Positions 1-64,000 of a stretch of DNA of 64,000 nt are shown here, piece by piece. Position numbers and translations under genes: made by a program. The notes under the pieces are model-generated. The model had not been told where the DNA came from and did no database searches. It saw only the letters and a list, made by a program, of their open reading frames with translations. How positions within the stretch are numbered: position 1 is the first letter of the stretch; each line of letters starts with the position of its first letter. Origin of the DNA: an uncultured bacterium (GTDB lineage Bacteria; Patescibacteriota; JACMRA01); contig OY969926.1 in the NCBI GenBank assembly GCA_963704645.1, positions 544,001 to 608,000 on the forward strand, in the 5' to 3' direction.

Positions 1-215
1 TCTATCGAAACAACCTGAATGTCTAAGCCTTCATTGGTTGATATTAGGTTAATTGCCGCTTCCTTTGTAACTGCCTTATCTTGCCAGGTAAGTTCATTTA
101 AATAGTATTCAAAAAAAACTAAAAATTGGGTGATATCTATTTTGTATTCACGAATTTCTTGGTCTAATTCAATTGACCTAGTCCAAATTGGATATTCAAA
201 ATAATTATCGCTCAT
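1..215 (-). CDS. hypothetical protein, N-terminal part (runs off window start)
   Basis: Manual translation from ATG at 215: MSDNYFEYPIWTRSIELDQEIREYKIDITQFLVFFEYYL..., open to position 1; starts 12 bp after the stop of 227..1081. Confidence 0.6.
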   Translation of the reverse strand, partial: MSDNYFEYPIWTRSIELDQEIREYKIDITQFLVFFEYYLNELTWQDKAVTKEAAINLISTNEGLDIQVVSI

Positions 216-226
216 CTAATATTATT

Positions 227-1081
227 TTAGGGCAAAAATATAATATAGTAAAGAATTAAACAGGCTAGCATTACTACCGGAGTGAAAATAGTGACGTATT
301 TATATCTAGAATTTACTAATTTGGAAGAAATTAAATATTTCTGTGTATCTTGGTCTTCCTCCTTTTTGTCTCCAAACTTATCTACAATTTGCCAAGTATC
401 GTTTTTGTTACTACTTATAATTTTCTTAAGTAGTTCTGGTTGGTTAATCCAAACTAGGTTAGGGTACTTTCTTAGCCAAAAACCAATAATTTGAGTACAT
501 AAACTAATTCCTGCATAAATTAACACACCTCTTAACAAGCTATTTACCCAAAGTTTAGCCCAGCTTTCTTCTACAAAAATAGACATGAATACCAAACCAA
601 AAATTACCAAGGAAGAAATATTAATTAATTTATATAAACTATTGTATATTGTGTATAATTTAGTGTTGCTAAATTTTGTGGCTTCAATTACTTCTTCAGC
701 TAAATTTTGAACATTGTTACCAGTAGCAATATTTCTATACATTTCTTCTATACTTTTATAATCGCTTAATTTGGTTAAAACCAAAGTTTTTTTCTTTGGG
801 AAATTTTCGTAAATTAAAGTGTATTTCGGGTTTACAGCATCGGTAATTTCCATTCGAATTAGCTTGTTTTCTGAACTAATTTTGGTAAAATATTCTTTCC
901 AGTCTTCAGTCTTTTTAACTTTTAAAATATTTTTTTCCAGTTTTTTTCCAGAAAATTTAACGGTTACATATACATCTTCAGAAAATTTAGATTTTGCCAG
1001 CTTTGCCAGCTTTTCAGTATTTATAAAACCAAATTGTTTGGCCAATATGCTGCCCGAAGTTAGTAATGTTAAAATATTCAT
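227..1081 (-). CDS. hypothetical membrane protein
   Basis: 284 aa ORF with about three hydrophobic helices in the C-terminal half. Confidence 0.75.
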   Translation of the reverse strand: MNILTLLTSGSILAKQFGFINTEKLAKLAKSKFSEDVYVTVKFSGKKLEKNILKVKKTEDWKEYFTKISSENKLIRMEITDAVNPKYTLIYENFPKKKTLVLTKLSDYKSIEEMYRNIATGNNVQNLAEEVIEATKFSNTKLYTIYNSLYKLINISSLVIFGLVFMSIFVEESWAKLWVNSLLRGVLIYAGISLCTQIIGFWLRKYPNLVWINQPELLKKIISSNKNDTWQIVDKFGDKKEEDQDTQKYLISSKLVNSRYKYVTIFTPVVMLACLILYYIIFLP

Positions 1082-1103
1082 AAATGTAAGCTGAAATGTT
1101 AAA

Positions 1104-1442
1104 CTAAGCTAAAATTTTTGACCATTGTTTTTGTCCAACTTCAATGGCCTTTTGGTATTTTTGGGCTTCTGTAATTAATGTGGAAACAATTGTTTCTTTA
1201 TTTTCTTCTATTTCTGGATAAACACCACTGTAAATATTAACAACAGATTGAACCAGTTCTTCAAAATATGCTGGCTGACTTATATCTATTTTTAGTTTTA
1301 AACTTGCTGAAAGTGATCTTCTAATAAGCCTTCTTAATACGTAACCACGCTGTTTACCACTTGGTAGAACACCATCGGCAATAATAAAACAACTAGTTCT
1401 AATGTGATCAGCTATAATATCTTGAGGTAAAATGTTGGTCAT
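1104..1442 (-). CDS. alaS: stand-alone alanyl-tRNA synthetase fragment (helical tRNA-recognition region)
   Basis: IIADHIRTSCFIIADGVLPSGKQRGYVLRRLIRR is the AlaRS signature; only about 112 aa from ATG 1442. Confidence 0.8.
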   Translation of the reverse strand: MTNILPQDIIADHIRTSCFIIADGVLPSGKQRGYVLRRLIRRSLSASLKLKIDISQPAYFEELVQSVVNIYSGVYPEIEENKETIVSTLITEAQKYQKAIEVGQKQWSKILA

Positions 1443-1735
1443 ACTGCTTATATTAGGCAAGAATTATTTAGCAAATTTAAAAAACTTCTTAACCATTCTT
1501 CTTATTTTTGAATATAAAGATTGGTTTTTTCTGAAATTGTTATAGATTTTTTTAAACATAGAATGAAATTGGTTGGCCTAATAACTTTGGTCAAGTTAAT
1601 TCACCTTTGAAATTTAAATTATTTTTTTGGAACCTGACCATCACTCCCTCTTACTATTGGTGTAAGAGAAAGCTTTGCAATCTCTTTGAGTGAATGCTAG
1701 ACCAATTAAGAACTAACGGTTATAATAAGGTTATC

Positions 1736-2764
1736 ATGCAAATTAGTTATCAGTCGTTTCACGGAGATTTGTACAAGGCAATTAACCAAAAAGTGGAAGC
1801 TTATTTTGTGGAAAATAAATTACAGAAAACGGGAAATTCAAAGTTGCATTATTTTACTTTAACGGTTTTTATTTTAGTTTTGTGTAGCTACTTTAGTTGG
1901 CTATTTCTAGGAAGCAACATTTGGTTTAATGTACTATTTGCTTTTTTTCTAGGAATTTTTGTAGCAATTTTAGGCTCTATAAGTCATGAAGCAACTCATA
2001 GAGCCTTTAGTAAAAAAAGTTGGCAGAACAGTCTGTTGCTTTTATTCAGTGATTTAATTGGAAAAAGTTCAGATAAATATCAACAAGTTCATGCTTTCCA
2101 CCACACACTTACAAATATAGATGGCCAAGATCCGGACATTGGTTTGGAGCCAATTTTAAGGTTGAGCCCTTTGCAGTTAAAAAAACCTTGGCATAGGTAT
2201 CAACATATTTACGCTTTGTTAATTTATAGTTTAGCAGCTTTTTATACAGTTTTTAGCCTCCATACTTTTAACAAATATTTTAGTGGCCATCCTTTTAAAG
2301 CCAAATTAATTTATTGGCTGGGGAAAGTTAGCCATATTTTAATATTTATTGCCGTTCCCACTTTAATTCTTGGCTTTTACAATGCTTTGCTGGGATACAT
2401 AATTTTTATGGTTGTAGCCGGGCTTTATATTTCTTTCATAATTCAACCTTCTCATTTATTTGATGGAAGTGAATTTGTTACGCCTAACTCTGATAATAAA
2501 ATTAATGAAGAATGGACCGAACACATGATTAAGGTTACATCAAACTATTCAAACGGAAATCAATTATTAAGTTTTTTGTACGCGGGAATGGATTACCATA
2601 TTGTGCATCAAGTTTATCCACATATTAGTATGGTCCATTTTCCTCCTCTAAATAAAATTATTAAGCGGGTAGTTGTGGAGCAGGGTTTAAGTTACAAAGA
2701 ATTTCCAAACTTGTATATTGCTTTGAGCAACCATTTTATTCACCTCTATAATTTAGGTAGATAA
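1736..2764 (+). CDS. membrane fatty acid (acyl-CoA) desaturase family protein
   Basis: His boxes HEATH, HAFHH (followed by TNIDGQDPDI) and HIVHQ; TM helices; TATAAT at 1721-1726 favours ATG 1736. Confidence 0.85.
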   Translation: MQISYQSFHGDLYKAINQKVEAYFVENKLQKTGNSKLHYFTLTVFILVLCSYFSWLFLGSNIWFNVLFAFFLGIFVAILGSISHEATHRAFSKKSWQNSLLLLFSDLIGKSSDKYQQVHAFHHTLTNIDGQDPDIGLEPILRLSPLQLKKPWHRYQHIYALLIYSLAAFYTVFSLHTFNKYFSGHPFKAKLIYWLGKVSHILIFIAVPTLILGFYNALLGYIIFMVVAGLYISFIIQPSHLFDGSEFVTPNSDNKINEEWTEHMIKVTSNYSNGNQLLSFLYAGMDYHIVHQVYPHISMVHFPPLNKIIKRVVVEQGLSYKEFPNLYIALSNHFIHLYNLGR

Positions 2765-2877
2765 AGATATAATTATATTTTAACAATATCTAAACTCATT
2801 CCAATAGCTATAGGGCAAAAAGAAGTTTATAATTACTTATTGTAATGCCAAACAGATACTCAAAGTAGTTTTAAAGC

Positions 2878-3141
2878 TTAATCTAGCTTAAAAATAATGT
2901 TTAAAGCCTCATCTAATTCGGTAAGTGAATATTTATCTAGCTGACTTAACACCCCTTTGGAAATTATATCTTTACAAATTTTGCTAACCCCTCCCTTTGC
3001 GGCTAAAAGTTGAGTAAATGTTTGACCTTTTACTTGGTTGTTCTCAATAACCATAGATACAGACTGTAACTGTCCAACAATTTTTTTGATAGATATTGTT
3101 ATATCTTTTATATCTTTTTGGGATAGTTGTATTTCAGGCAT
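2878..3141 (-). CDS. CsoR/RcnR/FrmR-family transcriptional repressor
   Basis: 87 aa; KKIVGQLQSV...TQLLAAKGG matches the family pattern RIxGQxxGI...QxxAxxGAL; divergent from the fasciclin/dipZ genes. Confidence 0.7.
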   Translation of the reverse strand: MPEIQLSQKDIKDITISIKKIVGQLQSVSMVIENNQVKGQTFTQLLAAKGGVSKICKDIISKGVLSQLDKYSLTELDEALNIIFKLD

Positions 3142-3262
3142 ATTGTGTTTGTTTTTTGGAAGAAATTAATTTATTATTATAATATTAGTGCATAAATATT
3201 TGTAATTGTCAAAAAAATATAACTAAATATCCCTTTAAAGTAAGGATTGTGGCTATGCCTAT

Positions 3263-3279
3263 ACCCCTAGGGGTTGACA
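3263..3279. promoter_or_regulatory. palindromic operator candidate overlapping a -35 box
   Basis: Perfect 12-bp palindrome ACCCCTAGGGGT (3263-3274) overlapping TTGACA (3274-3279); C/G-tract palindromes are typical of CsoR-family operators. Confidence 0.55.
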
Positions 3280-3325
3280 AGAGCATAAAAATGTTTTAAC
3301 CCCAAATGGAATAAAGTTTTATTCT

Positions 3326-4414
3326 ATGTCATCCGATAACAACAACTCTAAAAACAATTCAATAGTTATTGCACTTGGTGTAATTGCTGTTGTAGCCATT
3401 GCTGGCACAGCCATTTATTTTGGCACAATGAAAAAAGATGATAACAAAGACAATAAAATGTCTAGTGACACATCCATGACCAAAGATGAAAAGACAGTAT
3501 CTGTTGGTGGAGCTGCAATGTTTGCTAACAAGGATATTATTTCCAACGTAGTAAACGCTCCTAATTTAACAACTCTAGTTGCCGCTGTTAAAGCTGCTGA
3601 CTTAGTTGCTACATTACAAGGACCAGGACCTTTCACAGTATTCGGACCAGATAACGCTGCTTTTGCAAAATTACCTGCTGGAACTGTAGAAACTCTTGTT
3701 AAACCAGAAAACAAAGCTACTTTAACTAACATTTTAACTTATCACGTAGTAGCTGGAAAGTTACTAAGTACCGATCTAAAAGATGGTCAAAAGTTAAAGA
3801 CTGTTCAAGGACAAGAATTAACAATTAAAAAGAGTGGTAATTCCGTAATGATTATGGATAACTCTGGAAACACTTCAAACGTAACTACTGCTGATGTTTT
3901 ACAAAGCAACGGTGTAGCTCACGTTATTGACACTGTCTTAATTCCAGCTGCCGAAACTAAAGTAGGTGGAGCTGCAATGTTTGCTAACAAGGATATTATT
4001 TCCAACGTAGTAAACGCTCCTAATTTAACAACTCTAGTTGCCGCTGTTAAAGCTGCTGACTTAGTTGCTACATTACAAGGACCAGGACCTTTCACAGTAT
4101 TCGGACCAGATAACGCTGCTTTTGCAAAATTACCTGCTGGAACTGTAGAAACTCTTGTTAAACCAGAAAACAAAGCTACTTTAACAAAAATCTTAACTTA
4201 TCATGCTGTTTCAGGAAAATTCCTAGCTGCAGATTTGAAAGATGGTCAAAAGTTAAAGACTGTTCAAGGACAAGAATTAACAGTTAGAAAAACTGCTAGC
4301 TCAACTCAACTTATTGATGCTTCAGGATTTACTTCCACAATAATCACTGCTGATGTTTTACAAAGCAACGGTGTAGCTCACGTTATTGACACTGTCTTAA
4401 CTCCAAAAGCTTAA
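3326..4414 (+). CDS. membrane-anchored protein with two fasciclin (FAS1) domains
   Basis: N-terminal TM; two copies of TLVAAVKAA...GPFTVFGPDNAAF...ILTYH...SNGVAHVIDTVL. Confidence 0.93.
   Translation: MSSDNNNSKNNSIVIALGVIAVVAIAGTAIYFGTMKKDDNKDNKMSSDTSMTKDEKTVSVGGAAMFANKDIISNVVNAPNLTTLVAAVKAADLVATLQGPGPFTVFGPDNAAFAKLPAGTVETLVKPENKATLTNILTYHVVAGKLLSTDLKDGQKLKTVQGQELTIKKSGNSVMIMDNSGNTSNVTTADVLQSNGVAHVIDTVLIPAAETKVGGAAMFANKDIISNVVNAPNLTTLVAAVKAADLVATLQGPGPFTVFGPDNAAFAKLPAGTVETLVKPENKATLTKILTYHAVSGKFLAADLKDGQKLKTVQGQELTVRKTASSTQLIDASGFTSTIITADVLQSNGVAHVIDTVLTPKA
3506..4185 (+). repeat. intragenic direct repeat, 3506-3726 identical to 3965-4185
   Basis: 221-bp identical block at offset 459; shorter identical blocks follow downstream. 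Confidence 0.9.
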
Positions 4415-4439
4415 TCTAACAAATATATAAACTAAAACC

Positions 4440-4457
4440 GGGCGGCTTAGGTCGCCC
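4440..4457 (+). terminator. intercistronic hairpin
   Basis: GGGCGGC-TTAG-GTCGCCC between the fasciclin gene and dipZ; no immediate U-tract. Confidence 0.45.
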
Positions 4458-4479
4458 ATTCCTATTCAAATTTTTTTCT

Positions 4480-6165
4480 ATGTCATTATTATTAGTATCA
4501 TTCTTTGCTGGAATACTTACTGTTCTTGCTCCATGTGTTCTGCCACTTTTACCGGTAATTCTTGGGGGAACAGCTTCCAACAAAAACAAATGGTACCCTT
4601 ACATTGTTATTGCTTCTTTAGGCGTATCAATATTTCTTTTCACGCTTTTACTAAAAGCTACATCACTTCTTATTAATATTCCACCAGAATTTTGGACTTC
4701 GGTTTCTGGTATTATTTTAGTATTCTTTGGTTTTATTACTTTATTTCCAAGAACATGGGATGCTTTTAATGTTAAACTTGGTTTAAGCCAAAACTCTGAT
4801 AAATTATTGGAGCAGGCTAGCGAAGTAAAAAGTGGTATTTGGCAGCCCGTTCTTCTTGGCGCTGCTTTAGGGCCAGTGTTTAGTAGTTGCAGTTTTACTT
4901 ATGCTTTACTTTTAGCTACAGTTTTACCGGCAGACTTTTGGTGGGGCGTTACTAATATGTTAGTTTACATTGCTGGTTTAACATTAATTCTATTATTAAT
5001 TTCTGTATTAGGGTCTAGATTAATTAAAAAACTTAAATTTGCTTCCAATCCAGACGGAATTTTTAAACGCGGTTTAGGACTTTTGTTCTTAATTGTTGGA
5101 GTATTAATTATTACTGGTTACGATAAAAAGTTCCAAGTTTTTGTAGCTGATACAACCAAATTTGATATTACAAATATTGAAAAAAGTGTTCTCCAACAAA
5201 ATAATATAACTAAAGACAATTCCGTAAGCTTAGATTCTAAAGGTGTTAAAGCTGAAGAATTTGTAGGATTACAGAACTGGATTAACAGCTCTCCAACAAC
5301 ACTTGCTTCTTTGAAAGGAAAAGTTGTTTTGGTAGATTTTTGGACTTACAGTTGCATTAATTGTATTCGAACCCAGCCATATTTAAACACCTGGTACGAT
5401 ACTTATAAAGACAAAAACTTTGTAATTATTGGAATTCATACTCCAGAGTTTTCTTTCGAAAAGAAATTAGAAAATTTGGAAAAAGCAGTTAAAGAAGCAA
5501 AAATTCAATATCCTGTTGCATCAGACAATGACTATGATACTTGGAATACTTACAAAAATAGCTTCTGGCCTGCTAAATATTTAATAGATAAAGAAGGGCA
5601 AATTAGATATACTCACTTCGGTGAAGGTGCATATGAAGAAACTGAAAAAGCTATTCAAACACTTATTGCTGAAACCGGAACCAAAGTTGATGGTGAGTTA
5701 AAATCTAGTAAAATTGGTTCTGAAGACAACAAAATGGCTTTAACCCCAGAAACATATCTTGGTTGGTCTCGATCTACTGCAAATTTCCTAAACATAAAAA
5801 ATATAGAATACAATGTACCATCTAATTATATTTTGAACACAGATTTGAAAACTGATAATTGGAGTCTTGGTGGGAACTGGCAAATTAACAATGAAAACAT
5901 AATTGCCAAGCAATCTGGTAACAAACTTAGAATTAGTTACAAAGCTAAAGATGTATTTTTAGTTATGGGTAATACTAGTGGTGGAAAAGTTAAAATTGCT
6001 GTTGATGGTAATAGTAAACTAGGAAGTGATGTTTCTAATAACGAAATAAACGTTACAGATTACAGATTATACAAGCTTGTTCAAAATAATGAATATAATT
6101 CAAACGGCTTTATAGAATTAGAATTTCCAGAAGGTGTTGAAGCAAACGCATTTACATTTGGATAA
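4480..6165 (+). CDS. dipZ: DipZ (CcdA/DsbD TM domain + thioredoxin + C-terminal domain)
   Basis: AGILTVLAPCVLPLLP; DFWTYSCINC; GIHTPEF; HFGEGAY; TPETYLG; C-terminal AFTFG. Confidence 0.92.
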   Translation: MSLLLVSFFAGILTVLAPCVLPLLPVILGGTASNKNKWYPYIVIASLGVSIFLFTLLLKATSLLINIPPEFWTSVSGIILVFFGFITLFPRTWDAFNVKLGLSQNSDKLLEQASEVKSGIWQPVLLGAALGPVFSSCSFTYALLLATVLPADFWWGVTNMLVYIAGLTLILLLISVLGSRLIKKLKFASNPDGIFKRGLGLLFLIVGVLIITGYDKKFQVFVADTTKFDITNIEKSVLQQNNITKDNSVSLDSKGVKAEEFVGLQNWINSSPTTLASLKGKVVLVDFWTYSCINCIRTQPYLNTWYDTYKDKNFVIIGIHTPEFSFEKKLENLEKAVKEAKIQYPVASDNDYDTWNTYKNSFWPAKYLIDKEGQIRYTHFGEGAYEETEKAIQTLIAETGTKVDGELKSSKIGSEDNKMALTPETYLGWSRSTANFLNIKNIEYNVPSNYILNTDLKTDNWSLGGNWQINNENIIAKQSGNKLRISYKAKDVFLVMGNTSGGKVKIAVDGNSKLGSDVSNNEINVTDYRLYKLVQNNEYNSNGFIELEFPEGVEANAFTFG

Positions 6166-6205
6166 AACCTGGTTGAGCTAACCTTATAATTCAGATTTTA
6201 CCATG

Positions 6206-6237
6206 GCCTCTCTTTTATTTGGAGAGGCTTAGTTTTT
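6206..6237 (+). terminator. intrinsic terminator after dipZ
   Basis: GCCTCTC...GAGAGGC hairpin followed by TTAGTTTTT. Confidence 0.55.
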
Positions 6238-6452
6238 GCTTAAACATTGGCTGGAAAATTGTTATCAGTAATCTTGCTAAATCTAAAAATTGCCCTCAAT
6301 AATGATGTTGGAAATTCATAGAATTTGATGGGGTGTTTTCTTAGGAAATACATTTTCACGACAAGCCCAGTATATTGCCACTGTTTTTTTAATAGAATTA
6401 TCTCCAGAACCCCAATTGACATATTAGCCTATTTTCAATTACATTCATACTA

Positions 6453-7349
6453 ATGTTTCAAAAAGCTATATTGGAAGGATTTAAAAATTTAGTTAGGTCG
6501 TTTTGGCTTTCTGCTACTGCAGTTGCAGTGCTTACAGTTAGCTTAGCTTCTTTTGCTTTGGCTGCTAGTGTTTCTACAATTGCTGGTTTTACTTTAAGGC
6601 AATTAGATAACCAAATTTCTATTTTAGTATATTTTAAAGACGATGTAGATGCTAGTGTAATTCAAAAATTTCAAGATGAAGTAAAAGCTAGACCTGAAGT
6701 AAAGCAAATAAGTTTTACAAATAGGGAAGAAGCTAAGAAAAAATTAAGTGAAAGCAATAGAGTTTCTAGTAGTTTAGTTGAAACTCTAAAAACTTCAAAT
6801 GTGAATCTGGTGTTGGAATACGTAAGTGTTGTTCCAAAAAATTCTGATAGTTATAATAGTTTAGAAAACTTTATTAAAGAACCAAAATTTTCAAGTATAA
6901 TTGACGAAGTAAAAGGGAGTAGGGATATAATATCTAATTTACAAAGTGTATACTACTGGACTAATTTAGTTGGAGCTATAACTGTAATTATTTTTGGTTT
7001 AGTTTCCATTTTGGTTATGGTAAATATATTAAGAATAGCCATTTATAATCATAGAAGTGAGATTGAAGTTATGAGACTGGTTGGAGCAACAAATAACTAC
7101 ATTAGAGGGCCTTTTATTGCGGAAGGTGCAATGTTTAACATCATTGCTGCACTAATTGTTTTAGTGCTATTTGTGCCTACTTTAAATATTATCGTACCTT
7201 ATTTAACAAGCGTATTTAATGTTGATATAGCATTGTCTTCTGAATTACTATTACAAGTCTATCTAAGCTTAGCTTTAACTATAAGTTTAGGGGTTGTAGT
7301 TGGTATTGTAACATCATACTTAGCAACCCAAAAATACTTACAACAATAA
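6453..7349 (+). CDS. ftsX: cell division permease FtsX
   Basis: NILRIAIYNHRSEIEVMRLVGATNNYIRGPFIAEG motif; 4-TM topology. Confidence 0.92.
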   Translation: MFQKAILEGFKNLVRSFWLSATAVAVLTVSLASFALAASVSTIAGFTLRQLDNQISILVYFKDDVDASVIQKFQDEVKARPEVKQISFTNREEAKKKLSESNRVSSSLVETLKTSNVNLVLEYVSVVPKNSDSYNSLENFIKEPKFSSIIDEVKGSRDIISNLQSVYYWTNLVGAITVIIFGLVSILVMVNILRIAIYNHRSEIEVMRLVGATNNYIRGPFIAEGAMFNIIAALIVLVLFVPTLNIIVPYLTSVFNVDIALSSELLLQVYLSLALTISLGVVVGIVTSYLATQKYLQQ

Positions 7350-7486
7350 GATAGATTTGTTTGCATTTAATTTGTACACCTCTCAATTAAGTAAGTATAA
7401 AACTTCTTAAGGTTAATTTTTAGCCGGAACGAGATATTCTATAAAATTGCCTTGCTGGTTTTGCAAGGCTTAAGTCTATATTTCAT

Positions 7487-7798
7487 TCAATTAAATTGTT
7501 CTGGATGTGCGGTAATTGTGTAGCCATACTTGTCAATTATGTATTCGGCACGATTCAAGGTGATTCCTATTAAGGATTTCCAATGTGAGACTTCTTCTGA
7601 TAACATTATGGTTATCTTCAGCAAACAACTTGATATTTCTACATTGGAAAAACAAGGTCCGCGATGCCTAGTTATTCGAACATCTTTAAGATCTTGAACC
7701 AATATTAAGTCTTCTGTAGTAATAAGTTGGTGAAAGTAAATAACAAAATACTTTCCTCCCCCTTCTTCATAAAATCTAATCTCACAACTATTCCCCAT
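7487..7798 (-). CDS. hypothetical protein
   Basis: 103 aa ORF with ATG; a hairpin at 7449-7469 separates it from convergent ftsX. Confidence 0.5.
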   Translation of the reverse strand: MGNSCEIRFYEEGGGKYFVIYFHQLITTEDLILVQDLKDVRITRHRGPCFSNVEISSCLLKITIMLSEEVSHWKSLIGITLNRAEYIIDKYGYTITAHPEQFN

Positions 7799-7971
7799 TT
7801 AAATTTGTCTCTGAAATAAGTTCAAATTATAATTAAGAATAAATTAAATAAAGACAAGTAAAAAATAAACAGTAATTAACTAGGTAATTAATCCCATAAC
7901 AGCACGTCTCAACTTAAGAGCCTTCATTTCGTAAGACAGCTTTACTTGTTATGAAGTATACTCACCATTAA

Positions 7972-8448
7972 CTAAACCTGAATTCCTACAAAAACAATAA
8001 GTAAAGAAATTACTAAACCAAAAATAGAAAAAGATTCAATTAAAGAAGCTAAAACAATAGCTTGAGAAAAGTTTTCTGGTTTAGATGCTAAAATTTTAAT
8101 ACCAGCAGCCCCAGCAAAACCTTGCGTTATACCAGAGAATAGTGCAGCAAAAGCAACTGGCAAGGAAGACAGTAAAAATGCCAAGCCTATTTCGTTACTG
8201 AATACCAACGGAGTTCCTCCTAGTAAGCCAATTCTAATAAGTACAATAAAACCAAAAAGTAAGCCGTACAAAGCCTGAGTTGATGGCAGTGCACATAATG
8301 CTAAAACTTGTGGAAATCTCGATGGTTCTTTAGCAAGTAATCCTGCTCCTGTGGTGGCAACACTGCTTACTCCAAAACAAGATCCAATAGCTCCGAAAAC
8401 CGAGGCTATAGCCACTCCGATAATTGCAAAAATTGTGGCTGTTGTCAT
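7972..8448 (-). CDS. ntpK: V/A-type ATP synthase subunit K (proteolipid)
   Basis: 158 aa, 4 TM; LPSTQALYG, SGITQG and LIES. Confidence 0.92.
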   Translation of the reverse strand: MTTATIFAIIGVAIASVFGAIGSCFGVSSVATTGAGLLAKEPSRFPQVLALCALPSTQALYGLLFGFIVLIRIGLLGGTPLVFSNEIGLAFLLSSLPVAFAALFSGITQGFAGAAGIKILASKPENFSQAIVLASLIESFSIFGLVISLLIVFVGIQV

Positions 8449-8450
8449 AC

Positions 8451-9263
8451 TTAGATAATTTTAAAGTATGGCTGCTGGTTTATCTTGTCAAGCAAGTTAA
8501 GCCTTGGTTCAGTGAAACCACTTACCAGTATTTTTCGCCTATACTCAGAACTTAGCTTTAGTAAAAAGTTTGCTATTTCTTCGGTTAAAGTTGCTCTGTC
8601 TAGTTCTTTATTGGTGTTGCTTGCAATAGGGCAAATTATTAGGGGATTTTCTTCTGTAATTAATTCACCAAAACCGTGTTCGTTGTTTAGTATCATTTTG
8701 ACACATATTTTAAGTTCTTCTAAGGCTTCTTTTTTATCTGATAAACCACGACTAACTTCAAAACCTGGAGGGAAACAATCGGCTAAAATGTAATTAAAAT
8801 GGTTTGTTGCGTCGTAGTAAATAATTCTGGCAATATGGAATTGCTCTGGTCTATTCATTTTTTCAGTTCCTAGGTGTTCCCATTTTAAACCTAGTTCTTC
8901 TGCTAAATTTTTAGCAAATTGAATGGCGTATTCATCACTTTTATTTTCGTCTAAATTGTATTTCTGAGCATAAAGTTTAGCCGCTCCACAGTTTTGATGA
9001 CTAATAATTTTTTTAATTTTTGCCTTCTTAATGCATCTTTTAAGTTTTTCTCTATCTTCCCATAAAATACCTGCCCCCGCCAAATGTTCCTGGCCGAATG
9101 TACCTTCGTCTATACAACACAAGCATCCATCATTGCACACAAAGGCCTTTTTAGAATTGTGCCTATTTTTAAGATAATCTACCATACCATTTTGGTATAT
9201 TTGTTTGTAAATCTGCTGTTGTTGATTCCAGTATTTCAATTTTATTTCGGCTGTTGCAGACAT
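8451..9263 (-). CDS. beta-carbonic-anhydrase-like zinc-binding protein
   Basis: CIDEG...AGAG...SHQNCGAA fits the CxD...HxxC zinc-ligand pattern. Confidence 0.5.
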   Translation of the reverse strand: MSATAEIKLKYWNQQQQIYKQIYQNGMVDYLKNRHNSKKAFVCNDGCLCCIDEGTFGQEHLAGAGILWEDREKLKRCIKKAKIKKIISHQNCGAAKLYAQKYNLDENKSDEYAIQFAKNLAEELGLKWEHLGTEKMNRPEQFHIARIIYYDATNHFNYILADCFPPGFEVSRGLSDKKEALEELKICVKMILNNEHGFGELITEENPLIICPIASNTNKELDRATLTEEIANFLLKLSSEYRRKILVSGFTEPRLNLLDKINQQPYFKII

Positions 9264-9283
9264 GTTTGTACTAAAATTTTGTA

Positions 9284-11266
9284 TTAATCCAGATAAACAT
9301 ATTTTAGCTCTGATTGCAAGGGGTTGAAAGCTCTGGCTCTAGCTTGAAAGAATTTTGGTAGAAATTCTACATAATGTAAACGTAATGGGTTAATATATGC
9401 TCCGAACAATCCCACCACTAAGTTGAATAAATGTCCTATTATTAAAATTATTCCTGCTAGTATGAAGCCGATAAATGGGCTGGAAGATTCAAAAACCAAA
9501 TCTGCTAATATATTTATAACTTCAGCTATAATTGCACCAGTTAAACCTATGGCAATTAATCGGGTGTACGAAAGGATGTCGGCGAAGAAAGCAATTAGCT
9601 CGTAAACTTTTACAAGTCCTGAAAGTAATTTACCCCCAATACCTTTTCCATGGTTAAAAACAAACATTCCTAAAAGGCCAAATGTGGTAACTATAGCAGC
9701 TAGAATAGCTAAATTGGATGATGCAACATTCAAGGCAATTAGAACAATTCCTGAATACACAAATACAACCCAACTTATTTCAGAAAGTGCATCAATTCTA
9801 TCATTTTGCTTGAAAGCGTTGGTAATTTTAAGTAAGTATCCAACTGTAATTTGTAATAATCCAATTACAGCCGCAAACCCTAGTAAGACAACAATAGGGC
9901 TAACTCCACCCAGGTTAATTAAAATTTGGTTAATTGGAGCTTGACTTTCTAATTTAAGAGGATTAATAAGTTGAAACATTTCCAAGAAATTGTTTAAAGG
10001 TGTTTTTTCAAACAAATTTCCTGCCCAGCTGTTGCTTAATGCTCCCCAACCTATACTTCCAATTCCAGCTAAAAAGAATAGATTAAATATGCTTTTCCAG
10101 TTAGATTTTAACTTGGTGAAGTATAGAAAATAGCCTGTAAATAAAAATATAAACAAACCATATAAGGCGTCGTTTAATGCTATAGAGAAGAATAGTATGA
10201 AAAAGAAGCCAATATAGTTACTTGGATCTACCTCATTTTTACTAACAGTACCCATGCTTTGGGCAATGTTTTGAAAAGGCTTTATTTCGTATGAGTTTTG
10301 CCAGTCAATAATTTCCTGATTCCAGTCGATATGTTGATAAACCAGTTTGTTGTTGTTAAATATTTTTTCTAATTTTTCAGTAAACTGTTCAGGCGTATTA
10401 ATAAAAATAAATTTGGCTGTAGATTCTTTTGTGGGACTAAAAATATAATTTTCAAAATGTTCGTTTTTGTCTTCAATTTCCATTGTTGCATATAAACCCT
10501 TTATGCTTTTTATTAATTCATCCAGATTTTGTTGATCTGTAACTTTCAGTTCTTCTTTTAAGCTTTGAATAGTATTTTCTAAATTATTCACAAAAGTTTT
10601 TTGATCACAAAAACTAAGATTTTCTTGTAAATCTTCTTGGGAAACAAATTCTTGAAAGAAAAACTGAATGTCGTTTGTAACAGTAACTATAGTATGAAGA
10701 TCTAAATGATTAATTTGCAGACTTGGTTTTGTTATTTCCAGCTCTTCATCGGCTGGATATACTGAAAATTTTTCTATCGATTCATTTATAAAGCTTGAAA
10801 ACAGATATTCAATATTGTCTGTTCTTTTACCAATCCAAACTTGTTGGTTTTCTTTCACTTTGTTTTTATTAATAGCCTTTAACTCTTTTTCTAGCTGGTT
10901 AACATGGTATAATTTTCTAGCTAATTCCATTAAGTGCTTTTTATTGCTAATAATTTGTCTAAATTCCTCTGGTTTCAAATAAATTCTTTTATCAGTAAGA
11001 AAACTTAAAAATCCAGGTTTTTCGTACTTTTGTAGTAAAAGGTTAATTAATTCCTTGTCTTCCAAATTTTGTTTTTGAATCTCATTTTTAGCATGGTTTG
11101 TATCTGTTAAATTTGTTTGCATTTCTACTTCCAGCCATTGTCCGCCTAGTTCAGCTGGATTAAGTAATTCCAAGGGAATGCTGCTATTAATTAATTGCTG
11201 AAAAACTTTGTTGCTGTCTGCTCTAGTTAAGTTTACCAAAAATGATTGTGTAGATGAAACAGCCAT
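9284..11266 (-). CDS. ntpI: V/A-type ATP synthase subunit I
   Basis: EVDP, NDALYG, DILSYTRLIAIGL and LRLHYVEFLPKFF. Confidence 0.92.
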   Translation of the reverse strand: MAVSSTQSFLVNLTRADSNKVFQQLINSSIPLELLNPAELGGQWLEVEMQTNLTDTNHAKNEIQKQNLEDKELINLLLQKYEKPGFLSFLTDKRIYLKPEEFRQIISNKKHLMELARKLYHVNQLEKELKAINKNKVKENQQVWIGKRTDNIEYLFSSFINESIEKFSVYPADEELEITKPSLQINHLDLHTIVTVTNDIQFFFQEFVSQEDLQENLSFCDQKTFVNNLENTIQSLKEELKVTDQQNLDELIKSIKGLYATMEIEDKNEHFENYIFSPTKESTAKFIFINTPEQFTEKLEKIFNNNKLVYQHIDWNQEIIDWQNSYEIKPFQNIAQSMGTVSKNEVDPSNYIGFFFILFFSIALNDALYGLFIFLFTGYFLYFTKLKSNWKSIFNLFFLAGIGSIGWGALSNSWAGNLFEKTPLNNFLEMFQLINPLKLESQAPINQILINLGGVSPIVVLLGFAAVIGLLQITVGYLLKITNAFKQNDRIDALSEISWVVFVYSGIVLIALNVASSNLAILAAIVTTFGLLGMFVFNHGKGIGGKLLSGLVKVYELIAFFADILSYTRLIAIGLTGAIIAEVINILADLVFESSSPFIGFILAGIILIIGHLFNLVVGLFGAYINPLRLHYVEFLPKFFQARARAFNPLQSELKYVYLD

Positions 11267-11270
11267 ATTT

Positions 11271-11543
11271 TTATATTTGAAAACTGTTTTTTAATTGTGT
11301 TTGAATTTGTTCGGCTGTGATTTCCTCTGTTTTGAAAGTGTTTTGCATCACTTCATTATTTTTGTTGTTTTCAAGGTGTTTTACTTCTTCCTCGGCTTGA
11401 ATTTGCTTGGATAAATTAATTATATCCATTTGATTTGATAAGTTTACTTCCTTAATTTCCTCCTCAATTTTTAGAATATCAAGTTTAAGTTGTTCTGTTT
11501 TTTGCTCTAAATTTGCAATTGAATTTAGAATATCTGTGCTCAT
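11271..11543 (-). CDS. coiled-coil protein, probable V-ATPase subunit G/H
   Basis: 90 aa helical and charged, directly upstream of subunit I. Confidence 0.45.
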   Translation of the reverse strand: MSTDILNSIANLEQKTEQLKLDILKIEEEIKEVNLSNQMDIINLSKQIQAEEEVKHLENNKNNEVMQNTFKTEEITAEQIQTQLKNSFQI

Positions 11544-11633
11544 ATTTTTTTATTAATTATTGATGTTTTTTTCAGGAAGGGTTTAAGCTAGAAGTACAAA
11601 GTTACTATACTAAGTTTTTGCATTTATAACAAT

Positions 11634-12212
11634 TTATGAAAATATTTTAATTAAAGTGGCTTTTTCCAAGTTAGATTTTTCATCTAAGTTTTGTTTCATA
11701 TATTTTAAATCTGCTTTAGTTGAATTAATTTTTTGTTCTAAATTGCTAATTTGTCTGTTCACTTTTTTTATTTCTAAAGATAAGTTTTGGCAGTTAATTT
11801 TAATTTGACTTAGCTTTATTAATTCTGGGAAAAGTATATTAAATTTGTTTAAACTTGTGGCAATATTGAATTTTAAATTATTTGGCTGATCAATATTAAT
11901 TACGGCTTCAAAATTGGCAACTGAAACACCAGAAAGTTTTTTCTTTGTAGGTTTAAGTTGAATATTAGATCTTACATTTAAATGTTGGTTTAAAGCAGTT
12001 AAGCTAATTAAATTTACACTGTTCAAGTAATAATTTACTATGTTTTGCCTTTCTATAAAGACTTTACTTTCCAGCTCTTTACCATTTTTAGCTAGCTGTA
12101 AAAAAACTAAAATTAAACCAGATCTTTTTTCTTTAAGCAGTCTGTGCCCATTTTCTTGAGACTTTAGAGTTGCTTTTAACAGTAACAGATTCTGTTTATT
12201 TGGAGCAAGCAT
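11634..12212 (-). CDS. ntpD: V/A-type ATP synthase subunit D
   Basis: PNKQNLLLLK...GHRLLKEKR and EIKKVNRQISNLE; ATG 12212 preferred over TTG 12248. Confidence 0.85.
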   Translation of the reverse strand: MLAPNKQNLLLLKATLKSQENGHRLLKEKRSGLILVFLQLAKNGKELESKVFIERQNIVNYYLNSVNLISLTALNQHLNVRSNIQLKPTKKKLSGVSVANFEAVINIDQPNNLKFNIATSLNKFNILFPELIKLSQIKINCQNLSLEIKKVNRQISNLEQKINSTKADLKYMKQNLDEKSNLEKATLIKIFS

Positions 12213-12427
12213 TAATTCTATTGGGGTGAATATTTTTTCACCTGTCAATGGATTTGTTTACTCTGAAAATGTATGCAGTTATATTACCCTTAGTATATTT
12301 GTATTTTATAATTGGCATTCTCCCATTTAGACCTGTTAGGTTGAAACTAAGGTTGAGCCAAACCAGCTTGTGAAATCAGTGTGACAGTGTTCTCAAAAGT
12401 CTTGCTAATTATCCTGCTCAATACAAA

Positions 12428-13261
12428 CTATCTACTAAAGATTTCCTTAATTGCAGTTGTAAAAATTGTGTACCGTCTTGGTTTAATTTTTTTGCTTAAA
12501 ACTTGAATAGGGTCTTTCTGAATTTTTAATGCAGTCCATTTATACATTTCGGATGCTGTTTTAATTGGAATTAAATAGCGTTTGGGAATATACTTAAAAC
12601 TTTGTTCAGCCTCTTCTTGCCATGCGAAATATCTTTCTAGTTGAATATTGATAAACTTTTTAAAGTTATCTTGATTGACTTGGTTTTCAAAAATATATTC
12701 TGGGTTCAAGCTTTTTAGGTTGCACAACAAAAAATCGGATTTCGGAAAATATGATCGATTTAATAAATTATCTTCAGCAATATCTCTAATAAAATTAATG
12801 TATTGCATGGCCTTGCCAAGTCTCATAGCTCCATGCATAGACTCTTCAGGTAAATTTAGAATTTTAGAGACGTATAAGCCTATTACTTCAGCTGAACCGT
12901 AAATGTAGGTTTCTATATCTTCCAACAAAGTGTACTTCTTCTCTTCCAAATCCATATTCATAGAATCAAAAAAAGCTTCTGTCCATTTTTCTTCAAAATT
13001 TAATTCTTTATGCAAATTGTAGAAAGCTTGAATTATAAAATTGTCACTTTTTTCAGTTATCAATGTTGTTTCCCAGTCTTTTCTAAAGTTATAAAAATCT
13101 TCTTTTTGAGACGGAATTGCATCAATTAAATCGTCAGCGGTTCTTACAAATGAGTATAAAATTAAAATCTTTTCTCTAATTTTTGGTGGGAAAAAATAGC
13201 TGCTATTATAATATGTTTTTGAACCTTTTTTAAAAATACTTTTAAATCTATCGTCTATCAT
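12428..13261 (-). CDS. crtB: phytoene synthase
   Basis: SKTYY, YSFVRTADDLID, SMNMDL, YGSAEVIG and QYINFIRDIAED. Confidence 0.95.
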   Translation of the reverse strand: MIDDRFKSIFKKGSKTYYNSSYFFPPKIREKILILYSFVRTADDLIDAIPSQKEDFYNFRKDWETTLITEKSDNFIIQAFYNLHKELNFEEKWTEAFFDSMNMDLEEKKYTLLEDIETYIYGSAEVIGLYVSKILNLPEESMHGAMRLGKAMQYINFIRDIAEDNLLNRSYFPKSDFLLCNLKSLNPEYIFENQVNQDNFKKFINIQLERYFAWQEEAEQSFKYIPKRYLIPIKTASEMYKWTALKIQKDPIQVLSKKIKPRRYTIFTTAIKEIFSR

Positions 13262-13265
13262 AAAA

Positions 13266-14771
13266 TTATTTAATTTTGCTTAAGTACTCAGCTGCCAACT
13301 GACCAGAAATTAAACTAGGTGGCATTCCTGGGCCCGGAACAGTTAGTTGCCCGGCAAAAGCTAGGTTAGAAATTTTTGGGTGTGCTAGTCTTGGCTTAAA
13401 AATTGCAGTTTGGGCAAGTGTATTTGCTAAACCATAAGCATTACCTTTTAAAGCATGATAGTCTGCTTCGAAATCTGTTCTACAATATGTTCTTTCTAAA
13501 ACTATTCTTTCTGCCAAATCTTGACCAGTTATTTCTTTAATTTTATTTAAAACAATTTGTTTATACTTTTCTCTTAATTCTTTGCTGTCTTCTAGACTAG
13601 TTGCAATTGGAATTAGTACAAACATATTTTCATAGCCGTCTGGGGCTACAGATGAATCGGTTTTACTAGGAACGCTTACATAGAATAAAGGCTTTTCTGG
13701 CCATTTTGGATTGGTGTAAATTTCGTCAGCATGCTTTCCAAATTCCTCGTGGAAAAACAAGTTATGGTGTGTGAAATTATCTACTTTACCCTTAATTCCC
13801 CAGTAGAATAATAAAGAAGATGGGGCAAGTGTTCTTTTATCCCAATATTTCTGGGTGTATATATGATGTTCTGGAGCTAGCAATTTTTGCTCCATATGTG
13901 CGTAATCACCCGCTGCTACAATTTTGTCTGCTTTGTATTCTTTAGTTTTGGTAGAAACTGAAACAGCCAAATTATTTTCTATTTTAATGCTAGTTACTTC
14001 AGCTTCGGTAATAATTCCAACTTCAAGCTTCTTAGCTATAGCCGTTATGGCTTCAATTATTTTATGCATTCCGCCCATTGGGTACCATGTTTTACCAACA
14101 ATAGCAGCGTGTAACATCATGCTATATAAATAGGGAGTTTTGTTTGGAGTGGCTCCTAGAAATAAAGTGGGAAAGTTAAGTATATCCTTCAATTCTTGGG
14201 TTTTAAATAGCCTATTTATTTCTTTTCCATAAGATTTCAAAATACCCGCGGATAGAACTCCTTTAATAAATTTAAAGTCTATAAACTCTGTAATTTTTAA
14301 AGACGGTCTGTGCATGTAATCATTTACACCATTGAAGTAAGTAAAACTTGCATGTTCTAGCAATTTTTTAACTTTTGGGGAACTTCCTGGCTCTATATTC
14401 TCGCATAAATTTAAAAATTCATTTAAGTCTGCAGGTATATCTAAGCTTGGATAGTTGGTTGTAAAAAACTTTTTATCTAAATTAGAATTTTTAGAAAACC
14501 ACATTTTAAAACAAGGGTCCAGCAGTTCTAAATTGTAAAAATCTGAAACTTTATATCCAAAATCCGAAAAGAATTTTTCAAATACATCTGGCATCCAATA
14601 CCAGCTTGGGCCTAAATCAAAGTTAAATCCGTTAATTTCCCAATGTCTTGCTCTCCCGCCAATATCTTTGTTTTTTTCTAAAACTGTAACTTTGTAACCA
14701 TCTTTTGCTAAATAACAGGCTGCACTTAAACCTGCAAACCCCGAGCCAATAACTATAGCTTGTTTAATCAT
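13266..14771 (-). CDS. crtI: phytoene desaturase
   Basis: GSGFAGL FAD motif; FDLGPSWYWMPD; GNAYGLANTL; GQLTVPGPGMP. Confidence 0.95.
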   Translation of the reverse strand: MIKQAIVIGSGFAGLSAACYLAKDGYKVTVLEKNKDIGGRARHWEINGFNFDLGPSWYWMPDVFEKFFSDFGYKVSDFYNLELLDPCFKMWFSKNSNLDKKFFTTNYPSLDIPADLNEFLNLCENIEPGSSPKVKKLLEHASFTYFNGVNDYMHRPSLKITEFIDFKFIKGVLSAGILKSYGKEINRLFKTQELKDILNFPTLFLGATPNKTPYLYSMMLHAAIVGKTWYPMGGMHKIIEAITAIAKKLEVGIITEAEVTSIKIENNLAVSVSTKTKEYKADKIVAAGDYAHMEQKLLAPEHHIYTQKYWDKRTLAPSSLLFYWGIKGKVDNFTHHNLFFHEEFGKHADEIYTNPKWPEKPLFYVSVPSKTDSSVAPDGYENMFVLIPIATSLEDSKELREKYKQIVLNKIKEITGQDLAERIVLERTYCRTDFEADYHALKGNAYGLANTLAQTAIFKPRLAHPKISNLAFAGQLTVPGPGMPPSLISGQLAAEYLSKIK

Positions 14772-14820
14772 ATTCTAAGTAAATTTATTTTTTAATTTTG
14801 TGGCAAATTTCATATAAAAA

Positions 14821-14840
14821 ATGGAACCCTAGGGCTCCAT
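14821..14840 (-). terminator. intrinsic terminator
   Basis: ATGGAACCCTAGGGCTCCAT hairpin with adjacent A-run (U-tract on the minus strand). Confidence 0.5.
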
Positions 14841-14860
14841 CTCATTTCAACAGTTTTTAA

Positions 14861-15778
14861 TTATTGTGGACTATTTGTTTGTTGAGTTTGTGTCTGATTT
14901 CCAGCTTCTTTCTTAGCAGCATCTAAACCTGGATTATCAAGAAGTTGACTTATAACCCATTTATTACCTTTTTTCTTGAAAACCATTTTCTTGTATCCAA
15001 AAATTCCTTCTACATTGTTAAGTTTTGGCTCAGATTTTAAAGTTACTGTAAATGAATCATTGTCTTTTGAAATTTCTTTGTTATCAAATATTTTCCATCC
15101 ATCATCTGCACTATAAGGCAATATTTTGGTTAAATTTTCTGAATCAATATATTGGTAGAAAGTATATTCCAAAGTTCCTTTAATGCTAAATTTAGCTTGA
15201 ATATCATTAATATTATTTTGCTTTAAATAATCAGATTCTTGCTTAACTAAATCTTCTGCGGTGGCATTCGTGTCTATAAATTCTACAAATTTATCGAAGT
15301 TTTTTTCTTTAGCAGCAGAGTACATTTTGTAATAAGCATATTCTGGTGTTCCTAAAACCCAAATCCAAGTTCCACCAAGAACAATTACAATTAATGTTGC
15401 AAGAGAAGTAAGTGCTAATAAAACTTTTTTGGCAGAAAATTTAATTTTGTTAGATTTCTTATTTGCTTCAGCTTGATTTTCTAATTTACTTGAATGTTTT
15501 GTTTTAGAGTGATGTACAGTCTCCTTTTCAGTTTTATCTGCAACGTCATTTGTCTTATCAATTACTTCCATTTTTTCTAACTCCATTTCGGCCATTTCAC
15601 CTGCGGCCTTGGCAGATATAATTTTTTTAGCAGAAATTTTTGTTGTTGTCTCTGTCATTATTTCTGGCTTTGGGCTAACAACTTTTTTGTCTACAACTAC
15701 TTCTTTAGCCAACTCTTTTTTAGTTGTGGTTTTGGCGGTGCTTACTTTTTTAGGATCTTTTTTCACAGATTTAGTCAT
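14861..15778 (-). CDS. membrane-anchored DUF2939-like protein with charged disordered N-terminus
   Basis: Single TM followed by TPEYAYYKMYSAAKEKNFDKFVEFID; K/E/T-rich N-terminus; ATG 15778 preferred. Confidence 0.55.
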   Translation of the reverse strand: MTKSVKKDPKKVSTAKTTTKKELAKEVVVDKKVVSPKPEIMTETTTKISAKKIISAKAAGEMAEMELEKMEVIDKTNDVADKTEKETVHHSKTKHSSKLENQAEANKKSNKIKFSAKKVLLALTSLATLIVIVLGGTWIWVLGTPEYAYYKMYSAAKEKNFDKFVEFIDTNATAEDLVKQESDYLKQNNINDIQAKFSIKGTLEYTFYQYIDSENLTKILPYSADDGWKIFDNKEISKDNDSFTVTLKSEPKLNNVEGIFGYKKMVFKKKGNKWVISQLLDNPGLDAAKKEAGNQTQTQQTNSPQ

Positions 15779-15915
15779 GTTGCCAAACAAACTTAATAGC
15801 CCATGTATGTCAAATTGCTTATGTTCAAGATATACAGAATAAATCACTAAGGTGATACTGTAAAACAAGCAAAAGGAGTTTTTCTTTACTTATTTACATG
15901 ATATAAAATGGGAAA

Positions 15916-16278
15916 TTATCTGTCCAACGATGTTTTATAGTTTCTATCTTTGCTACTCTTCTTATTGTCTGAATTGCGCAACAGAACCTCCAGAATAATA
16001 ATATTCAACCAGATAAGTCCAATTCCAAAAAAATAATTTTCTAAAGGAGTGTGCCAAATTTTTATTCCAGAAAACTGATTTAAATCGTAATTTGTAACAA
16101 TTCCATCTCCAGCCAGCCAGCGACCATTTAAATAATTATCTACAATGGTTTGAGCAATTATTGTAATTAAAATTAGTGACCAAAATTTTTTATTAAAAAC
16201 TAGAAAGGTCTTAGCGTAAATATCAATTAAAAATATAATTAATAAACTAAATATAACGGCTATTGTGTATTCAAACAT
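15916..16278 (-). CDS. heterodimeric lycopene cyclase subunit (CrtYd-like)
   Basis: Small membrane protein; IVDNYL...GIKIWHTPLENYFF. Confidence 0.8.
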   Translation of the reverse strand: MFEYTIAVIFSLLIIFLIDIYAKTFLVFNKKFWSLILITIIAQTIVDNYLNGRWLAGDGIVTNYDLNQFSGIKIWHTPLENYFFGIGLIWLNIIILEVLLRNSDNKKSSKDRNYKTSLDR

Positions 16279-16309
16279 ATTTTATTAAGAGTAATGATTT
16301 TCTAAATAT

Positions 16310-16651
16310 TTAAAAAGTAAGCATTTTTTTATACAAATCTTTCCAAGAATTATATTTGCGTAATAGCGACCATACAAAAATTATACAGAAGGGAATTACA
16401 ACAAAAAATAAAACTTCTTCCAATGGTAAATTATAAATAAAAATATTGGAATGATACTTTGCATTAAAAGACCAATGCTTATTATAAGTTGCCCAAACAT
16501 CCCAAAGTATATAAGGTATAGCTGAAATAATTATGCTTGCAAAAACAAATTTCATTTTGCCTTTAAGTGGATAATTTGGGTGAAAGTATAGCAGGGCTGG
16601 AATTGTAATGCAGCATAGCAAAACTAAGGCATATTCAAATTGGGAATTCAT
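16310..16651 (-). CDS. heterodimeric lycopene cyclase subunit (CrtYc-like)
   Basis: PYILWDVWA...WSFN...LPLEEVLFFVVIPF. Confidence 0.88.
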   Translation of the reverse strand: MNSQFEYALVLLCCITIPALLYFHPNYPLKGKMKFVFASIIISAIPYILWDVWATYNKHWSFNAKYHSNIFIYNLPLEEVLFFVVIPFCIIFVWSLLRKYNSWKDLYKKMLTF

Positions 16652-16700
16652 ACTTATTTTGACATTTAAACAAGTAGAGCTAAAAGTCAATTAAGTTATT

Positions 16701-17534
16701 ATGATAAACAAATACAAAGTTAATCAAATTGTACTTTCTACAAATTTACTATGTTTTTTTATACTTCAGTTTTGGTTGTATTCTAAGGAAAGTTTGTTAG
16801 ACTGGTACACTGTTCCTGCCTTATTTGTTATAGTAATTAATTTACATTATTTTTTAAATGTTTTGCATTTGGCTACTCATAATTTAATGTCTAAAAAACG
16901 CTGGGCTAATAATTATATGGGAAGAATAAGTGCAATTCTAGGCGGACTTACTTTTGCTGAATTTTCTAAAACTCATTTACAGCACCATCTACATCCAGCA
17001 GACTCTTCAAAAGACCCGGACTATTTGCTTACTAAATCGGGTAGTTTACTAACTTTGCCTTTTAGAATTTGGGTTAAAGATATTTATTTTTGGAAGACAA
17101 AATTTCTTTCTACTCCCAGCTATTCCAAAATGTATATTCAAGATAGATTAGTTCAAATTATTATTTTAGTTTCAATATTATTTTTTGGAAAAATATCTCA
17201 TTTTTTGTTTTTTTGGTCTTTGCCTTCACTGTTGGTTGGTTTTAGTTATGGTTTTTATTTATTCTATTTCCCTCACTATATTTCTAAATGGGAGAAGAGG
17301 GCTAGGTTAGTTGAAGTATCTCAATTACAAAATTCAAGCTTGGCTGGTAAATTCATTTTTGATAAAATTATTTTATGGAGTATTGATTTATCTAGGTTTT
17401 ATCACGCTCAGCATCACTTTAAAATTCAGGATAACTTAAATTACTACCCTTTGTTAGCTTATATAAAAGATGTTTTAAGTAATAAATTGTCGCCCAAGTT
17501 TGCCACAGAAAAAACTTTTACGGTAGAGAAATAA
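16701..17534 (+). CDS. desaturase-superfamily enzyme, CrtR-type beta-carotene hydroxylase-like
   Basis: HLATH, THLQHHLHPADSSKDPD, WSLPSLLVG...YFPH and YHAQHH; adjacent to the crt genes. Confidence 0.7.
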   Translation: MINKYKVNQIVLSTNLLCFFILQFWLYSKESLLDWYTVPALFVIVINLHYFLNVLHLATHNLMSKKRWANNYMGRISAILGGLTFAEFSKTHLQHHLHPADSSKDPDYLLTKSGSLLTLPFRIWVKDIYFWKTKFLSTPSYSKMYIQDRLVQIIILVSILFFGKISHFLFFWSLPSLLVGFSYGFYLFYFPHYISKWEKRARLVEVSQLQNSSLAGKFIFDKIILWSIDLSRFYHAQHHFKIQDNLNYYPLLAYIKDVLSNKLSPKFATEKTFTVEK

Positions 17535-17612
17535 TACTAGGAAATATAAAAACCACCCGTAGGTGGTATGTTTTGTTTTGAATTTTGAAATCGGATGATT
17601 AATAAATTACAA

Positions 17613-17637
17613 AGGCGACGCGGGGATTGCCCCTACG
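17613..17637 (-). repeat. GTAG-type REP
   Basis: Minus strand reads GTAGGGGCAATCCCCGCGTCGCCT, just after the stop of 17645..20251. Confidence 0.6.
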
Positions 17638-17644
17638 ACCTTAA

Positions 17645-20251
17645 TTAACTTCTGCTTCTTGTCCACAGTTTGTTGTCGCTTCCACGTACAAATTGGTATT
17701 GTTTGTTGTTGAAAGCTATAGATGTTGGAGCATCTTTAATGGTAATATTATTACCTTGCATCCAATCTGAAGATAGAGAATAGTAATTATCTACGTTTAC
17801 ATTTCGGTGATATAATCTTCCATCAACTCCGTACCCTGCTTCTACTAAAGCTGAAGCGAAAACACTAAAGTTTGTTGGTAGATTGCTGTCTAACGATCTA
17901 GATAAGTATGGGTATTGGCCAGTAAAATCTGTAGTAGAGTATGTATTATTTATACCTTTTGAACTAGCTGAAATTGCTAATTTTGATGCATTTACAACTG
18001 GCTTAGAAAGCTTATTATATTCGAATGAGTCGAATCTGCTCCAAGCGCCAAATACTTCGCTGTTATCGGCTGATCTTGTGTATAAACCGTTGTCAGTACC
18101 AATGGCAATTTGGTAAATTCTAGAGTTTAATACAGCTACGTGAACTTCTGTGTTAACTGTAATATTTCCAGCTTTAACCCAAGCAGGGTTTGTGTAAGAT
18201 GTTGCAGAAAAGCTGCTGAATTTGGCAACATAAGAACCGTTATCTGTTCCTGTGGCGTATAACCAATATTTTCCGTTAAAAATTTGTAAGTTTACTTTGT
18301 CTTTTAAGGTAATAGCTCCAGATCTTCTCCATCTTTCTCCTCCTACTTCACCAGATTTCCAAAAGTATAAACCATTGTCTGTTCCGTGAGCGAATACATA
18401 TAAATCTCCGTTAGGATCTACGCTTAAAGTAGGTGTACCTTTAATCGTAATAGAACCTAATCTGCTCCAGTTACCAAAGTTTCCAGTGGTGTCCATGCTT
18501 CTTAAGTATAAACCATTGTCTGTTCCCCAGCCAGCTTGATATAATTTGCTACCCACAACTAACTCTTCAGTTTTACCAGCTAAAGTAATAGAGTTGGGCG
18601 ACCAAGAGCCAAAAGGCTGCCATGAAATTACAGTTGTTACTGTAGAATAACTTCCACCATTAATACTAACCTGAACATTTTTAGATGTGGTTGTATTAAT
18701 TCCAGTTAACGGTATTGAAGGGCAAGATAACAAGTTTAAGTTAAATACATAACAACCTAGGTAACTTGAACTAGAACCACTAATTTGAATTCTCAGTTCT
18801 GTTGGCATAACAAAACTTAGTCCTTTCTGTAGAGTAAATCCACAATAATATGTGCTAGATTCTGCTAAGCCAGTTGAATTTTGAACACAATATGGGAAAT
18901 CTGAACTAATATTAGCAATACCAATTGTTGTTGGTGTGTATGGTGTTGCACAGTCTAATTTGTAAATCTCGCCATTGCCTATTCCAAAAATTATCTGGTT
19001 AGAACTATTTCTGGCTAAATTTGAAGTTCCAAATGGATTTGTATATGGAACAACATATTCTACTGTAGAATTGGAGGTTTTTAATTTTCTTAGTTCTCCA
19101 TCAACTTGAAAATATATATTGCTGTTATCAGATTCAGTAATAATTTCGTTGGTATAATAAACATTTGTTGACCCAATTGCAGTATATGTTGGAGTTGTAG
19201 AAATTGGAGCATTATCTGTATCTAAAATTCTCTTGAAAAGCAAATTACCATTGCTTCGTAGATAGTAAGAAACGTATACACCACCACCCGCTACAGAACT
19301 TGGAAGAGCAGTTATTGCAGTATATGTTGTAGGATTGACATCGCTACTATATTGATAATCAGCTTTCTTGGTTCCATTTGTATTTAAGATTAGAACACTT
19401 AAGTTGTTAATCGAAGGTGTGTAACTTACTACAGGAACGAACATTAATCCAGCTGGAGAAACTGTTAAATCATTTAAATTAAAATATCTATCAGTGCCAT
19501 AAGTGGTTATACTTGGTAAAGTGTAGGTGCTTAATAAGGTTCCTGTAGAAGATATTTTTTCAATTTTTGCAATAGTTCCTAAATTTGTTTCATAGCCAAT
19601 GTATAAATTACCAGAACTATCTATTTCTAAGCCGTTAGATTGTACAAATTTATCACCGCTTAATGTGTAAATTAGTGTATAATTACTTGTTCCTGCTGAA
19701 ACCTTAGAAATTTTATAATTACCGGCTCCAATACTGTTGTCGTAGGCAATTTGAAAAGCGTCTCCTGCAGAATTAGCAACAATGTTACCAAGAAAATAAT
19801 CTGATGAAACATTAATAGTTGTAACAGTTCCGCCCGAATTAATTCGTGAGAATTTATTAATGTTGTTTTCATTATCATATCCTGATGAATAGGTGTTGCC
19901 AACTCCGTCTGTTGCTAGACCATTTAAATATGATATAGGTGAACTTGCAAAATAGTTGGCTGAACAAGTGTAATTATTAGTTACAGCTTGTAATTTGGCT
20001 GAGCTTAATGAAGAACTAGTCCTAGTTGAATCGGATGTTAATAAACTTTGGCTAGGTTGTGTACCCCATCCATTCTTTGTAAGTTCGGCAGATAAAGTTG
20101 GTCTTCCTGAATTTTGAGAAGCTGTGTAAATGCTATTTCTAAAGCTATCTTCCGCACTTGAAGTATTAGCAAGGGTTGTTACAGTTGGAGCTAGTGTTAA
20201 AGCTAAGCCCATAACCAAAAACGAGCTAAGTAATTTGTATGTAAATGACAT
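17645..20251 (-). CDS. secreted double beta-propeller protein, paralogue 1
   Basis: Signal peptide; DxxGNxY repeats; C-terminal G(T/S)DNGLY-type repeats. Confidence 0.8.
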   Translation of the reverse strand: MSFTYKLLSSFLVMGLALTLAPTVTTLANTSSAEDSFRNSIYTASQNSGRPTLSAELTKNGWGTQPSQSLLTSDSTRTSSSLSSAKLQAVTNNYTCSANYFASSPISYLNGLATDGVGNTYSSGYDNENNINKFSRINSGGTVTTINVSSDYFLGNIVANSAGDAFQIAYDNSIGAGNYKISKVSAGTSNYTLIYTLSGDKFVQSNGLEIDSSGNLYIGYETNLGTIAKIEKISSTGTLLSTYTLPSITTYGTDRYFNLNDLTVSPAGLMFVPVVSYTPSINNLSVLILNTNGTKKADYQYSSDVNPTTYTAITALPSSVAGGGVYVSYYLRSNGNLLFKRILDTDNAPISTTPTYTAIGSTNVYYTNEIITESDNSNIYFQVDGELRKLKTSNSTVEYVVPYTNPFGTSNLARNSSNQIIFGIGNGEIYKLDCATPYTPTTIGIANISSDFPYCVQNSTGLAESSTYYCGFTLQKGLSFVMPTELRIQISGSSSSYLGCYVFNLNLLSCPSIPLTGINTTTSKNVQVSINGGSYSTVTTVISWQPFGSWSPNSITLAGKTEELVVGSKLYQAGWGTDNGLYLRSMDTTGNFGNWSRLGSITIKGTPTLSVDPNGDLYVFAHGTDNGLYFWKSGEVGGERWRRSGAITLKDKVNLQIFNGKYWLYATGTDNGSYVAKFSSFSATSYTNPAWVKAGNITVNTEVHVAVLNSRIYQIAIGTDNGLYTRSADNSEVFGAWSRFDSFEYNKLSKPVVNASKLAISASSKGINNTYSTTDFTGQYPYLSRSLDSNLPTNFSVFASALVEAGYGVDGRLYHRNVNVDNYYSLSSDWMQGNNITIKDAPTSIAFNNKQYQFVRGSDNKLWTRSRS

Positions 20252-20429
20252 AATATTTAGCTCTCATAAAATAAGTAGTTTGTCCAGTATATTTTTGCAT
20301 TATTTATTTAATGAAGTTTTCTAGTATAAACACAACATTTCACTTTGTGAATAAAAACAATAAATAGAAAAACCACCCGAAGTTGAGGGGTGGAATGTTT
20401 TTGTGTTTAGTATTAAACTTAAATTGAGA

Positions 20430-20455
20430 AGGGCGAAACGGGGATCGCCCCTACG
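20430..20455 (-). repeat. GTAG-type REP
   Basis: Minus strand reads GTAGGGGCGATCCCCGTTTCGCCCT, just after the stop of 20463..23060. Confidence 0.65.
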
Positions 20456-20462
20456 AAGTAAA

Positions 20463-23060
20463 TTAACTTCTGCTTCTTGTCCAAAGTTTGTCGTCTGTTC
20501 CGCGGGCAAATTGGTATTGTCTGTTATTGAAAGTAAATTGGGTAGGGATGTCTTTTATAGTAATTCCGTTTCCTTGCATCCACCTAAAGCTGTTCAATTT
20601 ATTAGTCTGGTCAGCGTTTCTATAGTAAAGCCTTCCATCTACTCCGTAACCAACTTCTGTAAATATTCCATTAAATAAACTAACATTTGTTGAAGATTCA
20701 GAATTTAATGAGTATTGGAAAAACCCACCGTTTATAAACTCTGTATTAACGAAGGCGTAACTAAGAATTTTGTCAGATGAAGATATAGCCAATTCAGATC
20801 CGTCTATGACTGGTTTAGAAAGTTGATCGTAAGTATAAACATCAAATCTTCCCCAACTTCCCCAAACTTCATCAATTCCCTGTGATCTAAAGTACAACCC
20901 AAAATCAGTACCAATAGCAATTTGATACAACTTAGAATTTAAAGCTGCACCTTGAACAGTTTGGTTAACAGTAATGTCTCCAGCCTTAGTCCAGTTAGGT
21001 AAAGCATAACTAGTAGCAGAGAAAGAAGTATATTTAGAAACATATAATCCATTATCTGTACCAGTAGCATATAACCAATACTTTCCATTAAAACTATGTA
21101 AGGTAACAGCATCTTTAATTGTAATACTTCCAATTCTTCTCCATCTTTCTCCTCCTACTTCACCAACTTTCCAATAGTATAATCCGTTATCTGTTCCATG
21201 AGCGAATACATATAAGTCTCCATTAGGATCTACACTTAAAGTAGGAGTTCCCTTAGCTGTAATAGAACTTAATCTTTGCCAGTTGCTAAATACATTACTA
21301 GTATCCATACTTCTTAAATATAATCCTGAATCTGTTCCAAAAGCAGCTTGATACATTTTAGAGTTATATAGTATTTCTTCTGTTTTTCCTGCTAGAGTTA
21401 TTGAGTTTGGAGACCAGGTGTTGAAGGGTTGCCAGGTGGTTATTGAATCAATAGTTAAAGGGCCAGTGTTATTTACATAAATCTGCATGTCATGACTAGA
21501 GCTGGTTGTTATACTTCCCATTTGGTTCTGAACGTTACAGTATAAATAATCGCCATTTATAGAATTAGTTAGTTCGCATGCACTTGCTGTTAAACCGGAG
21601 CCAACAATGTTTGCACTAAACTGAGTTGGCTCGTTAAATGTTAAACCTTTACTCATAAGTAAGTAGCACTCATTTCCCAATTCAGATGTACCAGAAATAT
21701 TAGTGTTATATTCACAATAAGAGTTACTTAGGTCAATATTATCAACAGTTAAGTTTGTGGAAGAATAAGTGGTGGAGCAATCTAGTTTAAATAGATCTGA
21801 GCCATTGGCTAGAGCAAAGACAACTTGGTTAGTAGAATTTACACCAGCTTCAATTCCAAAAGCTAGAGGTAACGCATCCTCCATTACTGATGTTGCAATA
21901 TTAAGTCTTTTTAAACTATATGCAGGTGAGTAAAAATACAAATATGTATTATCGTTATTTATAAATGATTGATTAATAAAGGTGGCGAAGGATATGTCTG
22001 TAGAAGAAAAATCTGGAGTTGTTGCAATTGGTAATATATCTGTATCTCTAATTCTTTTTACTTGAAGTGTTCCTTCAGAATTGGTGTAGCTAGCGTAAAC
22101 ACCACCACCAGTTATCCCGTCAGGTAATTTGGCTATAGAGTTAAAGGTGTTAGGTGTTTCAAGGCTGCTAGAGCTATACTCGAATGTGCCTTTTTGAGTT
22201 CCATCACTGTTTAAAACTAAAATAGAGTAGGGAGTGAAAGATGAAGTAATGTATGGTACAATTGGAATATAAATTAATCCAGATTCAGAGACTGTAATAT
22301 TACCAAGATTATATTCGTGAGAGAGACCAAAGCTGGTTATATTTGGTAATGTAATTGTACTTAGTAAAGTTCCTGTATTTGTTATTTTTTCAATTTTGGT
22401 TTCAACCGGATTAAAATTATTATCAAGTAAGTTATAGGAAGCATGTAAATTACCAGAACTATCTATTTTTAAACTTTCTGGAGATGTGTATTTTTCAGTA
22501 GTTAAAGTGTAAATTAAATTAAACTGTGTAGTGCCATTTGGTATTTTATATACTTTAGTATCAAGAGTGGCTGTGTCAAAAGTTAATTGGTAAACATCTC
22601 CGTTTGCAGTTCCAATTAAATCACCTGCTAGTAAATTGCTAGAAAGAGGAATTGTGCCACTTATAGCTCCGCTGGAATTGATTCTGTAAACAGGTGAATT
22701 GCTATAGCCAACTGTGTAAGTATTACCAAGACCGTCAGTAGTTAAATATCTAGTTGTAGGTGTGGATACAGTGCCAAAGTAATTAGCATTACAAGTAGCA
22801 GTAGGTACGCCTCCTTGCAATTTTGCATTTTGCAATTTACCAGTATTTCCCTGAGTTTTATCTGAATTGGAATTAACTTCTAAATTTTCTCCCCAACCAT
22901 TTTTCTTAAAACCTTCTGGTAAGTTTAGACTTGTTTGTGTAGAAGAAATTCTTGCTTTTTCAACATTAGCTGGCAAAGCCTTAGCTGAAATTGACGGTAA
23001 CGAGGTTATGGCTAAACCTGCTATTGTTACAAAAGTAATAATTTTGTTAATTGAATGCAT
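20463..23060 (-). CDS. secreted double beta-propeller protein, paralogue 2
   Basis: Same architecture and the same ..KLWTRSR C-terminus. Confidence 0.8.
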   Translation of the reverse strand: MHSINKIITFVTIAGLAITSLPSISAKALPANVEKARISSTQTSLNLPEGFKKNGWGENLEVNSNSDKTQGNTGKLQNAKLQGGVPTATCNANYFGTVSTPTTRYLTTDGLGNTYTVGYSNSPVYRINSSGAISGTIPLSSNLLAGDLIGTANGDVYQLTFDTATLDTKVYKIPNGTTQFNLIYTLTTEKYTSPESLKIDSSGNLHASYNLLDNNFNPVETKIEKITNTGTLLSTITLPNITSFGLSHEYNLGNITVSESGLIYIPIVPYITSSFTPYSILVLNSDGTQKGTFEYSSSSLETPNTFNSIAKLPDGITGGGVYASYTNSEGTLQVKRIRDTDILPIATTPDFSSTDISFATFINQSFINNDNTYLYFYSPAYSLKRLNIATSVMEDALPLAFGIEAGVNSTNQVVFALANGSDLFKLDCSTTYSSTNLTVDNIDLSNSYCEYNTNISGTSELGNECYLLMSKGLTFNEPTQFSANIVGSGLTASACELTNSINGDYLYCNVQNQMGSITTSSSHDMQIYVNNTGPLTIDSITTWQPFNTWSPNSITLAGKTEEILYNSKMYQAAFGTDSGLYLRSMDTSNVFSNWQRLSSITAKGTPTLSVDPNGDLYVFAHGTDNGLYYWKVGEVGGERWRRIGSITIKDAVTLHSFNGKYWLYATGTDNGLYVSKYTSFSATSYALPNWTKAGDITVNQTVQGAALNSKLYQIAIGTDFGLYFRSQGIDEVWGSWGRFDVYTYDQLSKPVIDGSELAISSSDKILSYAFVNTEFINGGFFQYSLNSESSTNVSLFNGIFTEVGYGVDGRLYYRNADQTNKLNSFRWMQGNGITIKDIPTQFTFNNRQYQFARGTDDKLWTRSRS

Positions 23061-24290
23061 ATTGGTTAGTAAATTACTATGCTGTACAAATTTGTTAAAT
23101 TAGGCAGGATGTCAACAAATTCATCAATCACACCATTCCTCAATAATTAGTAACAAGAATCTTATCTAAGAAATAGAAAAATCACCCAAAGCTTGTATCA
23201 TGTTTTTAGCTTTAGTTCAGACTTCTTAAATTATAATATTATCAAGATGGTGAATCTTCCAAACGGAATCGAGTCATATTAGCTACTACCAAGATTAATT
23301 TCTGCTTCTAGTCCAAAGTTTGTTGTCAGTTCCGCGGGCAAATTGGTATTGTCTGTTATTGAAAGTAAATTGGGTGGGTGTTTCTTTTACAGTTATTCCA
23401 TTTCCATTTATCCAACCTGAAGTAACATATGATAAATTATTTTCTCTTATATTTCGGTAGTATAATTTATTATCAATTCCATAACTTGCTTCAGTAAACT
23501 GACCATTAAACACGCTAATATTTGTTGCGGAATCAGAGTCTATTGAACCTTGAAAATAACTATTCGTATTCATGAAATCTGTGTTAATATAGGCATAGCT
23601 AAAGTTTTGAGCTGATATAGATATAGCCAATTTACCATTATTTACAACTGGTTTAGAAAGCTGATCATAGGTATATAAAAGATCATACCTCTTCCAAGCA
23701 CCAAACACATCACTACTATCAGCCGATCTAAAGTACAACCCAAAATCAGTACCAATAGCAATTTGATACAACTTAGAATTTAAAGCTGCACCTTGAACAG
23801 TTTGGTTAACAGTAATGTCTCCAGCCTTAGTCCAGTTAGGTAAAGCATAACTAGTAGCAGAGAAAGAAGTATATTTAGAAACATATAATCCATTATCTGT
23901 ACCAGTAGCATATAACCAATACTTTCCATTAAAACTATGTAAGGTAACAGCATCTTTAATTGTAATACTTCCAATTCTTCTCCATCTTTCTCCTCCTACT
24001 TCACCAACTTTCCAATAGTATAATCCGTTATCTGTTCCATGAGCGAATACATATAAGTCTCCATTAGGATCTACACTTAAAGTAGGAGTTCCCTTAGCTG
24101 TAATAGAACTTAATCTTTGCCAGTTACTAAATACATTACTAGTATCCATACTTCTTAAATACAACCCACTATCCGTTCCAAAAGCAGCTTGATACATTTT
24201 AGAGTTATATAGTATTTCTTCTGTTTTTCCTGCTAGAGTTATTGAGTTTGGAGACCAGGTGTTGAAGGGTTGCCAGGTGGTTATTGAATC
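20884..24290. repeat. near-identical block, 20884-21449 vs 23725-24290
   Basis: Offset 2841; about 400 bp identical, then few mismatches; the track shows an identical alternative-frame 64 aa ORF at both places. Confidence 0.88.
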
Positions 24291-25895
24291 TACTGTAAGT
24301 GGTCCTGTATTGTTTATGTAAAACTGTATATCGTGAGTAGAGCTTGTAGTTATGCTTCCCATTTGGTTTTTAATACTGCAATATAAATTACCAAAAGTTA
24401 TTCTTAGTTCACAATCTGTGGGCGCAAGGCCTGATCCAACAATGTTGGCACTAAGTTGGGTGGGAGTGCTAAATGTTAAGCCTTTGGTTAAGTATATTTC
24501 GCACATATCTCCTAATTCTGAAGTGTTAGAAAAATTTGTAGTGTAGTAGCAGAAAGACTTACTTACATCTATATTATCTACTGTTATGTTGGTAGAAGAA
24601 TATGGAGTTGAACAATCTAGTTTAAACAAATCTGAATAGCTACTTTGAGCAAAAACAATTTGGTTAGACGAATTTATTGCAACTTCAATTCCATAATTAT
24701 AAGCGGCAAGCGGCAAAACATCTTCCATTGCGGATGTTGAAAGATTAACTCTCTTTAAATTGTAGTAAGGAGAATAAAAATACAAGAAACTATTATCATG
24801 GTTGGTAAATGATTTATTTACACTAGTGTTGTAGTGCGTTCCAGAAAAAGAAAATTCTGGTGTGTTAGAAACAGGCAAAGTATCAGTATCTCTAATTCTT
24901 TTTATTAAAAGTGTGCCATCTGGAGTAGTGTAGCTAATGTATACTCCTCCTCCAGTTACTCCATCTGGTACTTTTGCTATGTCATTAAGTTGATTACGTG
25001 TATCTAAACTTGCAGAACTATATTCAAAAGTTTGGAATCCGCTGTTGGTTTTAATTAAAATATTGTAAGTAATGCCATTTTCATTTCCTGTTGAAATAAT
25101 TGGAATATATATTCTTCCACTTTCGGATACGGCAAATTTACCAATGTCATACATGTAGGGTGGGCTTTGAATTGGTAAGGCGAAACCCTCAATATATGTT
25201 CCACTGCCAGATATTTTTATTACAGAGTCTGTCATATCCGAGTAATAAATTATATGAATGTCTCCCGCACCATCAATTTGTAAACCATCAGGACTACTAT
25301 ACTCATATGATTGAAGTGTATAAATTAAATTATACTGAGTTGTACCTGCAGGTATTTTATAAATTTTAGTAATGGCTCCAGATGAAGAGATGGTATCCAA
25401 AGTTATTTGATAAACATCTCCAGTTGCATTAGCAACTATTTTGCCTGCAAGTAGGTTGCTTGGCAAAGAAATTGTGCTAGTTATAGTTCCAGTAGAATTC
25501 GTTCTAAAAACTTGGTTAGTTTGTAACGTGCTGTTGTACCCAACAGTGTAAGTATTGCCCATTCCATCTGTGGTTAAGTATGAAGTTGTTGGTGTAGGTT
25601 GTGTGCTGAAATAATTAGCATTGCAAACATAGTTGGCAGGTGTGCTAGCCGCTAATTTTGTATTTTGTAGTTTAGTATCTCCTCCTTTCGTCTTTTCTAA
25701 GCTAGAATTAGTTTTTAAATTTTCTCCCCAACCATTTTTCTTAAAAGCTTCTGGTAAGTTTCGGCTTATTTGTGTGGAAGAAGTTCGTGTTTTTTCAGTA
25801 TTGGCAGGCTGAGCTTGAGTAGAAATTAATGGTAGCGAAGTTATAACTAAACCTGCTATAGCTACAAAAGTAACAATTTTTTTTAGTGAAATCAT
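23295..25895 (-). CDS. secreted double beta-propeller protein, paralogue 3
   Basis: Same architecture as paralogues 1 and 2. Confidence 0.8.
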   Translation of the reverse strand: MISLKKIVTFVAIAGLVITSLPLISTQAQPANTEKTRTSSTQISRNLPEAFKKNGWGENLKTNSSLEKTKGGDTKLQNTKLAASTPANYVCNANYFSTQPTPTTSYLTTDGMGNTYTVGYNSTLQTNQVFRTNSTGTITSTISLPSNLLAGKIVANATGDVYQITLDTISSSGAITKIYKIPAGTTQYNLIYTLQSYEYSSPDGLQIDGAGDIHIIYYSDMTDSVIKISGSGTYIEGFALPIQSPPYMYDIGKFAVSESGRIYIPIISTGNENGITYNILIKTNSGFQTFEYSSASLDTRNQLNDIAKVPDGVTGGGVYISYTTPDGTLLIKRIRDTDTLPVSNTPEFSFSGTHYNTSVNKSFTNHDNSFLYFYSPYYNLKRVNLSTSAMEDVLPLAAYNYGIEVAINSSNQIVFAQSSYSDLFKLDCSTPYSSTNITVDNIDVSKSFCYYTTNFSNTSELGDMCEIYLTKGLTFSTPTQLSANIVGSGLAPTDCELRITFGNLYCSIKNQMGSITTSSTHDIQFYINNTGPLTVDSITTWQPFNTWSPNSITLAGKTEEILYNSKMYQAAFGTDSGLYLRSMDTSNVFSNWQRLSSITAKGTPTLSVDPNGDLYVFAHGTDNGLYYWKVGEVGGERWRRIGSITIKDAVTLHSFNGKYWLYATGTDNGLYVSKYTSFSATSYALPNWTKAGDITVNQTVQGAALNSKLYQIAIGTDFGLYFRSADSSDVFGAWKRYDLLYTYDQLSKPVVNNGKLAISISAQNFSYAYINTDFMNTNSYFQGSIDSDSATNISVFNGQFTEASYGIDNKLYYRNIRENNLSYVTSGWINGNGITVKETPTQFTFNNRQYQFARGTDNKLWTRSRN

Positions 25896-25995
25896 ATTTA
25901 TTGGTAAATTACTATATTCTACCCATTTGTTAAGTTGGTTCAGATGTCAACAAATTTTCTTGACCAGACTATCCCTGAATAATAGGTTTAATAAG

Positions 25996-27630
25996 ATGAA
26001 TATAAACTTAGAGTGGGCAACTTTTTTAATATCTGTTGTAGCAGTTGCTTTTTTTGCGGCAATACTTATTTTGGGTATAATTTGGATGTACAAAAAATCT
26101 AAAATAATTTGGCTTAACTACACCAGCCTGGCCATAATTTTTTGTTTGCCTTTTGAAAGAATTCCTAGTTTAGATATTGCTGGCTTAACTTTTCGTTTTT
26201 CTCAGTTTTTCACTTTGATTTCGGTGTTTATTTTTATAATTTTGTTTTTAAAAGGGCAACTCAAAAACTTTAAATGGAACCCTATTAATTATTGGCTTTT
26301 AGGTTTATTGTTAGTAACAATTCCAAGTATATTTTTTGTGGAAAATTGGTCTCGCTGGTTTATAACAACTTTTGCTACGCTTATAGTTTTTGCGGCAACT
26401 TTTATAATTGCGAATTTTTTGCAAAGCAGAATTGTGGCAGTTGTCGGCTTGATTCTAAGTTTAACTTTAGTTGGCCTGTTTGGCTATTTTCAATTTTTTG
26501 GAGATCTTATTGGCTTACCAACAAACATTACTTTTTTAAAAGAAACTTATACTAAAAAAGTCTTTGGCTTTCCACGGGTTCAGGGTACGGCTGCAGAACC
26601 GCTTTATTTTGCAGGAATGTTATTCTTACCAATTTATCTTTTCTTAATTTTGTATTTAAAAAACATTTCCAAACAAACCAGCCAACTTGCTTCTAAATTT
26701 AGTGAAATTAAAAGTCGTTTCAAAGACTTTAAAACTTTAAGTATTGTTGAATCTGTTTTCAAAAAATATCTTTGGTTTGGTAAAATTTATACGCTTCTAG
26801 AATTTGCAATATCTAAAATTTATTCATTATTTTTCGGTAAAATTGCTTCCAATATATTTTTATCCTTAATTATTTTCTTTTCAGTTTTATTCGCAATAAC
26901 AATTGCCAAAAGTGCTTGGTTAGCTTTATTTTTAACTTTACCAGTATTATTAATTTATACTTTTAAAATATTTAATTGGAAGAAAATATTAGCCCAAATT
27001 ATTATATTTTTGTCTATTCTTACACCAATTTTATATTTTAGTTACTTATCATTTAAGCCCGTTAAATATAGTGCAGATAAAGTAATTGAAAATTTTAGTG
27101 AAACTATTTTAGGTGTTTCTTCTACATCAACTGAGCGGGAAAGTTTTCAAAGTGTTGCTACATCTTTATTGCCTTATTCTGGTTTGGTTGGTATTGGAAA
27201 TGGGCAATACGGTATTCAATCTGAGAGGGTTTTGCGTTCTTTGAAAACAGACAGTAATCAGTTTTTTATAGTTAATAATGTTTATTTAGAAATTTGGTTA
27301 GAGCTTGGAATAGTGTTTCTAATAATTTTTATTTTAATGTGGATTTGGGTTTTGTTCAGCGGTTTCAAGACTATTAATAATTCCTTTAAACTTACCAGTA
27401 AGCCAACGCTAAATTCAAGTTTAAATAAATACAAATTAAATTTGGGCATTCAACAAATTATGCATCTGGCTATTTTATTAAGCATAATTAGTTACTTAAT
27501 TCAGTGGCAAACTTTTTCTCCAATTTACATTATGCCAATTTTTATTTTACTTGGTGTAGCTGTTAATTTCAACCAAAGCAAACCAATTTCTTCCTCTGAA
27601 AATTTAGTAATCGAAAATAAACCATTGTAG
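25996..27630 (+). CDS. O-antigen ligase/polymerase (Wzy_C) family membrane protein
   Basis: Many TMs; PRVQGTAAEPLYFA, GIGNGQYG and NNVYLEIWLELG; TTGACC-17-TAGGTT points to ATG 25996. Confidence 0.82.
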   Translation: MNINLEWATFLISVVAVAFFAAILILGIIWMYKKSKIIWLNYTSLAIIFCLPFERIPSLDIAGLTFRFSQFFTLISVFIFIILFLKGQLKNFKWNPINYWLLGLLLVTIPSIFFVENWSRWFITTFATLIVFAATFIIANFLQSRIVAVVGLILSLTLVGLFGYFQFFGDLIGLPTNITFLKETYTKKVFGFPRVQGTAAEPLYFAGMLFLPIYLFLILYLKNISKQTSQLASKFSEIKSRFKDFKTLSIVESVFKKYLWFGKIYTLLEFAISKIYSLFFGKIASNIFLSLIIFFSVLFAITIAKSAWLALFLTLPVLLIYTFKIFNWKKILAQIIIFLSILTPILYFSYLSFKPVKYSADKVIENFSETILGVSSTSTERESFQSVATSLLPYSGLVGIGNGQYGIQSERVLRSLKTDSNQFFIVNNVYLEIWLELGIVFLIIFILMWIWVLFSGFKTINNSFKLTSKPTLNSSLNKYKLNLGIQQIMHLAILLSIISYLIQWQTFSPIYIMPIFILLGVAVNFNQSKPISSSENLVIENKPL

Positions 27631-27644
27631 CCGCAAATATTTGT

Positions 27645-28307
27645 ATGAACAAAAAACAATATCTTCTTCGTAGTTATCTTGTAGCTAATCTTGTAAAATT
27701 AGGCATTGTAATATATTGGGAAAATGACGAACCAGATAACAATTTAGAAATAAATAGTTGGCTACAATTAAATTGGGGTTTGGGCAGGTTAGAGCTAGAA
27801 AATGTAGTAGACGGTCTAGGCAAATTAAAAAGTTTGTTTGCTAAACTAAGTCAGGATTTAGTAAAAATAGAAGGTGATATTGCCTTGCCCGGTGATTCCA
27901 GAAATAATTTAAATAAGTTAAAATTAGAATGGAACTATTTAGGTAATTCTGTTGATAGGGAAAATTATTTGTTGGAACTTACCAATTTCTTTTGGCAAAG
28001 TCAGAACGAAGAGCTTGTTCTTGGTCATAGTCAGTTTGTAAATTGGATGGAAGAACCTTGGCAAATTATTAATTTTGCAGAAGAGCTTGGTTTAAATTTA
28101 CCTTTGGCAGCTAATCAATTTAGCCAAAATAGTTTAAACTTATTTGATAACCTAGAAAAAAACTTAGACGGATGTACTTTTCAGCCATATTTAATTGTGT
28201 CAGCTCAGTCTAGTTTTCAGTTCAAAATTTCTTTAGAAAACAAGTCGGTTTTGTCTGGTGTAATTATTCCAGCTGGTGATATTGCTTATCTAGAACTTTA
28301 TTTATAA
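27645..28307 (+). CDS. hypothetical protein
   Basis: 220 aa ORF tightly packed between neighbouring genes. Confidence 0.65.
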   Translation: MNKKQYLLRSYLVANLVKLGIVIYWENDEPDNNLEINSWLQLNWGLGRLELENVVDGLGKLKSLFAKLSQDLVKIEGDIALPGDSRNNLNKLKLEWNYLGNSVDRENYLLELTNFFWQSQNEELVLGHSQFVNWMEEPWQIINFAEELGLNLPLAANQFSQNSLNLFDNLEKNLDGCTFQPYLIVSAQSSFQFKISLENKSVLSGVIIPAGDIAYLELYL

Positions 28308-28316
28308 ATAATTAGT

Positions 28317-28345
28317 TTGACTTTAGAACACAATAAACCTATATT
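28317..28345 (+). promoter_or_regulatory. sigma70 promoter for a leaderless rnc transcript
   Basis: TTGACT(28317)-17 bp-TATATT(28340); ATG begins 7 nt after the -10. Confidence 0.6.
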
Positions 28346-28351
28346 TAATTT

Positions 28352-29080
28352 ATGAATTTAGAAAATTTGGAAAAATCTTTAGGATATACCTTTCAAAATA
28401 AAAAGTTGTTGCTTCAAGCCTTGGTGCATAAAAGTTATTTAAACGACAGATTCCATAATAAAGATATTACAGAGCACAACGAACGTTTAGAGTTTTTAGG
28501 CGACGCCATACTAGAAGTAATTGTAACTGATTATTTGTACAAAAATATTCCAGAACAAGAAGGGGTTTTAACAGCATTAAGAGCGGCATTGGTTAACTAC
28601 AAAACTATGGGTGAAGTTGGGGTGAAGTTAGGTTTAGAAGATTTAATTTTACTTTCTAAAGGTGAGCGGGAAGAGCTTGGAAAGGCCAGACTAAGTATTG
28701 TTGCAGATACCTCTGAGGCTATAATTGGAGCTATGTATCTAGACGGTGGAATGGTCCCTTGCATTAGTTTAATTCAAAAAGAGTTATTGATTTATTTACC
28801 AAATATTATTGCTACTGAAAGTTGGAAAGATGCCAAAACTATAATGCAAGAATACTGCCAGAAACATACTAGAATAACTCCAAGATATAAGTTAATTTCC
28901 AGTGAAGGGAAAGATCATGTAAAACTTTTTACAATTGGAGTTTGGGTTGGAACTGAAAAAATGGGAGAAGGGCAGGGTAAAAGTAAGCAAGATGCTGAAA
29001 CTGAAGCGGCTAAAGAAGCTTTGCTAAACCTAAAAAAGCAATACGAGGTTGAAGAGTTTCAAACAACTGTGGAAATCTAA
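28352..29080 (+). CDS. rnc: ribonuclease III
   Basis: NERLEFLGDAIL, ADTSEAIIGAMYLDGG and a C-terminal dsRBD. Confidence 0.97.
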   Translation: MNLENLEKSLGYTFQNKKLLLQALVHKSYLNDRFHNKDITEHNERLEFLGDAILEVIVTDYLYKNIPEQEGVLTALRAALVNYKTMGEVGVKLGLEDLILLSKGEREELGKARLSIVADTSEAIIGAMYLDGGMVPCISLIQKELLIYLPNIIATESWKDAKTIMQEYCQKHTRITPRYKLISSEGKDHVKLFTIGVWVGTEKMGEGQGKSKQDAETEAAKEALLNLKKQYEVEEFQTTVEI

Positions 29081-29177
29081 AAGTTGTAGAATTTAATACT
29101 GCCTATTGTACGGGAGTATAGTTTTTGCCAGAATGTAGTTTGTAAACTATAATTAAAAAAACAAAAATAAAATAATT

Positions 29178-30902
29178 ATGAATCAAGTTAAACCCGATGA
29201 AGTTTATAAAAGTGTTGTTGGTAGAAAAGATCCAATTGTAAAATTAGATCAAGCTCCAAAAGGCCCTAATTCTGGTCTATTTTTAGATTTAAAAAGAAAC
29301 AAAGTAACAAAATATTTACTGGCTAGTTTGCTTGTGGCATTTAGTTTTGCAGCAATAGGTTTTGGGTTTGCAAATAGTTCCTTAAACCCTGAATTAGCCA
29401 AAGCTACATCGCTGCCTCAACCCTATGCACAAATTACTTCAATTAATGTTGTTGGTTTAAATTATTCAGTAAATTTTACCACAGATGGTTATACAAATGT
29501 ACAAGGTGGCATGCATACTCACTTTTATTTTAATAACGAAGATAGTACCGTAATGAATAAAATGTATACTGGAGCTTCTCCATATATTTTACCAATTGGT
29601 CTTGAAATATTGAATGGTGCGACCGAGTTGTGTGTAGTAGCTAGTAACCCCGATCATTCTATAATTTTAAACTCTGGAAACTGTGTAAGTATAACAGATT
29701 CAATTGTAAGAACCGGGGGCGATGTACTTGCAGCCAATGGAGTTACTAATTTACAAGCAGCCACTACAGAAAGTGGTGTAAATATAACATACAACACAGC
29801 TGTTGCCACTACTCAAACCATTAGTGTTGGTTTAACTGCTTCTACAACTGCCCCTGTAACTATTTCTAACGAAATTAGTCCAACAACAAATCATACTATT
29901 TCCCTAAGTAATTTACTTCCTTGTACCAATTATTACTTTACTTTAACAGTTAATGTAAGCGGACAAAATATTGTGTTGCCTGCACAAGAATTTAATTCTG
30001 GTGGTTGCGAAGGAGACATTAATCCAGAAAGAACCCTTACTGATCAAGTGATAACCACAGCGGCTAAGGTATTGTCAGAATTAGATACAAATTCCAAGGG
30101 TATTATTTTAAATATTCCTGCAGGTACTTTTACTGAAAATAGAATTGTGCAAATTTCCAAACTTGAACAAGCTGTAAACGAAGTAACAAATGGTTTAACC
30201 ACCGCTCCTACCTTGCCAGATGGTTTGAAACCAATTGAAAGCCATGTTTATGAAATTAAAAACTATGTAAATGGTTTACTTGCACCTTCCACAGATTTTA
30301 ATTTACCAATTAACTTCACTATTAATTATAGTCCGTCAGATATTGCAGGTGTAGACCCTGAGAGTTTAACAGTAAAAAGTTGGGATGGCGTGGTTTGGAA
30401 GAATCACGTTTGTACAAACGACCTAGCTTTAGGCCAGTTAACTTGTTCAACAAATCACTTCACTACTTTCGTATTAGCAGGAAGCCCTTCTGCACCAAAC
30501 ACTATTGTTTGTACCCAAACAGATCCTTGTGCCTTTTTTGAATCTAACTTAACTTTTAGTCCATTACAATCGGCTGCTAAAAGATATGGTGCTAGCGGAA
30601 CTGCAAATACAGGTAATTTAACTTTAACAATAAATGATGGTCGTTTAGAAAGCACTTCTTTGTGTACATTCAAATACAAATTCAGAACAGATACCACTTG
30701 GCGTACTTTAGCTACAGACGTTGCTTACAATACTACTTCTGGTTGTTCAGCTACATTGCTTCCTGCAGATCAACTTTTGTTTAACGTAGACTTTGAAATT
30801 ACAGCTAGAACAGACACTACAAACTACTTCTTGATGTATTCAAACTACGATTTTAAAGCAGGATCTATTGGAGTAACAAGTATTGGTGGAACTGGTTTAT
30901 AG
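29178..30902 (+). CDS. surface protein with FN3-like and ZU5/GPS-like beta domains
   Basis: TM near the N-terminus; HTISLSNLLPCTNYYF (FN3-like); W-x4-W-x4-C...CSTNHFTTF. Confidence 0.65.
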   Translation: MNQVKPDEVYKSVVGRKDPIVKLDQAPKGPNSGLFLDLKRNKVTKYLLASLLVAFSFAAIGFGFANSSLNPELAKATSLPQPYAQITSINVVGLNYSVNFTTDGYTNVQGGMHTHFYFNNEDSTVMNKMYTGASPYILPIGLEILNGATELCVVASNPDHSIILNSGNCVSITDSIVRTGGDVLAANGVTNLQAATTESGVNITYNTAVATTQTISVGLTASTTAPVTISNEISPTTNHTISLSNLLPCTNYYFTLTVNVSGQNIVLPAQEFNSGGCEGDINPERTLTDQVITTAAKVLSELDTNSKGIILNIPAGTFTENRIVQISKLEQAVNEVTNGLTTAPTLPDGLKPIESHVYEIKNYVNGLLAPSTDFNLPINFTINYSPSDIAGVDPESLTVKSWDGVVWKNHVCTNDLALGQLTCSTNHFTTFVLAGSPSAPNTIVCTQTDPCAFFESNLTFSPLQSAAKRYGASGTANTGNLTLTINDGRLESTSLCTFKYKFRTDTTWRTLATDVAYNTTSGCSATLLPADQLLFNVDFEITARTDTTNYFLMYSNYDFKAGSIGVTSIGGTGL

Positions 30903-30932
30903 AATATAAAAGAAATATCGATATTGTAATTT

Positions 30933-30953
30933 CCACCCTTCGGGGTGGTTTTT
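30933..30953 (+). terminator. intrinsic terminator
   Basis: CCACCC-TTCG-GGGTGG followed by TTTTT. Confidence 0.85.
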
Positions 30954-31311
30954 ATTAATTTAAATTGGAACAATTCTACAACTATAAAGCAAAAATGTTA
31001 CTCACATTAAACTTCTTTAGAGTTAAATAATTTAGTGCGTTTTAAGTTTTTATAAAATGCTTAAAATAGTGTTTCTAATTTCTCGAAATAATGCTTAACA
31101 AGTTTACGATAATTTTTAATATAAATAGGAAGTTAAAAAACTTCAGTTACCTAGATGGTGGCAAGTTGTACCATTTTGAAAAAATTGTTTCCTTAAAAAT
31201 ATTAAACTGTAACTTAAATTTTTATGGATTTACGCATCCATTAATACAATATTTGTACTACATTTTCTTACTGTTTTTTATTGCAAATATTTTGCATTAA
31301 GCAACCGTAAA

Positions 31312-31328
31312 TCTTGACAATTTCAAGA
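31312..31328. promoter_or_regulatory. inverted repeat overlapping TTGACA
   Basis: TCTTGA-CAATT-TCAAGA upstream of the GlsB/PRC genes. Confidence 0.35.
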
Positions 31329-31390
31329 ATTTATGAAAGCTTGGCTTCATGTAATACCTTTAGTATTGCAATTTAAATTTTTTACAGCAT

Positions 31391-31636
31391 ATGTCATCAC
31401 TTATAGTTTCATTAATCATTGGAGGACTAGCCGGTTGGTTAGCTGGAATAATTAGAAAAGGAAGTGGCTTTGGCCTGCTGACCAACATTGGTGTTGGAAT
31501 TTTAGGAGGGTTTTTAGGAAACATACTTTTTGGCTTCCTAGGAATTCAAGGCGATGGTTTTATTGCCAGTCTTATTATTTCTACCCTTGGTGCTGTGGTC
31601 TTATTAGCAATTCTAAGTTTCTTCCAAAAAAATTAA
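31391..31636 (+). CDS. GlsB/YeaQ/YmgE family stress-response membrane protein
   Basis: IIGGLAGWLA...GFGLLTNIGVGILGGFLG...LGAVVLL. Confidence 0.93.
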   Translation: MSSLIVSLIIGGLAGWLAGIIRKGSGFGLLTNIGVGILGGFLGNILFGFLGIQGDGFIASLIISTLGAVVLLAILSFFQKN

Positions 31637-31686
31637 CTTGTTTCTTGCAATAGATTCCTGCCCAAAAATATTAAATTTTATATACT

Positions 31687-32856
31687 ATGACATCAAATCT
31701 AACAGAAAACCTTGTTAAAGCTACTAACGTAATTGGTTTAAAAGTACTTTCGAAAGAAAATGGTTTGCAGTTCTCAAAAGTTAAAGACATAATATACGAT
31801 CCACAAACTCAGACAGTTGCTTATTTAGTAACTAACGAAGGTGGTTGGTTCTCGGAAGCTAAGGTAATCCCTTTTTCTTCAATAGATATTATTGGTCCTG
31901 ACAGAGTTATGGTGCCAAACGAGTTCGTTGAGGTAAAAGCTTCTATGTCTGGATACGACTTAAACACGCTAATTCAGAACGACGATATAATAAAAAACCT
32001 TAATATTGTTACCGAAAATGGTGAGAAATTAGGTAAAGTGGTAGACTTTTATTTCGATGCTCAAACAGGGGCTGTGAAAGAGTTTGAAGTTTCGCAAGGT
32101 TTACTAAGCAATATTGCTGGCGGCACCAAATCTTTGAGAGTAAAAGCTATTAAACTGGTTGGTATAGACGCAGTTATTGTTGAACCAGAAACTGCAGATA
32201 AATTTGAAGAACAGTCGGAACATCAGGGTGTAAAAGGTGCTGTAATGGGCGCCGGCGCCGTGGTTGTTGATACTGCTGTTGCTGCCAAAGATAAAGTTGT
32301 TGAAACTAAAGATAAGGCAGTTGAAGTTGCAGCCCAAGTTGTAGAAGACGCTAAGCCAAGGTTGGAAGAAATGAAGCAATCTGCCATTGAAACTAAGGAC
32401 AAAGTTGTTGAAGCAGCTACACCTTATGTGGAAAAAGCAAAAACTATGGCTTCAGAAGTTAAAGATAAAATTGTTGAGTCTGGTCACAACACAGCCGAAG
32501 CAGCTAAATCTGGTATGAGAGATGCCAAACGAACAGTAGACCAAAATACTCCAGATTCAAAGGAAGAAATGATGGATACTGTAAAACAAAATATGGAAAA
32601 AATGAAGCAAAACTTACAAGGTGGAGCTGAACAAGCAGGAAGCTTAGCCCAAGAAAAATTTGGACAGGTACAAGACAACATGGAACAATCTAAAATAGAT
32701 AAAGCCATAGGTTTTACCTTGCTTAGAGATGTAATTGACCCTAAAACCAATGAAATAATAGCCATGAAAGGCGACACAATAGACGCGGAAATTATTAACA
32801 GGGCTAAAACATTAGAAATATTACATTTGGTTACTAACGAAAGTTCTTACGCCTAA
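31687..32856 (+). CDS. tandem PRC-barrel protein with LEA-like repeats
   Basis: Two PRC barrels (KVKDIIYD; GEKLGKVVDFYFD) and AKDKVVETKDKA helical repeats. Confidence 0.85.
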   Translation: MTSNLTENLVKATNVIGLKVLSKENGLQFSKVKDIIYDPQTQTVAYLVTNEGGWFSEAKVIPFSSIDIIGPDRVMVPNEFVEVKASMSGYDLNTLIQNDDIIKNLNIVTENGEKLGKVVDFYFDAQTGAVKEFEVSQGLLSNIAGGTKSLRVKAIKLVGIDAVIVEPETADKFEEQSEHQGVKGAVMGAGAVVVDTAVAAKDKVVETKDKAVEVAAQVVEDAKPRLEEMKQSAIETKDKVVEAATPYVEKAKTMASEVKDKIVESGHNTAEAAKSGMRDAKRTVDQNTPDSKEEMMDTVKQNMEKMKQNLQGGAEQAGSLAQEKFGQVQDNMEQSKIDKAIGFTLLRDVIDPKTNEIIAMKGDTIDAEIINRAKTLEILHLVTNESSYA

Positions 32857-32887
32857 ATACTCCATTCCAAAATAAAAACAAATGAGG

Positions 32888-33047
32888 AAGCTCCTTACTC
32901 GATCTTTTTAAGCAAGATCTAAATGAATATTAAACATTCGGCCAAGTCAAAATTCCTACATATGAGTAATAAATTCGTAGAGTTTGACTAGGTTTTTCAC
33001 GGAAATATGTTTCGCAATAAATTAAAGTGATTGAGTAAAAGGAGTTT
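32888..33047 (+). ncRNA. candidate rod-shaped structured RNA (6S-like)
   Basis: Closing stem AAGCUCCUU/AAGGAGUUU plus ACUCGAUC/GAUUGAGU, a central bubble, and an apical stem at 32942-32992; G-U pairs favour the plus strand. Confidence 0.4.
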
Positions 33048-33056
33048 TTTATAAAA

Positions 33057-33908
33057 CTAAATCTCTCTGGCCCATTGTAAACTTCTTTGGTCTACAAAAT
33101 ATCTATTTCGGTTGAAATTGTGATCGTCTTTTAAATAGTGGAATTCAAAATCAATGTTGGTTTTGCCAAGTAAAGTTATAAAATCTAAAACTCTTTCCGG
33201 GAATACCGCTTCATCTTGTGAACCATGAAAAATTAAAAACTTAGAGTTGGGTTTAATCTCGTCCACTCTGTAAATAATTGAGCGTTTTTTCAGCTCTTCT
33301 TGGTTATTTAAATCAAAACAATCTGCTCTACATTCTCTAAGGTCCTGCCTTTTATCTAAACCATCTTTTTCGTCTACACTGCCACATTCAATAATATATT
33401 TACTAACCCAATCAACTTGTGTGCTGGCCAAATAGCACATTGTTCCACCTCGGCTTGCACCTGTCATTATTATTTGGGAATTATCACTTAAATTAAGCTC
33501 TTCTAAAACTGTTTTTAAATTTAAAACATCATCTAAATCGGCACCACCCACTTCGTCTTTTCCTTCACTTCCGTCATTTCCAGAATACTGTGAGCCTATT
33601 ACAAAATAGCCATTTAAAGCCCAGCTTCCCATATGATCAAGAAGATACATGGCATTTAATTGTCCAAACTCTTTGGTTCCACCTCTGTTATATATTACAG
33701 CTTGTGGACGAAGACTTTTTTCTGCTACTGCTTTTGGTGCTACAGCAAAACCCTTAATTTTCTTGTTGTTAGAATAATACCAAACTTCATAAAAATCTAT
33801 TTTGTCTTTCACTTTTTCGTACAATTGAATTGGACGTTTAAGACCAACGAATTTGGTGTTTATTTCTTCTAGTATATTGTATTTTTTGAAGGAGATTAGG
33901 GAGGGCAT
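33057..33908 (-). CDS. S9 family peptidase / alpha-beta hydrolase
   Basis: IYNRGG, GASRGG nucleophile motif, FHGSQDEAV and DDH. Confidence 0.88.
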   Translation of the reverse strand: MPSLISFKKYNILEEINTKFVGLKRPIQLYEKVKDKIDFYEVWYYSNNKKIKGFAVAPKAVAEKSLRPQAVIYNRGGTKEFGQLNAMYLLDHMGSWALNGYFVIGSQYSGNDGSEGKDEVGGADLDDVLNLKTVLEELNLSDNSQIIMTGASRGGTMCYLASTQVDWVSKYIIECGSVDEKDGLDKRQDLRECRADCFDLNNQEELKKRSIIYRVDEIKPNSKFLIFHGSQDEAVFPERVLDFITLLGKTNIDFEFHYLKDDHNFNRNRYFVDQRSLQWAREI

Positions 33909-33959
33909 AAAAGAATTTTAAAGTGAAGGGCTGCCAAATTGCAACCCCTCGAAGATTAT

Positions 33960-34550
33960 CTATACAGTTGGGCGTAACAAGTAAAGTTCAGCCAAAGTTA
34001 GACTGGAAGAAACATCTCCAGTGCAACGACCACAATGCTTACCACAACCATTGCAACCAGCTTGAATTTGAATATTCTGGCAGGCCTTGGAACTTGTATT
34101 GGCAAACATTTGAACGTTTACAGAAGAGCCAAAGAAGGACGGAAAGTGTTCAGCAAAGGTCTGCTTGGTTTCTTCAAACAAAGACTTAAGCAGCAGCTCA
34201 TCTTCTTCTCCACGCGTTCCCAAATAAGGGAAGTGGTCCAGAAAATACCCAAGATGCTTTTCGCAAAGTGCTCTATAAAGAACAGTGTCTTGAATGAGAC
34301 AATGCCAAACATCATCAATTTCTACAGTTGGCACAAAGGTTCGCTGTGGAAACTTGTAGTGCATGTAGAAAAAGAACTTGAATTCTTCAGCATGTCTAGC
34401 AGCTTTGTCTAAAGTCCAGCCTTCTCCTTCTTCAGGGTTCACAAGCTTGAAAATGATAGGGTCAAGATTGATGTTACGAAACGCCAAAGCAATTTCATCA
34501 ATTGTATCAGTTTCAGCAGCAATAATTGGTCTGTCTAGCAGTGTTTGCAT
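33960..34550 (-). CDS. glycine-rich-domain (DUF1399-like) protein with Cys-rich tail
   Basis: PTVEIDDVWHCLIQDT..Y...C....G.FLDHFP; tail CNGCGKHCGRC. Confidence 0.75.
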   Translation of the reverse strand: MQTLLDRPIIAAETDTIDEIALAFRNINLDPIIFKLVNPEEGEGWTLDKAARHAEEFKFFFYMHYKFPQRTFVPTVEIDDVWHCLIQDTVLYRALCEKHLGYFLDHFPYLGTRGEEDELLLKSLFEETKQTFAEHFPSFFGSSVNVQMFANTSSKACQNIQIQAGCNGCGKHCGRCTGDVSSSLTLAELYLLRPTV

Positions 34551-34652
34551 TATTTTTTTACTTGGTAGATGTTTTTGTTTGTATCAGTAATTATTAGTTA
34601 CTGTACACTATACTTTCAGAGGCTTTTATCTTAGTTAGTCGAAGCATTTTAC

Positions 34653-34705
34653 AATTCATTTTTTGGACTGACCAGAGCTGATGAGGGAAAAGTGGTGATT
34701 GGAAA
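34653..34705 (-). repeat. conserved upstream motif, copy A
   Basis: 50/53 identical to 36689-36741. Confidence 0.85.
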
Positions 34706-34830
34706 TAGGGGTTTTTGGGGTGGGCTTTAGAGGGATTTTGTGTGGTTTGCTTGATTTTTATTTCTGAATTGTGCGTTTGAAGATTTTTAAATTTAGTGTT
34801 TATTTTGGAGAAATTAAGTTTATCGGAAAG

Positions 34831-35355
34831 TTAAATATTTTTTTCTAATAAAACTGTATCAATACTAATTTCGTTGTTAATTTTATATTTGCCTAATTCT
34901 TGGTCAACAATTTTAAAACCAAAATGTTCATAAAACCCAATTGCATTTTGGTTCATTTTAGCAACTACAACATTTATTTTCAAGTTCGAATTAACCTCTG
35001 TTATTTTATTTATTAAAGACGTTAAAAGCCTTCCTCCAATACCTTGTTTTACGTTTTCAGTATCTATATATAAAGTTTCAACGCTAAAATTGTTTTGGTC
35101 TTTCTGCTTACCCCAAATGTGACCTAGCACCTTGTCATTTTCAATATACACAAATGAAAGATTGTTTCTTCCTTCATTAATTTTTTTGGTATAAGCTAGT
35201 GCTAATTGCTCCCAATTACGTAAAGACACAGCTAAAATCTCTTCTGTAATTCCCAATTCTTTGTTCTGATAAGTTTTAATAAATGATTTTATAGTAATTT
35301 TGCTTATGGCTTCGGTGTGTTTTAATTGGGTTTGGGTTATGTTTGGTTGAGGCAT
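34831..35355 (-). CDS. GNAT N-acetyltransferase
   Basis: TLYID...KQGIGGRLL and NQNAIGFYEHFGF. Confidence 0.9.
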   Translation of the reverse strand: MPQPNITQTQLKHTEAISKITIKSFIKTYQNKELGITEEILAVSLRNWEQLALAYTKKINEGRNNLSFVYIENDKVLGHIWGKQKDQNNFSVETLYIDTENVKQGIGGRLLTSLINKITEVNSNLKINVVVAKMNQNAIGFYEHFGFKIVDQELGKYKINNEISIDTVLLEKNI

Positions 35356-35370
35356 ATAATATGTAAAAAT

Positions 35371-35394
35371 ATCCCCAAATAAATAAGTGGGGAT
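35371..35394 (-). terminator. hairpin after the ASCH genes
   Basis: ATCCCCA...TGGGGAT with A-run on its left. Confidence 0.5.
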
Positions 35395-35417
35395 AATATT
35401 AAACGGAGTTTTAATAG

Positions 35418-35768
35418 TTAATTCAGCTCAAGTCTGAGTGATAGAACTCCATTCTTTGAAGCCCTTTCTTTAAATGATGGTATATTTTCGTAAATACGAA
35501 CACCTTCTTCAATTGACTTGATACCAGGCAGCATGTTCTCAACTCCTTCTCCTTCCAACATGGAATAAAAAGAACTGTATTTGTTAATAGCAACAATTCT
35601 ACAAGAAACTCTATTGTCAGGGTCATTTTTGGAAAAGAACTCAATAGTTTGACCAGCGGCTAGTTTGGCAAAACCGCCAGAATTGATTCTACCCTCACAA
35701 GTTTTTTTACCAGAACGAATCTGGTCAATGTATTTTGCCTGAAGTGTGTATTCAACAGTATTAGACAT
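35418..35768 (-). CDS. ASCH domain protein
   Basis: IRSGKKTCEGR (GxKxxExR). Confidence 0.9.
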   Translation of the reverse strand: MSNTVEYTLQAKYIDQIRSGKKTCEGRINSGGFAKLAAGQTIEFFSKNDPDNRVSCRIVAINKYSSFYSMLEGEGVENMLPGIKSIEEGVRIYENIPSFKERASKNGVLSLRLELN

Positions 35769-35776
35769 AATTTTTT

Positions 35777-36121
35777 CTAATTTATAACTATAAGTTTAAA
35801 AGCTAGTGCCAGAACACCCAACTGATTTTCATCAAGTTTAGAGTAGAATCGATAGTAGACTTGCTCGCCTTCGTCAAGATTTATGACATTTGGCAGCACT
35901 TTAAAAAGCCCCTCAGATTCAAGCATTGATCTAAATGAGGGGTATAAATTAGTTGATATTAATTCAACCATAACGGAATTGTTAATAAGAACTGTGTCTC
36001 CAACTTTTAGCTTTAGAAATTTCTCCTTAGCTAACCTTCCTTCGACGGTTTTTTGACCAGAACGAATTAGGCTAAAGTATGGCTCTTGAACGTTTATTTC
36101 AAGATTGACAGTTCTTTTCAT
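35777..36121 (-). CDS. ASCH domain protein
   Basis: EPYFSLIRSGQKTVEGR...LKVGD. Confidence 0.92.
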   Translation of the reverse strand: MKRTVNLEINVQEPYFSLIRSGQKTVEGRLAKEKFLKLKVGDTVLINNSVMVELISTNLYPSFRSMLESEGLFKVLPNVINLDEGEQVYYRFYSKLDENQLGVLALAFKLIVIN

Positions 36122-36129
36122 TTGAAGAG

Positions 36130-36624
36130 TTAAATTGTTAGTTTTAGTAGATATTCGCTCACCCCTTGCTGATATTTTTCAGGAAAAGTTGTAACAACCT
36201 TGAAGCCTTTTTTAAGAAAGAATTTGAGAGATTCAGGCTTATCTTCAGAAACTGTAAGAATTAGTACCGAAGATCCTAGCTTGTTAGCAAAGCTTAATAC
36301 TTCGCTCAATAAAGCTGACCCGAAACGTTTGCCTGAATTTTCTTTGGAATTGTGAAGAAAAAGAGTTTTTACTTCTATAGCACTGTTAATTCCATGATTG
36401 ATAAACTCATGCGTTGGATTAATTTTATAAACCAACAAGCCTACAATTTCTTCATTATAAAGCAGGGCTCTACATGTTCTGTCAACACCTCTTGAAATCT
36501 TTTCAATGGCTCTGTTTTGGCAACCATAAAGTGGCGCTAAGACATCTACCATGATTGAAGCTACAGAGGTAAATAAAGGGTGATCATTCGTAATTGTAAC
36601 AAATTGAACAGAATCTAGACTCAT
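36130..36624 (-). CDS. GNAT N-acetyltransferase
   Basis: EVKTLFL...SGKRFGSALL...LTVSE....KFFLKKGF. Confidence 0.85.
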   Translation of the reverse strand: MSLDSVQFVTITNDHPLFTSVASIMVDVLAPLYGCQNRAIEKISRGVDRTCRALLYNEEIVGLLVYKINPTHEFINHGINSAIEVKTLFLHNSKENSGKRFGSALLSEVLSFANKLGSSVLILTVSEDKPESLKFFLKKGFKVVTTFPEKYQQGVSEYLLKLTI

Positions 36625-36688
36625 TTTTTTAATATAACTCGTCTAAATATTAAAGGCACTTTCAGCTGAGAAAGTAAAAGATAATTTT

Positions 36689-36741
36689 AATTCATTTTTT
36701 GGACTGGCCAGGGCTGGTGAGGGAAAAGTGGTGATTGGAAA
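36689..36741 (-). repeat. conserved upstream motif, copy B
   Basis: AATTCATTTTTTGGACTGGCCAGGGCTGGTGAGGGAAAAGTGGTGATTGGAAA. Confidence 0.85.
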
Positions 36742-36847
36742 AGGGAGTTTTAGGGGGGGGTGATTTGTTTGATTTTTGAGTGATTTGCCTGCAATAATGT
36801 TTCCAAGATATCTAAATTTAAAGTTCGAAAATAGATTAATTTAGATA

Positions 36848-38611
36848 TTAATTTTCTGAGAGGATTTGTTTAATAGTGTCAAAAATTGGTTTAAAACTTT
36901 CAAAGTCATGATCTAGGAAATCTTGAGTTGATTCTGCGAACTTTGTTTTGTCTCCTTTAAATTCACTTCTTTTTCTATCCGTTCCTGCAATATTTACGTG
37001 TTCTAAGTTGTCAGTCATATCAAGTTTTTCGTCGGTAAACATAAGCTCAATAGAAAGTAAAGATTCGTTTCCCAGTTCTTTGGAAGCATAAAGTGTTCTA
37101 TGAGGTGGAATTGGCAAAATTAAAGCATGGCACTTATTATTCTGCATCGATTGTCTGCTTAAACAGCTGTACTTATTATGATCAATTTCACTCCATTTTG
37201 TACTTCCATTTTTCAGTCCTTTAAACTGGTTAAATCCTTCACAATCAAAATCAAATAGGCCTATTGTTTTGTGTATAAAGTGATCCAATGTTACTGTACT
37301 AAGTAATATACTAATTTGGCTTACACTAGTTGCATCAATTATTGCAAAATTCATAATATTTTTAGGGTACAATATATTCCAGGCGTTTTCAAGAATAATT
37401 TTATCTGACGGTCCTTCTACAAATAAAATTGGTTTGTTTAATTTTTCATATTCCTCCATTTTTTTCTTTAACTCACCAACTTGTGGGTAGAATTTTTCTA
37501 AAACTAGTTTAACTTCTTCAATTTCTTTTAAATCTTCAGTATTTTTTATTACCAATCTCTCTTTTCCTGAATTTGCCTTATTCACTTCATAAAAGCTAGT
37601 TACTTTACCATTTCCAATTTCTGTTGGGGCAAAAGTGGCTGTAATTGGGTTGTGTGTTGTAAGAATTACGGTTACATCTTTTTTAAGAAAGAAATCAATT
37701 AATATTTCATAAAATGCATTAGTTAGGGAAGGGTTAAAAGTTGCATCATATTCATCCAATAGTAATAGTTTTGGTGGCATTCCATCTATTTTAGCTTTCA
37801 TGGAAGCAATGGCAAGTGAAAATATCGCTTTTTCGCCGTCTGAAAGATCTGCTAGTCCAAAACCAAGTTCATTTCCATTGGAATCAAGCAAACTTACTCC
37901 GCCAATGATACCAGTAGAATTTAACTGGTAATTATTGCTAAATCTATAGTTAAATCCGACTTTTTCAAATAATTTGTTTAGCACTGCCCAAGGCTTTTCA
38001 TTATCTTTCTCGAACTCTTCCCAAGTTTTTGTTGTTGTTTTACTCTTATTTTCTGGCTTTTCTGAGTATGTATGTCTACTCCATAAGTAATCTAAAAATA
38101 GGTCATTAATGTCGTTATAGTTGAATAAATTGTCTGGACTAAGCACAAACCCTTCAATTCTACTTAAACTTTCCATTACCTCTTCCTCACTATTAAATTC
38201 ATTCTTATTTGTTTTGCTATAAAAATTAAGTAAAGATTTACTATATCCAATTGAAGAATTAGAGTTTTGCTTATAGTTTCTGTGTGCACTATAAATATTT
38301 TGAGCATATGAAGATTTATAATTTGGATTTAAAGCAGGTATACCCTCATTTTTTATTTGATCTTTGAAGGACTGAACTAGAATTTCACTTAATTTTATAA
38401 CCTCACCATTTTTTTTAATTCCAGCGTTTAGCTCTCTACTAGTGGTGTGAAGCCAAGGCCTAGTAAATATTTTTAGAAACTGGCTTTTCCCACTGCCATT
38501 AACCCCTGTTAAAATTATTAAATCACCTCTTAGTTCATACTCCCTGGCTTTAAAAGATTTGTAATCTTCTAGTAGGTTAATTTTTATTGTATTTTCGTTT
38601 TCTTCTTGCAT
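36848..38611 (-). CDS. OLD-like ABC ATPase-TOPRIM nuclease
   Basis: Walker A GVNGSGKS, LSDGE, LLLLDE, TTH; TOPRIM motifs FVEGPSD and FDFD. Confidence 0.82.
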   Translation of the reverse strand: MQEENENTIKINLLEDYKSFKAREYELRGDLIILTGVNGSGKSQFLKIFTRPWLHTTSRELNAGIKKNGEVIKLSEILVQSFKDQIKNEGIPALNPNYKSSYAQNIYSAHRNYKQNSNSSIGYSKSLLNFYSKTNKNEFNSEEEVMESLSRIEGFVLSPDNLFNYNDINDLFLDYLWSRHTYSEKPENKSKTTTKTWEEFEKDNEKPWAVLNKLFEKVGFNYRFSNNYQLNSTGIIGGVSLLDSNGNELGFGLADLSDGEKAIFSLAIASMKAKIDGMPPKLLLLDEYDATFNPSLTNAFYEILIDFFLKKDVTVILTTHNPITATFAPTEIGNGKVTSFYEVNKANSGKERLVIKNTEDLKEIEEVKLVLEKFYPQVGELKKKMEEYEKLNKPILFVEGPSDKIILENAWNILYPKNIMNFAIIDATSVSQISILLSTVTLDHFIHKTIGLFDFDCEGFNQFKGLKNGSTKWSEIDHNKYSCLSRQSMQNNKCHALILPIPPHRTLYASKELGNESLLSIELMFTDEKLDMTDNLEHVNIAGTDRKRSEFKGDKTKFAESTQDFLDHDFESFKPIFDTIKQILSEN

Positions 38612-38724
38612 AATTGCTATACGTTATATAGCCTTAAAAAAGCTTGAAGTCTAAATACTGTCAAAAATTATTTGGCTTAACCAGATAAAATATTTTTGAA
38701 ATTCTACTCCTGTTTTTTGAACAT

Positions 38725-39930
38725 CTACCCATTGCTTTTGACTGCAATAATAAAGTGGCTGTTATCGGGTAGGGTTATGGAATCTAAAAACTGGAAATCT
38801 GCTTCTGTGAATAGTCTTGCACATTCATCTATATTGCCAATAGAGTAAATCCATAAAGTAATTTTATCTTTCTTTTGAAGGGTGACTGATCTTTTAAAAT
38901 CTTCATGTTCGAAATCTATGGTGTAATCTTTATCTAAAATTAAATATTCCACCTTCTGATTTTTAACAGAGTCAAATTCATTCATAAGCTCACACTTATC
39001 AATATCAATTCCAAGTAGCTGTGGAATCCAAGTGTCTTGTACTATTGCCTCAGGTGAGTGAATGTATGAAAAATTAAAATTGTTTATTGGTGCACTTACA
39101 TTATTATTTAGCAATACAATATCGTCTGGGCTTAAAGATCTTCTTATGTTCCTTAATATAGAACTGGTTTCGTAGCTATTTAAAATGGTACCACCTAAAA
39201 TAAATACAATATTAGCTACTTTTTTGTCTTGACTATAACTATAGGAAAAGGCTGTATCAATTCTATCTCTTTCAATATCTAACAATAGTTTTTCGTATTC
39301 TAAGCCTTTCACTTCGGCCGATATATTTTCAATAGATTGATCTAATAAACCAGAGCTAATATCTATTCCAATGTACTTTTTTAAATTAACCTGTTTTTGT
39401 AGTTTTTTAATAAAATTAATTAAAGGTAGGCCATTTCCTGGGCCAATATCTACAATGTTTACTTCATCATAATTCTTCATTTTTTGTACTAAAATGGGTA
39501 AGTATAAATCTAAAACCTGCCTTGTTCTTTCGGGCACTTGGTAAGTCCCATTCTCATCATTTTCTTGGTAAAACTGGTCCCAATAGTCTGCTCCTTCGCC
39601 TTTGTAGGTGAACTTATAGTTAATATTTTTGTTATACTCCAAATCTCTAACAATTTCAGTTAGCTCGTCTTTAGAAAAATAATTGTAAAATTCTGGGTCT
39701 ACGCTGGTTTTGGAGGAGTAAATTTTTTGTCTTTTTGTTGTGGCTCTTTGGCCTAAAGTGTCTAAAACTAGCCAGTTTTCTGGGGTGTTAAGTAATCTAA
39801 TTCTTTTTCCAACCTTATCGTATTTTAGGTTTGCTTCACCCTTGGAAGCTAATAAAAGCCATTTGGCAACTGTAACGTTTGAGACACCGTATTTACTATT
39901 TAATTCACTGGTGGATACGTATTTTATCAT
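38725..39930 (-). CDS. N-terminal HTH fused to EgtD-like SAM-dependent methyltransferase
   Basis: ELNSKYGVSNVTVAKW (HTH-like); KFTY..EGADYW, IVDIGPGNG, GIDIS and LGGTILN. Confidence 0.75.
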   Translation of the reverse strand: MIKYVSTSELNSKYGVSNVTVAKWLLLASKGEANLKYDKVGKRIRLLNTPENWLVLDTLGQRATTKRQKIYSSKTSVDPEFYNYFSKDELTEIVRDLEYNKNINYKFTYKGEGADYWDQFYQENDENGTYQVPERTRQVLDLYLPILVQKMKNYDEVNIVDIGPGNGLPLINFIKKLQKQVNLKKYIGIDISSGLLDQSIENISAEVKGLEYEKLLLDIERDRIDTAFSYSYSQDKKVANIVFILGGTILNSYETSSILRNIRRSLSPDDIVLLNNNVSAPINNFNFSYIHSPEAIVQDTWIPQLLGIDIDKCELMNEFDSVKNQKVEYLILDKDYTIDFEHEDFKRSVTLQKKDKITLWIYSIGNIDECARLFTEADFQFLDSITLPDNSHFIIAVKSNG

Positions 39931-40026
39931 ATAAGAAGGGTGTTGGTGTAAAATTACTTGACTAAGTTAATAATTTATTATTAAGTAACTGGATTTGAGT
40001 TTTAGTGCAAATTAATAGATAAATCT

Positions 40027-40185
40027 ATGTCTATCAAGAAAAATATTAAAGACGACGCTGTATACAAGCAAATTCTTCTGTTAATGAAGGAAACTGAACT
40101 GTTATACAATTTGTCTAATGGGCTTTCTAAAAGAAGACGCCAATATATTAGAGATAGATTTAAAAAAATTTGGAAGAGTGCTTAA
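40027..40185 (+). CDS. small basic hypothetical protein (52 aa, not in track)
   Basis: MSIKKNIKDDAVYKQILLLMKETELLYNLSNGLSKRRRQYIRDRFKKIWKSA. Confidence 0.4.
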   Translation: MSIKKNIKDDAVYKQILLLMKETELLYNLSNGLSKRRRQYIRDRFKKIWKSA

Positions 40186-40490
40186 CTTTTCTATTCTGTT
40201 AAACATACTTTGTATCAAATCGTCAAAGAATTACTTAAAAACCTTGTATTTGTGAGCAAATCCGGTAACTTAATTAGTGTTCTTTAGTTAACTTGTTTAA
40301 ATTCAATTACTTAAACTTCTTACAATTCTAATTCAAATATGACTTATTTCATAGATACAACCTTCAAATCTGCCTAGTTTGTATTAACTTTTAAATATTA
40401 ACTAACTTTTTATATATTCTAGCTAATTTTTTTAATTAATATTCTTACAAGCAAAATAAAACCTTTTAAAACCTTTTACTTTCCAACAAA

Positions 40491-40844
40491 ATGTTCCATC
40501 CACAAGAGTTTAAAAAAGAAGTAGTGCAATATTTACTTCAACATGGAATTAAACAAACTTTAGAAAAATATAATAAAATACCCAAATCTACAATTTATTA
40601 TTGGGTATATAAAATAAATCAAGAAAATAATTTAAACAAAAATAACTCTTTCTATTATTCCAAAACAAGAATAGATCCTAGAATAATTGTATTCATAAAA
40701 AAGATTAGGGTGCTATTTCCAACCATAACCAGAAAAAAAATAAAACAATTGTGTGACCAGTATTCCTATATAAATAATACATCATATATTTCAATTTCCA
40801 GCGTAGGTAGGATATTGAAAAGAATAGTGGAGGGGGAAGAGTAG
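40491..40844 (+). CDS. double-HTH protein like the N-terminus of IS481/IS3-type transposases, without DDE domain
   Basis: IPKSTIYYW and IKKIR..FP....KKI...ISISSVGRILKR; stop codon before any integrase core. Confidence 0.6.
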   Translation: MFHPQEFKKEVVQYLLQHGIKQTLEKYNKIPKSTIYYWVYKINQENNLNKNNSFYYSKTRIDPRIIVFIKKIRVLFPTITRKKIKQLCDQYSYINNTSYISISSVGRILKRIVEGEE

Positions 40845-40862
40845 GGGGGTAAATCCATAAGG

Positions 40863-40887
40863 TGTAGCGGAGACAGCCGTGTCTCCA
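40863..40887 (+). repeat. GTAG-type REP
   Basis: TGTAGCGGAGACAGCCGTGTCTCCA; inverted copy at 41312-41336 (22/25 identical). Confidence 0.7.
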
Positions 40888-40967
40888 TTTGGTATTATTG
40901 ATTTTTGTGAATTTTATAGAGCCAATTTAGGCCAAGTTTACGAGTCACAAATTTAAAAATTGATTTC

Positions 40968-41006
40968 CCACTTTTCCTGATCTGCACAGGTCAGTCCAAA
41001 AATGAA
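40968..41006 (+). repeat. conserved upstream motif, copy C
   Basis: CCACTTTTCCTGATCTGCACAGGTCAGTCCAAAAATGAA aligns with the reverse complement of copies A and B. Confidence 0.75.
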
Positions 41007-41078
41007 CACAAAATATCTTGGACATATATAAGCTTTATCTGAAGAATTGATCATTCACAATTCAGATACAGACTATTT

Positions 41079-44000
41079 ATGAACAAAGATAAATTAAACT
41101 TTTTAAAACACAATTGGCAGAAAAGTCTATCTCCATCAATTACTATCTTTCTAACAACATTAACCATCCTAACCCCAATACTCTCACTAACAACAAGTGC
41201 TAAAATTACTTTTAATAACTACGATGAAAGTAAAATTAAATATTCTAAAGATAGGCCTACTTCTAAATTCAAATCTAATGAGGCGGGTTTCGTCTCTACA
41301 TCAAATGCCTCTGGAGACCAGGGTGTCTCCGCTACACAGGAACAAACTCTCGAGACATCACCAACTCTTCCGCCTAACAAATTAACCATACAAGCCACAG
41401 GGTGTTATTACATTTCAAGAATAAGTAATGATGGTGCGGGGGGTAAGTTGTATTTAACGGGAATGAGCGAAGACGTCTCAGATAAACTAATTTCAGACAA
41501 TTACAATAACCTTACTACAAAACCAAACTTTATTCTTTTAGGAAACTTCCTTTCAGGCCAAGATCTAATTCTTAAAATAACTCCCTTCTACTCACAATCA
41601 CCTAAAACCATTCTTTCTACAGATTCCAGTAGAGTAAAACAAGTAAACTTAGGAAACAATAGCTATTCTCTTTCCTTTGAAGATTGGTTAGACTATGACT
41701 TTAATGATATTGTGCTTAAAGTAGAGAAGGGTATTTGTGAAGGTGAGGGCGAACCTGAGCCTCCAAGTAATCCAGAGCCACCTACTACGCCAACTCCTCA
41801 GCCAACAATTCCTCCAACTCAGCCAGAAACTCCGCTAACCCATCAAGAAAAACAAAAGAGACTGGAAGAATGGAAAAGACCAGAGCCTCAAACTCCTATT
41901 AGGCCTACAATACCTACACCTAAACCAGCACTTCCACAGGTTCCAGTAACTTCTCCAGTAATTATTGATACTCCTCAACCAGTAACTCAAACTCCAATAA
42001 TTCCGCCTTCTGAAGCCACTCAATCCTTAGTGACTAAAACTACACTTGCTCCAACCACTTCCCTTGCTACCACCACCCCCACAGTCCAACCCCTAGCCAT
42101 AACAGGAACTCCCTTATACAACGAATGTAACTACCCAGAACTTCCCTATGATAACTGGTGTGCTCAATATTACAACAACAATCCTTATTCTGGAATAATG
42201 TCTTATTCTGAAAACTATTATCCTGCTAGAGATTCTCTTGGAAGAACAGATTACATTAACAAAGATTGGGGTTATGGTAACCCTGGAGGAGTAACCCCCT
42301 CTGATTACTTCTCAGCTAAATTTAGTAAAAAACAATGGTTTGAATCAGGTCATTACAAATTCTATACAGGTTACGACGATGGAATGAAATTAGTTATTAA
42401 TGGAAACATTGTAATAGATAAATGGGAAAACCCAGCCGCAGATACTGACACCAGAATAGATCTACCAACAGGCTGGCACGTAATGGAAGTATACTATCAA
42501 GAAAAAACAGGAAGTGCTAAACTAACCCTTTCTTGGGAACTAGCATGTAAAACCAATAATAACTTCTCAGACTGGTGTGTAGAATTCTACCCTAACAAAT
42601 ATCAAACAGGAATACCTGTAAAACCAGTAACCAGACTAGGGGACTTTTGGGATGATAACTGGGGGAATAATAATCCTACTGTAAACTTAACTAAGGGAGG
42701 AATAAATTCTTTTTCAGGAACTTACCTAAACTCACCTTCAGGAATAAGCTCCCTTCCAACAGATAACTTTTCTGGTTACTTTACCAAAATGCATTATTTC
42801 CCGGCCTCCACATTCACTTTCATTTCAAAGGCTGATGACGGAACTGAAATTATATTAGACGGAACTAGGATAATTAATCAGCCTGGGTGTTGCTCTGAAA
42901 CCAGAACAGACAGATATCTTACTGAAGGTTGGTATCTTCTTCAAGTTAAGTTTAGGGAAGATGCTGGACAGGCCGCTTTTGCTTTGAGGTGGGAGTATAC
43001 AGACAGTATAAAACCTGATGGAAGAATAATAAACCCAAGTGCAAACTATCAAACAATTACAGGAAACAACTTTACAGTAAAAGCTGAGGCTTGGGATTTA
43101 TCTACACCACAAAGTCTTGTAAGCTATGTAGATTTCTACGCCTACTACGACAGTAAATTATTATTCCTTGGTAGAGAATACAACGACAATGTGGATTATC
43201 TTTATTCAGCCAACATTGATCTTACCAAAGTATCTAGCTCTCAGAATATTGAGTTTAGTATAAATATTACAGACAGAGCGGGCAATGTTAAGATTGGTGG
43301 GTGGGGTAGTGTTTGGGGGAGATTTAATAAGAATCTTTCGCAGGCAGAAAGTTTAATTAATGATGGGTTGTATAATTATTTAGCAAAGAGAGAGTGTACA
43401 GCATCGTGTGATACGGAAATTCAGTTTCATGCTAAAATGGTTTTAGCAATATGGACAGCAACGACAGGTCGAAACCCATCAACAACTTTTCTGTCCTGCC
43501 AAGATTTAAACTACCTACAATCTTTTCTAAATAATAAGAAAAACTCTAATTGGTATACTTCAGATGAGCCAAAAAGATTGTTTTTAAATGCTGTATTTGT
43601 TTTAAATGAAAGAACTTTAATGAATTCCTACTGTAAAAATACAATGGAAGCTTACGTAGCAAGTGCTAATTTTATTGCTCTATCTTGGCAAAGTACCAAT
43701 AACAAGGACAGATTTATTTACGATCTAGGAACAGTTTTTGCCAATAGACCCGGTAAAAATTGCATAATAAGTATAGATGGGTGTAATGCAGGTACAGTAT
43801 ATGAAGAAGCCTACCATATAGTGGAATTTCATGGCTCTTCTGGTTACAATTATATTTTTGATGATGAGGGGACTAAATCTAACCTTGCATGGCATAATAC
43901 TGGTGGAGGAATAAACTTTGCGTATGCAGGTGATAGCCAAAACTCGGTTGGTTATCCTTTTATTGGAGTAAACTTACCATTACCTTTATTTGGATCCAAT

Positions 44001-44312
44001 GAATGGTGGTTAATGTTCCACGAAGCTTATAAAAAGAATACTTTTGTACCTCCACAGTTTTATAGGACTTTACCAGACCCTGCAGAGAATGGTTCAAGCT
44101 GGATGGATTTATTTTCTAGTTATGAAGCCATAAAATTAGGCAAAGATCTAAGAGAAAACAGAGTAAGCGTTTCAACTTTTGCCAATGAATACAAAAATAG
44201 ATTTAGTAAGACACATAACGTCTGTAATGAGTATGTACCTCGAGTTCCCATCGATAGACTTTATTGGGATGATGTGACTTGTAACACAGTTCCAACCAGA
44301 TTAAAAAATTAA
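41079..44312 (+). CDS. large secreted protein: Pro-rich linker, two PA14 domains, Ig-like domain, unknown C-terminal domain (putative polymorphic toxin)
   Basis: Signal-like N-terminus; FEDWLDYDFND; PA14 motifs DYFSAKF..YDDGMKL and DNFSGYF..ADDGTEI; ITDRAGN. Confidence 0.75.
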   Translation: MNKDKLNFLKHNWQKSLSPSITIFLTTLTILTPILSLTTSAKITFNNYDESKIKYSKDRPTSKFKSNEAGFVSTSNASGDQGVSATQEQTLETSPTLPPNKLTIQATGCYYISRISNDGAGGKLYLTGMSEDVSDKLISDNYNNLTTKPNFILLGNFLSGQDLILKITPFYSQSPKTILSTDSSRVKQVNLGNNSYSLSFEDWLDYDFNDIVLKVEKGICEGEGEPEPPSNPEPPTTPTPQPTIPPTQPETPLTHQEKQKRLEEWKRPEPQTPIRPTIPTPKPALPQVPVTSPVIIDTPQPVTQTPIIPPSEATQSLVTKTTLAPTTSLATTTPTVQPLAITGTPLYNECNYPELPYDNWCAQYYNNNPYSGIMSYSENYYPARDSLGRTDYINKDWGYGNPGGVTPSDYFSAKFSKKQWFESGHYKFYTGYDDGMKLVINGNIVIDKWENPAADTDTRIDLPTGWHVMEVYYQEKTGSAKLTLSWELACKTNNNFSDWCVEFYPNKYQTGIPVKPVTRLGDFWDDNWGNNNPTVNLTKGGINSFSGTYLNSPSGISSLPTDNFSGYFTKMHYFPASTFTFISKADDGTEIILDGTRIINQPGCCSETRTDRYLTEGWYLLQVKFREDAGQAAFALRWEYTDSIKPDGRIINPSANYQTITGNNFTVKAEAWDLSTPQSLVSYVDFYAYYDSKLLFLGREYNDNVDYLYSANIDLTKVSSSQNIEFSINITDRAGNVKIGGWGSVWGRFNKNLSQAESLINDGLYNYLAKRECTASCDTEIQFHAKMVLAIWTATTGRNPSTTFLSCQDLNYLQSFLNNKKNSNWYTSDEPKRLFLNAVFVLNERTLMNSYCKNTMEAYVASANFIALSWQSTNNKDRFIYDLGTVFANRPGKNCIISIDGCNAGTVYEEAYHIVEFHGSSGYNYIFDDEGTKSNLAWHNTGGGINFAYAGDSQNSVGYPFIGVNLPLPLFGSNEWWLMFHEAYKKNTFVPPQFYRTLPDPAENGSSWMDLFSSYEAIKLGKDLRENRVSVSTFANEYKNRFSKTHNVCNEYVPRVPIDRLYWDDVTCNTVPTRLKN
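41280..41336 (-). repeat. two GTAG-type REPs inside the CDS
   Basis: Minus strand reads GTAGAGACGAAACCCGCCTC (41280-41299) and GTAGCGGAGACACCCTGGTCTCC. Confidence 0.6.
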
Positions 44313-44314
44313 AT

Positions 44315-44932
44315 ATGACTACACCCTTCTTTAAAAAAGTTAGACTAATCAACTTCACTAAACTTAGCCTAAGATTAAAAATACTTATTGCAATACTAAT
44401 AATTCCTGTAAGCATATTAGTATATAGAGGGGGAATAAAAGTCTACGAAACTTACCAGATATTATTTGATCCTGAGTTTGTTGGAATAAGTACCAACATA
44501 GATTATTTAACTAGTGAAGGAGGGGGCATGCCTTTTAAGCTAAGTGATTTGTGTATTGTAGACCTTAATGAATATACTTCTACAAGCTTAGCCATACCTA
44601 AAGAGTTAACTACAAAAATTAATCTCTCTCTTACTAAATACAATTTTTTGTTGGTAAATGCAAATACTTATATTATACCTACAAATATAAATTCAGGTGA
44701 CGCTTTAATTTATGTTCAAGATAAAAGTATTTGGGACAATTTAAGTTTAAAGGAAAAAAAGGATATGATTCAACAAACTAATAATAATATAAAAGAATAT
44801 TTTAATAAACCAAGTTATACTACATCATTTGTTACTTGCACTCCAAACAGTAGGGGTTACGGAGATAAAAAATGGTTAGGCTACATTGAAAACTTCAAAG
44901 GAAAAGAAAGAATGTCTATTGGGGAGTGGTAG
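44315..44932 (+). CDS. membrane-anchored protein, putative immunity protein 1
   Basis: Starts 2 bp after the large gene; N-terminal TM; paralogue of the next ORF. Confidence 0.7.
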   Translation: MTTPFFKKVRLINFTKLSLRLKILIAILIIPVSILVYRGGIKVYETYQILFDPEFVGISTNIDYLTSEGGGMPFKLSDLCIVDLNEYTSTSLAIPKELTTKINLSLTKYNFLLVNANTYIIPTNINSGDALIYVQDKSIWDNLSLKEKKDMIQQTNNNIKEYFNKPSYTTSFVTCTPNSRGYGDKKWLGYIENFKGKERMSIGEW

Positions 44933-44997
44933 GTGTTTTGTGAAAATGTTGAGCTAATTAAAAAGGTGTTGCAACTCCTATAAACAAAATTAAAAAT

Positions 44998-45669
44998 ATG
45001 ACCTTTTTCAATAAATTCAAACTTTCTAACCTTAAAAAACTTAGCTTAAAATTAAAAATACTTATTGCTATACTAATTATTCCTGCAAGTATATTGTTAT
45101 ATAGAGGGGGAATAAAAATCTACGAAACTTACCAGATATTATTTGATCCACAGTTTGCTGGAATAAGTACTAACATAAGTTATTTAACTAGTGAAGGTGG
45201 AGGCATGCCCTTTAAGTTAAGTCCAATATGCAAATATAAATTGTCTGAATATGATTCGATGCGAACGCCAATTCCGCCCGAACTAAATAAAATTATTAAT
45301 TCTTCTCTCTCTAAATATAATTTCCTATTGGTAGATGCCAATGAGTACAAGCCTGAAGAAGTTCCATATTCTGGAGATGCTTTAATTTATGTTAAAGACA
45401 AAAGTATTTGGGACAATTTAAGCTTAAAAGAAAAGAAAAGTATTATTCAGCAAACCAACAATACTATTAAAGAATATTTCAATATACCAAATTACACCCC
45501 ATCTTCTGTTAACCAACAAGGTATGTATAACGAATATTATAATTCACCAGGTTACACCACATCTTTTGTAGCCTGTATTCCAACCAGTACAAGCTATGGC
45601 GATAAAAAATGGCTAGGCTATATTCAAAATATAAAGGGTAAGGAAAATATTTCTATTGGGGAATGGTAA
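44998..45669 (+). CDS. membrane-anchored protein, putative immunity protein 2
   Basis: Shares YLTSEGGGMPFKLS, SGDALIYV and YGDKKWLGYI...SIGEW with 44315..44932. Confidence 0.7.
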   Translation: MTFFNKFKLSNLKKLSLKLKILIAILIIPASILLYRGGIKIYETYQILFDPQFAGISTNISYLTSEGGGMPFKLSPICKYKLSEYDSMRTPIPPELNKIINSSLSKYNFLLVDANEYKPEEVPYSGDALIYVKDKSIWDNLSLKEKKSIIQQTNNTIKEYFNIPNYTPSSVNQQGMYNEYYNSPGYTTSFVACIPTSTSYGDKKWLGYIQNIKGKENISIGEW

Positions 45670-45676
45670 AAAACTT

Positions 45677-46177
45677 ATGCTAAATCTAATTCTGAAATAC
45701 TCTATTCCCTTATCCATTATTTTAACCGCAGTATTCCATTTTTTTGAAAGAAGCCTTGGTTCTTCTGATAATGAATTAGAGTTTTGTATAAGAGGCTATG
45801 GCTTTCCATTTATTCATACTGTAAGCAGAAATAGGCTTGAAAACTATTTGAACATAATACCAAACTTTATATTTTTCTTTATAATATCGGTTGTTTTTGT
45901 AATAATTTTGTATAAACTAAAACAAATTATAAAAAATAAAATACTGTTACAAAACTTTGATGTGATTGTCATTTCATTTACAGCACTGATAGTAAATTTA
46001 ATTTATTCCTATAAATATTTTATACCAAATAATTTAGAATGTCATTATAACTATGCAGCAAATGACATCTTTGTTGAAATAGTCTTTAAACAATTTCCAA
46101 TAAGTTTGATGGCTGTAATTTTATTTATTTTCGCTTATAGAGTGGGAAAATTATTGATTGAAAAAATTAAATCCTAA
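45677..46177 (+). CDS. 4-TM hypothetical membrane protein
   Basis: Hydrophobic segments and a YGFPF motif; ATG 45677 follows the previous stop. Confidence 0.6.
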   Translation: MLNLILKYSIPLSIILTAVFHFFERSLGSSDNELEFCIRGYGFPFIHTVSRNRLENYLNIIPNFIFFFIISVVFVIILYKLKQIIKNKILLQNFDVIVISFTALIVNLIYSYKYFIPNNLECHYNYAANDIFVEIVFKQFPISLMAVILFIFAYRVGKLLIEKIKS

Positions 46178-46242
46178 CTTTTGCAGCTGCAATGGGATTT
46201 TAATTGTAAGAAATTAAAAGATAGTAATATTAATATCTTGTC

Positions 46243-46290
46243 TGGGATGATGTAACTTCTAATTCAATACGAGCTAGATTAAAAAACTAA
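46243..46290 (+). pseudogene. orphan remnant of the 3' end of 41079..44312
   Basis: WDDVTSNSIRARLKN* vs WDDVTCNTVPTRLKN*; 38/48 nt identical, ungapped. Confidence 0.75.
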
Positions 46291-46358
46291 TAATAAAATA
46301 GAACAGCAAGAAATTGGCCGCGAAAGTCTTTAAATGTACTACAAATCAATCAATAAAT

Positions 46359-46760
46359 ATGAACAAATATCGTGAATATATAAATGAAATAGTACAATTC
46401 TATTTAACATTACTAAAATATTTATTTCTAAGCTTAATTGTATTTATTAGTAGCCTGTACAATTTCTACTTAATATCATTTTATTTACCATCCTTAATTT
46501 TGGCTTATCCAGGTATTAACCGCAGGTCTGAATTTAAAATAGAAAACCAAGCTTGTTTAAATTATATTATTCAAGAAAGAGGTGAACCAGATTTAGATGG
46601 TCTTTACATACCGTTTACCATTGGCGTTATAATTGCATCTGTTACTCTTGGACATACACCAGATTTACCTAACAACTATATAGTTACAGTACAGAAATTT
46701 GGGTGGTTTGGTCTTCCTAGAGGCTATACTGTTGTTAATTGTGCAAATTATATAATTTAA
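46359..46760 (+). CDS. membrane-anchored hypothetical protein
   Basis: Hydrophobic N-terminus; follows the orphan remnant. Confidence 0.55.
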   Translation: MNKYREYINEIVQFYLTLLKYLFLSLIVFISSLYNFYLISFYLPSLILAYPGINRRSEFKIENQACLNYIIQERGEPDLDGLYIPFTIGVIIASVTLGHTPDLPNNYIVTVQKFGWFGLPRGYTVVNCANYII

Positions 46761-46837
46761 AACCATTACACTAGTTCAAATTAATATTTTAAACCAAAAT
46801 CCTTGACCAACCTAAACCACCAGCTTAAACCTAAATC

Positions 46838-48535
46838 ATGATAGTTTATTGGCTAAGAAAAGAGTTTAGAACTGGGGATAATCCCGCTTTGTTTCAGGCT
46901 GTAAAAAGGTCTAAAGAAACTGGTTTGCCTTTGCTAGTTTTGTTTTGTTTGGATGATAATATTTTGGATGTTAAAAATAATATTGGCTTTCCACGGCGTT
47001 ACCATTTGTCTAAATTGTTGGCCAATTTTAAAGCTGAAAACCCTTATTTTCAAATTGCGCATCAATCACCGAACTCCGTTTTTGAAACACTTTCTAAACA
47101 TAATAAAATTGAAGTTTGGGCTAACGCCGATGTTGAACCTTACCCAAAACTTAGAGACAAAAGCATTTATGAAATTCTGCAAAAAAATGGAAGTAACATA
47201 ACTTTTGTAGCCGATCAACTAAGTATTAACCCAGAAACTAGAAGTAAGGAAGGTAATTTGTATCAAGTTTTTACCCCATTTAAAAATAATGTTTGGCAGC
47301 AGTTTATTTCGTCTAAAGTTTTACCAGTACCGAATTTTGAAGGGGTGAATTTTCTAGCTTTAAATCCATTAATTTTTAAATTAATTCAAACTGATGATGA
47401 GGAAAATTTGGGTCGCCAATTATCCAATAAAGTCCAAAGCGAAGTTGATAATCAAGATACAGTTTGGCCTATTTCCTCGCTAGCTTTGGATACTAAAATA
47501 TCATCAGCCCAACTAAACTCGAATTTAATTCTACCAAATAAAAACCAAGAAATTTATAATCAAATTCAAGCTAAATTGTGGAAAATTTTGGATACTCCTT
47601 GGACTTTGTGTTACCGAGACAGCTATGCCTCAAATCTAACAGCAGAAGAAAAGTTGCATAACTCTAAAGTTATAAATTTAGACGAAATTTTAACTAGGCC
47701 AAATTTAGACAATTGGGCTACTACAGAAGCTTCAGCTCAAGCCAACGCAATTCAGTTTATTGACTCAAAGTTGAACAATTACAAAGAGGGGAGAGATGAT
47801 TTATCTACTATTGGAACCAGCCAATTAAGCATGGCTTTGAAGTGGGGTTTAATTTCTAGCAGATGGTTAGTAGGGCAAATTAGGCCAACTTTGAATACCG
47901 AAAATGTGGAAACTGAAAATATTGGAGCTACAACTTTTGTTTCAGAATTAATTTGGCGAGAATTTTACAGATATATTTTATGGCATAATCCGCAGGTTAT
48001 GAACCTAGAATTTCAACCTAAATTCACTAAGAAAAATGAAGATGGTAATTTAGTTTCTAACATAAATTGGATTTCTGGAGAGCAATCACATCAACGTTTT
48101 TTGTCTTGGATTAAGGCTCAAACAGGTTACCCTTTGGTAGATGCTGGCATGCAGGAAATTGCTCAAACTGGCTATATGCATAACCGTACCAGAATGGTAG
48201 TAGCTTCTATTTTAACTAAAAACTTGGGTGTTGACTGGCGATGGGGGCAAGATTATTTTAGAGCTTTGTTAATAGATTTAGACGAAGCTTCTAACAACGG
48301 AGGTTGGCAATGGGCGGCTTCAACAGGTGCAGACCCTAAGCCAATTCGTATTTTTAACCCGTATCTTCAAGCCGAAAAGTACGATTCCAAAAATATTTAC
48401 CAACAAAAATGGCTTCCTAAAAATTATACCGCAAACCCAATTGTTCCACATGAACAAGCCAGAAAAGATGCTATGGCCAGGTATGGTTTAGGAGAAACCA
48501 AAAATTTCCAAGAGGGAAGTAAGCCTTTGTTTTAA
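46838..48535 (+). CDS. phrB: DNA photolyase (class I CPD-type)
   Basis: WLRKEFRTGDNPAL, TSQLS, ELIWREFY, TGYPLVDAGM, MHNRTRM, NNGGWQW and RIFNP. Confidence 0.93.
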   Translation: MIVYWLRKEFRTGDNPALFQAVKRSKETGLPLLVLFCLDDNILDVKNNIGFPRRYHLSKLLANFKAENPYFQIAHQSPNSVFETLSKHNKIEVWANADVEPYPKLRDKSIYEILQKNGSNITFVADQLSINPETRSKEGNLYQVFTPFKNNVWQQFISSKVLPVPNFEGVNFLALNPLIFKLIQTDDEENLGRQLSNKVQSEVDNQDTVWPISSLALDTKISSAQLNSNLILPNKNQEIYNQIQAKLWKILDTPWTLCYRDSYASNLTAEEKLHNSKVINLDEILTRPNLDNWATTEASAQANAIQFIDSKLNNYKEGRDDLSTIGTSQLSMALKWGLISSRWLVGQIRPTLNTENVETENIGATTFVSELIWREFYRYILWHNPQVMNLEFQPKFTKKNEDGNLVSNINWISGEQSHQRFLSWIKAQTGYPLVDAGMQEIAQTGYMHNRTRMVVASILTKNLGVDWRWGQDYFRALLIDLDEASNNGGWQWAASTGADPKPIRIFNPYLQAEKYDSKNIYQQKWLPKNYTANPIVPHEQARKDAMARYGLGETKNFQEGSKPLF

Positions 48536-48591
48536 AAAGTTAGAAGTAATTAAAAAAACTTGCAGCTATATAAAATGTATGCTTTTAATTT

Positions 48592-48774
48592 ATGAATTGG
48601 ATACTTTATAACAATTTTGGTGAGGTAAATATGATGCGATGGTTTCTGTACGGTATTTTATTGTGTCTGCTGTGTGCTATTGGAGCTAACTTTATCACTT
48701 GGGCTATGTTTAACAGTATGGAATTACAACCTGCTTCTTCTCAAGATTCTCATGAGGAGGAAATCGTAAAATAA
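48592..48774 (+). CDS. small membrane protein
   Basis: One TM; followed by a hairpin at 48784-48805. Confidence 0.45.
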   Translation: MNWILYNNFGEVNMMRWFLYGILLCLLCAIGANFITWAMFNSMELQPASSQDSHEEEIVK

Positions 48775-48846
48775 CAATTTTAAAACTCCTGCAAATGTGG
48801 GAGTTCAATTTTTGACAAAACTGTATTATCAAGGCTAAATGCAAAG

Positions 48847-49287
48847 GTGATTGGTGAAGTAAGATTATATTTTTTGCACTTGCTGAATAAGCGAGATTAT
48901 ACTATTGGCGAGTTATATAGCAAAGCTTTGGTGCGCAAATATGGTATCGCCGATGTTAAGGAAGCAATCTCTACTTTACAGTCTGAAAACGTAGTAAACG
49001 ACTTTAGATATGCAACTAATTTAGCTGAAGTTTATTTGGGTAAAAAAGGTAAAAGATACTTTGAATTAAAGTTGAAAAAACATCTTTTGCCGCCAAGTAT
49101 TGTTCAGCAAGAATTAGAAAAATTTGAAGAGTTTTATTCGCCAGATTCCAAAAGAAGATTGCTAGAAAAATACAGAAACTTAGATTTCCAAAATTTAACT
49201 TACCCGGAAAAAGCAAAAATTCTTAACTTCTTAGCCCGTCAAGGTTTTACCAATCCAAATCAAATATTACAACAAATTTTAAACTAA
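48847..49287 (+). CDS. recX: RecX regulatory protein
   Basis: LLNKRDYTIGEL, VNDFRYA, KKG and FLARQGF. Confidence 0.85.
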   Translation: MIGEVRLYFLHLLNKRDYTIGELYSKALVRKYGIADVKEAISTLQSENVVNDFRYATNLAEVYLGKKGKRYFELKLKKHLLPPSIVQQELEKFEEFYSPDSKRRLLEKYRNLDFQNLTYPEKAKILNFLARQGFTNPNQILQQILN

Positions 49288-49297
49288 AATAATTATT

Positions 49298-49606
49298 ATG
49301 GCCAGAAAAGAAACATCAACAGTTGCCTCATCAGGTACAACAAGCTATCTAGTAGCTGGAATTGGCACCAACGGTGGTGTAACTCCAAGAGATTTTATGA
49401 CAGACACATTTGGAAGATATGAAAATGTTACTGTTTTTGAATGTGATAAGGAAGATTTAGACAAACTTGGTAAAGATTTAAAGTATACCCGAGAGTCATT
49501 TATTGTAATAATCAACGATGGAGATCTTTGGAACTTAGACTCTACTTTAAGGAAAAACCCTTCGATTGATTCTTCACAATATCAATATTTTTTAGTAAAA
49601 GCATAA
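49298..49606 (+). CDS. hypothetical protein
   Basis: 102 aa ORF between recX and eno. Confidence 0.65.
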   Translation: MARKETSTVASSGTTSYLVAGIGTNGGVTPRDFMTDTFGRYENVTVFECDKEDLDKLGKDLKYTRESFIVIINDGDLWNLDSTLRKNPSIDSSQYQYFLVKA

Positions 49607-49636
49607 TCATTCCCTAACATTTACTCTTATTTTTTT

Positions 49637-50899
49637 ATGGCTATAGTTAATTTTCTTCAGGCATCTTGGATTTTAGATTCACGTGGTTTTCCTACGGTGA
49701 ATGTGCAAATTGGATTGGAACAAAACGGGCGAAAGGTTGTTGAAAGTGCTGCTGTTCCAAGTGGGGCAAGTACAGGTTCTCACGAGGCTTTAGAGCTACG
49801 TGATGGTGGTAAAGATTTTATGGGGAAAGGCGTAGAAAAAGCAGTGCAAAATATTAATGAAACTATTTTAAACCGTTTGCATTATCGTGAATTTACAACC
49901 GCTTCTGAAATTGATGAAGCAATTATTGAATTAGATGGAACTGCAAACTTTAACAATTTAGGTGCCAATGCTTCTTTAGCTGTTTCCATGGCTGCACATA
50001 GGGCCTTTGCAAATTTGGCTGGTTTGGAACTTTGGCAATATTTACGCAGAATTTATTTTTCTTATTATCCTGCCAAATCTAGGTTTCCTAAATTAATGTG
50101 CAATGTTGTAAATGGCGGAGCACATGCCGATAATGGCTTGCAAATTCAGGAATTCATGATTGTGCCAAACACTAGAAACCTGCAAACTGACGTTCAATTA
50201 AGCAGCGAAGTTTATCATAAACTAAAGTCTATCTTAAAAGAAAAAGGTTTTTCTACTGGTGTAGGTGATGAAGGTGGTTTTGCCCCTGCAATTAAACTTT
50301 CAACCGAAGTTTTATCTTTATTAAGCAGTGCAATTGAACAAGCTGGATATACTTCCCTAGATTGTAACTTGGCTTTAGATGTAGCTGCAACTGAACTATT
50401 TAACAAAGAAACTGAAAAATATTCTATAGATGGTCAGGAACTTACCCGCGCTGAATTAACAGAATTCTATTCTAATTTATGCGACGAATTTAACCTAATT
50501 TCTATTGAAGATGGTTTTTCTGAAGATGATGTTTTGGGATGGCAAATGTTAACTAAAAAAATTGGTGCAAAAAGAATGTTAGTGGGTGATGACTTATTTG
50601 TAACCAACACTGAAAGATTAGAAAGTATCGGCTTGGCACAAGAAGCTGGTAATTCTATTTTAATTAAACCTAATCAAATTGGAACTATTTTGCAAACTTG
50701 TAAAACAATTGAACTGGCTAAAAATAACAGTTTTGCTACAATTATTTCTCATAGAAGCGGCGAAACTTCAGACACTTTCATCTCCGATTTAGCCGTAGCA
50801 AGTCAAAGTGAGTTTATTAAACTTGGGGCACCTTGTAGAGGGGAAAGAGTTGCTAAATACAATAGATTGCTAGAAATTCAATCTCAAATTGAAAATTAG
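49637..50899 (+). CDS. eno: enolase
   Basis: DSRGFPTV, VPSGASTG, VGDEGG, KPNQIG and SHRSGET. Confidence 0.98.
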   Translation: MAIVNFLQASWILDSRGFPTVNVQIGLEQNGRKVVESAAVPSGASTGSHEALELRDGGKDFMGKGVEKAVQNINETILNRLHYREFTTASEIDEAIIELDGTANFNNLGANASLAVSMAAHRAFANLAGLELWQYLRRIYFSYYPAKSRFPKLMCNVVNGGAHADNGLQIQEFMIVPNTRNLQTDVQLSSEVYHKLKSILKEKGFSTGVGDEGGFAPAIKLSTEVLSLLSSAIEQAGYTSLDCNLALDVAATELFNKETEKYSIDGQELTRAELTEFYSNLCDEFNLISIEDGFSEDDVLGWQMLTKKIGAKRMLVGDDLFVTNTERLESIGLAQEAGNSILIKPNQIGTILQTCKTIELAKNNSFATIISHRSGETSDTFISDLAVASQSEFIKLGAPCRGERVAKYNRLLEIQSQIEN

Positions 50900-50905
50900 A
50901 TTTTT

Positions 50906-51439
50906 ATGCCAATAAAGAAGATTGGAGCAAGCTATTTATCAGGAGCATTTTGTTTAATTGTTTCTTTTTTCTTCTTATCCATTGGGTTTCTTGCTCTAGT
51001 TAGTAATCCAACAAACTTACCGGGTATATTTCTATTTTGGGGAAGTTTAACTATTTTCATTTTAGTAATAATAAGTCTTCTTCCAAATTCTACATTTATA
51101 AGCTTGAACAATGAAGGAATACAAATTCATACTTTCTACAAAAACAAGTTTATTTTCTATAAAGATATAGAACTTATAGATATTTATAAAGCTAGAAGGA
51201 GTAGGTCAATTGGTATAAGGTATAATCAAAAATATCTTGAGCATATTAATGCATCGCTAACTTGGCAGAAAAAAGTAAACACTATGCTTTCAGGTATGCA
51301 TGAGTTTTTGCCAACGATGTTCCTTGATTACAATATTGATAAACTAAACTACATTCTAAATAGCTATCTACTTAAATACAGACATTTGCAAAACCCTGAT
51401 AAAATTTTGGATGAAGCTCCAGATTTAAGCACGTTATAA
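50906..51439 (+). CDS. hypothetical membrane protein (2 TM plus PH-like domain)
   Basis: Two TMs, then ISLNNEGI...IFYKDI. Confidence 0.6.
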   Translation: MPIKKIGASYLSGAFCLIVSFFFLSIGFLALVSNPTNLPGIFLFWGSLTIFILVIISLLPNSTFISLNNEGIQIHTFYKNKFIFYKDIELIDIYKARRSRSIGIRYNQKYLEHINASLTWQKKVNTMLSGMHEFLPTMFLDYNIDKLNYILNSYLLKYRHLQNPDKILDEAPDLSTL

Positions 51440-51520
51440 TCAATTAAAACCTGTTCACAAAATCCATACCTTTTTAATGTTTGACTAAGCTAAATTTTTG
51501 TGCTACTAAAGGTGGTTAAT

Positions 51521-52300
51521 ATGAAGTTTTTAGCGAACAAAACTAAGGTCAATAACCGTGAGTTTATGCTTATTGTTATGCTGTTTTTATCCACTTTAGT
51601 TTGTGGAAAGTCTATTAGTTTAAATTTAACAAATGTACCAAGTTTTTCTTTAGGGGAAGTAAGTGTTCAGGCCGAATCTATTTCTGAAAGTTTGGGTAGT
51701 ACGTCAGTTTCAGCAGAAGCTATTCCAGAAGTTGAAGTTGCTCCTAAGAAGGAAGTTGCTAAAGTTGAGTTGGTGAAAAGTGCTAATGTTTCATCTACAA
51801 AACCTAAAAGCGTTGCTCCAGCTGGCACTTCAAATTTATCTTTGCTTACAATTCCGTCTATAAATTTAAGCACTAATGTAGACTTTGCCTCAGTTACAAA
51901 TTTACCTGTTCTAGAAAAAAAACTTCTGTATAACCCACTTGTGGAAAGTACATTAAGCTCAGACTTTTGCGGTATTGGTTTAGCTACTTACGTTTATGGC
52001 CACTCTGAACCTGCAGTTAATGGAACAGAAAATTACCCAGCCACAAGAGTTTTCAAAAACTTAGATCAGCTAGTTGTGGGTCAGCAAATTCAAGCTTCAA
52101 ATACTAAGGGCCAAAGCTGCTCTTATAAAATAAATGAAATTTTTGTTGTAGTTACAGATAATAAAGATCAGGTAACTAATGAAGATTATGCTAAACTTTT
52201 TTACCCAGCTTTGCTTGAAGATAAAAGTATTTTAACCTTGCAAACTTGTGTTAAAGGTTCTGCTACACACCGTTTAATTATTCGAGCTATTTCTGTTTAA
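51521..52300 (+). CDS. sortase family protein
   Basis: YGHS, FKNLDQL, LTLQTC and RLIIRA provide the His/Cys/Arg triad; N-terminal anchor. Confidence 0.85.
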   Translation: MKFLANKTKVNNREFMLIVMLFLSTLVCGKSISLNLTNVPSFSLGEVSVQAESISESLGSTSVSAEAIPEVEVAPKKEVAKVELVKSANVSSTKPKSVAPAGTSNLSLLTIPSINLSTNVDFASVTNLPVLEKKLLYNPLVESTLSSDFCGIGLATYVYGHSEPAVNGTENYPATRVFKNLDQLVVGQQIQASNTKGQSCSYKINEIFVVVTDNKDQVTNEDYAKLFYPALLEDKSILTLQTCVKGSATHRLIIRAISV

Positions 52301-52310
52301 TTTAGTCATT

Positions 52311-53600
52311 ATGTCTCGGCTTAAAATTTCAGACAGCACCTTAAAAAAACTGTTTGCTTTGTCAGGTAATTGCTGCGCTTTTCCAAATTGTACTCAAAAA
52401 CTTATTGATGATTCTGGTAATTTAATTGCTCAAATTTGCCATATTGAAGCGGCTAATGTTGAAGGTCAGCGATACAATCCTAATCAAAATGATGAAGAAA
52501 GAAGAGACTTTTCTAATTTGGTTATAATGTGCCCCAATCATCACAAAATTACAGATGATGTGGAAAAATATTCTACGCCACTTCTGCAAAAAATTAAAGC
52601 CGACCACGAGGCTAAGTTTAAGAACAAAAACCAGCAATTTGAACTTGAAAAAGAAGCTTTGCAAAAAATTTCTGAACAAGTAAATAACTTTAATTTTGAA
52701 AACAATTCTGGCCAGCAAAATTTAAATCAGGGTGGAACGCAAATTATTCAAAATGGTTTAACGGTTACAGAAACAAGACAAATAGTTTCAGACCAAATTT
52801 ACCCAGTAGTGGAAGAATTGAAGAAGAATTTTATTCACCTTTCTAAGGAATCTAAAAAAACTGTAGACGAAAGAATTCAAAGTTTTCTAGTTGATAATTT
52901 TACTCCAAAATTTATAGAACTTACAAGTCGTGTAAATAATTTGGAGGTCAGGTTAAAAAGCCCAGATGTTCAATATTCTTTCAATCAAGTTTTGCAAGCT
53001 GTTGGTCGAAGATCTTCTCCAAGTTTCAATCAAAGTTTAGCCAATTTAATGATAGCTAGAATTGAAAGCGAAGATAATTCCGCTGAAGCCTTAATTTACA
53101 ACGAAGCCATAGCAGTTTTCCCAAAGTTAACCAGTACTCAGCTTGGGATTTTGAGCCTTGCGTTTTTAACTCACTCAGTTGAATCAGGCGAGGATGTTAA
53201 GTCTGATGAACAAATTATAGAATTACTGGAATCTAGGTTCGGTTGGCTAGAAAATAATAATTTTGGCGTTCAGAAAATGAAGGAAATTGATTTCTCTCAT
53301 CTTGAGTACGCTGGAGCAGCTAATGTATCTACTCAACAATACAATTTTGATAGTGTAGTAACAAACTACAAATTTTTTGGAGAGTATTTAGGAGAAGATT
53401 TTGGCTTTAGTAGTACTTTGAAAATCAAAACTGATGTACAGCAAGAAATAAAATCTAAAATAGTTGCTTTCTATAATTTATATTCAAATAATCCTATTTC
53501 CACAGTTCGGCTAACTTCTGTGGGAACGGTTCTAGCAATTCACTGGTTAAAAATTATAGCTAACTTGGATTTTGAGACTGGTCTGTGGTTACAAATTTAA
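52311..53600 (+). CDS. HNH endonuclease fused to an LPO_1073/Vpar_1526-like domain
   Basis: LFALSGNCCAFPNC, CHIEA and NLVIMCPNHH; C-terminal SPDVQY...PKLT..QL..LSL.F. Confidence 0.75.
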   Translation: MSRLKISDSTLKKLFALSGNCCAFPNCTQKLIDDSGNLIAQICHIEAANVEGQRYNPNQNDEERRDFSNLVIMCPNHHKITDDVEKYSTPLLQKIKADHEAKFKNKNQQFELEKEALQKISEQVNNFNFENNSGQQNLNQGGTQIIQNGLTVTETRQIVSDQIYPVVEELKKNFIHLSKESKKTVDERIQSFLVDNFTPKFIELTSRVNNLEVRLKSPDVQYSFNQVLQAVGRRSSPSFNQSLANLMIARIESEDNSAEALIYNEAIAVFPKLTSTQLGILSLAFLTHSVESGEDVKSDEQIIELLESRFGWLENNNFGVQKMKEIDFSHLEYAGAANVSTQQYNFDSVVTNYKFFGEYLGEDFGFSSTLKIKTDVQQEIKSKIVAFYNLYSNNPISTVRLTSVGTVLAIHWLKIIANLDFETGLWLQI

Positions 53601-53697
53601 CTATTGCAACTAGTTTGACTTAACCAGCTTAAAGTGTACTTGCAAAAAGTGTTTTTATATGCTGAAATTGAAATTGTTCAAGCTACATAAAAAACAA

Positions 53698-53865
53698 ATG
53701 CTTAAAAAAATTGGATTAGGGTTGCTTTCAGCCGGTGTTTTGTGGGTTTTGCTAGACTTGGCTAACAAGTCCACTGGAGATACCCAGCTTTTGTATACCT
53801 GTCTATCAGGTATCCCAGTTTTTGTTATCGGTATATTAATCTACAAAAGAGATAACAGATGGTAA
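53698..53865 (+). CDS. small 2-TM protein
   Basis: 55 aa hydrophobic ORF with its own terminator. Confidence 0.55.
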   Translation: MLKKIGLGLLSAGVLWVLLDLANKSTGDTQLLYTCLSGIPVFVIGILIYKRDNRW

Positions 53866-53897
53866 TTATACCCTAAAGATCTAGATAAATGTTCAGT

Positions 53898-53920
53898 CCT
53901 GTGTTATTTACACAGGTTTT
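53898..53920 (+). terminator. intrinsic terminator
   Basis: CCTGTGT-TATTT-ACACAGG followed by TTTT. Confidence 0.8.
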
Positions 53921-53964
53921 ATTATTGCCCAAAATGTTTTTTAAAGTTCAGCTGCTATTAAAAT

Positions 53965-54125
53965 TTGACAAAGGTAATTTTTAGTGTTATAAATTATGTA
54001 TTAAAGTAAACTAAATTACTTTAAAAGTCATCCAGGTTTCTGGATCGTACTATCACATAGGAGGTATTAAATTACAAACAACTCTTTTATCCCGGCATTC
54101 TTTGAATTCACCGGGTCTTTTAATT
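53965..54125 (+). ncRNA. candidate sRNA or leader with its own promoter and terminator
   Basis: TTGACA-17-TATAAA with TG extension; hairpins at 54001-24 and 54030-45; terminator-like CCCGG...CCGGG TCTTTT. Confidence 0.4.
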
Positions 54126-54159
54126 GCCCAAAAACTAAAAAAATATTTTGCTACAATTA

Positions 54160-55566
54160 ATGTCTTTGAAGTTAGCTTTAGCTATAGAATCTAGTTGTGA
54201 TGAAACCAGTTTGGCTATATTTTTGTTGCCTGATAATGTTCCAACCAACTTTTTAGAAAGAATAAATTCGTACGTTGTTTTGGGTTCAATTGTTTCTTCT
54301 CAAATAAAAATTCACCAAGAATATGGTGGAGTTATTCCAGAAGTTGGCGCCCGAAGCCATGCCACCCAAATTCACTATTTATGGAATTTAGTTTGGCAAC
54401 AAGCCGTAGAAAAAGCCAGTGCTATTGGAATTAATAATTTGGAAAAAACTAATTTAGAAACTATTTTGGTAACTACAAACCCTGGTTTGGTTTCAGCTTT
54501 GCGGGTAGGGCTAGAGTTTGCAAAGTCTTTAAAGTTCTTTTTAGAATTACAAAATGCCAATGTAAATATAATTCCGGTTAACCATTTGCGTGGTCATGTA
54601 GCTAGCTGCTTTTACAATTTAGATGTTAAAACTTGGCTGCTTTCTTCTTCAGATGGACCTTCTAAAAATAACTTGGAGGGTGTTAAAAACGGGGAGAAGG
54701 TCGGGGTAAATAATACTGGCATTTCAGAGGGTTCAACTACCCCGATGAATTTGTCATCACCCCTTACCAGGGGTATTGGTGATGCTGAGTCTTTGAATGT
54801 TAGAGATGAAGATTTGTTTCCGCATTTGCATTTGTTGGTTTCTGGGGGGAATACACAGTTGTTGTTGCTTAAAAGTTGGAACGATTACGAAATTATTGGT
54901 CAAACTTTAGATGATGCAATTGGTGAAAGTTTAGATAAAATTGGACGAATGGTTGGTTTGCCTTATCCAGCTGGAATTAGTGTTTCTAAAATTGCTGGAT
55001 TAGTCTGCCAAAACCCGCTTAATTTAACTATAGGAATGAAGAATGCCGAGCTTAATTTTTCCTATTCAGGTATGAAAACAGCAGTACGTTATTTAGTTCA
55101 AAGTAAACCGGAATTACTTACATTCGAAGAAAATCTTTCCAAAGAAGATGTGGACTTTTTAATTTCTAGGGCGAATTTAGAGATTGGGGAAACTACTACC
55201 CCGAAACCTTCGGTTTCGCTCTTAGACAGGGGTACTTTATCCTCTGGGTCAATTAATTCGTCCGGATTAAATCTAGCCCAGCCCGAACTTGTTGTTGGGT
55301 CTAAACTTCATTTCATTCAGCAGCTTTGTATTTCTGCTCAGTACGTGGCTATTTCCCAAATTTCCCAAAAATTTAACTTGGCTATAAATTTGCATAGTCC
55401 AAAAAGTGTAGGTGTTTCCGGTGGAGTTTCAGCTAGTTTAATGCTTCGCCAAGAATTAAAAAACATAGCAAAAAAACACCAAATTTCTAACTTGTTTATT
55501 CCACAATTAAGTTTAACAGGCGACAACGCAGTTATGATTGGTCTTGCTGGTTTAGTATCTATTTAG
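54160..55566 (+). CDS. tsaD: tRNA t6A synthesis protein TsaD with two in-frame insertions
   Basis: AIESSCDETS, YGGVIPE, NHLRGH, LLVSGGNTQ, TLDDAIGE, FSYSG.KT and DNAVMIG. Confidence 0.95.
   Translation: MSLKLALAIESSCDETSLAIFLLPDNVPTNFLERINSYVVLGSIVSSQIKIHQEYGGVIPEVGARSHATQIHYLWNLVWQQAVEKASAIGINNLEKTNLETILVTTNPGLVSALRVGLEFAKSLKFFLELQNANVNIIPVNHLRGHVASCFYNLDVKTWLLSSSDGPSKNNLEGVKNGEKVGVNNTGISEGSTTPMNLSSPLTRGIGDAESLNVRDEDLFPHLHLLVSGGNTQLLLLKSWNDYEIIGQTLDDAIGESLDKIGRMVGLPYPAGISVSKIAGLVCQNPLNLTIGMKNAELNFSYSGMKTAVRYLVQSKPELLTFEENLSKEDVDFLISRANLEIGETTTPKPSVSLLDRGTLSSGSINSSGLNLAQPELVVGSKLHFIQQLCISAQYVAISQISQKFNLAINLHSPKSVGVSGGVSASLMLRQELKNIAKKHQISNLFIPQLSLTGDNAVMIGLAGLVSI
54736..54777 (+). repeat. 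42-bp coding double-hairpin element, copy 1
   Basis: ACTACCCC GATGAA TTT GTCATC A CCCCT TACC AGGGG TATT = TTPMNLSSPLTRGI. Confidence 0.85.
55195..55236 (+). repeat. 42-bp coding double-hairpin element, copy 2
   Basis: ACTACCCC GAAACC TTC GGTTTC G CTCTT AGAC AGGGG TACT = TTPKPSVSLLDRGT. Confidence 0.85.
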
Positions 55567-55606
55567 TCTGAGCACAAAAAAAGTAGCGTGTTGCTACTTG
55601 CTAGTT

Positions 55607-55912
55607 TTAATTAATCATTTCCTGATAATACTCTATAGGCATTGTTGGCAATCCAAAATCAATTCTCCTAGATAAAGAACTGGAAATTTGAAGAACAGCA
55701 ATGATAGTAATTTCCCCACTAGTAACTGTTACTACGTTATATTCTTGACCAGGCCAATTGTTGATTTGTTTCAGGTCATCACGGTGAACTAAGCCCAAAT
55801 TGTCTTTACTAACTAAACTTTTAACTGCGGGTGCATGATAATGTTTAGTCTGAACTTTAAACTGTCTTCTTATACTATTTCCTTCATCCAAGACAAAAAT
55901 TACTTGCTTCAT
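55607..55912 (-). CDS. hypothetical protein
   Basis: 101 aa ORF convergent with tsaD; shared hairpin at 55581-55599. Confidence 0.55.
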   Translation of the reverse strand: MKQVIFVLDEGNSIRRQFKVQTKHYHAPAVKSLVSKDNLGLVHRDDLKQINNWPGQEYNVVTVTSGEITIIAVLQISSSLSRRIDFGLPTMPIEYYQEMIN

Positions 55913-56058
55913 TAATGTTTTCCAAAACTAGTAATTCAGTAATAACAAAAGCCATTATCCTGTCAAAATAAATTTGATTTGCAATAAACCAAACAATTTG
56001 AATTACTAGAAATATACTTTCAAAAGCTGAAATAAGCAGCAAAACCAAACTACCTTCA

Positions 56059-57540
56059 ATGCCTAAAATTCCTTTCCGTACAAAACTATTAATTTGGCTT
56101 GGTGGTAAATTGCTAGAAAAAATTCGCAAAACTTATTATAAGAAATATAACAAAAAATGGCCTATTGTTTTAATTGCTGGAACTGCTGGTAAAAGTTCTA
56201 CTACATTGCTAATTCAAAACCTATTTACCAAGGCTGGCTGGCAAGTTTTCGGAAGTGCTACTAAAACTACCTGCCTCAATTCTTTAACTGGTTTAATTAT
56301 GGTTCTTGGAAGGTTTTTCTTCCAGTTTGAAGGCGGAATGGGTGGTTGGCGCAAGTTTGAATTTTTGGTAGAGGCAGCTTGGACTAGTTTTTTTGGCAAT
56401 TATTCAGATTTACAAGAAAACTCGGTTTTGGTTTTTGAGGTTGGTTTTAACGAACAACACGAAGCCAATTTCTTTACTAAAATTTTTGAAGATAAGGCCA
56501 GTTTTTTGGTTGTTACAAATTTAACTTTAGAACATTCCTTTGGTTTTTCAAACCGTTTAGACACGGCTACACTTTCTAAATTAGAAAACAATTTACCGCC
56601 AGAATTAGTTCAGCTTTTGTTAGACAGTGAAAAAAATAATGCCAGATTAGCCAACACTGCTCTAGAGCAACTGAAGTTAATTAACTGTGCTAAAAACATT
56701 ATGGTTCCAACAACTTTAGGCAGCATTACCAACTCTTGGTTTACTAAAATAGCTGGTAAAAATGAATGGGAAATGCAAAACTTTATTGCTACCAGAAATG
56801 AAAATAGGTTGGAAGTTAACGGCCAATATTTGTTTCCAGCTGAATATTTATTGCCTTTAACTTTTGCTAAAACGGTTGGAATTATTGAAGAAATTAAGCA
56901 ACAATTTAATTTGGAAGTTAATTTACAGGAAGTGCTAGATAGTTTTTCTTTCCCCAACGGAAGATTTAGTTTGCTAGCAGGAATTAACGACACAGTTTTG
57001 GTAGACAGCACTTACAATTCAGATCCGGCAAGTTTAGTAGGTTATTTAGATTTGTTTGAAGAAATTGTTAGTCTGCAAAAAACTACAACTCAACAACATT
57101 TAGTTTTACCAAAGCACAATTTAATTTTAGGCGAAATGAGGGAGATGGGAAAAATTGCTACAACTCAGCACAATTTAATTTTAGATAAAGTTTTAGAAAT
57201 TGGAGCTAAATTTCCAGATAGAATTGAATCTATTCGGCTCATTGGAAAAGAATGGCTGGCTTGCAACCAAGACGATATTGTAAAAGTGGATGGAGACGTT
57301 AGTTTTATTTCTTATTCCAAACATTTATTTAAAGTTTATAATTCAGCAGGTTCAATAATTAAATCTTTACCAGAAGTTACTATTTCACAAGGAAATTGGT
57401 ATTGGCTAAAAGGCAGCCAAAACACTATATTTTTAGAAGGCGTAGTAGAATATTTACTAGAGAATAAGGATGAGGTGGAAACAAAACTGTGCAGACGAGG
57501 CGCAGAGTGGGATCAGATTAGGGCGAAGTGGCTGGTGTAG
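56059..57540 (+). CDS. murF: Mur ligase, MurF-like
   Basis: IAGTAGKSST, DSTYNSDP, LGEMREMG and LKGSQN. Confidence 0.78.
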   Translation: MPKIPFRTKLLIWLGGKLLEKIRKTYYKKYNKKWPIVLIAGTAGKSSTTLLIQNLFTKAGWQVFGSATKTTCLNSLTGLIMVLGRFFFQFEGGMGGWRKFEFLVEAAWTSFFGNYSDLQENSVLVFEVGFNEQHEANFFTKIFEDKASFLVVTNLTLEHSFGFSNRLDTATLSKLENNLPPELVQLLLDSEKNNARLANTALEQLKLINCAKNIMVPTTLGSITNSWFTKIAGKNEWEMQNFIATRNENRLEVNGQYLFPAEYLLPLTFAKTVGIIEEIKQQFNLEVNLQEVLDSFSFPNGRFSLLAGINDTVLVDSTYNSDPASLVGYLDLFEEIVSLQKTTTQQHLVLPKHNLILGEMREMGKIATTQHNLILDKVLEIGAKFPDRIESIRLIGKEWLACNQDDIVKVDGDVSFISYSKHLFKVYNSAGSIIKSLPEVTISQGNWYWLKGSQNTIFLEGVVEYLLENKDEVETKLCRRGAEWDQIRAKWLV

Positions 57541-57587
57541 TGGGAGATAATTTTATCAGCTTTGAAATTAGAATTAGCACAAAATAA

Positions 57588-57608
57588 AACAGGCTTGCTG
57601 GGCCTGTT
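57588..57608. terminator. hairpin between convergent genes
   Basis: AACAGGC-TTGCTGG-GCCTGTT. Confidence 0.65.
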
Positions 57609-57617
57609 CGGTTTAGG

Positions 57618-58235
57618 TTAACGATTAATGTTAACCGTGTTTAAGTCTACAATGTCTCCAACTCCTTCCAGCTTGAAAATTGAGTTTTCATCAAGAGGAT
57701 TTATCCAACCGTTGTACCATTCTTCAGCATTGCCTAATACAAGCTCACTGATGCCGTTTGATCTACAGATATCGACTAGCTGCTGGTCGTAATCTTCTTG
57801 CATCATATGCAGTTGTGAATCATCAGCTTGTACAAAAAGTTTCAAACCAGCAATGAAATGTTCAATTCCATTCAATTCTTCAACATTACTGGGTGAATCA
57901 GTTTGTTGCTGATTACACTCTGTGTGCTGTTCAAAGTTTTGAAGAATCTGATCTTTAACAGGAGAAAGAGTTCTCAGATAAGCATTTTTATAGGCCTCGG
58001 GGTCTACATCTTGAAACCAAGTATTAGCATCGGCGACATAAACTTTTGATCCGTCTTTAACTAAAAAGCTGAAATCAGTTGATTTAGGAAGTATTTCTCC
58101 TTTAAGATTCCAGAAAGGGATTCCTGTTTTATCTCGAAATATAATAAGGAGCTGAAACAGATCATTATCAAATTTGGTTTCAATTACTCTCCACGCTGTG
58201 TTTAGACTGTTAATATAGTCAACTAAACTTGTCAC
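57618..58235 (-). CDS. hypothetical protein
   Basis: 205 aa ORF with GTG start. Confidence 0.6.
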   Translation of the reverse strand: MTSLVDYINSLNTAWRVIETKFDNDLFQLLIIFRDKTGIPFWNLKGEILPKSTDFSFLVKDGSKVYVADANTWFQDVDPEAYKNAYLRTLSPVKDQILQNFEQHTECNQQQTDSPSNVEELNGIEHFIAGLKLFVQADDSQLHMMQEDYDQQLVDICRSNGISELVLGNAEEWYNGWINPLDENSIFKLEGVGDIVDLNTVNINR

Positions 58236-58660
58236 AGTTTTTACTCCACAATAGTTTTTACTTCAAGCTTTTAAGTATTTTCATAAATAATTTGCATAGT
58301 CAACCAATCTTAAAACTAGTATTTAGATAGATTCTAGCCGTTAAATTTTTGTTTTTTAAGTTAAACCCCGAAACAAGTTCAAGGTAGCGGGTTTAGAGAA
58401 ATAAATGTACCAACTAATAGAGATAATTTATTGGGTTTTGAACATATTTATCCTTATTAAAGCTATCTTAAACTTATCCCTTGACAAAAAAATGTTTTTG
58501 TAATTACTAGTTTGTCAAGCTGTGGATTTGTGCTAAGGCAGTGCTGTAAAAAACAATAACTTCATCATCTTATGGCATCTTTAGTTCTATCTAATTAATA
58601 TTTTATTAATCTCATAATTTTTTAATTTATCAGCTTCAATCTTTTATTGTCGCAAACATC

Positions 58661-58682
58661 AGGGTGGCTTCGGCCACTCTTT
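58661..58682 (+). terminator. hairpin upstream of the TPR gene
   Basis: AGGGTGGC-TTCG-GCCACTCT TT. Confidence 0.6.
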
Positions 58683-58727
58683 GACATGGGCAATTTTCTG
58701 TGCTATTTAAGCTGAAATTATATTTTT

Positions 58728-60182
58728 GTGACAATTAATCCTACCAACAAACAATACGGTTCTGTGCCAAGTAAAATTAGACCTAGCTTAAGGTTAGATA
58801 GCACTATTGACCCTAGGCAAATTTCCAAATATCTAGATTTGTTAAAGCCTATTAAACTTCAATCTGATAAGGAAAAACAGATTATTAATTGGTATTATTC
58901 TGAAGAAATTCAATTACCCTTAAAAGAAGCTTTGATGGTAATTGTAGGTAAGTTACAATTGTTTTTAGACTCTGCTGAAACCAAGCTTAAAAAGTCTGTT
59001 GAATTGGGTGATACTGTTTTGGCAGACTGTATTAAGCAGCTGCACATCACGGTTAATAATCATAATTTTGAAGATATAGACAAAGTAAGAGATAGAATTT
59101 TGAAAAGGTTAAAAGATGATGATTACAAAAGTGAAATATATAATTTTACTGGCGAAATTTACCGTAACATTGGTATTTTAAGTAAAAGTATTTCCAACTT
59201 TAAAAAATCTTTGGAATACAACCCAGCTAACTTTAACGCCGTTCTAAATTTGGGCAGACTTTATATAAGCACAGAAGATTATCAGCTAGTTGAAGATTTA
59301 ATTATTGATGCTGTTAAGTTGTTTAAAAAGAAAACTCCAGAATATTTGCCCGAATTATTAAATTTGTTGAGCCAGTCAAAAATATATTCATCTAAATATT
59401 TAGAGGCCAAGCAAATTTTGTTACAAGCTAAAAGTTTTCCTACTAACAACCCAGATTTAAAAAAGTTAATTGATATAAATTTAATTTTGGTTTTAGTGCT
59501 AAATTTTGAATTAACAGAAGCTTGGGAAATGATTGAACATGTTGGATTATCTATTTCCGGCAGTTTCAACCCTCATCATCCCGAGCCTTTGCAATTCAGC
59601 CAAATTCCCTTTTTGTATAACACAATTGCTATATATTACGCTGTAGATAATCAGTTTCAAAAGTCTAAAGCTTTCGCCGAAAAATCTTTTCAAATAGATG
59701 AAATGCTGGGTAACACTAAATACAATTTGCCGTATCATTTTCTAGTAATAAATAACAATTTGGCCTATTTAAGTATTTATCTAGGTGATTCCGAGGGCTT
59801 TAATAAATATAATCAATTAGTCCGAGAGCTTTCCATAGACTTCTTCGGCTCAAATTCTTTTGCTTTTGCTAAAAGTTATGCTAATTTGGGTTTAATGTAT
59901 TTAATTCAAGGTAAAAAAGATGAAGCTTTTCAGCAATTTTTTAGGTCGTTCCAGCTATTGTCACAAACCAGTCAGCGTAGCCAGTTAATAAGATCTGCTA
60001 TTTATTGCGACATTGGAAATATTTATTGTTGGCAGAAAAACTATGATCAGGCTAAAATTTTCTATTCTAAGGCTAAATTAATTGTTCAAGAATATTTTGG
60101 AAAAAACAGTTTGAACTTGCAAAGAATTAATGCAAAAATTAAGACTTTAGAAAGTGGTGTAAATATTATTTTACCTTTCTAA
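58728..60182 (+). CDS. tetratricopeptide repeat protein
   Basis: Repeats such as YNFTGEIY..FKKSLEYNP, YANLGLMY and YCDIGNIY. Confidence 0.82.
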   Translation: MTINPTNKQYGSVPSKIRPSLRLDSTIDPRQISKYLDLLKPIKLQSDKEKQIINWYYSEEIQLPLKEALMVIVGKLQLFLDSAETKLKKSVELGDTVLADCIKQLHITVNNHNFEDIDKVRDRILKRLKDDDYKSEIYNFTGEIYRNIGILSKSISNFKKSLEYNPANFNAVLNLGRLYISTEDYQLVEDLIIDAVKLFKKKTPEYLPELLNLLSQSKIYSSKYLEAKQILLQAKSFPTNNPDLKKLIDINLILVLVLNFELTEAWEMIEHVGLSISGSFNPHHPEPLQFSQIPFLYNTIAIYYAVDNQFQKSKAFAEKSFQIDEMLGNTKYNLPYHFLVINNNLAYLSIYLGDSEGFNKYNQLVRELSIDFFGSNSFAFAKSYANLGLMYLIQGKKDEAFQQFFRSFQLLSQTSQRSQLIRSAIYCDIGNIYCWQKNYDQAKIFYSKAKLIVQEYFGKNSLNLQRINAKIKTLESGVNIILPF

Positions 60183-60190
60183 GTTTTGTT

Positions 60191-61405
60191 ATGCGTTTAG
60201 TTTTTTTTGGTTCGTCCAGTTTTGTAATTCCAATTTTGGAAGATATTAAGAACGGTGAGGGTGCTAGCTTATTACAAGTTTTAACTTCTAGGAGAGAAGA
60301 GTTAGGCAAAATTGACCCTTCATATTCAGATATAGTAAAGCAAGTTGAGTCTCTGGCGAATGAAGAAAATCTAGAATTAAGCGATATTAAAGACAAGCTA
60401 AATTCGCCTATAGAATTATTGGGTGTTGTTACCCAAGCAAACACAGAACATAGAGGAAAAATTCAGAAATCCGGTACTGCAATATGGAGTGAGAATAATA
60501 ATGTAAAGTTATTTCAACCTGAAAAATTAAATAAGCAATTTGAAGAATGGCAGACTTTTGTGGAAGAAGGTTTTGATGTTTCTGTTGTGGCTTCTTTTGG
60601 CCAAATAATCAGTCAAAAAGTTTTAGATACAGGGCAGTGGATAAACTGGCACCCTTCCAAGCTACCAGAATACAGAGGTCCTTGCCCCATGCAGCAATGC
60701 CTGGCAGATGGCAGGGTCGAAACAGCCTTAAGTTGGATTAAAATGACGAAAGGTATGGACGCTGGAGAAATTTATGTGCAAGTTCCTGTAAAAACAAATG
60801 GTTCAGATTTTAACCAATTAGCTGAAAGAATGGGTGATTTAGGTAAATTAACTTGGCCTTTGGCTGTTCTTGCTAGTATAATTAATAATACTGAAAATCA
60901 AAGTTCAAATTCAATTTTAAATAGTTTAAAAGCTTTGCTTCAACCAAAAATTCAAAACGAAGACGAAGTTACTTTTACTAAAATGTTAACCAAAGAAGAT
61001 GGAGTAGTTATTCCCAATTCGCAATCGGCCGAGCAAATTTACAACCATTATTTGGCCTATATCCAATATCCAAAAACATATTATTTTAGTAGTTATTTTA
61101 ATGAAATGGTTAGACTGGATGAAGTTGAAGGTTGGGTTCATGGTGGAACTGAAACTAGCCCGACTACCCCGATGGCTTTGCCATCACCCCTAGATAGGGG
61201 TACTCTTAGCCTAGAACTAGAGGTAGTTAATAGTCTTTCTTCAAACTCTACTTCGCAATCCCATCCTCAAAGTTCTGAGTTTCGCAAGATAGATAATAAA
61301 ACTAATTATTTGCTTTTACAATGTGCCAAGCAAACTTTTTTAAAAGTAATTTCCGTAACTTTAAGTAGTGGTAAAAAGGTGTTTTTAAAAGGTTTGGAAT
61401 TATAG
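60191..61405 (+). CDS. fmt: methionyl-tRNA formyltransferase with insertions
   Basis: MRLVFFGS, VVASFGQII, INWHPSKLPEYRGPCP and MDAGEI. Confidence 0.9.
   Translation: MRLVFFGSSSFVIPILEDIKNGEGASLLQVLTSRREELGKIDPSYSDIVKQVESLANEENLELSDIKDKLNSPIELLGVVTQANTEHRGKIQKSGTAIWSENNNVKLFQPEKLNKQFEEWQTFVEEGFDVSVVASFGQIISQKVLDTGQWINWHPSKLPEYRGPCPMQQCLADGRVETALSWIKMTKGMDAGEIYVQVPVKTNGSDFNQLAERMGDLGKLTWPLAVLASIINNTENQSSNSILNSLKALLQPKIQNEDEVTFTKMLTKEDGVVIPNSQSAEQIYNHYLAYIQYPKTYYFSSYFNEMVRLDEVEGWVHGGTETSPTTPMALPSPLDRGTLSLELEVVNSLSSNSTSQSHPQSSEFRKIDNKTNYLLLQCAKQTFLKVISVTLSSGKKVFLKGLEL
61163..61204 (+). repeat. 42-bp coding double-hairpin element, copy 3
   Basis: ACTACCCC GATGGC TTT GCCATC A CCCCT AGAT AGGGG TACT = TTPMALPSPLDRGT. 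Confidence 0.9.
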
Positions 61406-61434
61406 TTGCAAAGAACGGTACACTGTGCTAGAAT
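61406..61434 (+). promoter_or_regulatory. sigma70 promoter
   Basis: TTGCAA-17-TAGAAT with TG extension. Confidence 0.65.
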
Positions 61435-61450
61435 TGTACTTATTACATAT

Positions 61451-64000
61451 ATGCTTAGCGATTTATACCTTAAGGCCGTCCAAGTTAGCAGTTCTAGCGA
61501 AAATACCCCTGAATTGGCTAATTATTGGCAGTCTAGATACACTAACTTGCTAGAAAAAGATTTATTTAGGGTTAGTTCTAAAACTATAGATCTGGTAAAA
61601 CTAGACGAATTAACAAGACCTGCCACCACATTTGGAGAGCTTGTTTTGGTTAATCATTTAGATAAGAATGGCCAATTAGACGAAGCAGCTTTGCAAACTA
61701 GTATTGAAACTGCAGTGCGTTTTCTAGATGGTTTTTTGGATACATTAAATTTTAATAGTCAGGCCAAAGCCACGGTTGCCACTTACAGAAAAATTGGTCT
61801 TGGAATTGCCGATTTTAAAGAATATTTAAGCAAAAGAAGTAACTCTTCCGAGCTAGATGAAACAGACTATTTAGGAAATTTAATTAGTTCTGCAACTTAC
61901 AGAGCAAGTGAAAGTTTAGCCGAGGAAAAAGGTGTTTGTCATGGTTGGGATAAGGTTAGAAAACATTTACGTCCAAAATCTTTTGAATATTGGTATGACA
62001 TCGAAACCGGAGATGTTAAAAATGGTTTGGAAATGAGTGAAGATTTTTCTGAAGATACAATAATGGCCAGTAGGTACGAAATTGTTCCAAGAAGAAATGT
62101 TAGTTTGTTATTATTTCCACCAGATTTAGAATGGCAAATTTGGAGTGACCGTGATGATACAGCTGCTAAAACTGAAATGGTAAATGTGCCTGAAATTATT
62201 GATAACAAAAATAATCAAAACAGTAATTTGGTTCAGAAAAGTGATTTGAATCAAAACTTAATTCAAAATGAAATTGTTGAGGAAGTAGTTGTTCAACCTG
62301 ACTTAAATTCTGAGGATATCTCTACTTCTACTTCACAAGAAACTGATGAGCTAGAAACACAAGTTGAAATTATTAAGGAAGATCCAATTGCTTCAAACAT
62401 TAGTACAATAGATACTGAACTGTTGCAATTTGGTAACGAACCAGCACACTTTGAAGAGCCAAACCCAGCTTTAACTGAAATGAAAATTCAAGAACGCTTA
62501 GACGCAGTGGAAGATGCTAAGGTTGTAGAATTGCCTGCTTCTTCAGAAAACTTCTTAAAACCAAGTCTAAGTAACTCAGATAGTTCGCCTTTAAATAATG
62601 AACCTCAAACATTGAAAGATGTAAGTGAAGTTAGTGAAATTAAGGAAGATGATGAATCTTTAAAGTTGTTGACAGATGAAGTTGAACCTTTAATTAAGTC
62701 AGATACTAAGCCATTGCTAAACAATACTGCTAAACTAATGTTGGAAGACGAGCCAGAATTATTATTGGAATCTGATTCGAAGTTATTGCTTGAAGATGAA
62801 AAAGAATTATTATTGCAAGATAATGTTGAACCTTTGCTAACCAACACTCCCGGTATTCTTTTAGACGAAAGCAATGATTTAGATGAAAATAAGGAAAATG
62901 TTGAAGAAGAATTAGAAGTTGATAAATTAACAAATATAAGTTATATAGCTCCTGTAAACTTAGATCATTTAAGTAATTTGGATAATCAGGTTGATAGCGA
63001 AGTTGAAGAAGAGTATTCCAAAGAATCTTTTTCTTTTCAAATTGGCGAGTTAGTTCAACTTCCTAAAGAGAAAAATAAAATATACCAAGTTTTAGATGCA
63101 AAAAATGAGGCAGGAATAAACAAGTATCAATTAACCAATGGAAGTGCGGATGCCGTAGATGTTTATATTGCTGAAGATGAAATTGAGCCAGTAGAACTAT
63201 TCGATATTTTAGACCGAATTAATTTGGCTAGTAGTTTAGAAACAAAGTTGAGCGAACAAGATTTATTACTAAACCAATCTTCATCTTTAAACAAAGGCTG
63301 GGAGGTATGGGCATCGGCTTTAATATTAAACAATGGCAAGGCAGCTGTTTCTAAAGACTCGCAAAATTTTCCTTCAGTTCAGGTTGAAACCGATCAACTT
63401 CCAGAAAAGAAATTAATTGCTTATTTGGAAGATCAATATCAATTACACGGACGTATTATTGAGGAGGTAGGCAGCTCTACAACCCAACTTGATGGTGTTT
63501 CTAGACTACATTTAACATATCAAGTACAAGTAAAAGAGAGTGTTTTACCCGCTAGTTTGGTAGAAGTTCAAATTGCAAGTCTGCAAGAGTCTGAAAGTTC
63601 AGCGAGAACAATTTTAAACAAATATAATAGAAGGCAATTATATTGGCAGAATCAAATAGATAAAGCCAAGAAAAGCGCCCAAGTTATTCCAAACGTTGTA
63701 AATTCTAAAGCTGATAACACTAGTAATTTAAGCGCTTCTAACATAAACCCAACTATATCAGTTGAACCAACACCATCAAACATTCATTTTAACACCCCAA
63801 CAATTCAAATTAACCCTAACAATATGGCTAAATATTCCCTTAAACTAGAACAATTAGTACAAACCCAAGCTTTTGGCGATGTAACAGTAACAATTCAATA
63901 TGATCCTGAAGGTCCTAAAGTAGTTATGGCTACAGGACAAGCAGTTGTAGGTGAATTAAAACACCTACTAGACACTGTTTTAGGTTTAGTAAACTTCACT
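61451..64000 (+). CDS. degenerate ribonucleotide-reductase-derived multidomain protein (3' partial, not in track)
   Basis: 850 stop-free codons by manual translation; AVRFLD, RKIGLG, YRASESLAEEKG and RRN. Confidence 0.8.
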   Translation, partial: MLSDLYLKAVQVSSSSENTPELANYWQSRYTNLLEKDLFRVSSKTIDLVKLDELTRPATTFGELVLVNHLDKNGQLDEAALQTSIETAVRFLDGFLDTLNFNSQAKATVATYRKIGLGIADFKEYLSKRSNSSELDETDYLGNLISSATYRASESLAEEKGVCHGWDKVRKHLRPKSFEYWYDIETGDVKNGLEMSEDFSEDTIMASRYEIVPRRNVSLLLFPPDLEWQIWSDRDDTAAKTEMVNVPEIIDNKNNQNSNLVQKSDLNQNLIQNEIVEEVVVQPDLNSEDISTSTSQETDELETQVEIIKEDPIASNISTIDTELLQFGNEPAHFEEPNPALTEMKIQERLDAVEDAKVVELPASSENFLKPSLSNSDSSPLNNEPQTLKDVSEVSEIKEDDESLKLLTDEVEPLIKSDTKPLLNNTAKLMLEDEPELLLESDSKLLLEDEKELLLQDNVEPLLTNTPGILLDESNDLDENKENVEEELEVDKLTNISYIAPVNLDHLSNLDNQVDSEVEEEYSKESFSFQIGELVQLPKEKNKIYQVLDAKNEAGINKYQLTNGSADAVDVYIAEDEIEPVELFDILDRINLASSLETKLSEQDLLLNQSSSLNKGWEVWASALILNNGKAAVSKDSQNFPSVQVETDQLPEKKLIAYLEDQYQLHGRIIEEVGSSTTQLDGVSRLHLTYQVQVKESVLPASLVEVQIASLQESESSARTILNKYNRRQLYWQNQIDKAKKSAQVIPNVVNSKADNTSNLSASNINPTISVEPTPSNIHFNTPTIQINPNNMAKYSLKLEQLVQTQAFGDVTVTIQYDPEGPKVVMATGQAVVGELKHLLDTVLGLVNFT

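What the first reader, a model, noticed from the sequence alone, without database searches (positions are those of the whole stretch)
54736..61204. 42-bp double-hairpin element inserted in-frame in tsaD (twice) and fmt
Seen: three copies of ACTACCCC-[6-bp stem, 3-nt loop]-R-[CCCCT-N4-AGGGG]-TAYT, all sense-oriented and in the same frame (TTPMNLSSPLTRGI, TTPKPSVSLLDRGT, TTPMALPSPLDRGT). Each lies in a longer segment that appears absent from canonical TsaD/Fmt. Stem 1 shows compensatory change (GATGGC/GCCATC vs GAAACC/GGTTTC), and stem 2 of copy 2 is kept by G-U pairs, so structure rather than peptide is conserved. The 5' TACCCC can alternatively pair with the 3' GGGGTA. No clear intergenic copy is in the window. 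Known analogue: Rickettsia palindromic elements in coding genes. Inference: a mobile palindrome family that targets translation genes, perhaps the scar or recognition site of an endonuclease-carrying element, or an mRNA structural switch.
Basis: partly seen in the sequence, partly recalled or inferred. Interest (0 to 1): 0.8.

Follow-up and report, generated by a model that had tools for sequence, protein, structure and literature searches.

The report
Hairpin repeats from a nuclease cassette
The three short hairpin sequences inside tsaD and fmt are real copies of a genome-wide repeat that, in related bacteria, forms the two ends of a small mobile cassette carrying a DUF559 nuclease, which can sit in frame inside essential genes.

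Summary
The three units at 54734-54779, 55193-55238 and 61161-61206 belong to a family of 29 copies in this 1.27-Mb, 33% GC genome. Stem 1 covaries and stem 2 is conserved in sequence.

Nineteen copies are intergenic, mostly just 3' of a same-strand gene. Eight lie well inside genes: tsaD twice, fmt, polA, a class I aaRS twice, an RsmE-like methylase and an FAD oxidoreductase. Congeners differ in presence or absence. The fmt copy is missing from G001 and 10 other relatives.

The new point is that in relatives the same module brackets DUF559 (Vsr-like nuclease) genes as inverted ends. These cassettes sit in frame inside iPGM and Leu-, Cys-, Thr- and Val/Ile-type tRNA synthetase genes. At one aaRS site G000 is empty, G001 has a solo module and G023 has the full cassette.

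This genome has no DUF559, Y1, TnpB or DDE_3 gene. Its copies are therefore best read as nuclease-less derivatives, tolerated as disordered loops. That DUF559 mobilises them is inferred, not shown. Targeting of translation genes is not established.

The parts
54734..54779 (+). Hairpin module copy 1, sense and in frame in tsaD (codes STTPMNLSSPLTRGIG). The loop-closing pair of stem 1 is mismatched.
   Evidence: R1 58.3 bits, E 1.3e-12; sequence; peptide
55193..55238 (+). Hairpin module copy 2, sense and in frame in tsaD (codes TTTPKPSVSLLDRGTL). Stem 2 is kept by two G-U pairs.
   Evidence: R1 58.9 bits, E 9.2e-13
61161..61206 (+). Hairpin module copy 3, sense and in frame in fmt (codes PTTPMALPSPLDRGTL).
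   Evidence: R1 63.5 bits, E 8.2e-14; absent from Fmt of G001 and 10 other relatives
61181..61229 (-). Weak second, antisense half-module in fmt. It shares the central CCCCT-AGAT-AGGGG palindrome with copy 3, so the fmt element is a roughly 67-nt symmetric unit ending in ACTACC and GGTAGT.
   Evidence: R1 20.0 bits, E 8e-4
54148..55566 (+). tsaD (472 aa), host gene.
   Evidence: Pfam TsaD, E 2.4e-57; AlphaFold2 model pTM 0.74
54619..54801 (+). tsaD insert 1 (residues about 158-218). It is specific to the genus, holds copy 1, and is predicted disordered.
   Evidence: Alignment of 18 TsaD sequences; pLDDT below 50 at residues 160-215
55180..55299 (+). tsaD insert 2 (residues about 345-384). It is specific to the genus, holds copy 2, and is predicted disordered.
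   Evidence: Alignment; pLDDT below 50 at residues 347-377
60191..61405 (+). fmt (404 aa), host gene.
   Evidence: Pfam Formyl_trans_N, E 3e-16
61133..61267 (+). fmt insert (residues about 315-359) in the variable linker before the C-terminal domain. It holds copy 3 and is found only in this genome among 12 Fmt sequences.

Best explanation
The 42-46-nt unit has the form aACTACCCC-S-[6-bp variable stem, 3-4-nt loop]-A-CCCCT-N4-AGGGG-TACT. It is the terminal module of a mobile cassette family found in this group of small-genome bacteria.

The complete form, seen in relatives, is a DUF559 (Vsr-like, PD-(D/E)xK) endonuclease reading frame. Two inverted copies of the module bracket it, with the CCCCT..AGGGG palindrome at the outer ends and the CTAC box facing inward. 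The module is stop-free in one sense frame (TTPxPxxSPLxRGT) and in one antisense frame (VPLxRGExxGFG). A cassette, or a solo module, that lands in a surface loop of an essential gene can therefore be translated through and retained without splicing.

The copies in tsaD (two), fmt, polA, the class I aaRS and other genes of this genome are nuclease-less derivatives, either solo ends or end pairs. They persist as disordered loop insertions. The intergenic copies sit mostly just behind genes, as REP sequences do.

This genome no longer has a DUF559 gene, so its copies are probably no longer mobile by that route.

Shown here: the family, its covariation, its positions and frames, the presence/absence differences, the physical bracketing of DUF559 by the module, and the empty/solo/full series at one site.

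Inferred: that DUF559 recognises the conserved palindrome and drives spread, by homing, gene conversion or transposition.
For: **Family size.** R1 finds 29 copies in G000 and 37 in the congener G001. It is patchy in the family, matching 8 of 24 genomes, and it matches 0 of 15 genomes from other families of the phylum.

**Mobility or turnover.**
- The fmt copy is absent in G001 and 10 other relatives.
- G001 has an extra sense copy in the aaRS where G000 has a clean 51-nt gap.
- A doublet and a 108-nt insert in G001 are empty sites in G000.

**Link to DUF559.**
- DUF559 is present in 9 of 9 relatives with R1 matches against 7 of 31 without. Fisher p is 4e-5 by genome and 0.0013 by genus.
- In 12 of 20 DUF559 loci examined, R1 hits with E at most 0.05 lie within 300 nt. 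The nearest upstream hit is antisense and the nearest downstream hit is sense.
- All 3 R1 hits of G025 flank its single DUF559 gene.
- As a control, 25 tsaD and fmt loci of relatives with no strong R1 match (88.9 kb) gave no hit of 13 bits or more. Eleven DUF559 loci (32.1 kb) gave 13 such hits.

**In-frame cassettes.** DUF559 plus module-coded flanks lie inside iPGM (G016 twice, G023), LeuRS (G022), CysRS (G009), ThrRS (G014) and a class I aaRS (G023).

**Ends of the inserted DNA.** In G016 iPGM the inserted DNA ends at the outer ends of the modules, and G023 is empty at that site.

**Same site, three states.** In the orthologous aaRS, G000 is empty, G001 has a solo sense module, and G023 has a full cassette whose right end aligns with the solo module.

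**Nuclease conservation.** All 17 of 17 DUF559 domains keep the DF...E.D...H motif. The G025 domain resembles PDB 3HRL, an 'endonuclease-like protein', at E 1.2e-12.

**Frames.** Cassette ends are read in the same frames as the solo copies. All 5 of 5 sense coding copies in G000 and 6 of 6 in G001 use one frame.

**Tolerance.** The TsaD inserts are the only internal low-confidence stretches of the model.

**Precedent.** Vsr-like nucleases act as homing endonucleases (PMC3239194, passages read).
Against: - G000 has no DUF559 yet holds 29 copies. Two of 210 pairs are identical over 43 columns and 8 more differ at 2 columns. Orthologous copies in G000 and G001 differ by whole-stem swaps. Copies therefore spread or were homogenised in a lineage that now lacks the nuclease.
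- In G009, G021 and G022 the strong R1 hits are on contigs other than the DUF559 genes.
- Eight of 20 DUF559 loci show no R1 hit with E at most 0.05 within 300 nt. Six of them (L181, L182, L184, L185, L187, L194) show no hit up to E 1. Flanking variants in L181, L184 and L185 were seen only by eye.
- The association is equally explained if DUF559 cassettes prefer to land in or beside existing hairpins.
- No cleavage, binding or transposition has been shown. The target-site duplication is unclear. One site is compatible with AAT and another with a 10-bp direct repeat.
- No DUF559 cassette was found in tsaD or fmt themselves in the 30 and 20 relatives searched.
- The extra residues around the solo copies in tsaD are not recognisably module-derived.
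- Related genomes are not independent, so the Fisher values overstate the case.
Confidence: 0.6

Rival explanations
1. This is an ordinary REP/REPIN- or MITE-type selfish palindrome, moved by a transposase that is lost or not yet recognised, such as a Y1 or RAYT enzyme. On this reading DUF559 is a passenger that tends to insert in or next to the palindromes.
For: - The unit has a conserved CTAC (GTAG on the other strand) at one end in 20 of 21 copies.
- Stems covary.
- There are inverted doublets.
- Fifteen of 19 intergenic copies lie within 229 nt behind a same-strand gene.
- These traits, and in-frame copies in polA and tRNA synthetase genes, are what Di Nocera et al. describe for GTAG/CGTC REPs (PMC3733652, sections 5 and 15 read).
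- Insertion sequences that target REPs are known (title and abstract of PMC12288879 in the listing).
- Copies persist and look recently homogenised in G000 without DUF559.
Against: - G000 has no Y1_Tnp, TnpB-type or DDE_3 gene, and G001 has no Y1_Tnp.
- Y1 genes of relatives are IS200-like and are not flanked by the module. The best R1 hit over the four Y1 loci searched is 9.6 bits.
- Co-occurrence with Y1 is weak: 7 of 9 against 13 of 31, p 0.064.
- The module forms the exact ends of the inserted DUF559 DNA where a filled and an empty site can be compared.
Confidence: 0.25
2. The unit is a host RNA element, such as a terminator, a 3' stabiliser or an mRNA structural switch. It spread by duplication and is kept for its function, including inside tsaD and fmt mRNA.
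For: - Fifteen of 19 intergenic copies are sense and lie within 229 nt behind a stop codon. Many are followed by CTTT(T).
- G-U pairs occur in stem 2 of copy 2.
- Two alternative folds are predicted.
- Stem pairing is kept in orthologous coding copies that differ in sequence.
Against: - Six of the 15 are one long variant carried along with duplicated 3' ends of paralogous genes.
- Three coding copies are antisense.
- Copies come and go between congeners inside essential genes.
- Fold z-scores are weak.
- There is no Rfam family.
- The same stem variants recur at unrelated sites. This fits copying between sites better than stepwise compensation.
- A terminator inside tsaD, twice, would be harmful.
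Confidence: 0.1
3. The unit is a peptide module (TTPxPxxSPLxRGT) selected at the protein level as a linker or short motif. On this reading the nucleotide hairpins are incidental.
For: All sense coding copies use one frame. The peptide is rich in Pro, Ser, Thr and Gly and lies in predicted disordered loops.
Against: - Nineteen of 29 copies are intergenic and 3 coding copies are antisense.
- Stem 1 changes on both sides while the peptide changes (KPLV, MALP, IAMQ, MNLS).
- Orthologues lacking the segment are the rule.
Confidence: 0.03

Closest known systems
REP / REPIN sequences with RAYT (Y1) transposases, including GTAG-tagged REPs found inside genes (Di Nocera et al. 2013, PMC3733652)
   Same: - Short GC-rich palindromes with covarying stems.
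- A conserved GTAG/CTAC tag at one end.
- Inverted doublets.
- Location mostly just 3' of genes.
- Occasional in-frame copies in polA and tRNA synthetase genes.
- The mobilising gene is bracketed by inverted copies, which is the REPtron layout.
   Different: - No RAYT or Y1 gene is present in this genome or its congener.
- The gene bracketed by the module is a DUF559 Vsr-like nuclease, not an HUH tyrosine transposase.
- The unit has two hairpins, and the second one is conserved in sequence.
- The bracketed gene itself sits in frame inside host genes.
Rickettsia palindromic elements (RPE)
   Same: Palindromic repeats inserted in frame in unrelated housekeeping genes, translated as extra surface peptides, in a reduced genome (review PMC10969869, passages read).
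   Different: RPEs are about 100-150 bp and no enzyme is known for them. This unit is 42-46 nt and is physically tied to a nuclease gene in relatives. No sequence comparison with RPEs was made.
Homing endonuclease genes of the Vsr-like (EDxHD) lineage in group I introns, inteins and split-intein 'fractured genes' (Taylor et al. 2011, PMC3239194; PMC2677866 seen as abstract in a listing only)
   Same: A Vsr-fold nuclease gene invades conserved sites of essential genes, and the same site is occupied in different genera. One paper assigns a DUF559 gene to the EDxHD family (PMC9403480, passage read).
   Different: - No intron was found: there is no Rfam match in 8 loci.
- No intein was found: there is no Hint domain in 3 cassettes at E up to 1, and the cassettes are only 187-237 aa.
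- The cassette is open in frame on both sides and seems to be translated through.
- Its ends are hairpin inverted repeats.
MITEs (non-autonomous derivatives of insertion sequences)
   Same: Short units bearing terminal inverted repeats, derived from a longer element that encodes the enzyme, and outnumbering it.
   Different: The parent is not a known transposase family. Many copies are single ends rather than end pairs. No consistent target-site duplication was seen.

Membership tests
REP / REPIN-RAYT system | Short palindromic repeat with covarying stem | tested here: met
   Helix 1 has 4 of 6 pairs (21 copies) and 6 of 6 pairs (37 copies) with changes on both sides. The unit is 42-46 nt with two hairpins, longer than the 20-40 bp given in PMC3733652.
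REP / REPIN-RAYT system | Conserved unpaired GTAG (or CGTC) tag at one end | tested here: inconclusive
   CTAC (GTAG on the other strand) is present in 20 of 21 copies of this genome. In other genera the box reads ATCCCCC, ATACCCC or CCACCCC.
REP / REPIN-RAYT system | Mostly extragenic, behind genes, often as inverted doublets | tested here: met
   Nineteen of 29 copies are intergenic, and 15 of those 19 lie within 229 nt behind a same-strand stop codon. Doublets occur at 382086/382147 and in G001.
REP / REPIN-RAYT system | Cognate RAYT (Y1_Tnp) gene flanked by the repeat | tested here: not met
   PF01797 is absent from G000 and G001. Y1 genes of relatives are IS200-like and are not flanked by the module.
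Rickettsia palindromic elements | Palindromic repeat inserted in frame in housekeeping genes | tested here: met
   There are eight copies well inside genes, all open in frame.
Rickettsia palindromic elements | Sequence membership in an RPE family | not tested
   No RPE sequence was available from a tool. The size differs: 42-46 nt here against about 150 bp in the review passage.
Inteins | Hint splicing domain and nucleophile / HN junction residues around the nuclease | tested here: not met
   No Pfam family other than DUF559 and REase_MTES_1575 passes E 0.1 in 3 cassettes of 187-237 aa. The junction residues are not intein-like.
Group I / II intron with homing endonuclease | Ribozyme core around the nuclease gene | tested here: not met
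   No Rfam match at E up to 0.01 in 8 cassette loci. The frames are open across both junctions.
Homing endonuclease genes (Vsr-like) | Vsr / PD-(D/E)xK-type nuclease domain with conserved catalytic residues | tested here: met
   PF04480 scores E 1e-22 to 1e-33. All 17 of 17 domains keep DF...E.D...H. The PDB 3HRL match is E 1.2e-12. That DUF559 is Vsr-like rests on the source name 'very-short-patch-repair endonuclease' and on PMC9403480.
Homing endonuclease genes (Vsr-like) | Recurrent occupation of one site in a conserved gene, with empty alleles | tested here: met
   The aaRS site is empty in G000, solo in G001 and a full cassette in G023. The second iPGM cassette is shared by G016 and G023 and the site is empty in G000.
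Homing endonuclease genes (Vsr-like) | The enzyme cuts the empty site and is copied in by repair | not testable with these tools
   This needs biochemistry or a genetic homing assay.
MITE | Terminal inverted repeats shared with an autonomous element, plus a target-site duplication | tested here: inconclusive
   The ends are shared with the DUF559 cassette. The duplication is unclear: one site is compatible with AAT, and one insert is flanked by a 10-bp direct repeat.

The most novel reading that the evidence does not exclude
DUF559 proteins of these small-genome bacteria are the nucleases of a previously undescribed kind of mobile element. It is a Vsr-like endonuclease frame bounded by translatable two-hairpin inverted repeats. 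It invades essential genes (tRNA synthetases, iPGM) in frame and stays unspliced as an inserted domain. It also sheds solo ends that remain as loop insertions in proteins such as TsaD and Fmt and as REP-like hairpins behind genes. If so, it would give DUF559 a function. It would name an enzyme for a class of REP-like repeats that lack a RAYT. It would also explain part of the protein length expansion in these lineages. A second, unrelated palindrome around DUF559 inside an IleRS labelled as from a Bacteroidota genome hints that the design is wider.
Probability: 0.4. Interest if true: 0.85.

Novelty: new variant of a known kind. Interest (0 to 1): 0.66.

Why it matters
In-frame palindromic repeats are known from Rickettsia (RPE) and from some REP families, but how they move has stayed open where no RAYT exists. 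Here the same module that scars tsaD and fmt forms the ends of a nuclease cassette in relatives. That yields a concrete, testable candidate enzyme, DUF559, which is a large family without an assigned function.

It also shows essential enzymes (iPGM and four kinds of tRNA synthetase) carrying a whole nuclease domain in frame with no intein or intron. This raises the question of how such proteins still work.

For annotation, it explains oversized housekeeping proteins and odd low-complexity loops in these genomes.

Tried and rejected
**Rfam.** The region 53000-64000 gave only a chance snoRNA match at E 0.28. The 827-bp stretch between the inverted pair 1113955/1114820 gave nothing, and its only ORF is 85 aa.

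**Y1/RAYT as the enzyme.** Rejected for this genus. TnpB-type and IS630-type genes are absent from G000.

**Organism name and close loci.** Two scans of genome contigs were used. The first found nothing. The second returned 80 distant TsaD loci with named records (L079-L158) that I did not use further. Their best hits include Saccharibacteria, Minisyncoccia, Paceibacteria and Daviesbacteria, so I call the organism a CPR/Patescibacteria-like bacterium only loosely.

**Decayed modules in the rest of the tsaD inserts.** R1 with filters off found none, and found only the weak antisense half copy in fmt. A by-eye resemblance upstream of copy 1 is not counted as evidence.

**Expression.** No RNA holder was listed for tsaD.

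**Literature searches for a prior description.** Searches listed no paper linking Patescibacteria/CPR with REP or MITE repeats, or linking DUF559 with palindromic repeats. I saw listings only, 22 of the 25 DUF559 papers were listed, and subscription journals are not covered.

**Rows dropped.** From the control I left out tsaD and fmt loci of genomes with R1 matches (G001, G012, G016, G025) and of phylum-level relatives. In one search gene positions are ORF proxies of at least 110 aa, not a gene caller's output.

Full report
**1. The observation**

The window is G000:C1:544001-608000 of a single-contig genome of 1,272,640 bases with 33% GC and a completeness estimate of 87%.

A pattern for the 5' box and stem 2 gives 4 matches against 0.38 expected, and 0 of 100 shuffles reach 4. 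Three of the matches are the described copies. The fourth, at 42066, is not a family member by the later model.

All three copies are on the sense strand of their genes and in one frame. Stem 2 of the second tsaD copy is kept by two G-U pairs.

**2. A genome-wide family**

A regular-expression search found 21 copies. Their alignment (A1) shows 95.5% of cells paired, and 4 of 6 stem-1 pairs change on both sides. The covariation score is 0.351 against 0.122 in shuffles (0 of 500 as high) and 0.10 or less when the partners are slid. Stem 2 never changes on both sides.

A covariance model, R1, finds 33 matches at E up to 1 in the genome. Twenty-eight have E of 1.6e-7 or lower and one has E 0.0026, so I count 29. 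Six of these are a 94-nt variant with 48 extra bases in loop 2. They lie 166-229 nt behind the stop codons of paralogous large genes whose last kilobase or so is itself repeated.

Rfam has no family for the unit.

**3. Where the copies lie**

I used ORFs of at least 110 aa as gene proxies. There are 997 of them, covering 85% of the genome.

| Position | Copies |
|---|---|
| Well inside genes, sense | 5 |
| Well inside genes, antisense | 3 |
| At the first residues of ORF proxies (nusA, ybaB) | 2 |
| Intergenic | 19 |

The two copies at ORF starts may lie in 5' leaders. Fifteen of the 19 intergenic copies are within 229 nt behind the stop of a gene on the same strand. Six of those 15 are the long variant and are not independent.

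Hosts identified by Pfam, with peptides:
- TsaD, two copies
- Fmt
- a family A DNA polymerase
- a class I aaRS of 842 aa, with one sense and one antisense copy, and a third copy starting right at its stop codon
- a 1347-aa FAD oxidoreductase-like protein, antisense
- an RsmE-like RNA methyltransferase, antisense

The family is therefore mainly intergenic. It is strongly depleted in coding sequence relative to the 85% coding fraction, and it is not confined to translation genes.

**4. Frames**

The stem-1 variants that begin with C (CAAGCC..GGCTTG-A and CAGAGC..GCTCTG-A) carry TGA in the frame that the sense coding copies use. The TAGATA and TAAATA loop variants carry stops in the other two sense frames. 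I read this directly from the sequences.

All 5 of 5 sense coding copies in G000 and 6 of 6 in G001 use the frame ACT ACC CCG, and all have G-type stems. Four sites carry a form that is open in all three sense frames, yet they still use that one frame. A simple chance value for this is 0.012, from small numbers.

Two of the three antisense coding copies read VPLVRGE... and the third uses another frame.

**5. The inserts are lineage-specific and tolerated**

In an alignment of 18 TsaD sequences, both inserts exist only in G000 and its congener G001. G001 has three copies, two of them in tandem in insert 1.

Among 12 Fmt sequences only G000 has the 36-residue insert, which sits in a linker of variable length.

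An AlphaFold2 model of TsaD (pTM 0.74) has pLDDT below 50 only at residues 1-4, 160-215 and 347-377. The last two stretches are the two inserts.

**6. Turnover between congeners**

G000 and G001 are about 70-85% identical in DNA.
- G001 has an additional sense copy in the aaRS where G000 shows a clean 51-nt gap.
- A doublet and a 108-nt insert in G001 are empty in G000. The 108-nt insert is flanked by a 10-bp direct repeat.
- Orthologous copies differ by whole-stem swaps. At the aaRS N-terminal site G000 has GAAACC/GGTTTC and G001 has GATGAC/GTCATC. In polA, G000 has GATTGC/GCAATC and G001 has GAAACC/GGTTTC.
- The same stem variants recur at unrelated sites.
- Within G000, 2 of 210 copy pairs are identical over 43 columns and 8 more differ at 2 columns. 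The median is 9 differences.

This looks like copying between sites (re-insertion or gene conversion) rather than slow compensatory change.

**7. Distribution**

R1 at E up to 0.001 matches the following, out of 40 relatives:

| Genome | Matches |
|---|---|
| G001 | 37 |
| G023 | 24 |
| G016 | 11 |
| G012 | 7 |
| G021 | 4 |
| G024 | 4 |
| G025 | 3 |
| G009 | 1 |
| G022 | 1 |

That is 8 of 24 genomes in the family, 1 of 1 in a second family of the order, and 0 of 15 genomes from other families of the phylum.

**8. Which enzyme**

G000 has no Y1_Tnp, no TnpB-type TNB domain, no DDE_3 and no DUF559.

Y1 genes in relatives are ordinary IS200-like genes without the module beside them. They co-occur only weakly with the module, at 7 of 9 against 13 of 31, p 0.064.

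While annotating G001 hosts I found a doublet at the start of a DUF559 frame. Following this lead gave four results:
- DUF559 is present in 9 of 9 relatives with R1 matches and in 7 of 31 without. Fisher p is 4e-5 by genome and 0.0013 by genus. Related genomes are not independent.
- R1 run without filters on 20 DUF559 places gives hits with E at most 0.05 within 300 nt at 12 of them. The nearest upstream copy is antisense at -36 to -84 nt and is often preceded by a sense copy. The nearest downstream copy is sense at +5 to +117 nt.
- In the 11 loci, all 16 hits at E up to 1 fall within a 924-nt span around the domain. A chance value for this is 1e-8.
- A control of 25 tsaD and fmt loci from relatives with no strong R1 match (88.9 kb) gave a best score of 11.9 bits. 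The DUF559 loci (32.1 kb) gave 13 hits of 13.8 bits or more.

The flanking units share the architecture (C-rich box, variable hairpin, CCCCT-loop-AGGGG) with genus-specific boxes and stems. On 37 units from 11 genomes, all 6 stem-1 pairs covary and stem 2 does not.

**9. Cassettes inside genes**

Many DUF559 matches lie in open frames of 750-1240 aa. Pfam gives the following hosts:

| Genome | Host | Position of DUF559 |
|---|---|---|
| G016 | cofactor-independent phosphoglycerate mutase (iPGM), 1138 aa | two domains in frame |
| G023 | iPGM | one domain in frame |
| G022 | LeuRS | in frame |
| G009 | CysRS | in frame |
| G014 | ThrRS | in frame |
| G023 | class I aaRS | in frame |
| G012 | type ISP restriction enzyme | near the C-terminus (residues 886-990 of 1045) |
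| G017 | type I specificity subunit | residues 374-478 of 755 |

In every in-frame case the domain is flanked by module variants. These are read antisense upstream and sense downstream.

In G016 iPGM the inserted DNA begins and ends exactly at the outer, palindrome ends of the modules, and G023 is empty at that site. G000 is empty at the second cassette site.

In the orthologous class I aaRS, one site is empty in G000, holds a solo sense module in G001, and holds a full cassette in G023. The right end of that cassette aligns with the solo module.

The cassettes are 187-237 aa and show no Hint domain at E up to 1. Eight loci show no intron or other Rfam family.

All 17 of 17 DUF559 domains, free-standing or inserted, keep the DF...E.D...H residues. 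The G025 domain matches PDB 3HRL, an 'endonuclease-like protein', at E 1.2e-12.

A search among longer proteins found 9 relatives. Two are tRNA synthetases with an embedded DUF559. One of these is an IleRS labelled as from a Bacteroidota genome, whose flanks look coded by a different palindrome. The rest are helicase or restriction-enzyme fusions. That search is word-limited to 591 candidates.

**10. Reading**

The simplest account is that the 42-46-nt unit is the end module of a DUF559 cassette. Solo units and pairs are then its nuclease-less derivatives. The units in tsaD and fmt of this genome are such derivatives, kept because they are in frame, stop-free and in disordered loops.

The frame bias then follows from the cassette itself, since its ends are built to be translated in those frames.

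That DUF559 cuts at the conserved palindrome and drives copying is an inference. It is helped by the precedent of Vsr-like homing endonucleases (PMC3239194, passages) and by one paper that places a DUF559 gene in that lineage (PMC9403480, passage).

Four points count against the enzyme step:
- This genome has 29 copies, some near-identical, but no DUF559.
- In G009, G021 and G022 the strong module hits and the DUF559 genes lie on different contigs.
- Eight of 20 DUF559 places gave no R1 hit with E at most 0.05 within 300 nt.
- The association would also arise if DUF559 cassettes simply prefer to land in the hairpins.

**11. Comparison with what is known**

REPs with GTAG or CGTC tags share several features with this unit. 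They show covarying stems, doublets, a position behind genes, stop codons supplied by the tag, and in-frame copies in polA and tRNA synthetase genes (PMC3733652, abstract and sections 5 and 15). RPEs share the in-frame habit (PMC10969869, passages).

The differences are the missing RAYT, the second sequence-conserved hairpin, and the bracketing of a Vsr-like nuclease that itself sits unspliced inside essential genes.

I found no paper describing this in five searches (listings only). I therefore rate it a new variant of known kinds. The in-frame palindromes themselves are a known phenomenon. The DUF559 link is the new part and still needs an experiment.

Noticed in passing
window 61406-64000 (the ORF runs on to genome position 608363, 985 aa): The ORF right after fmt has only a partial ribonucleotide reductase barrel match (residues 76-196, E 1.9e-10). 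This is followed by hundreds of residues of acidic, low-complexity sequence.
   Followed up: no
window 52311-53600 (+): A 429-aa ORF just upstream of tsaD has an N-terminal Cys/His pattern that looks HNH-like by eye. It has no Pfam family at E up to 0.001.
   Followed up: partly
G000 genome 476182-480739, 484487-487268, 633938-638176, 798461-803162, 849968-851975, 971768-977032, 1036318-1038385, 1125298-1131403: This is a family of large genes (560-1950 aa, no Pfam hit for the one tested) sharing a nearly identical last kilobase or so. Each is followed by the module, mostly the 94-nt long variant, at a fixed distance. A conserved TTTACTCTAATTGT block follows it.
   Followed up: partly
L015 (G000:1113655-1115157): Two identical modules in inverted orientation, with CTAC ends inward as in the cassettes, enclose 827 bp. 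That stretch holds only an 85-aa ORF and no Rfam family. It may be an emptied or replaced cassette.
   Followed up: partly
L181 (G023:C31) residues about 928-1052 of the aaRS frame; L185 (G009:C77) residues about 390-755 of the CysRS frame: Besides DUF559, these tRNA synthetase frames carry further in-frame foreign domains. One is an alpha/beta (serine) hydrolase. The other has P-loop kinase / uridine kinase-like domains.
   Followed up: no
L060 (G001:C11:19334-23627): Modules separate successive small gene units: a PIN-like plus AbrB-like pair, a 256-aa membrane-like ORF, and DUF559, lying next to a class II aaRS gene (ThrRS-like by eye; no family search run). The layout is reminiscent of cassettes bounded by repeats.
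   Followed up: no
L072:900-1160 (G001) and G000 806880, 811600, 99830: A second short motif (GCTTCGCCGCTAC) recurs just upstream of several modules. It forms the 10-bp direct repeat around a 108-nt insert in G001.
   Followed up: no
P0003 (1297-aa IleRS labelled as from a Bacteroidota genome): An embedded DUF559 is flanked by peptides (…TPEGG… and …APFGGLGA…) that look like the two readings of a different GC-rich palindrome. A second such pair without a nuclease lies elsewhere in the protein.
   Followed up: partly
L029 (G016 tsaD): The tsaD of another genus carries a related hairpin unit at a different site (…ATPSLSALPLQGGE…). It also carries a decayed one in the same loop as insert 1 of this genome. 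Both were seen by eye and were not hit by R1.
   Followed up: partly
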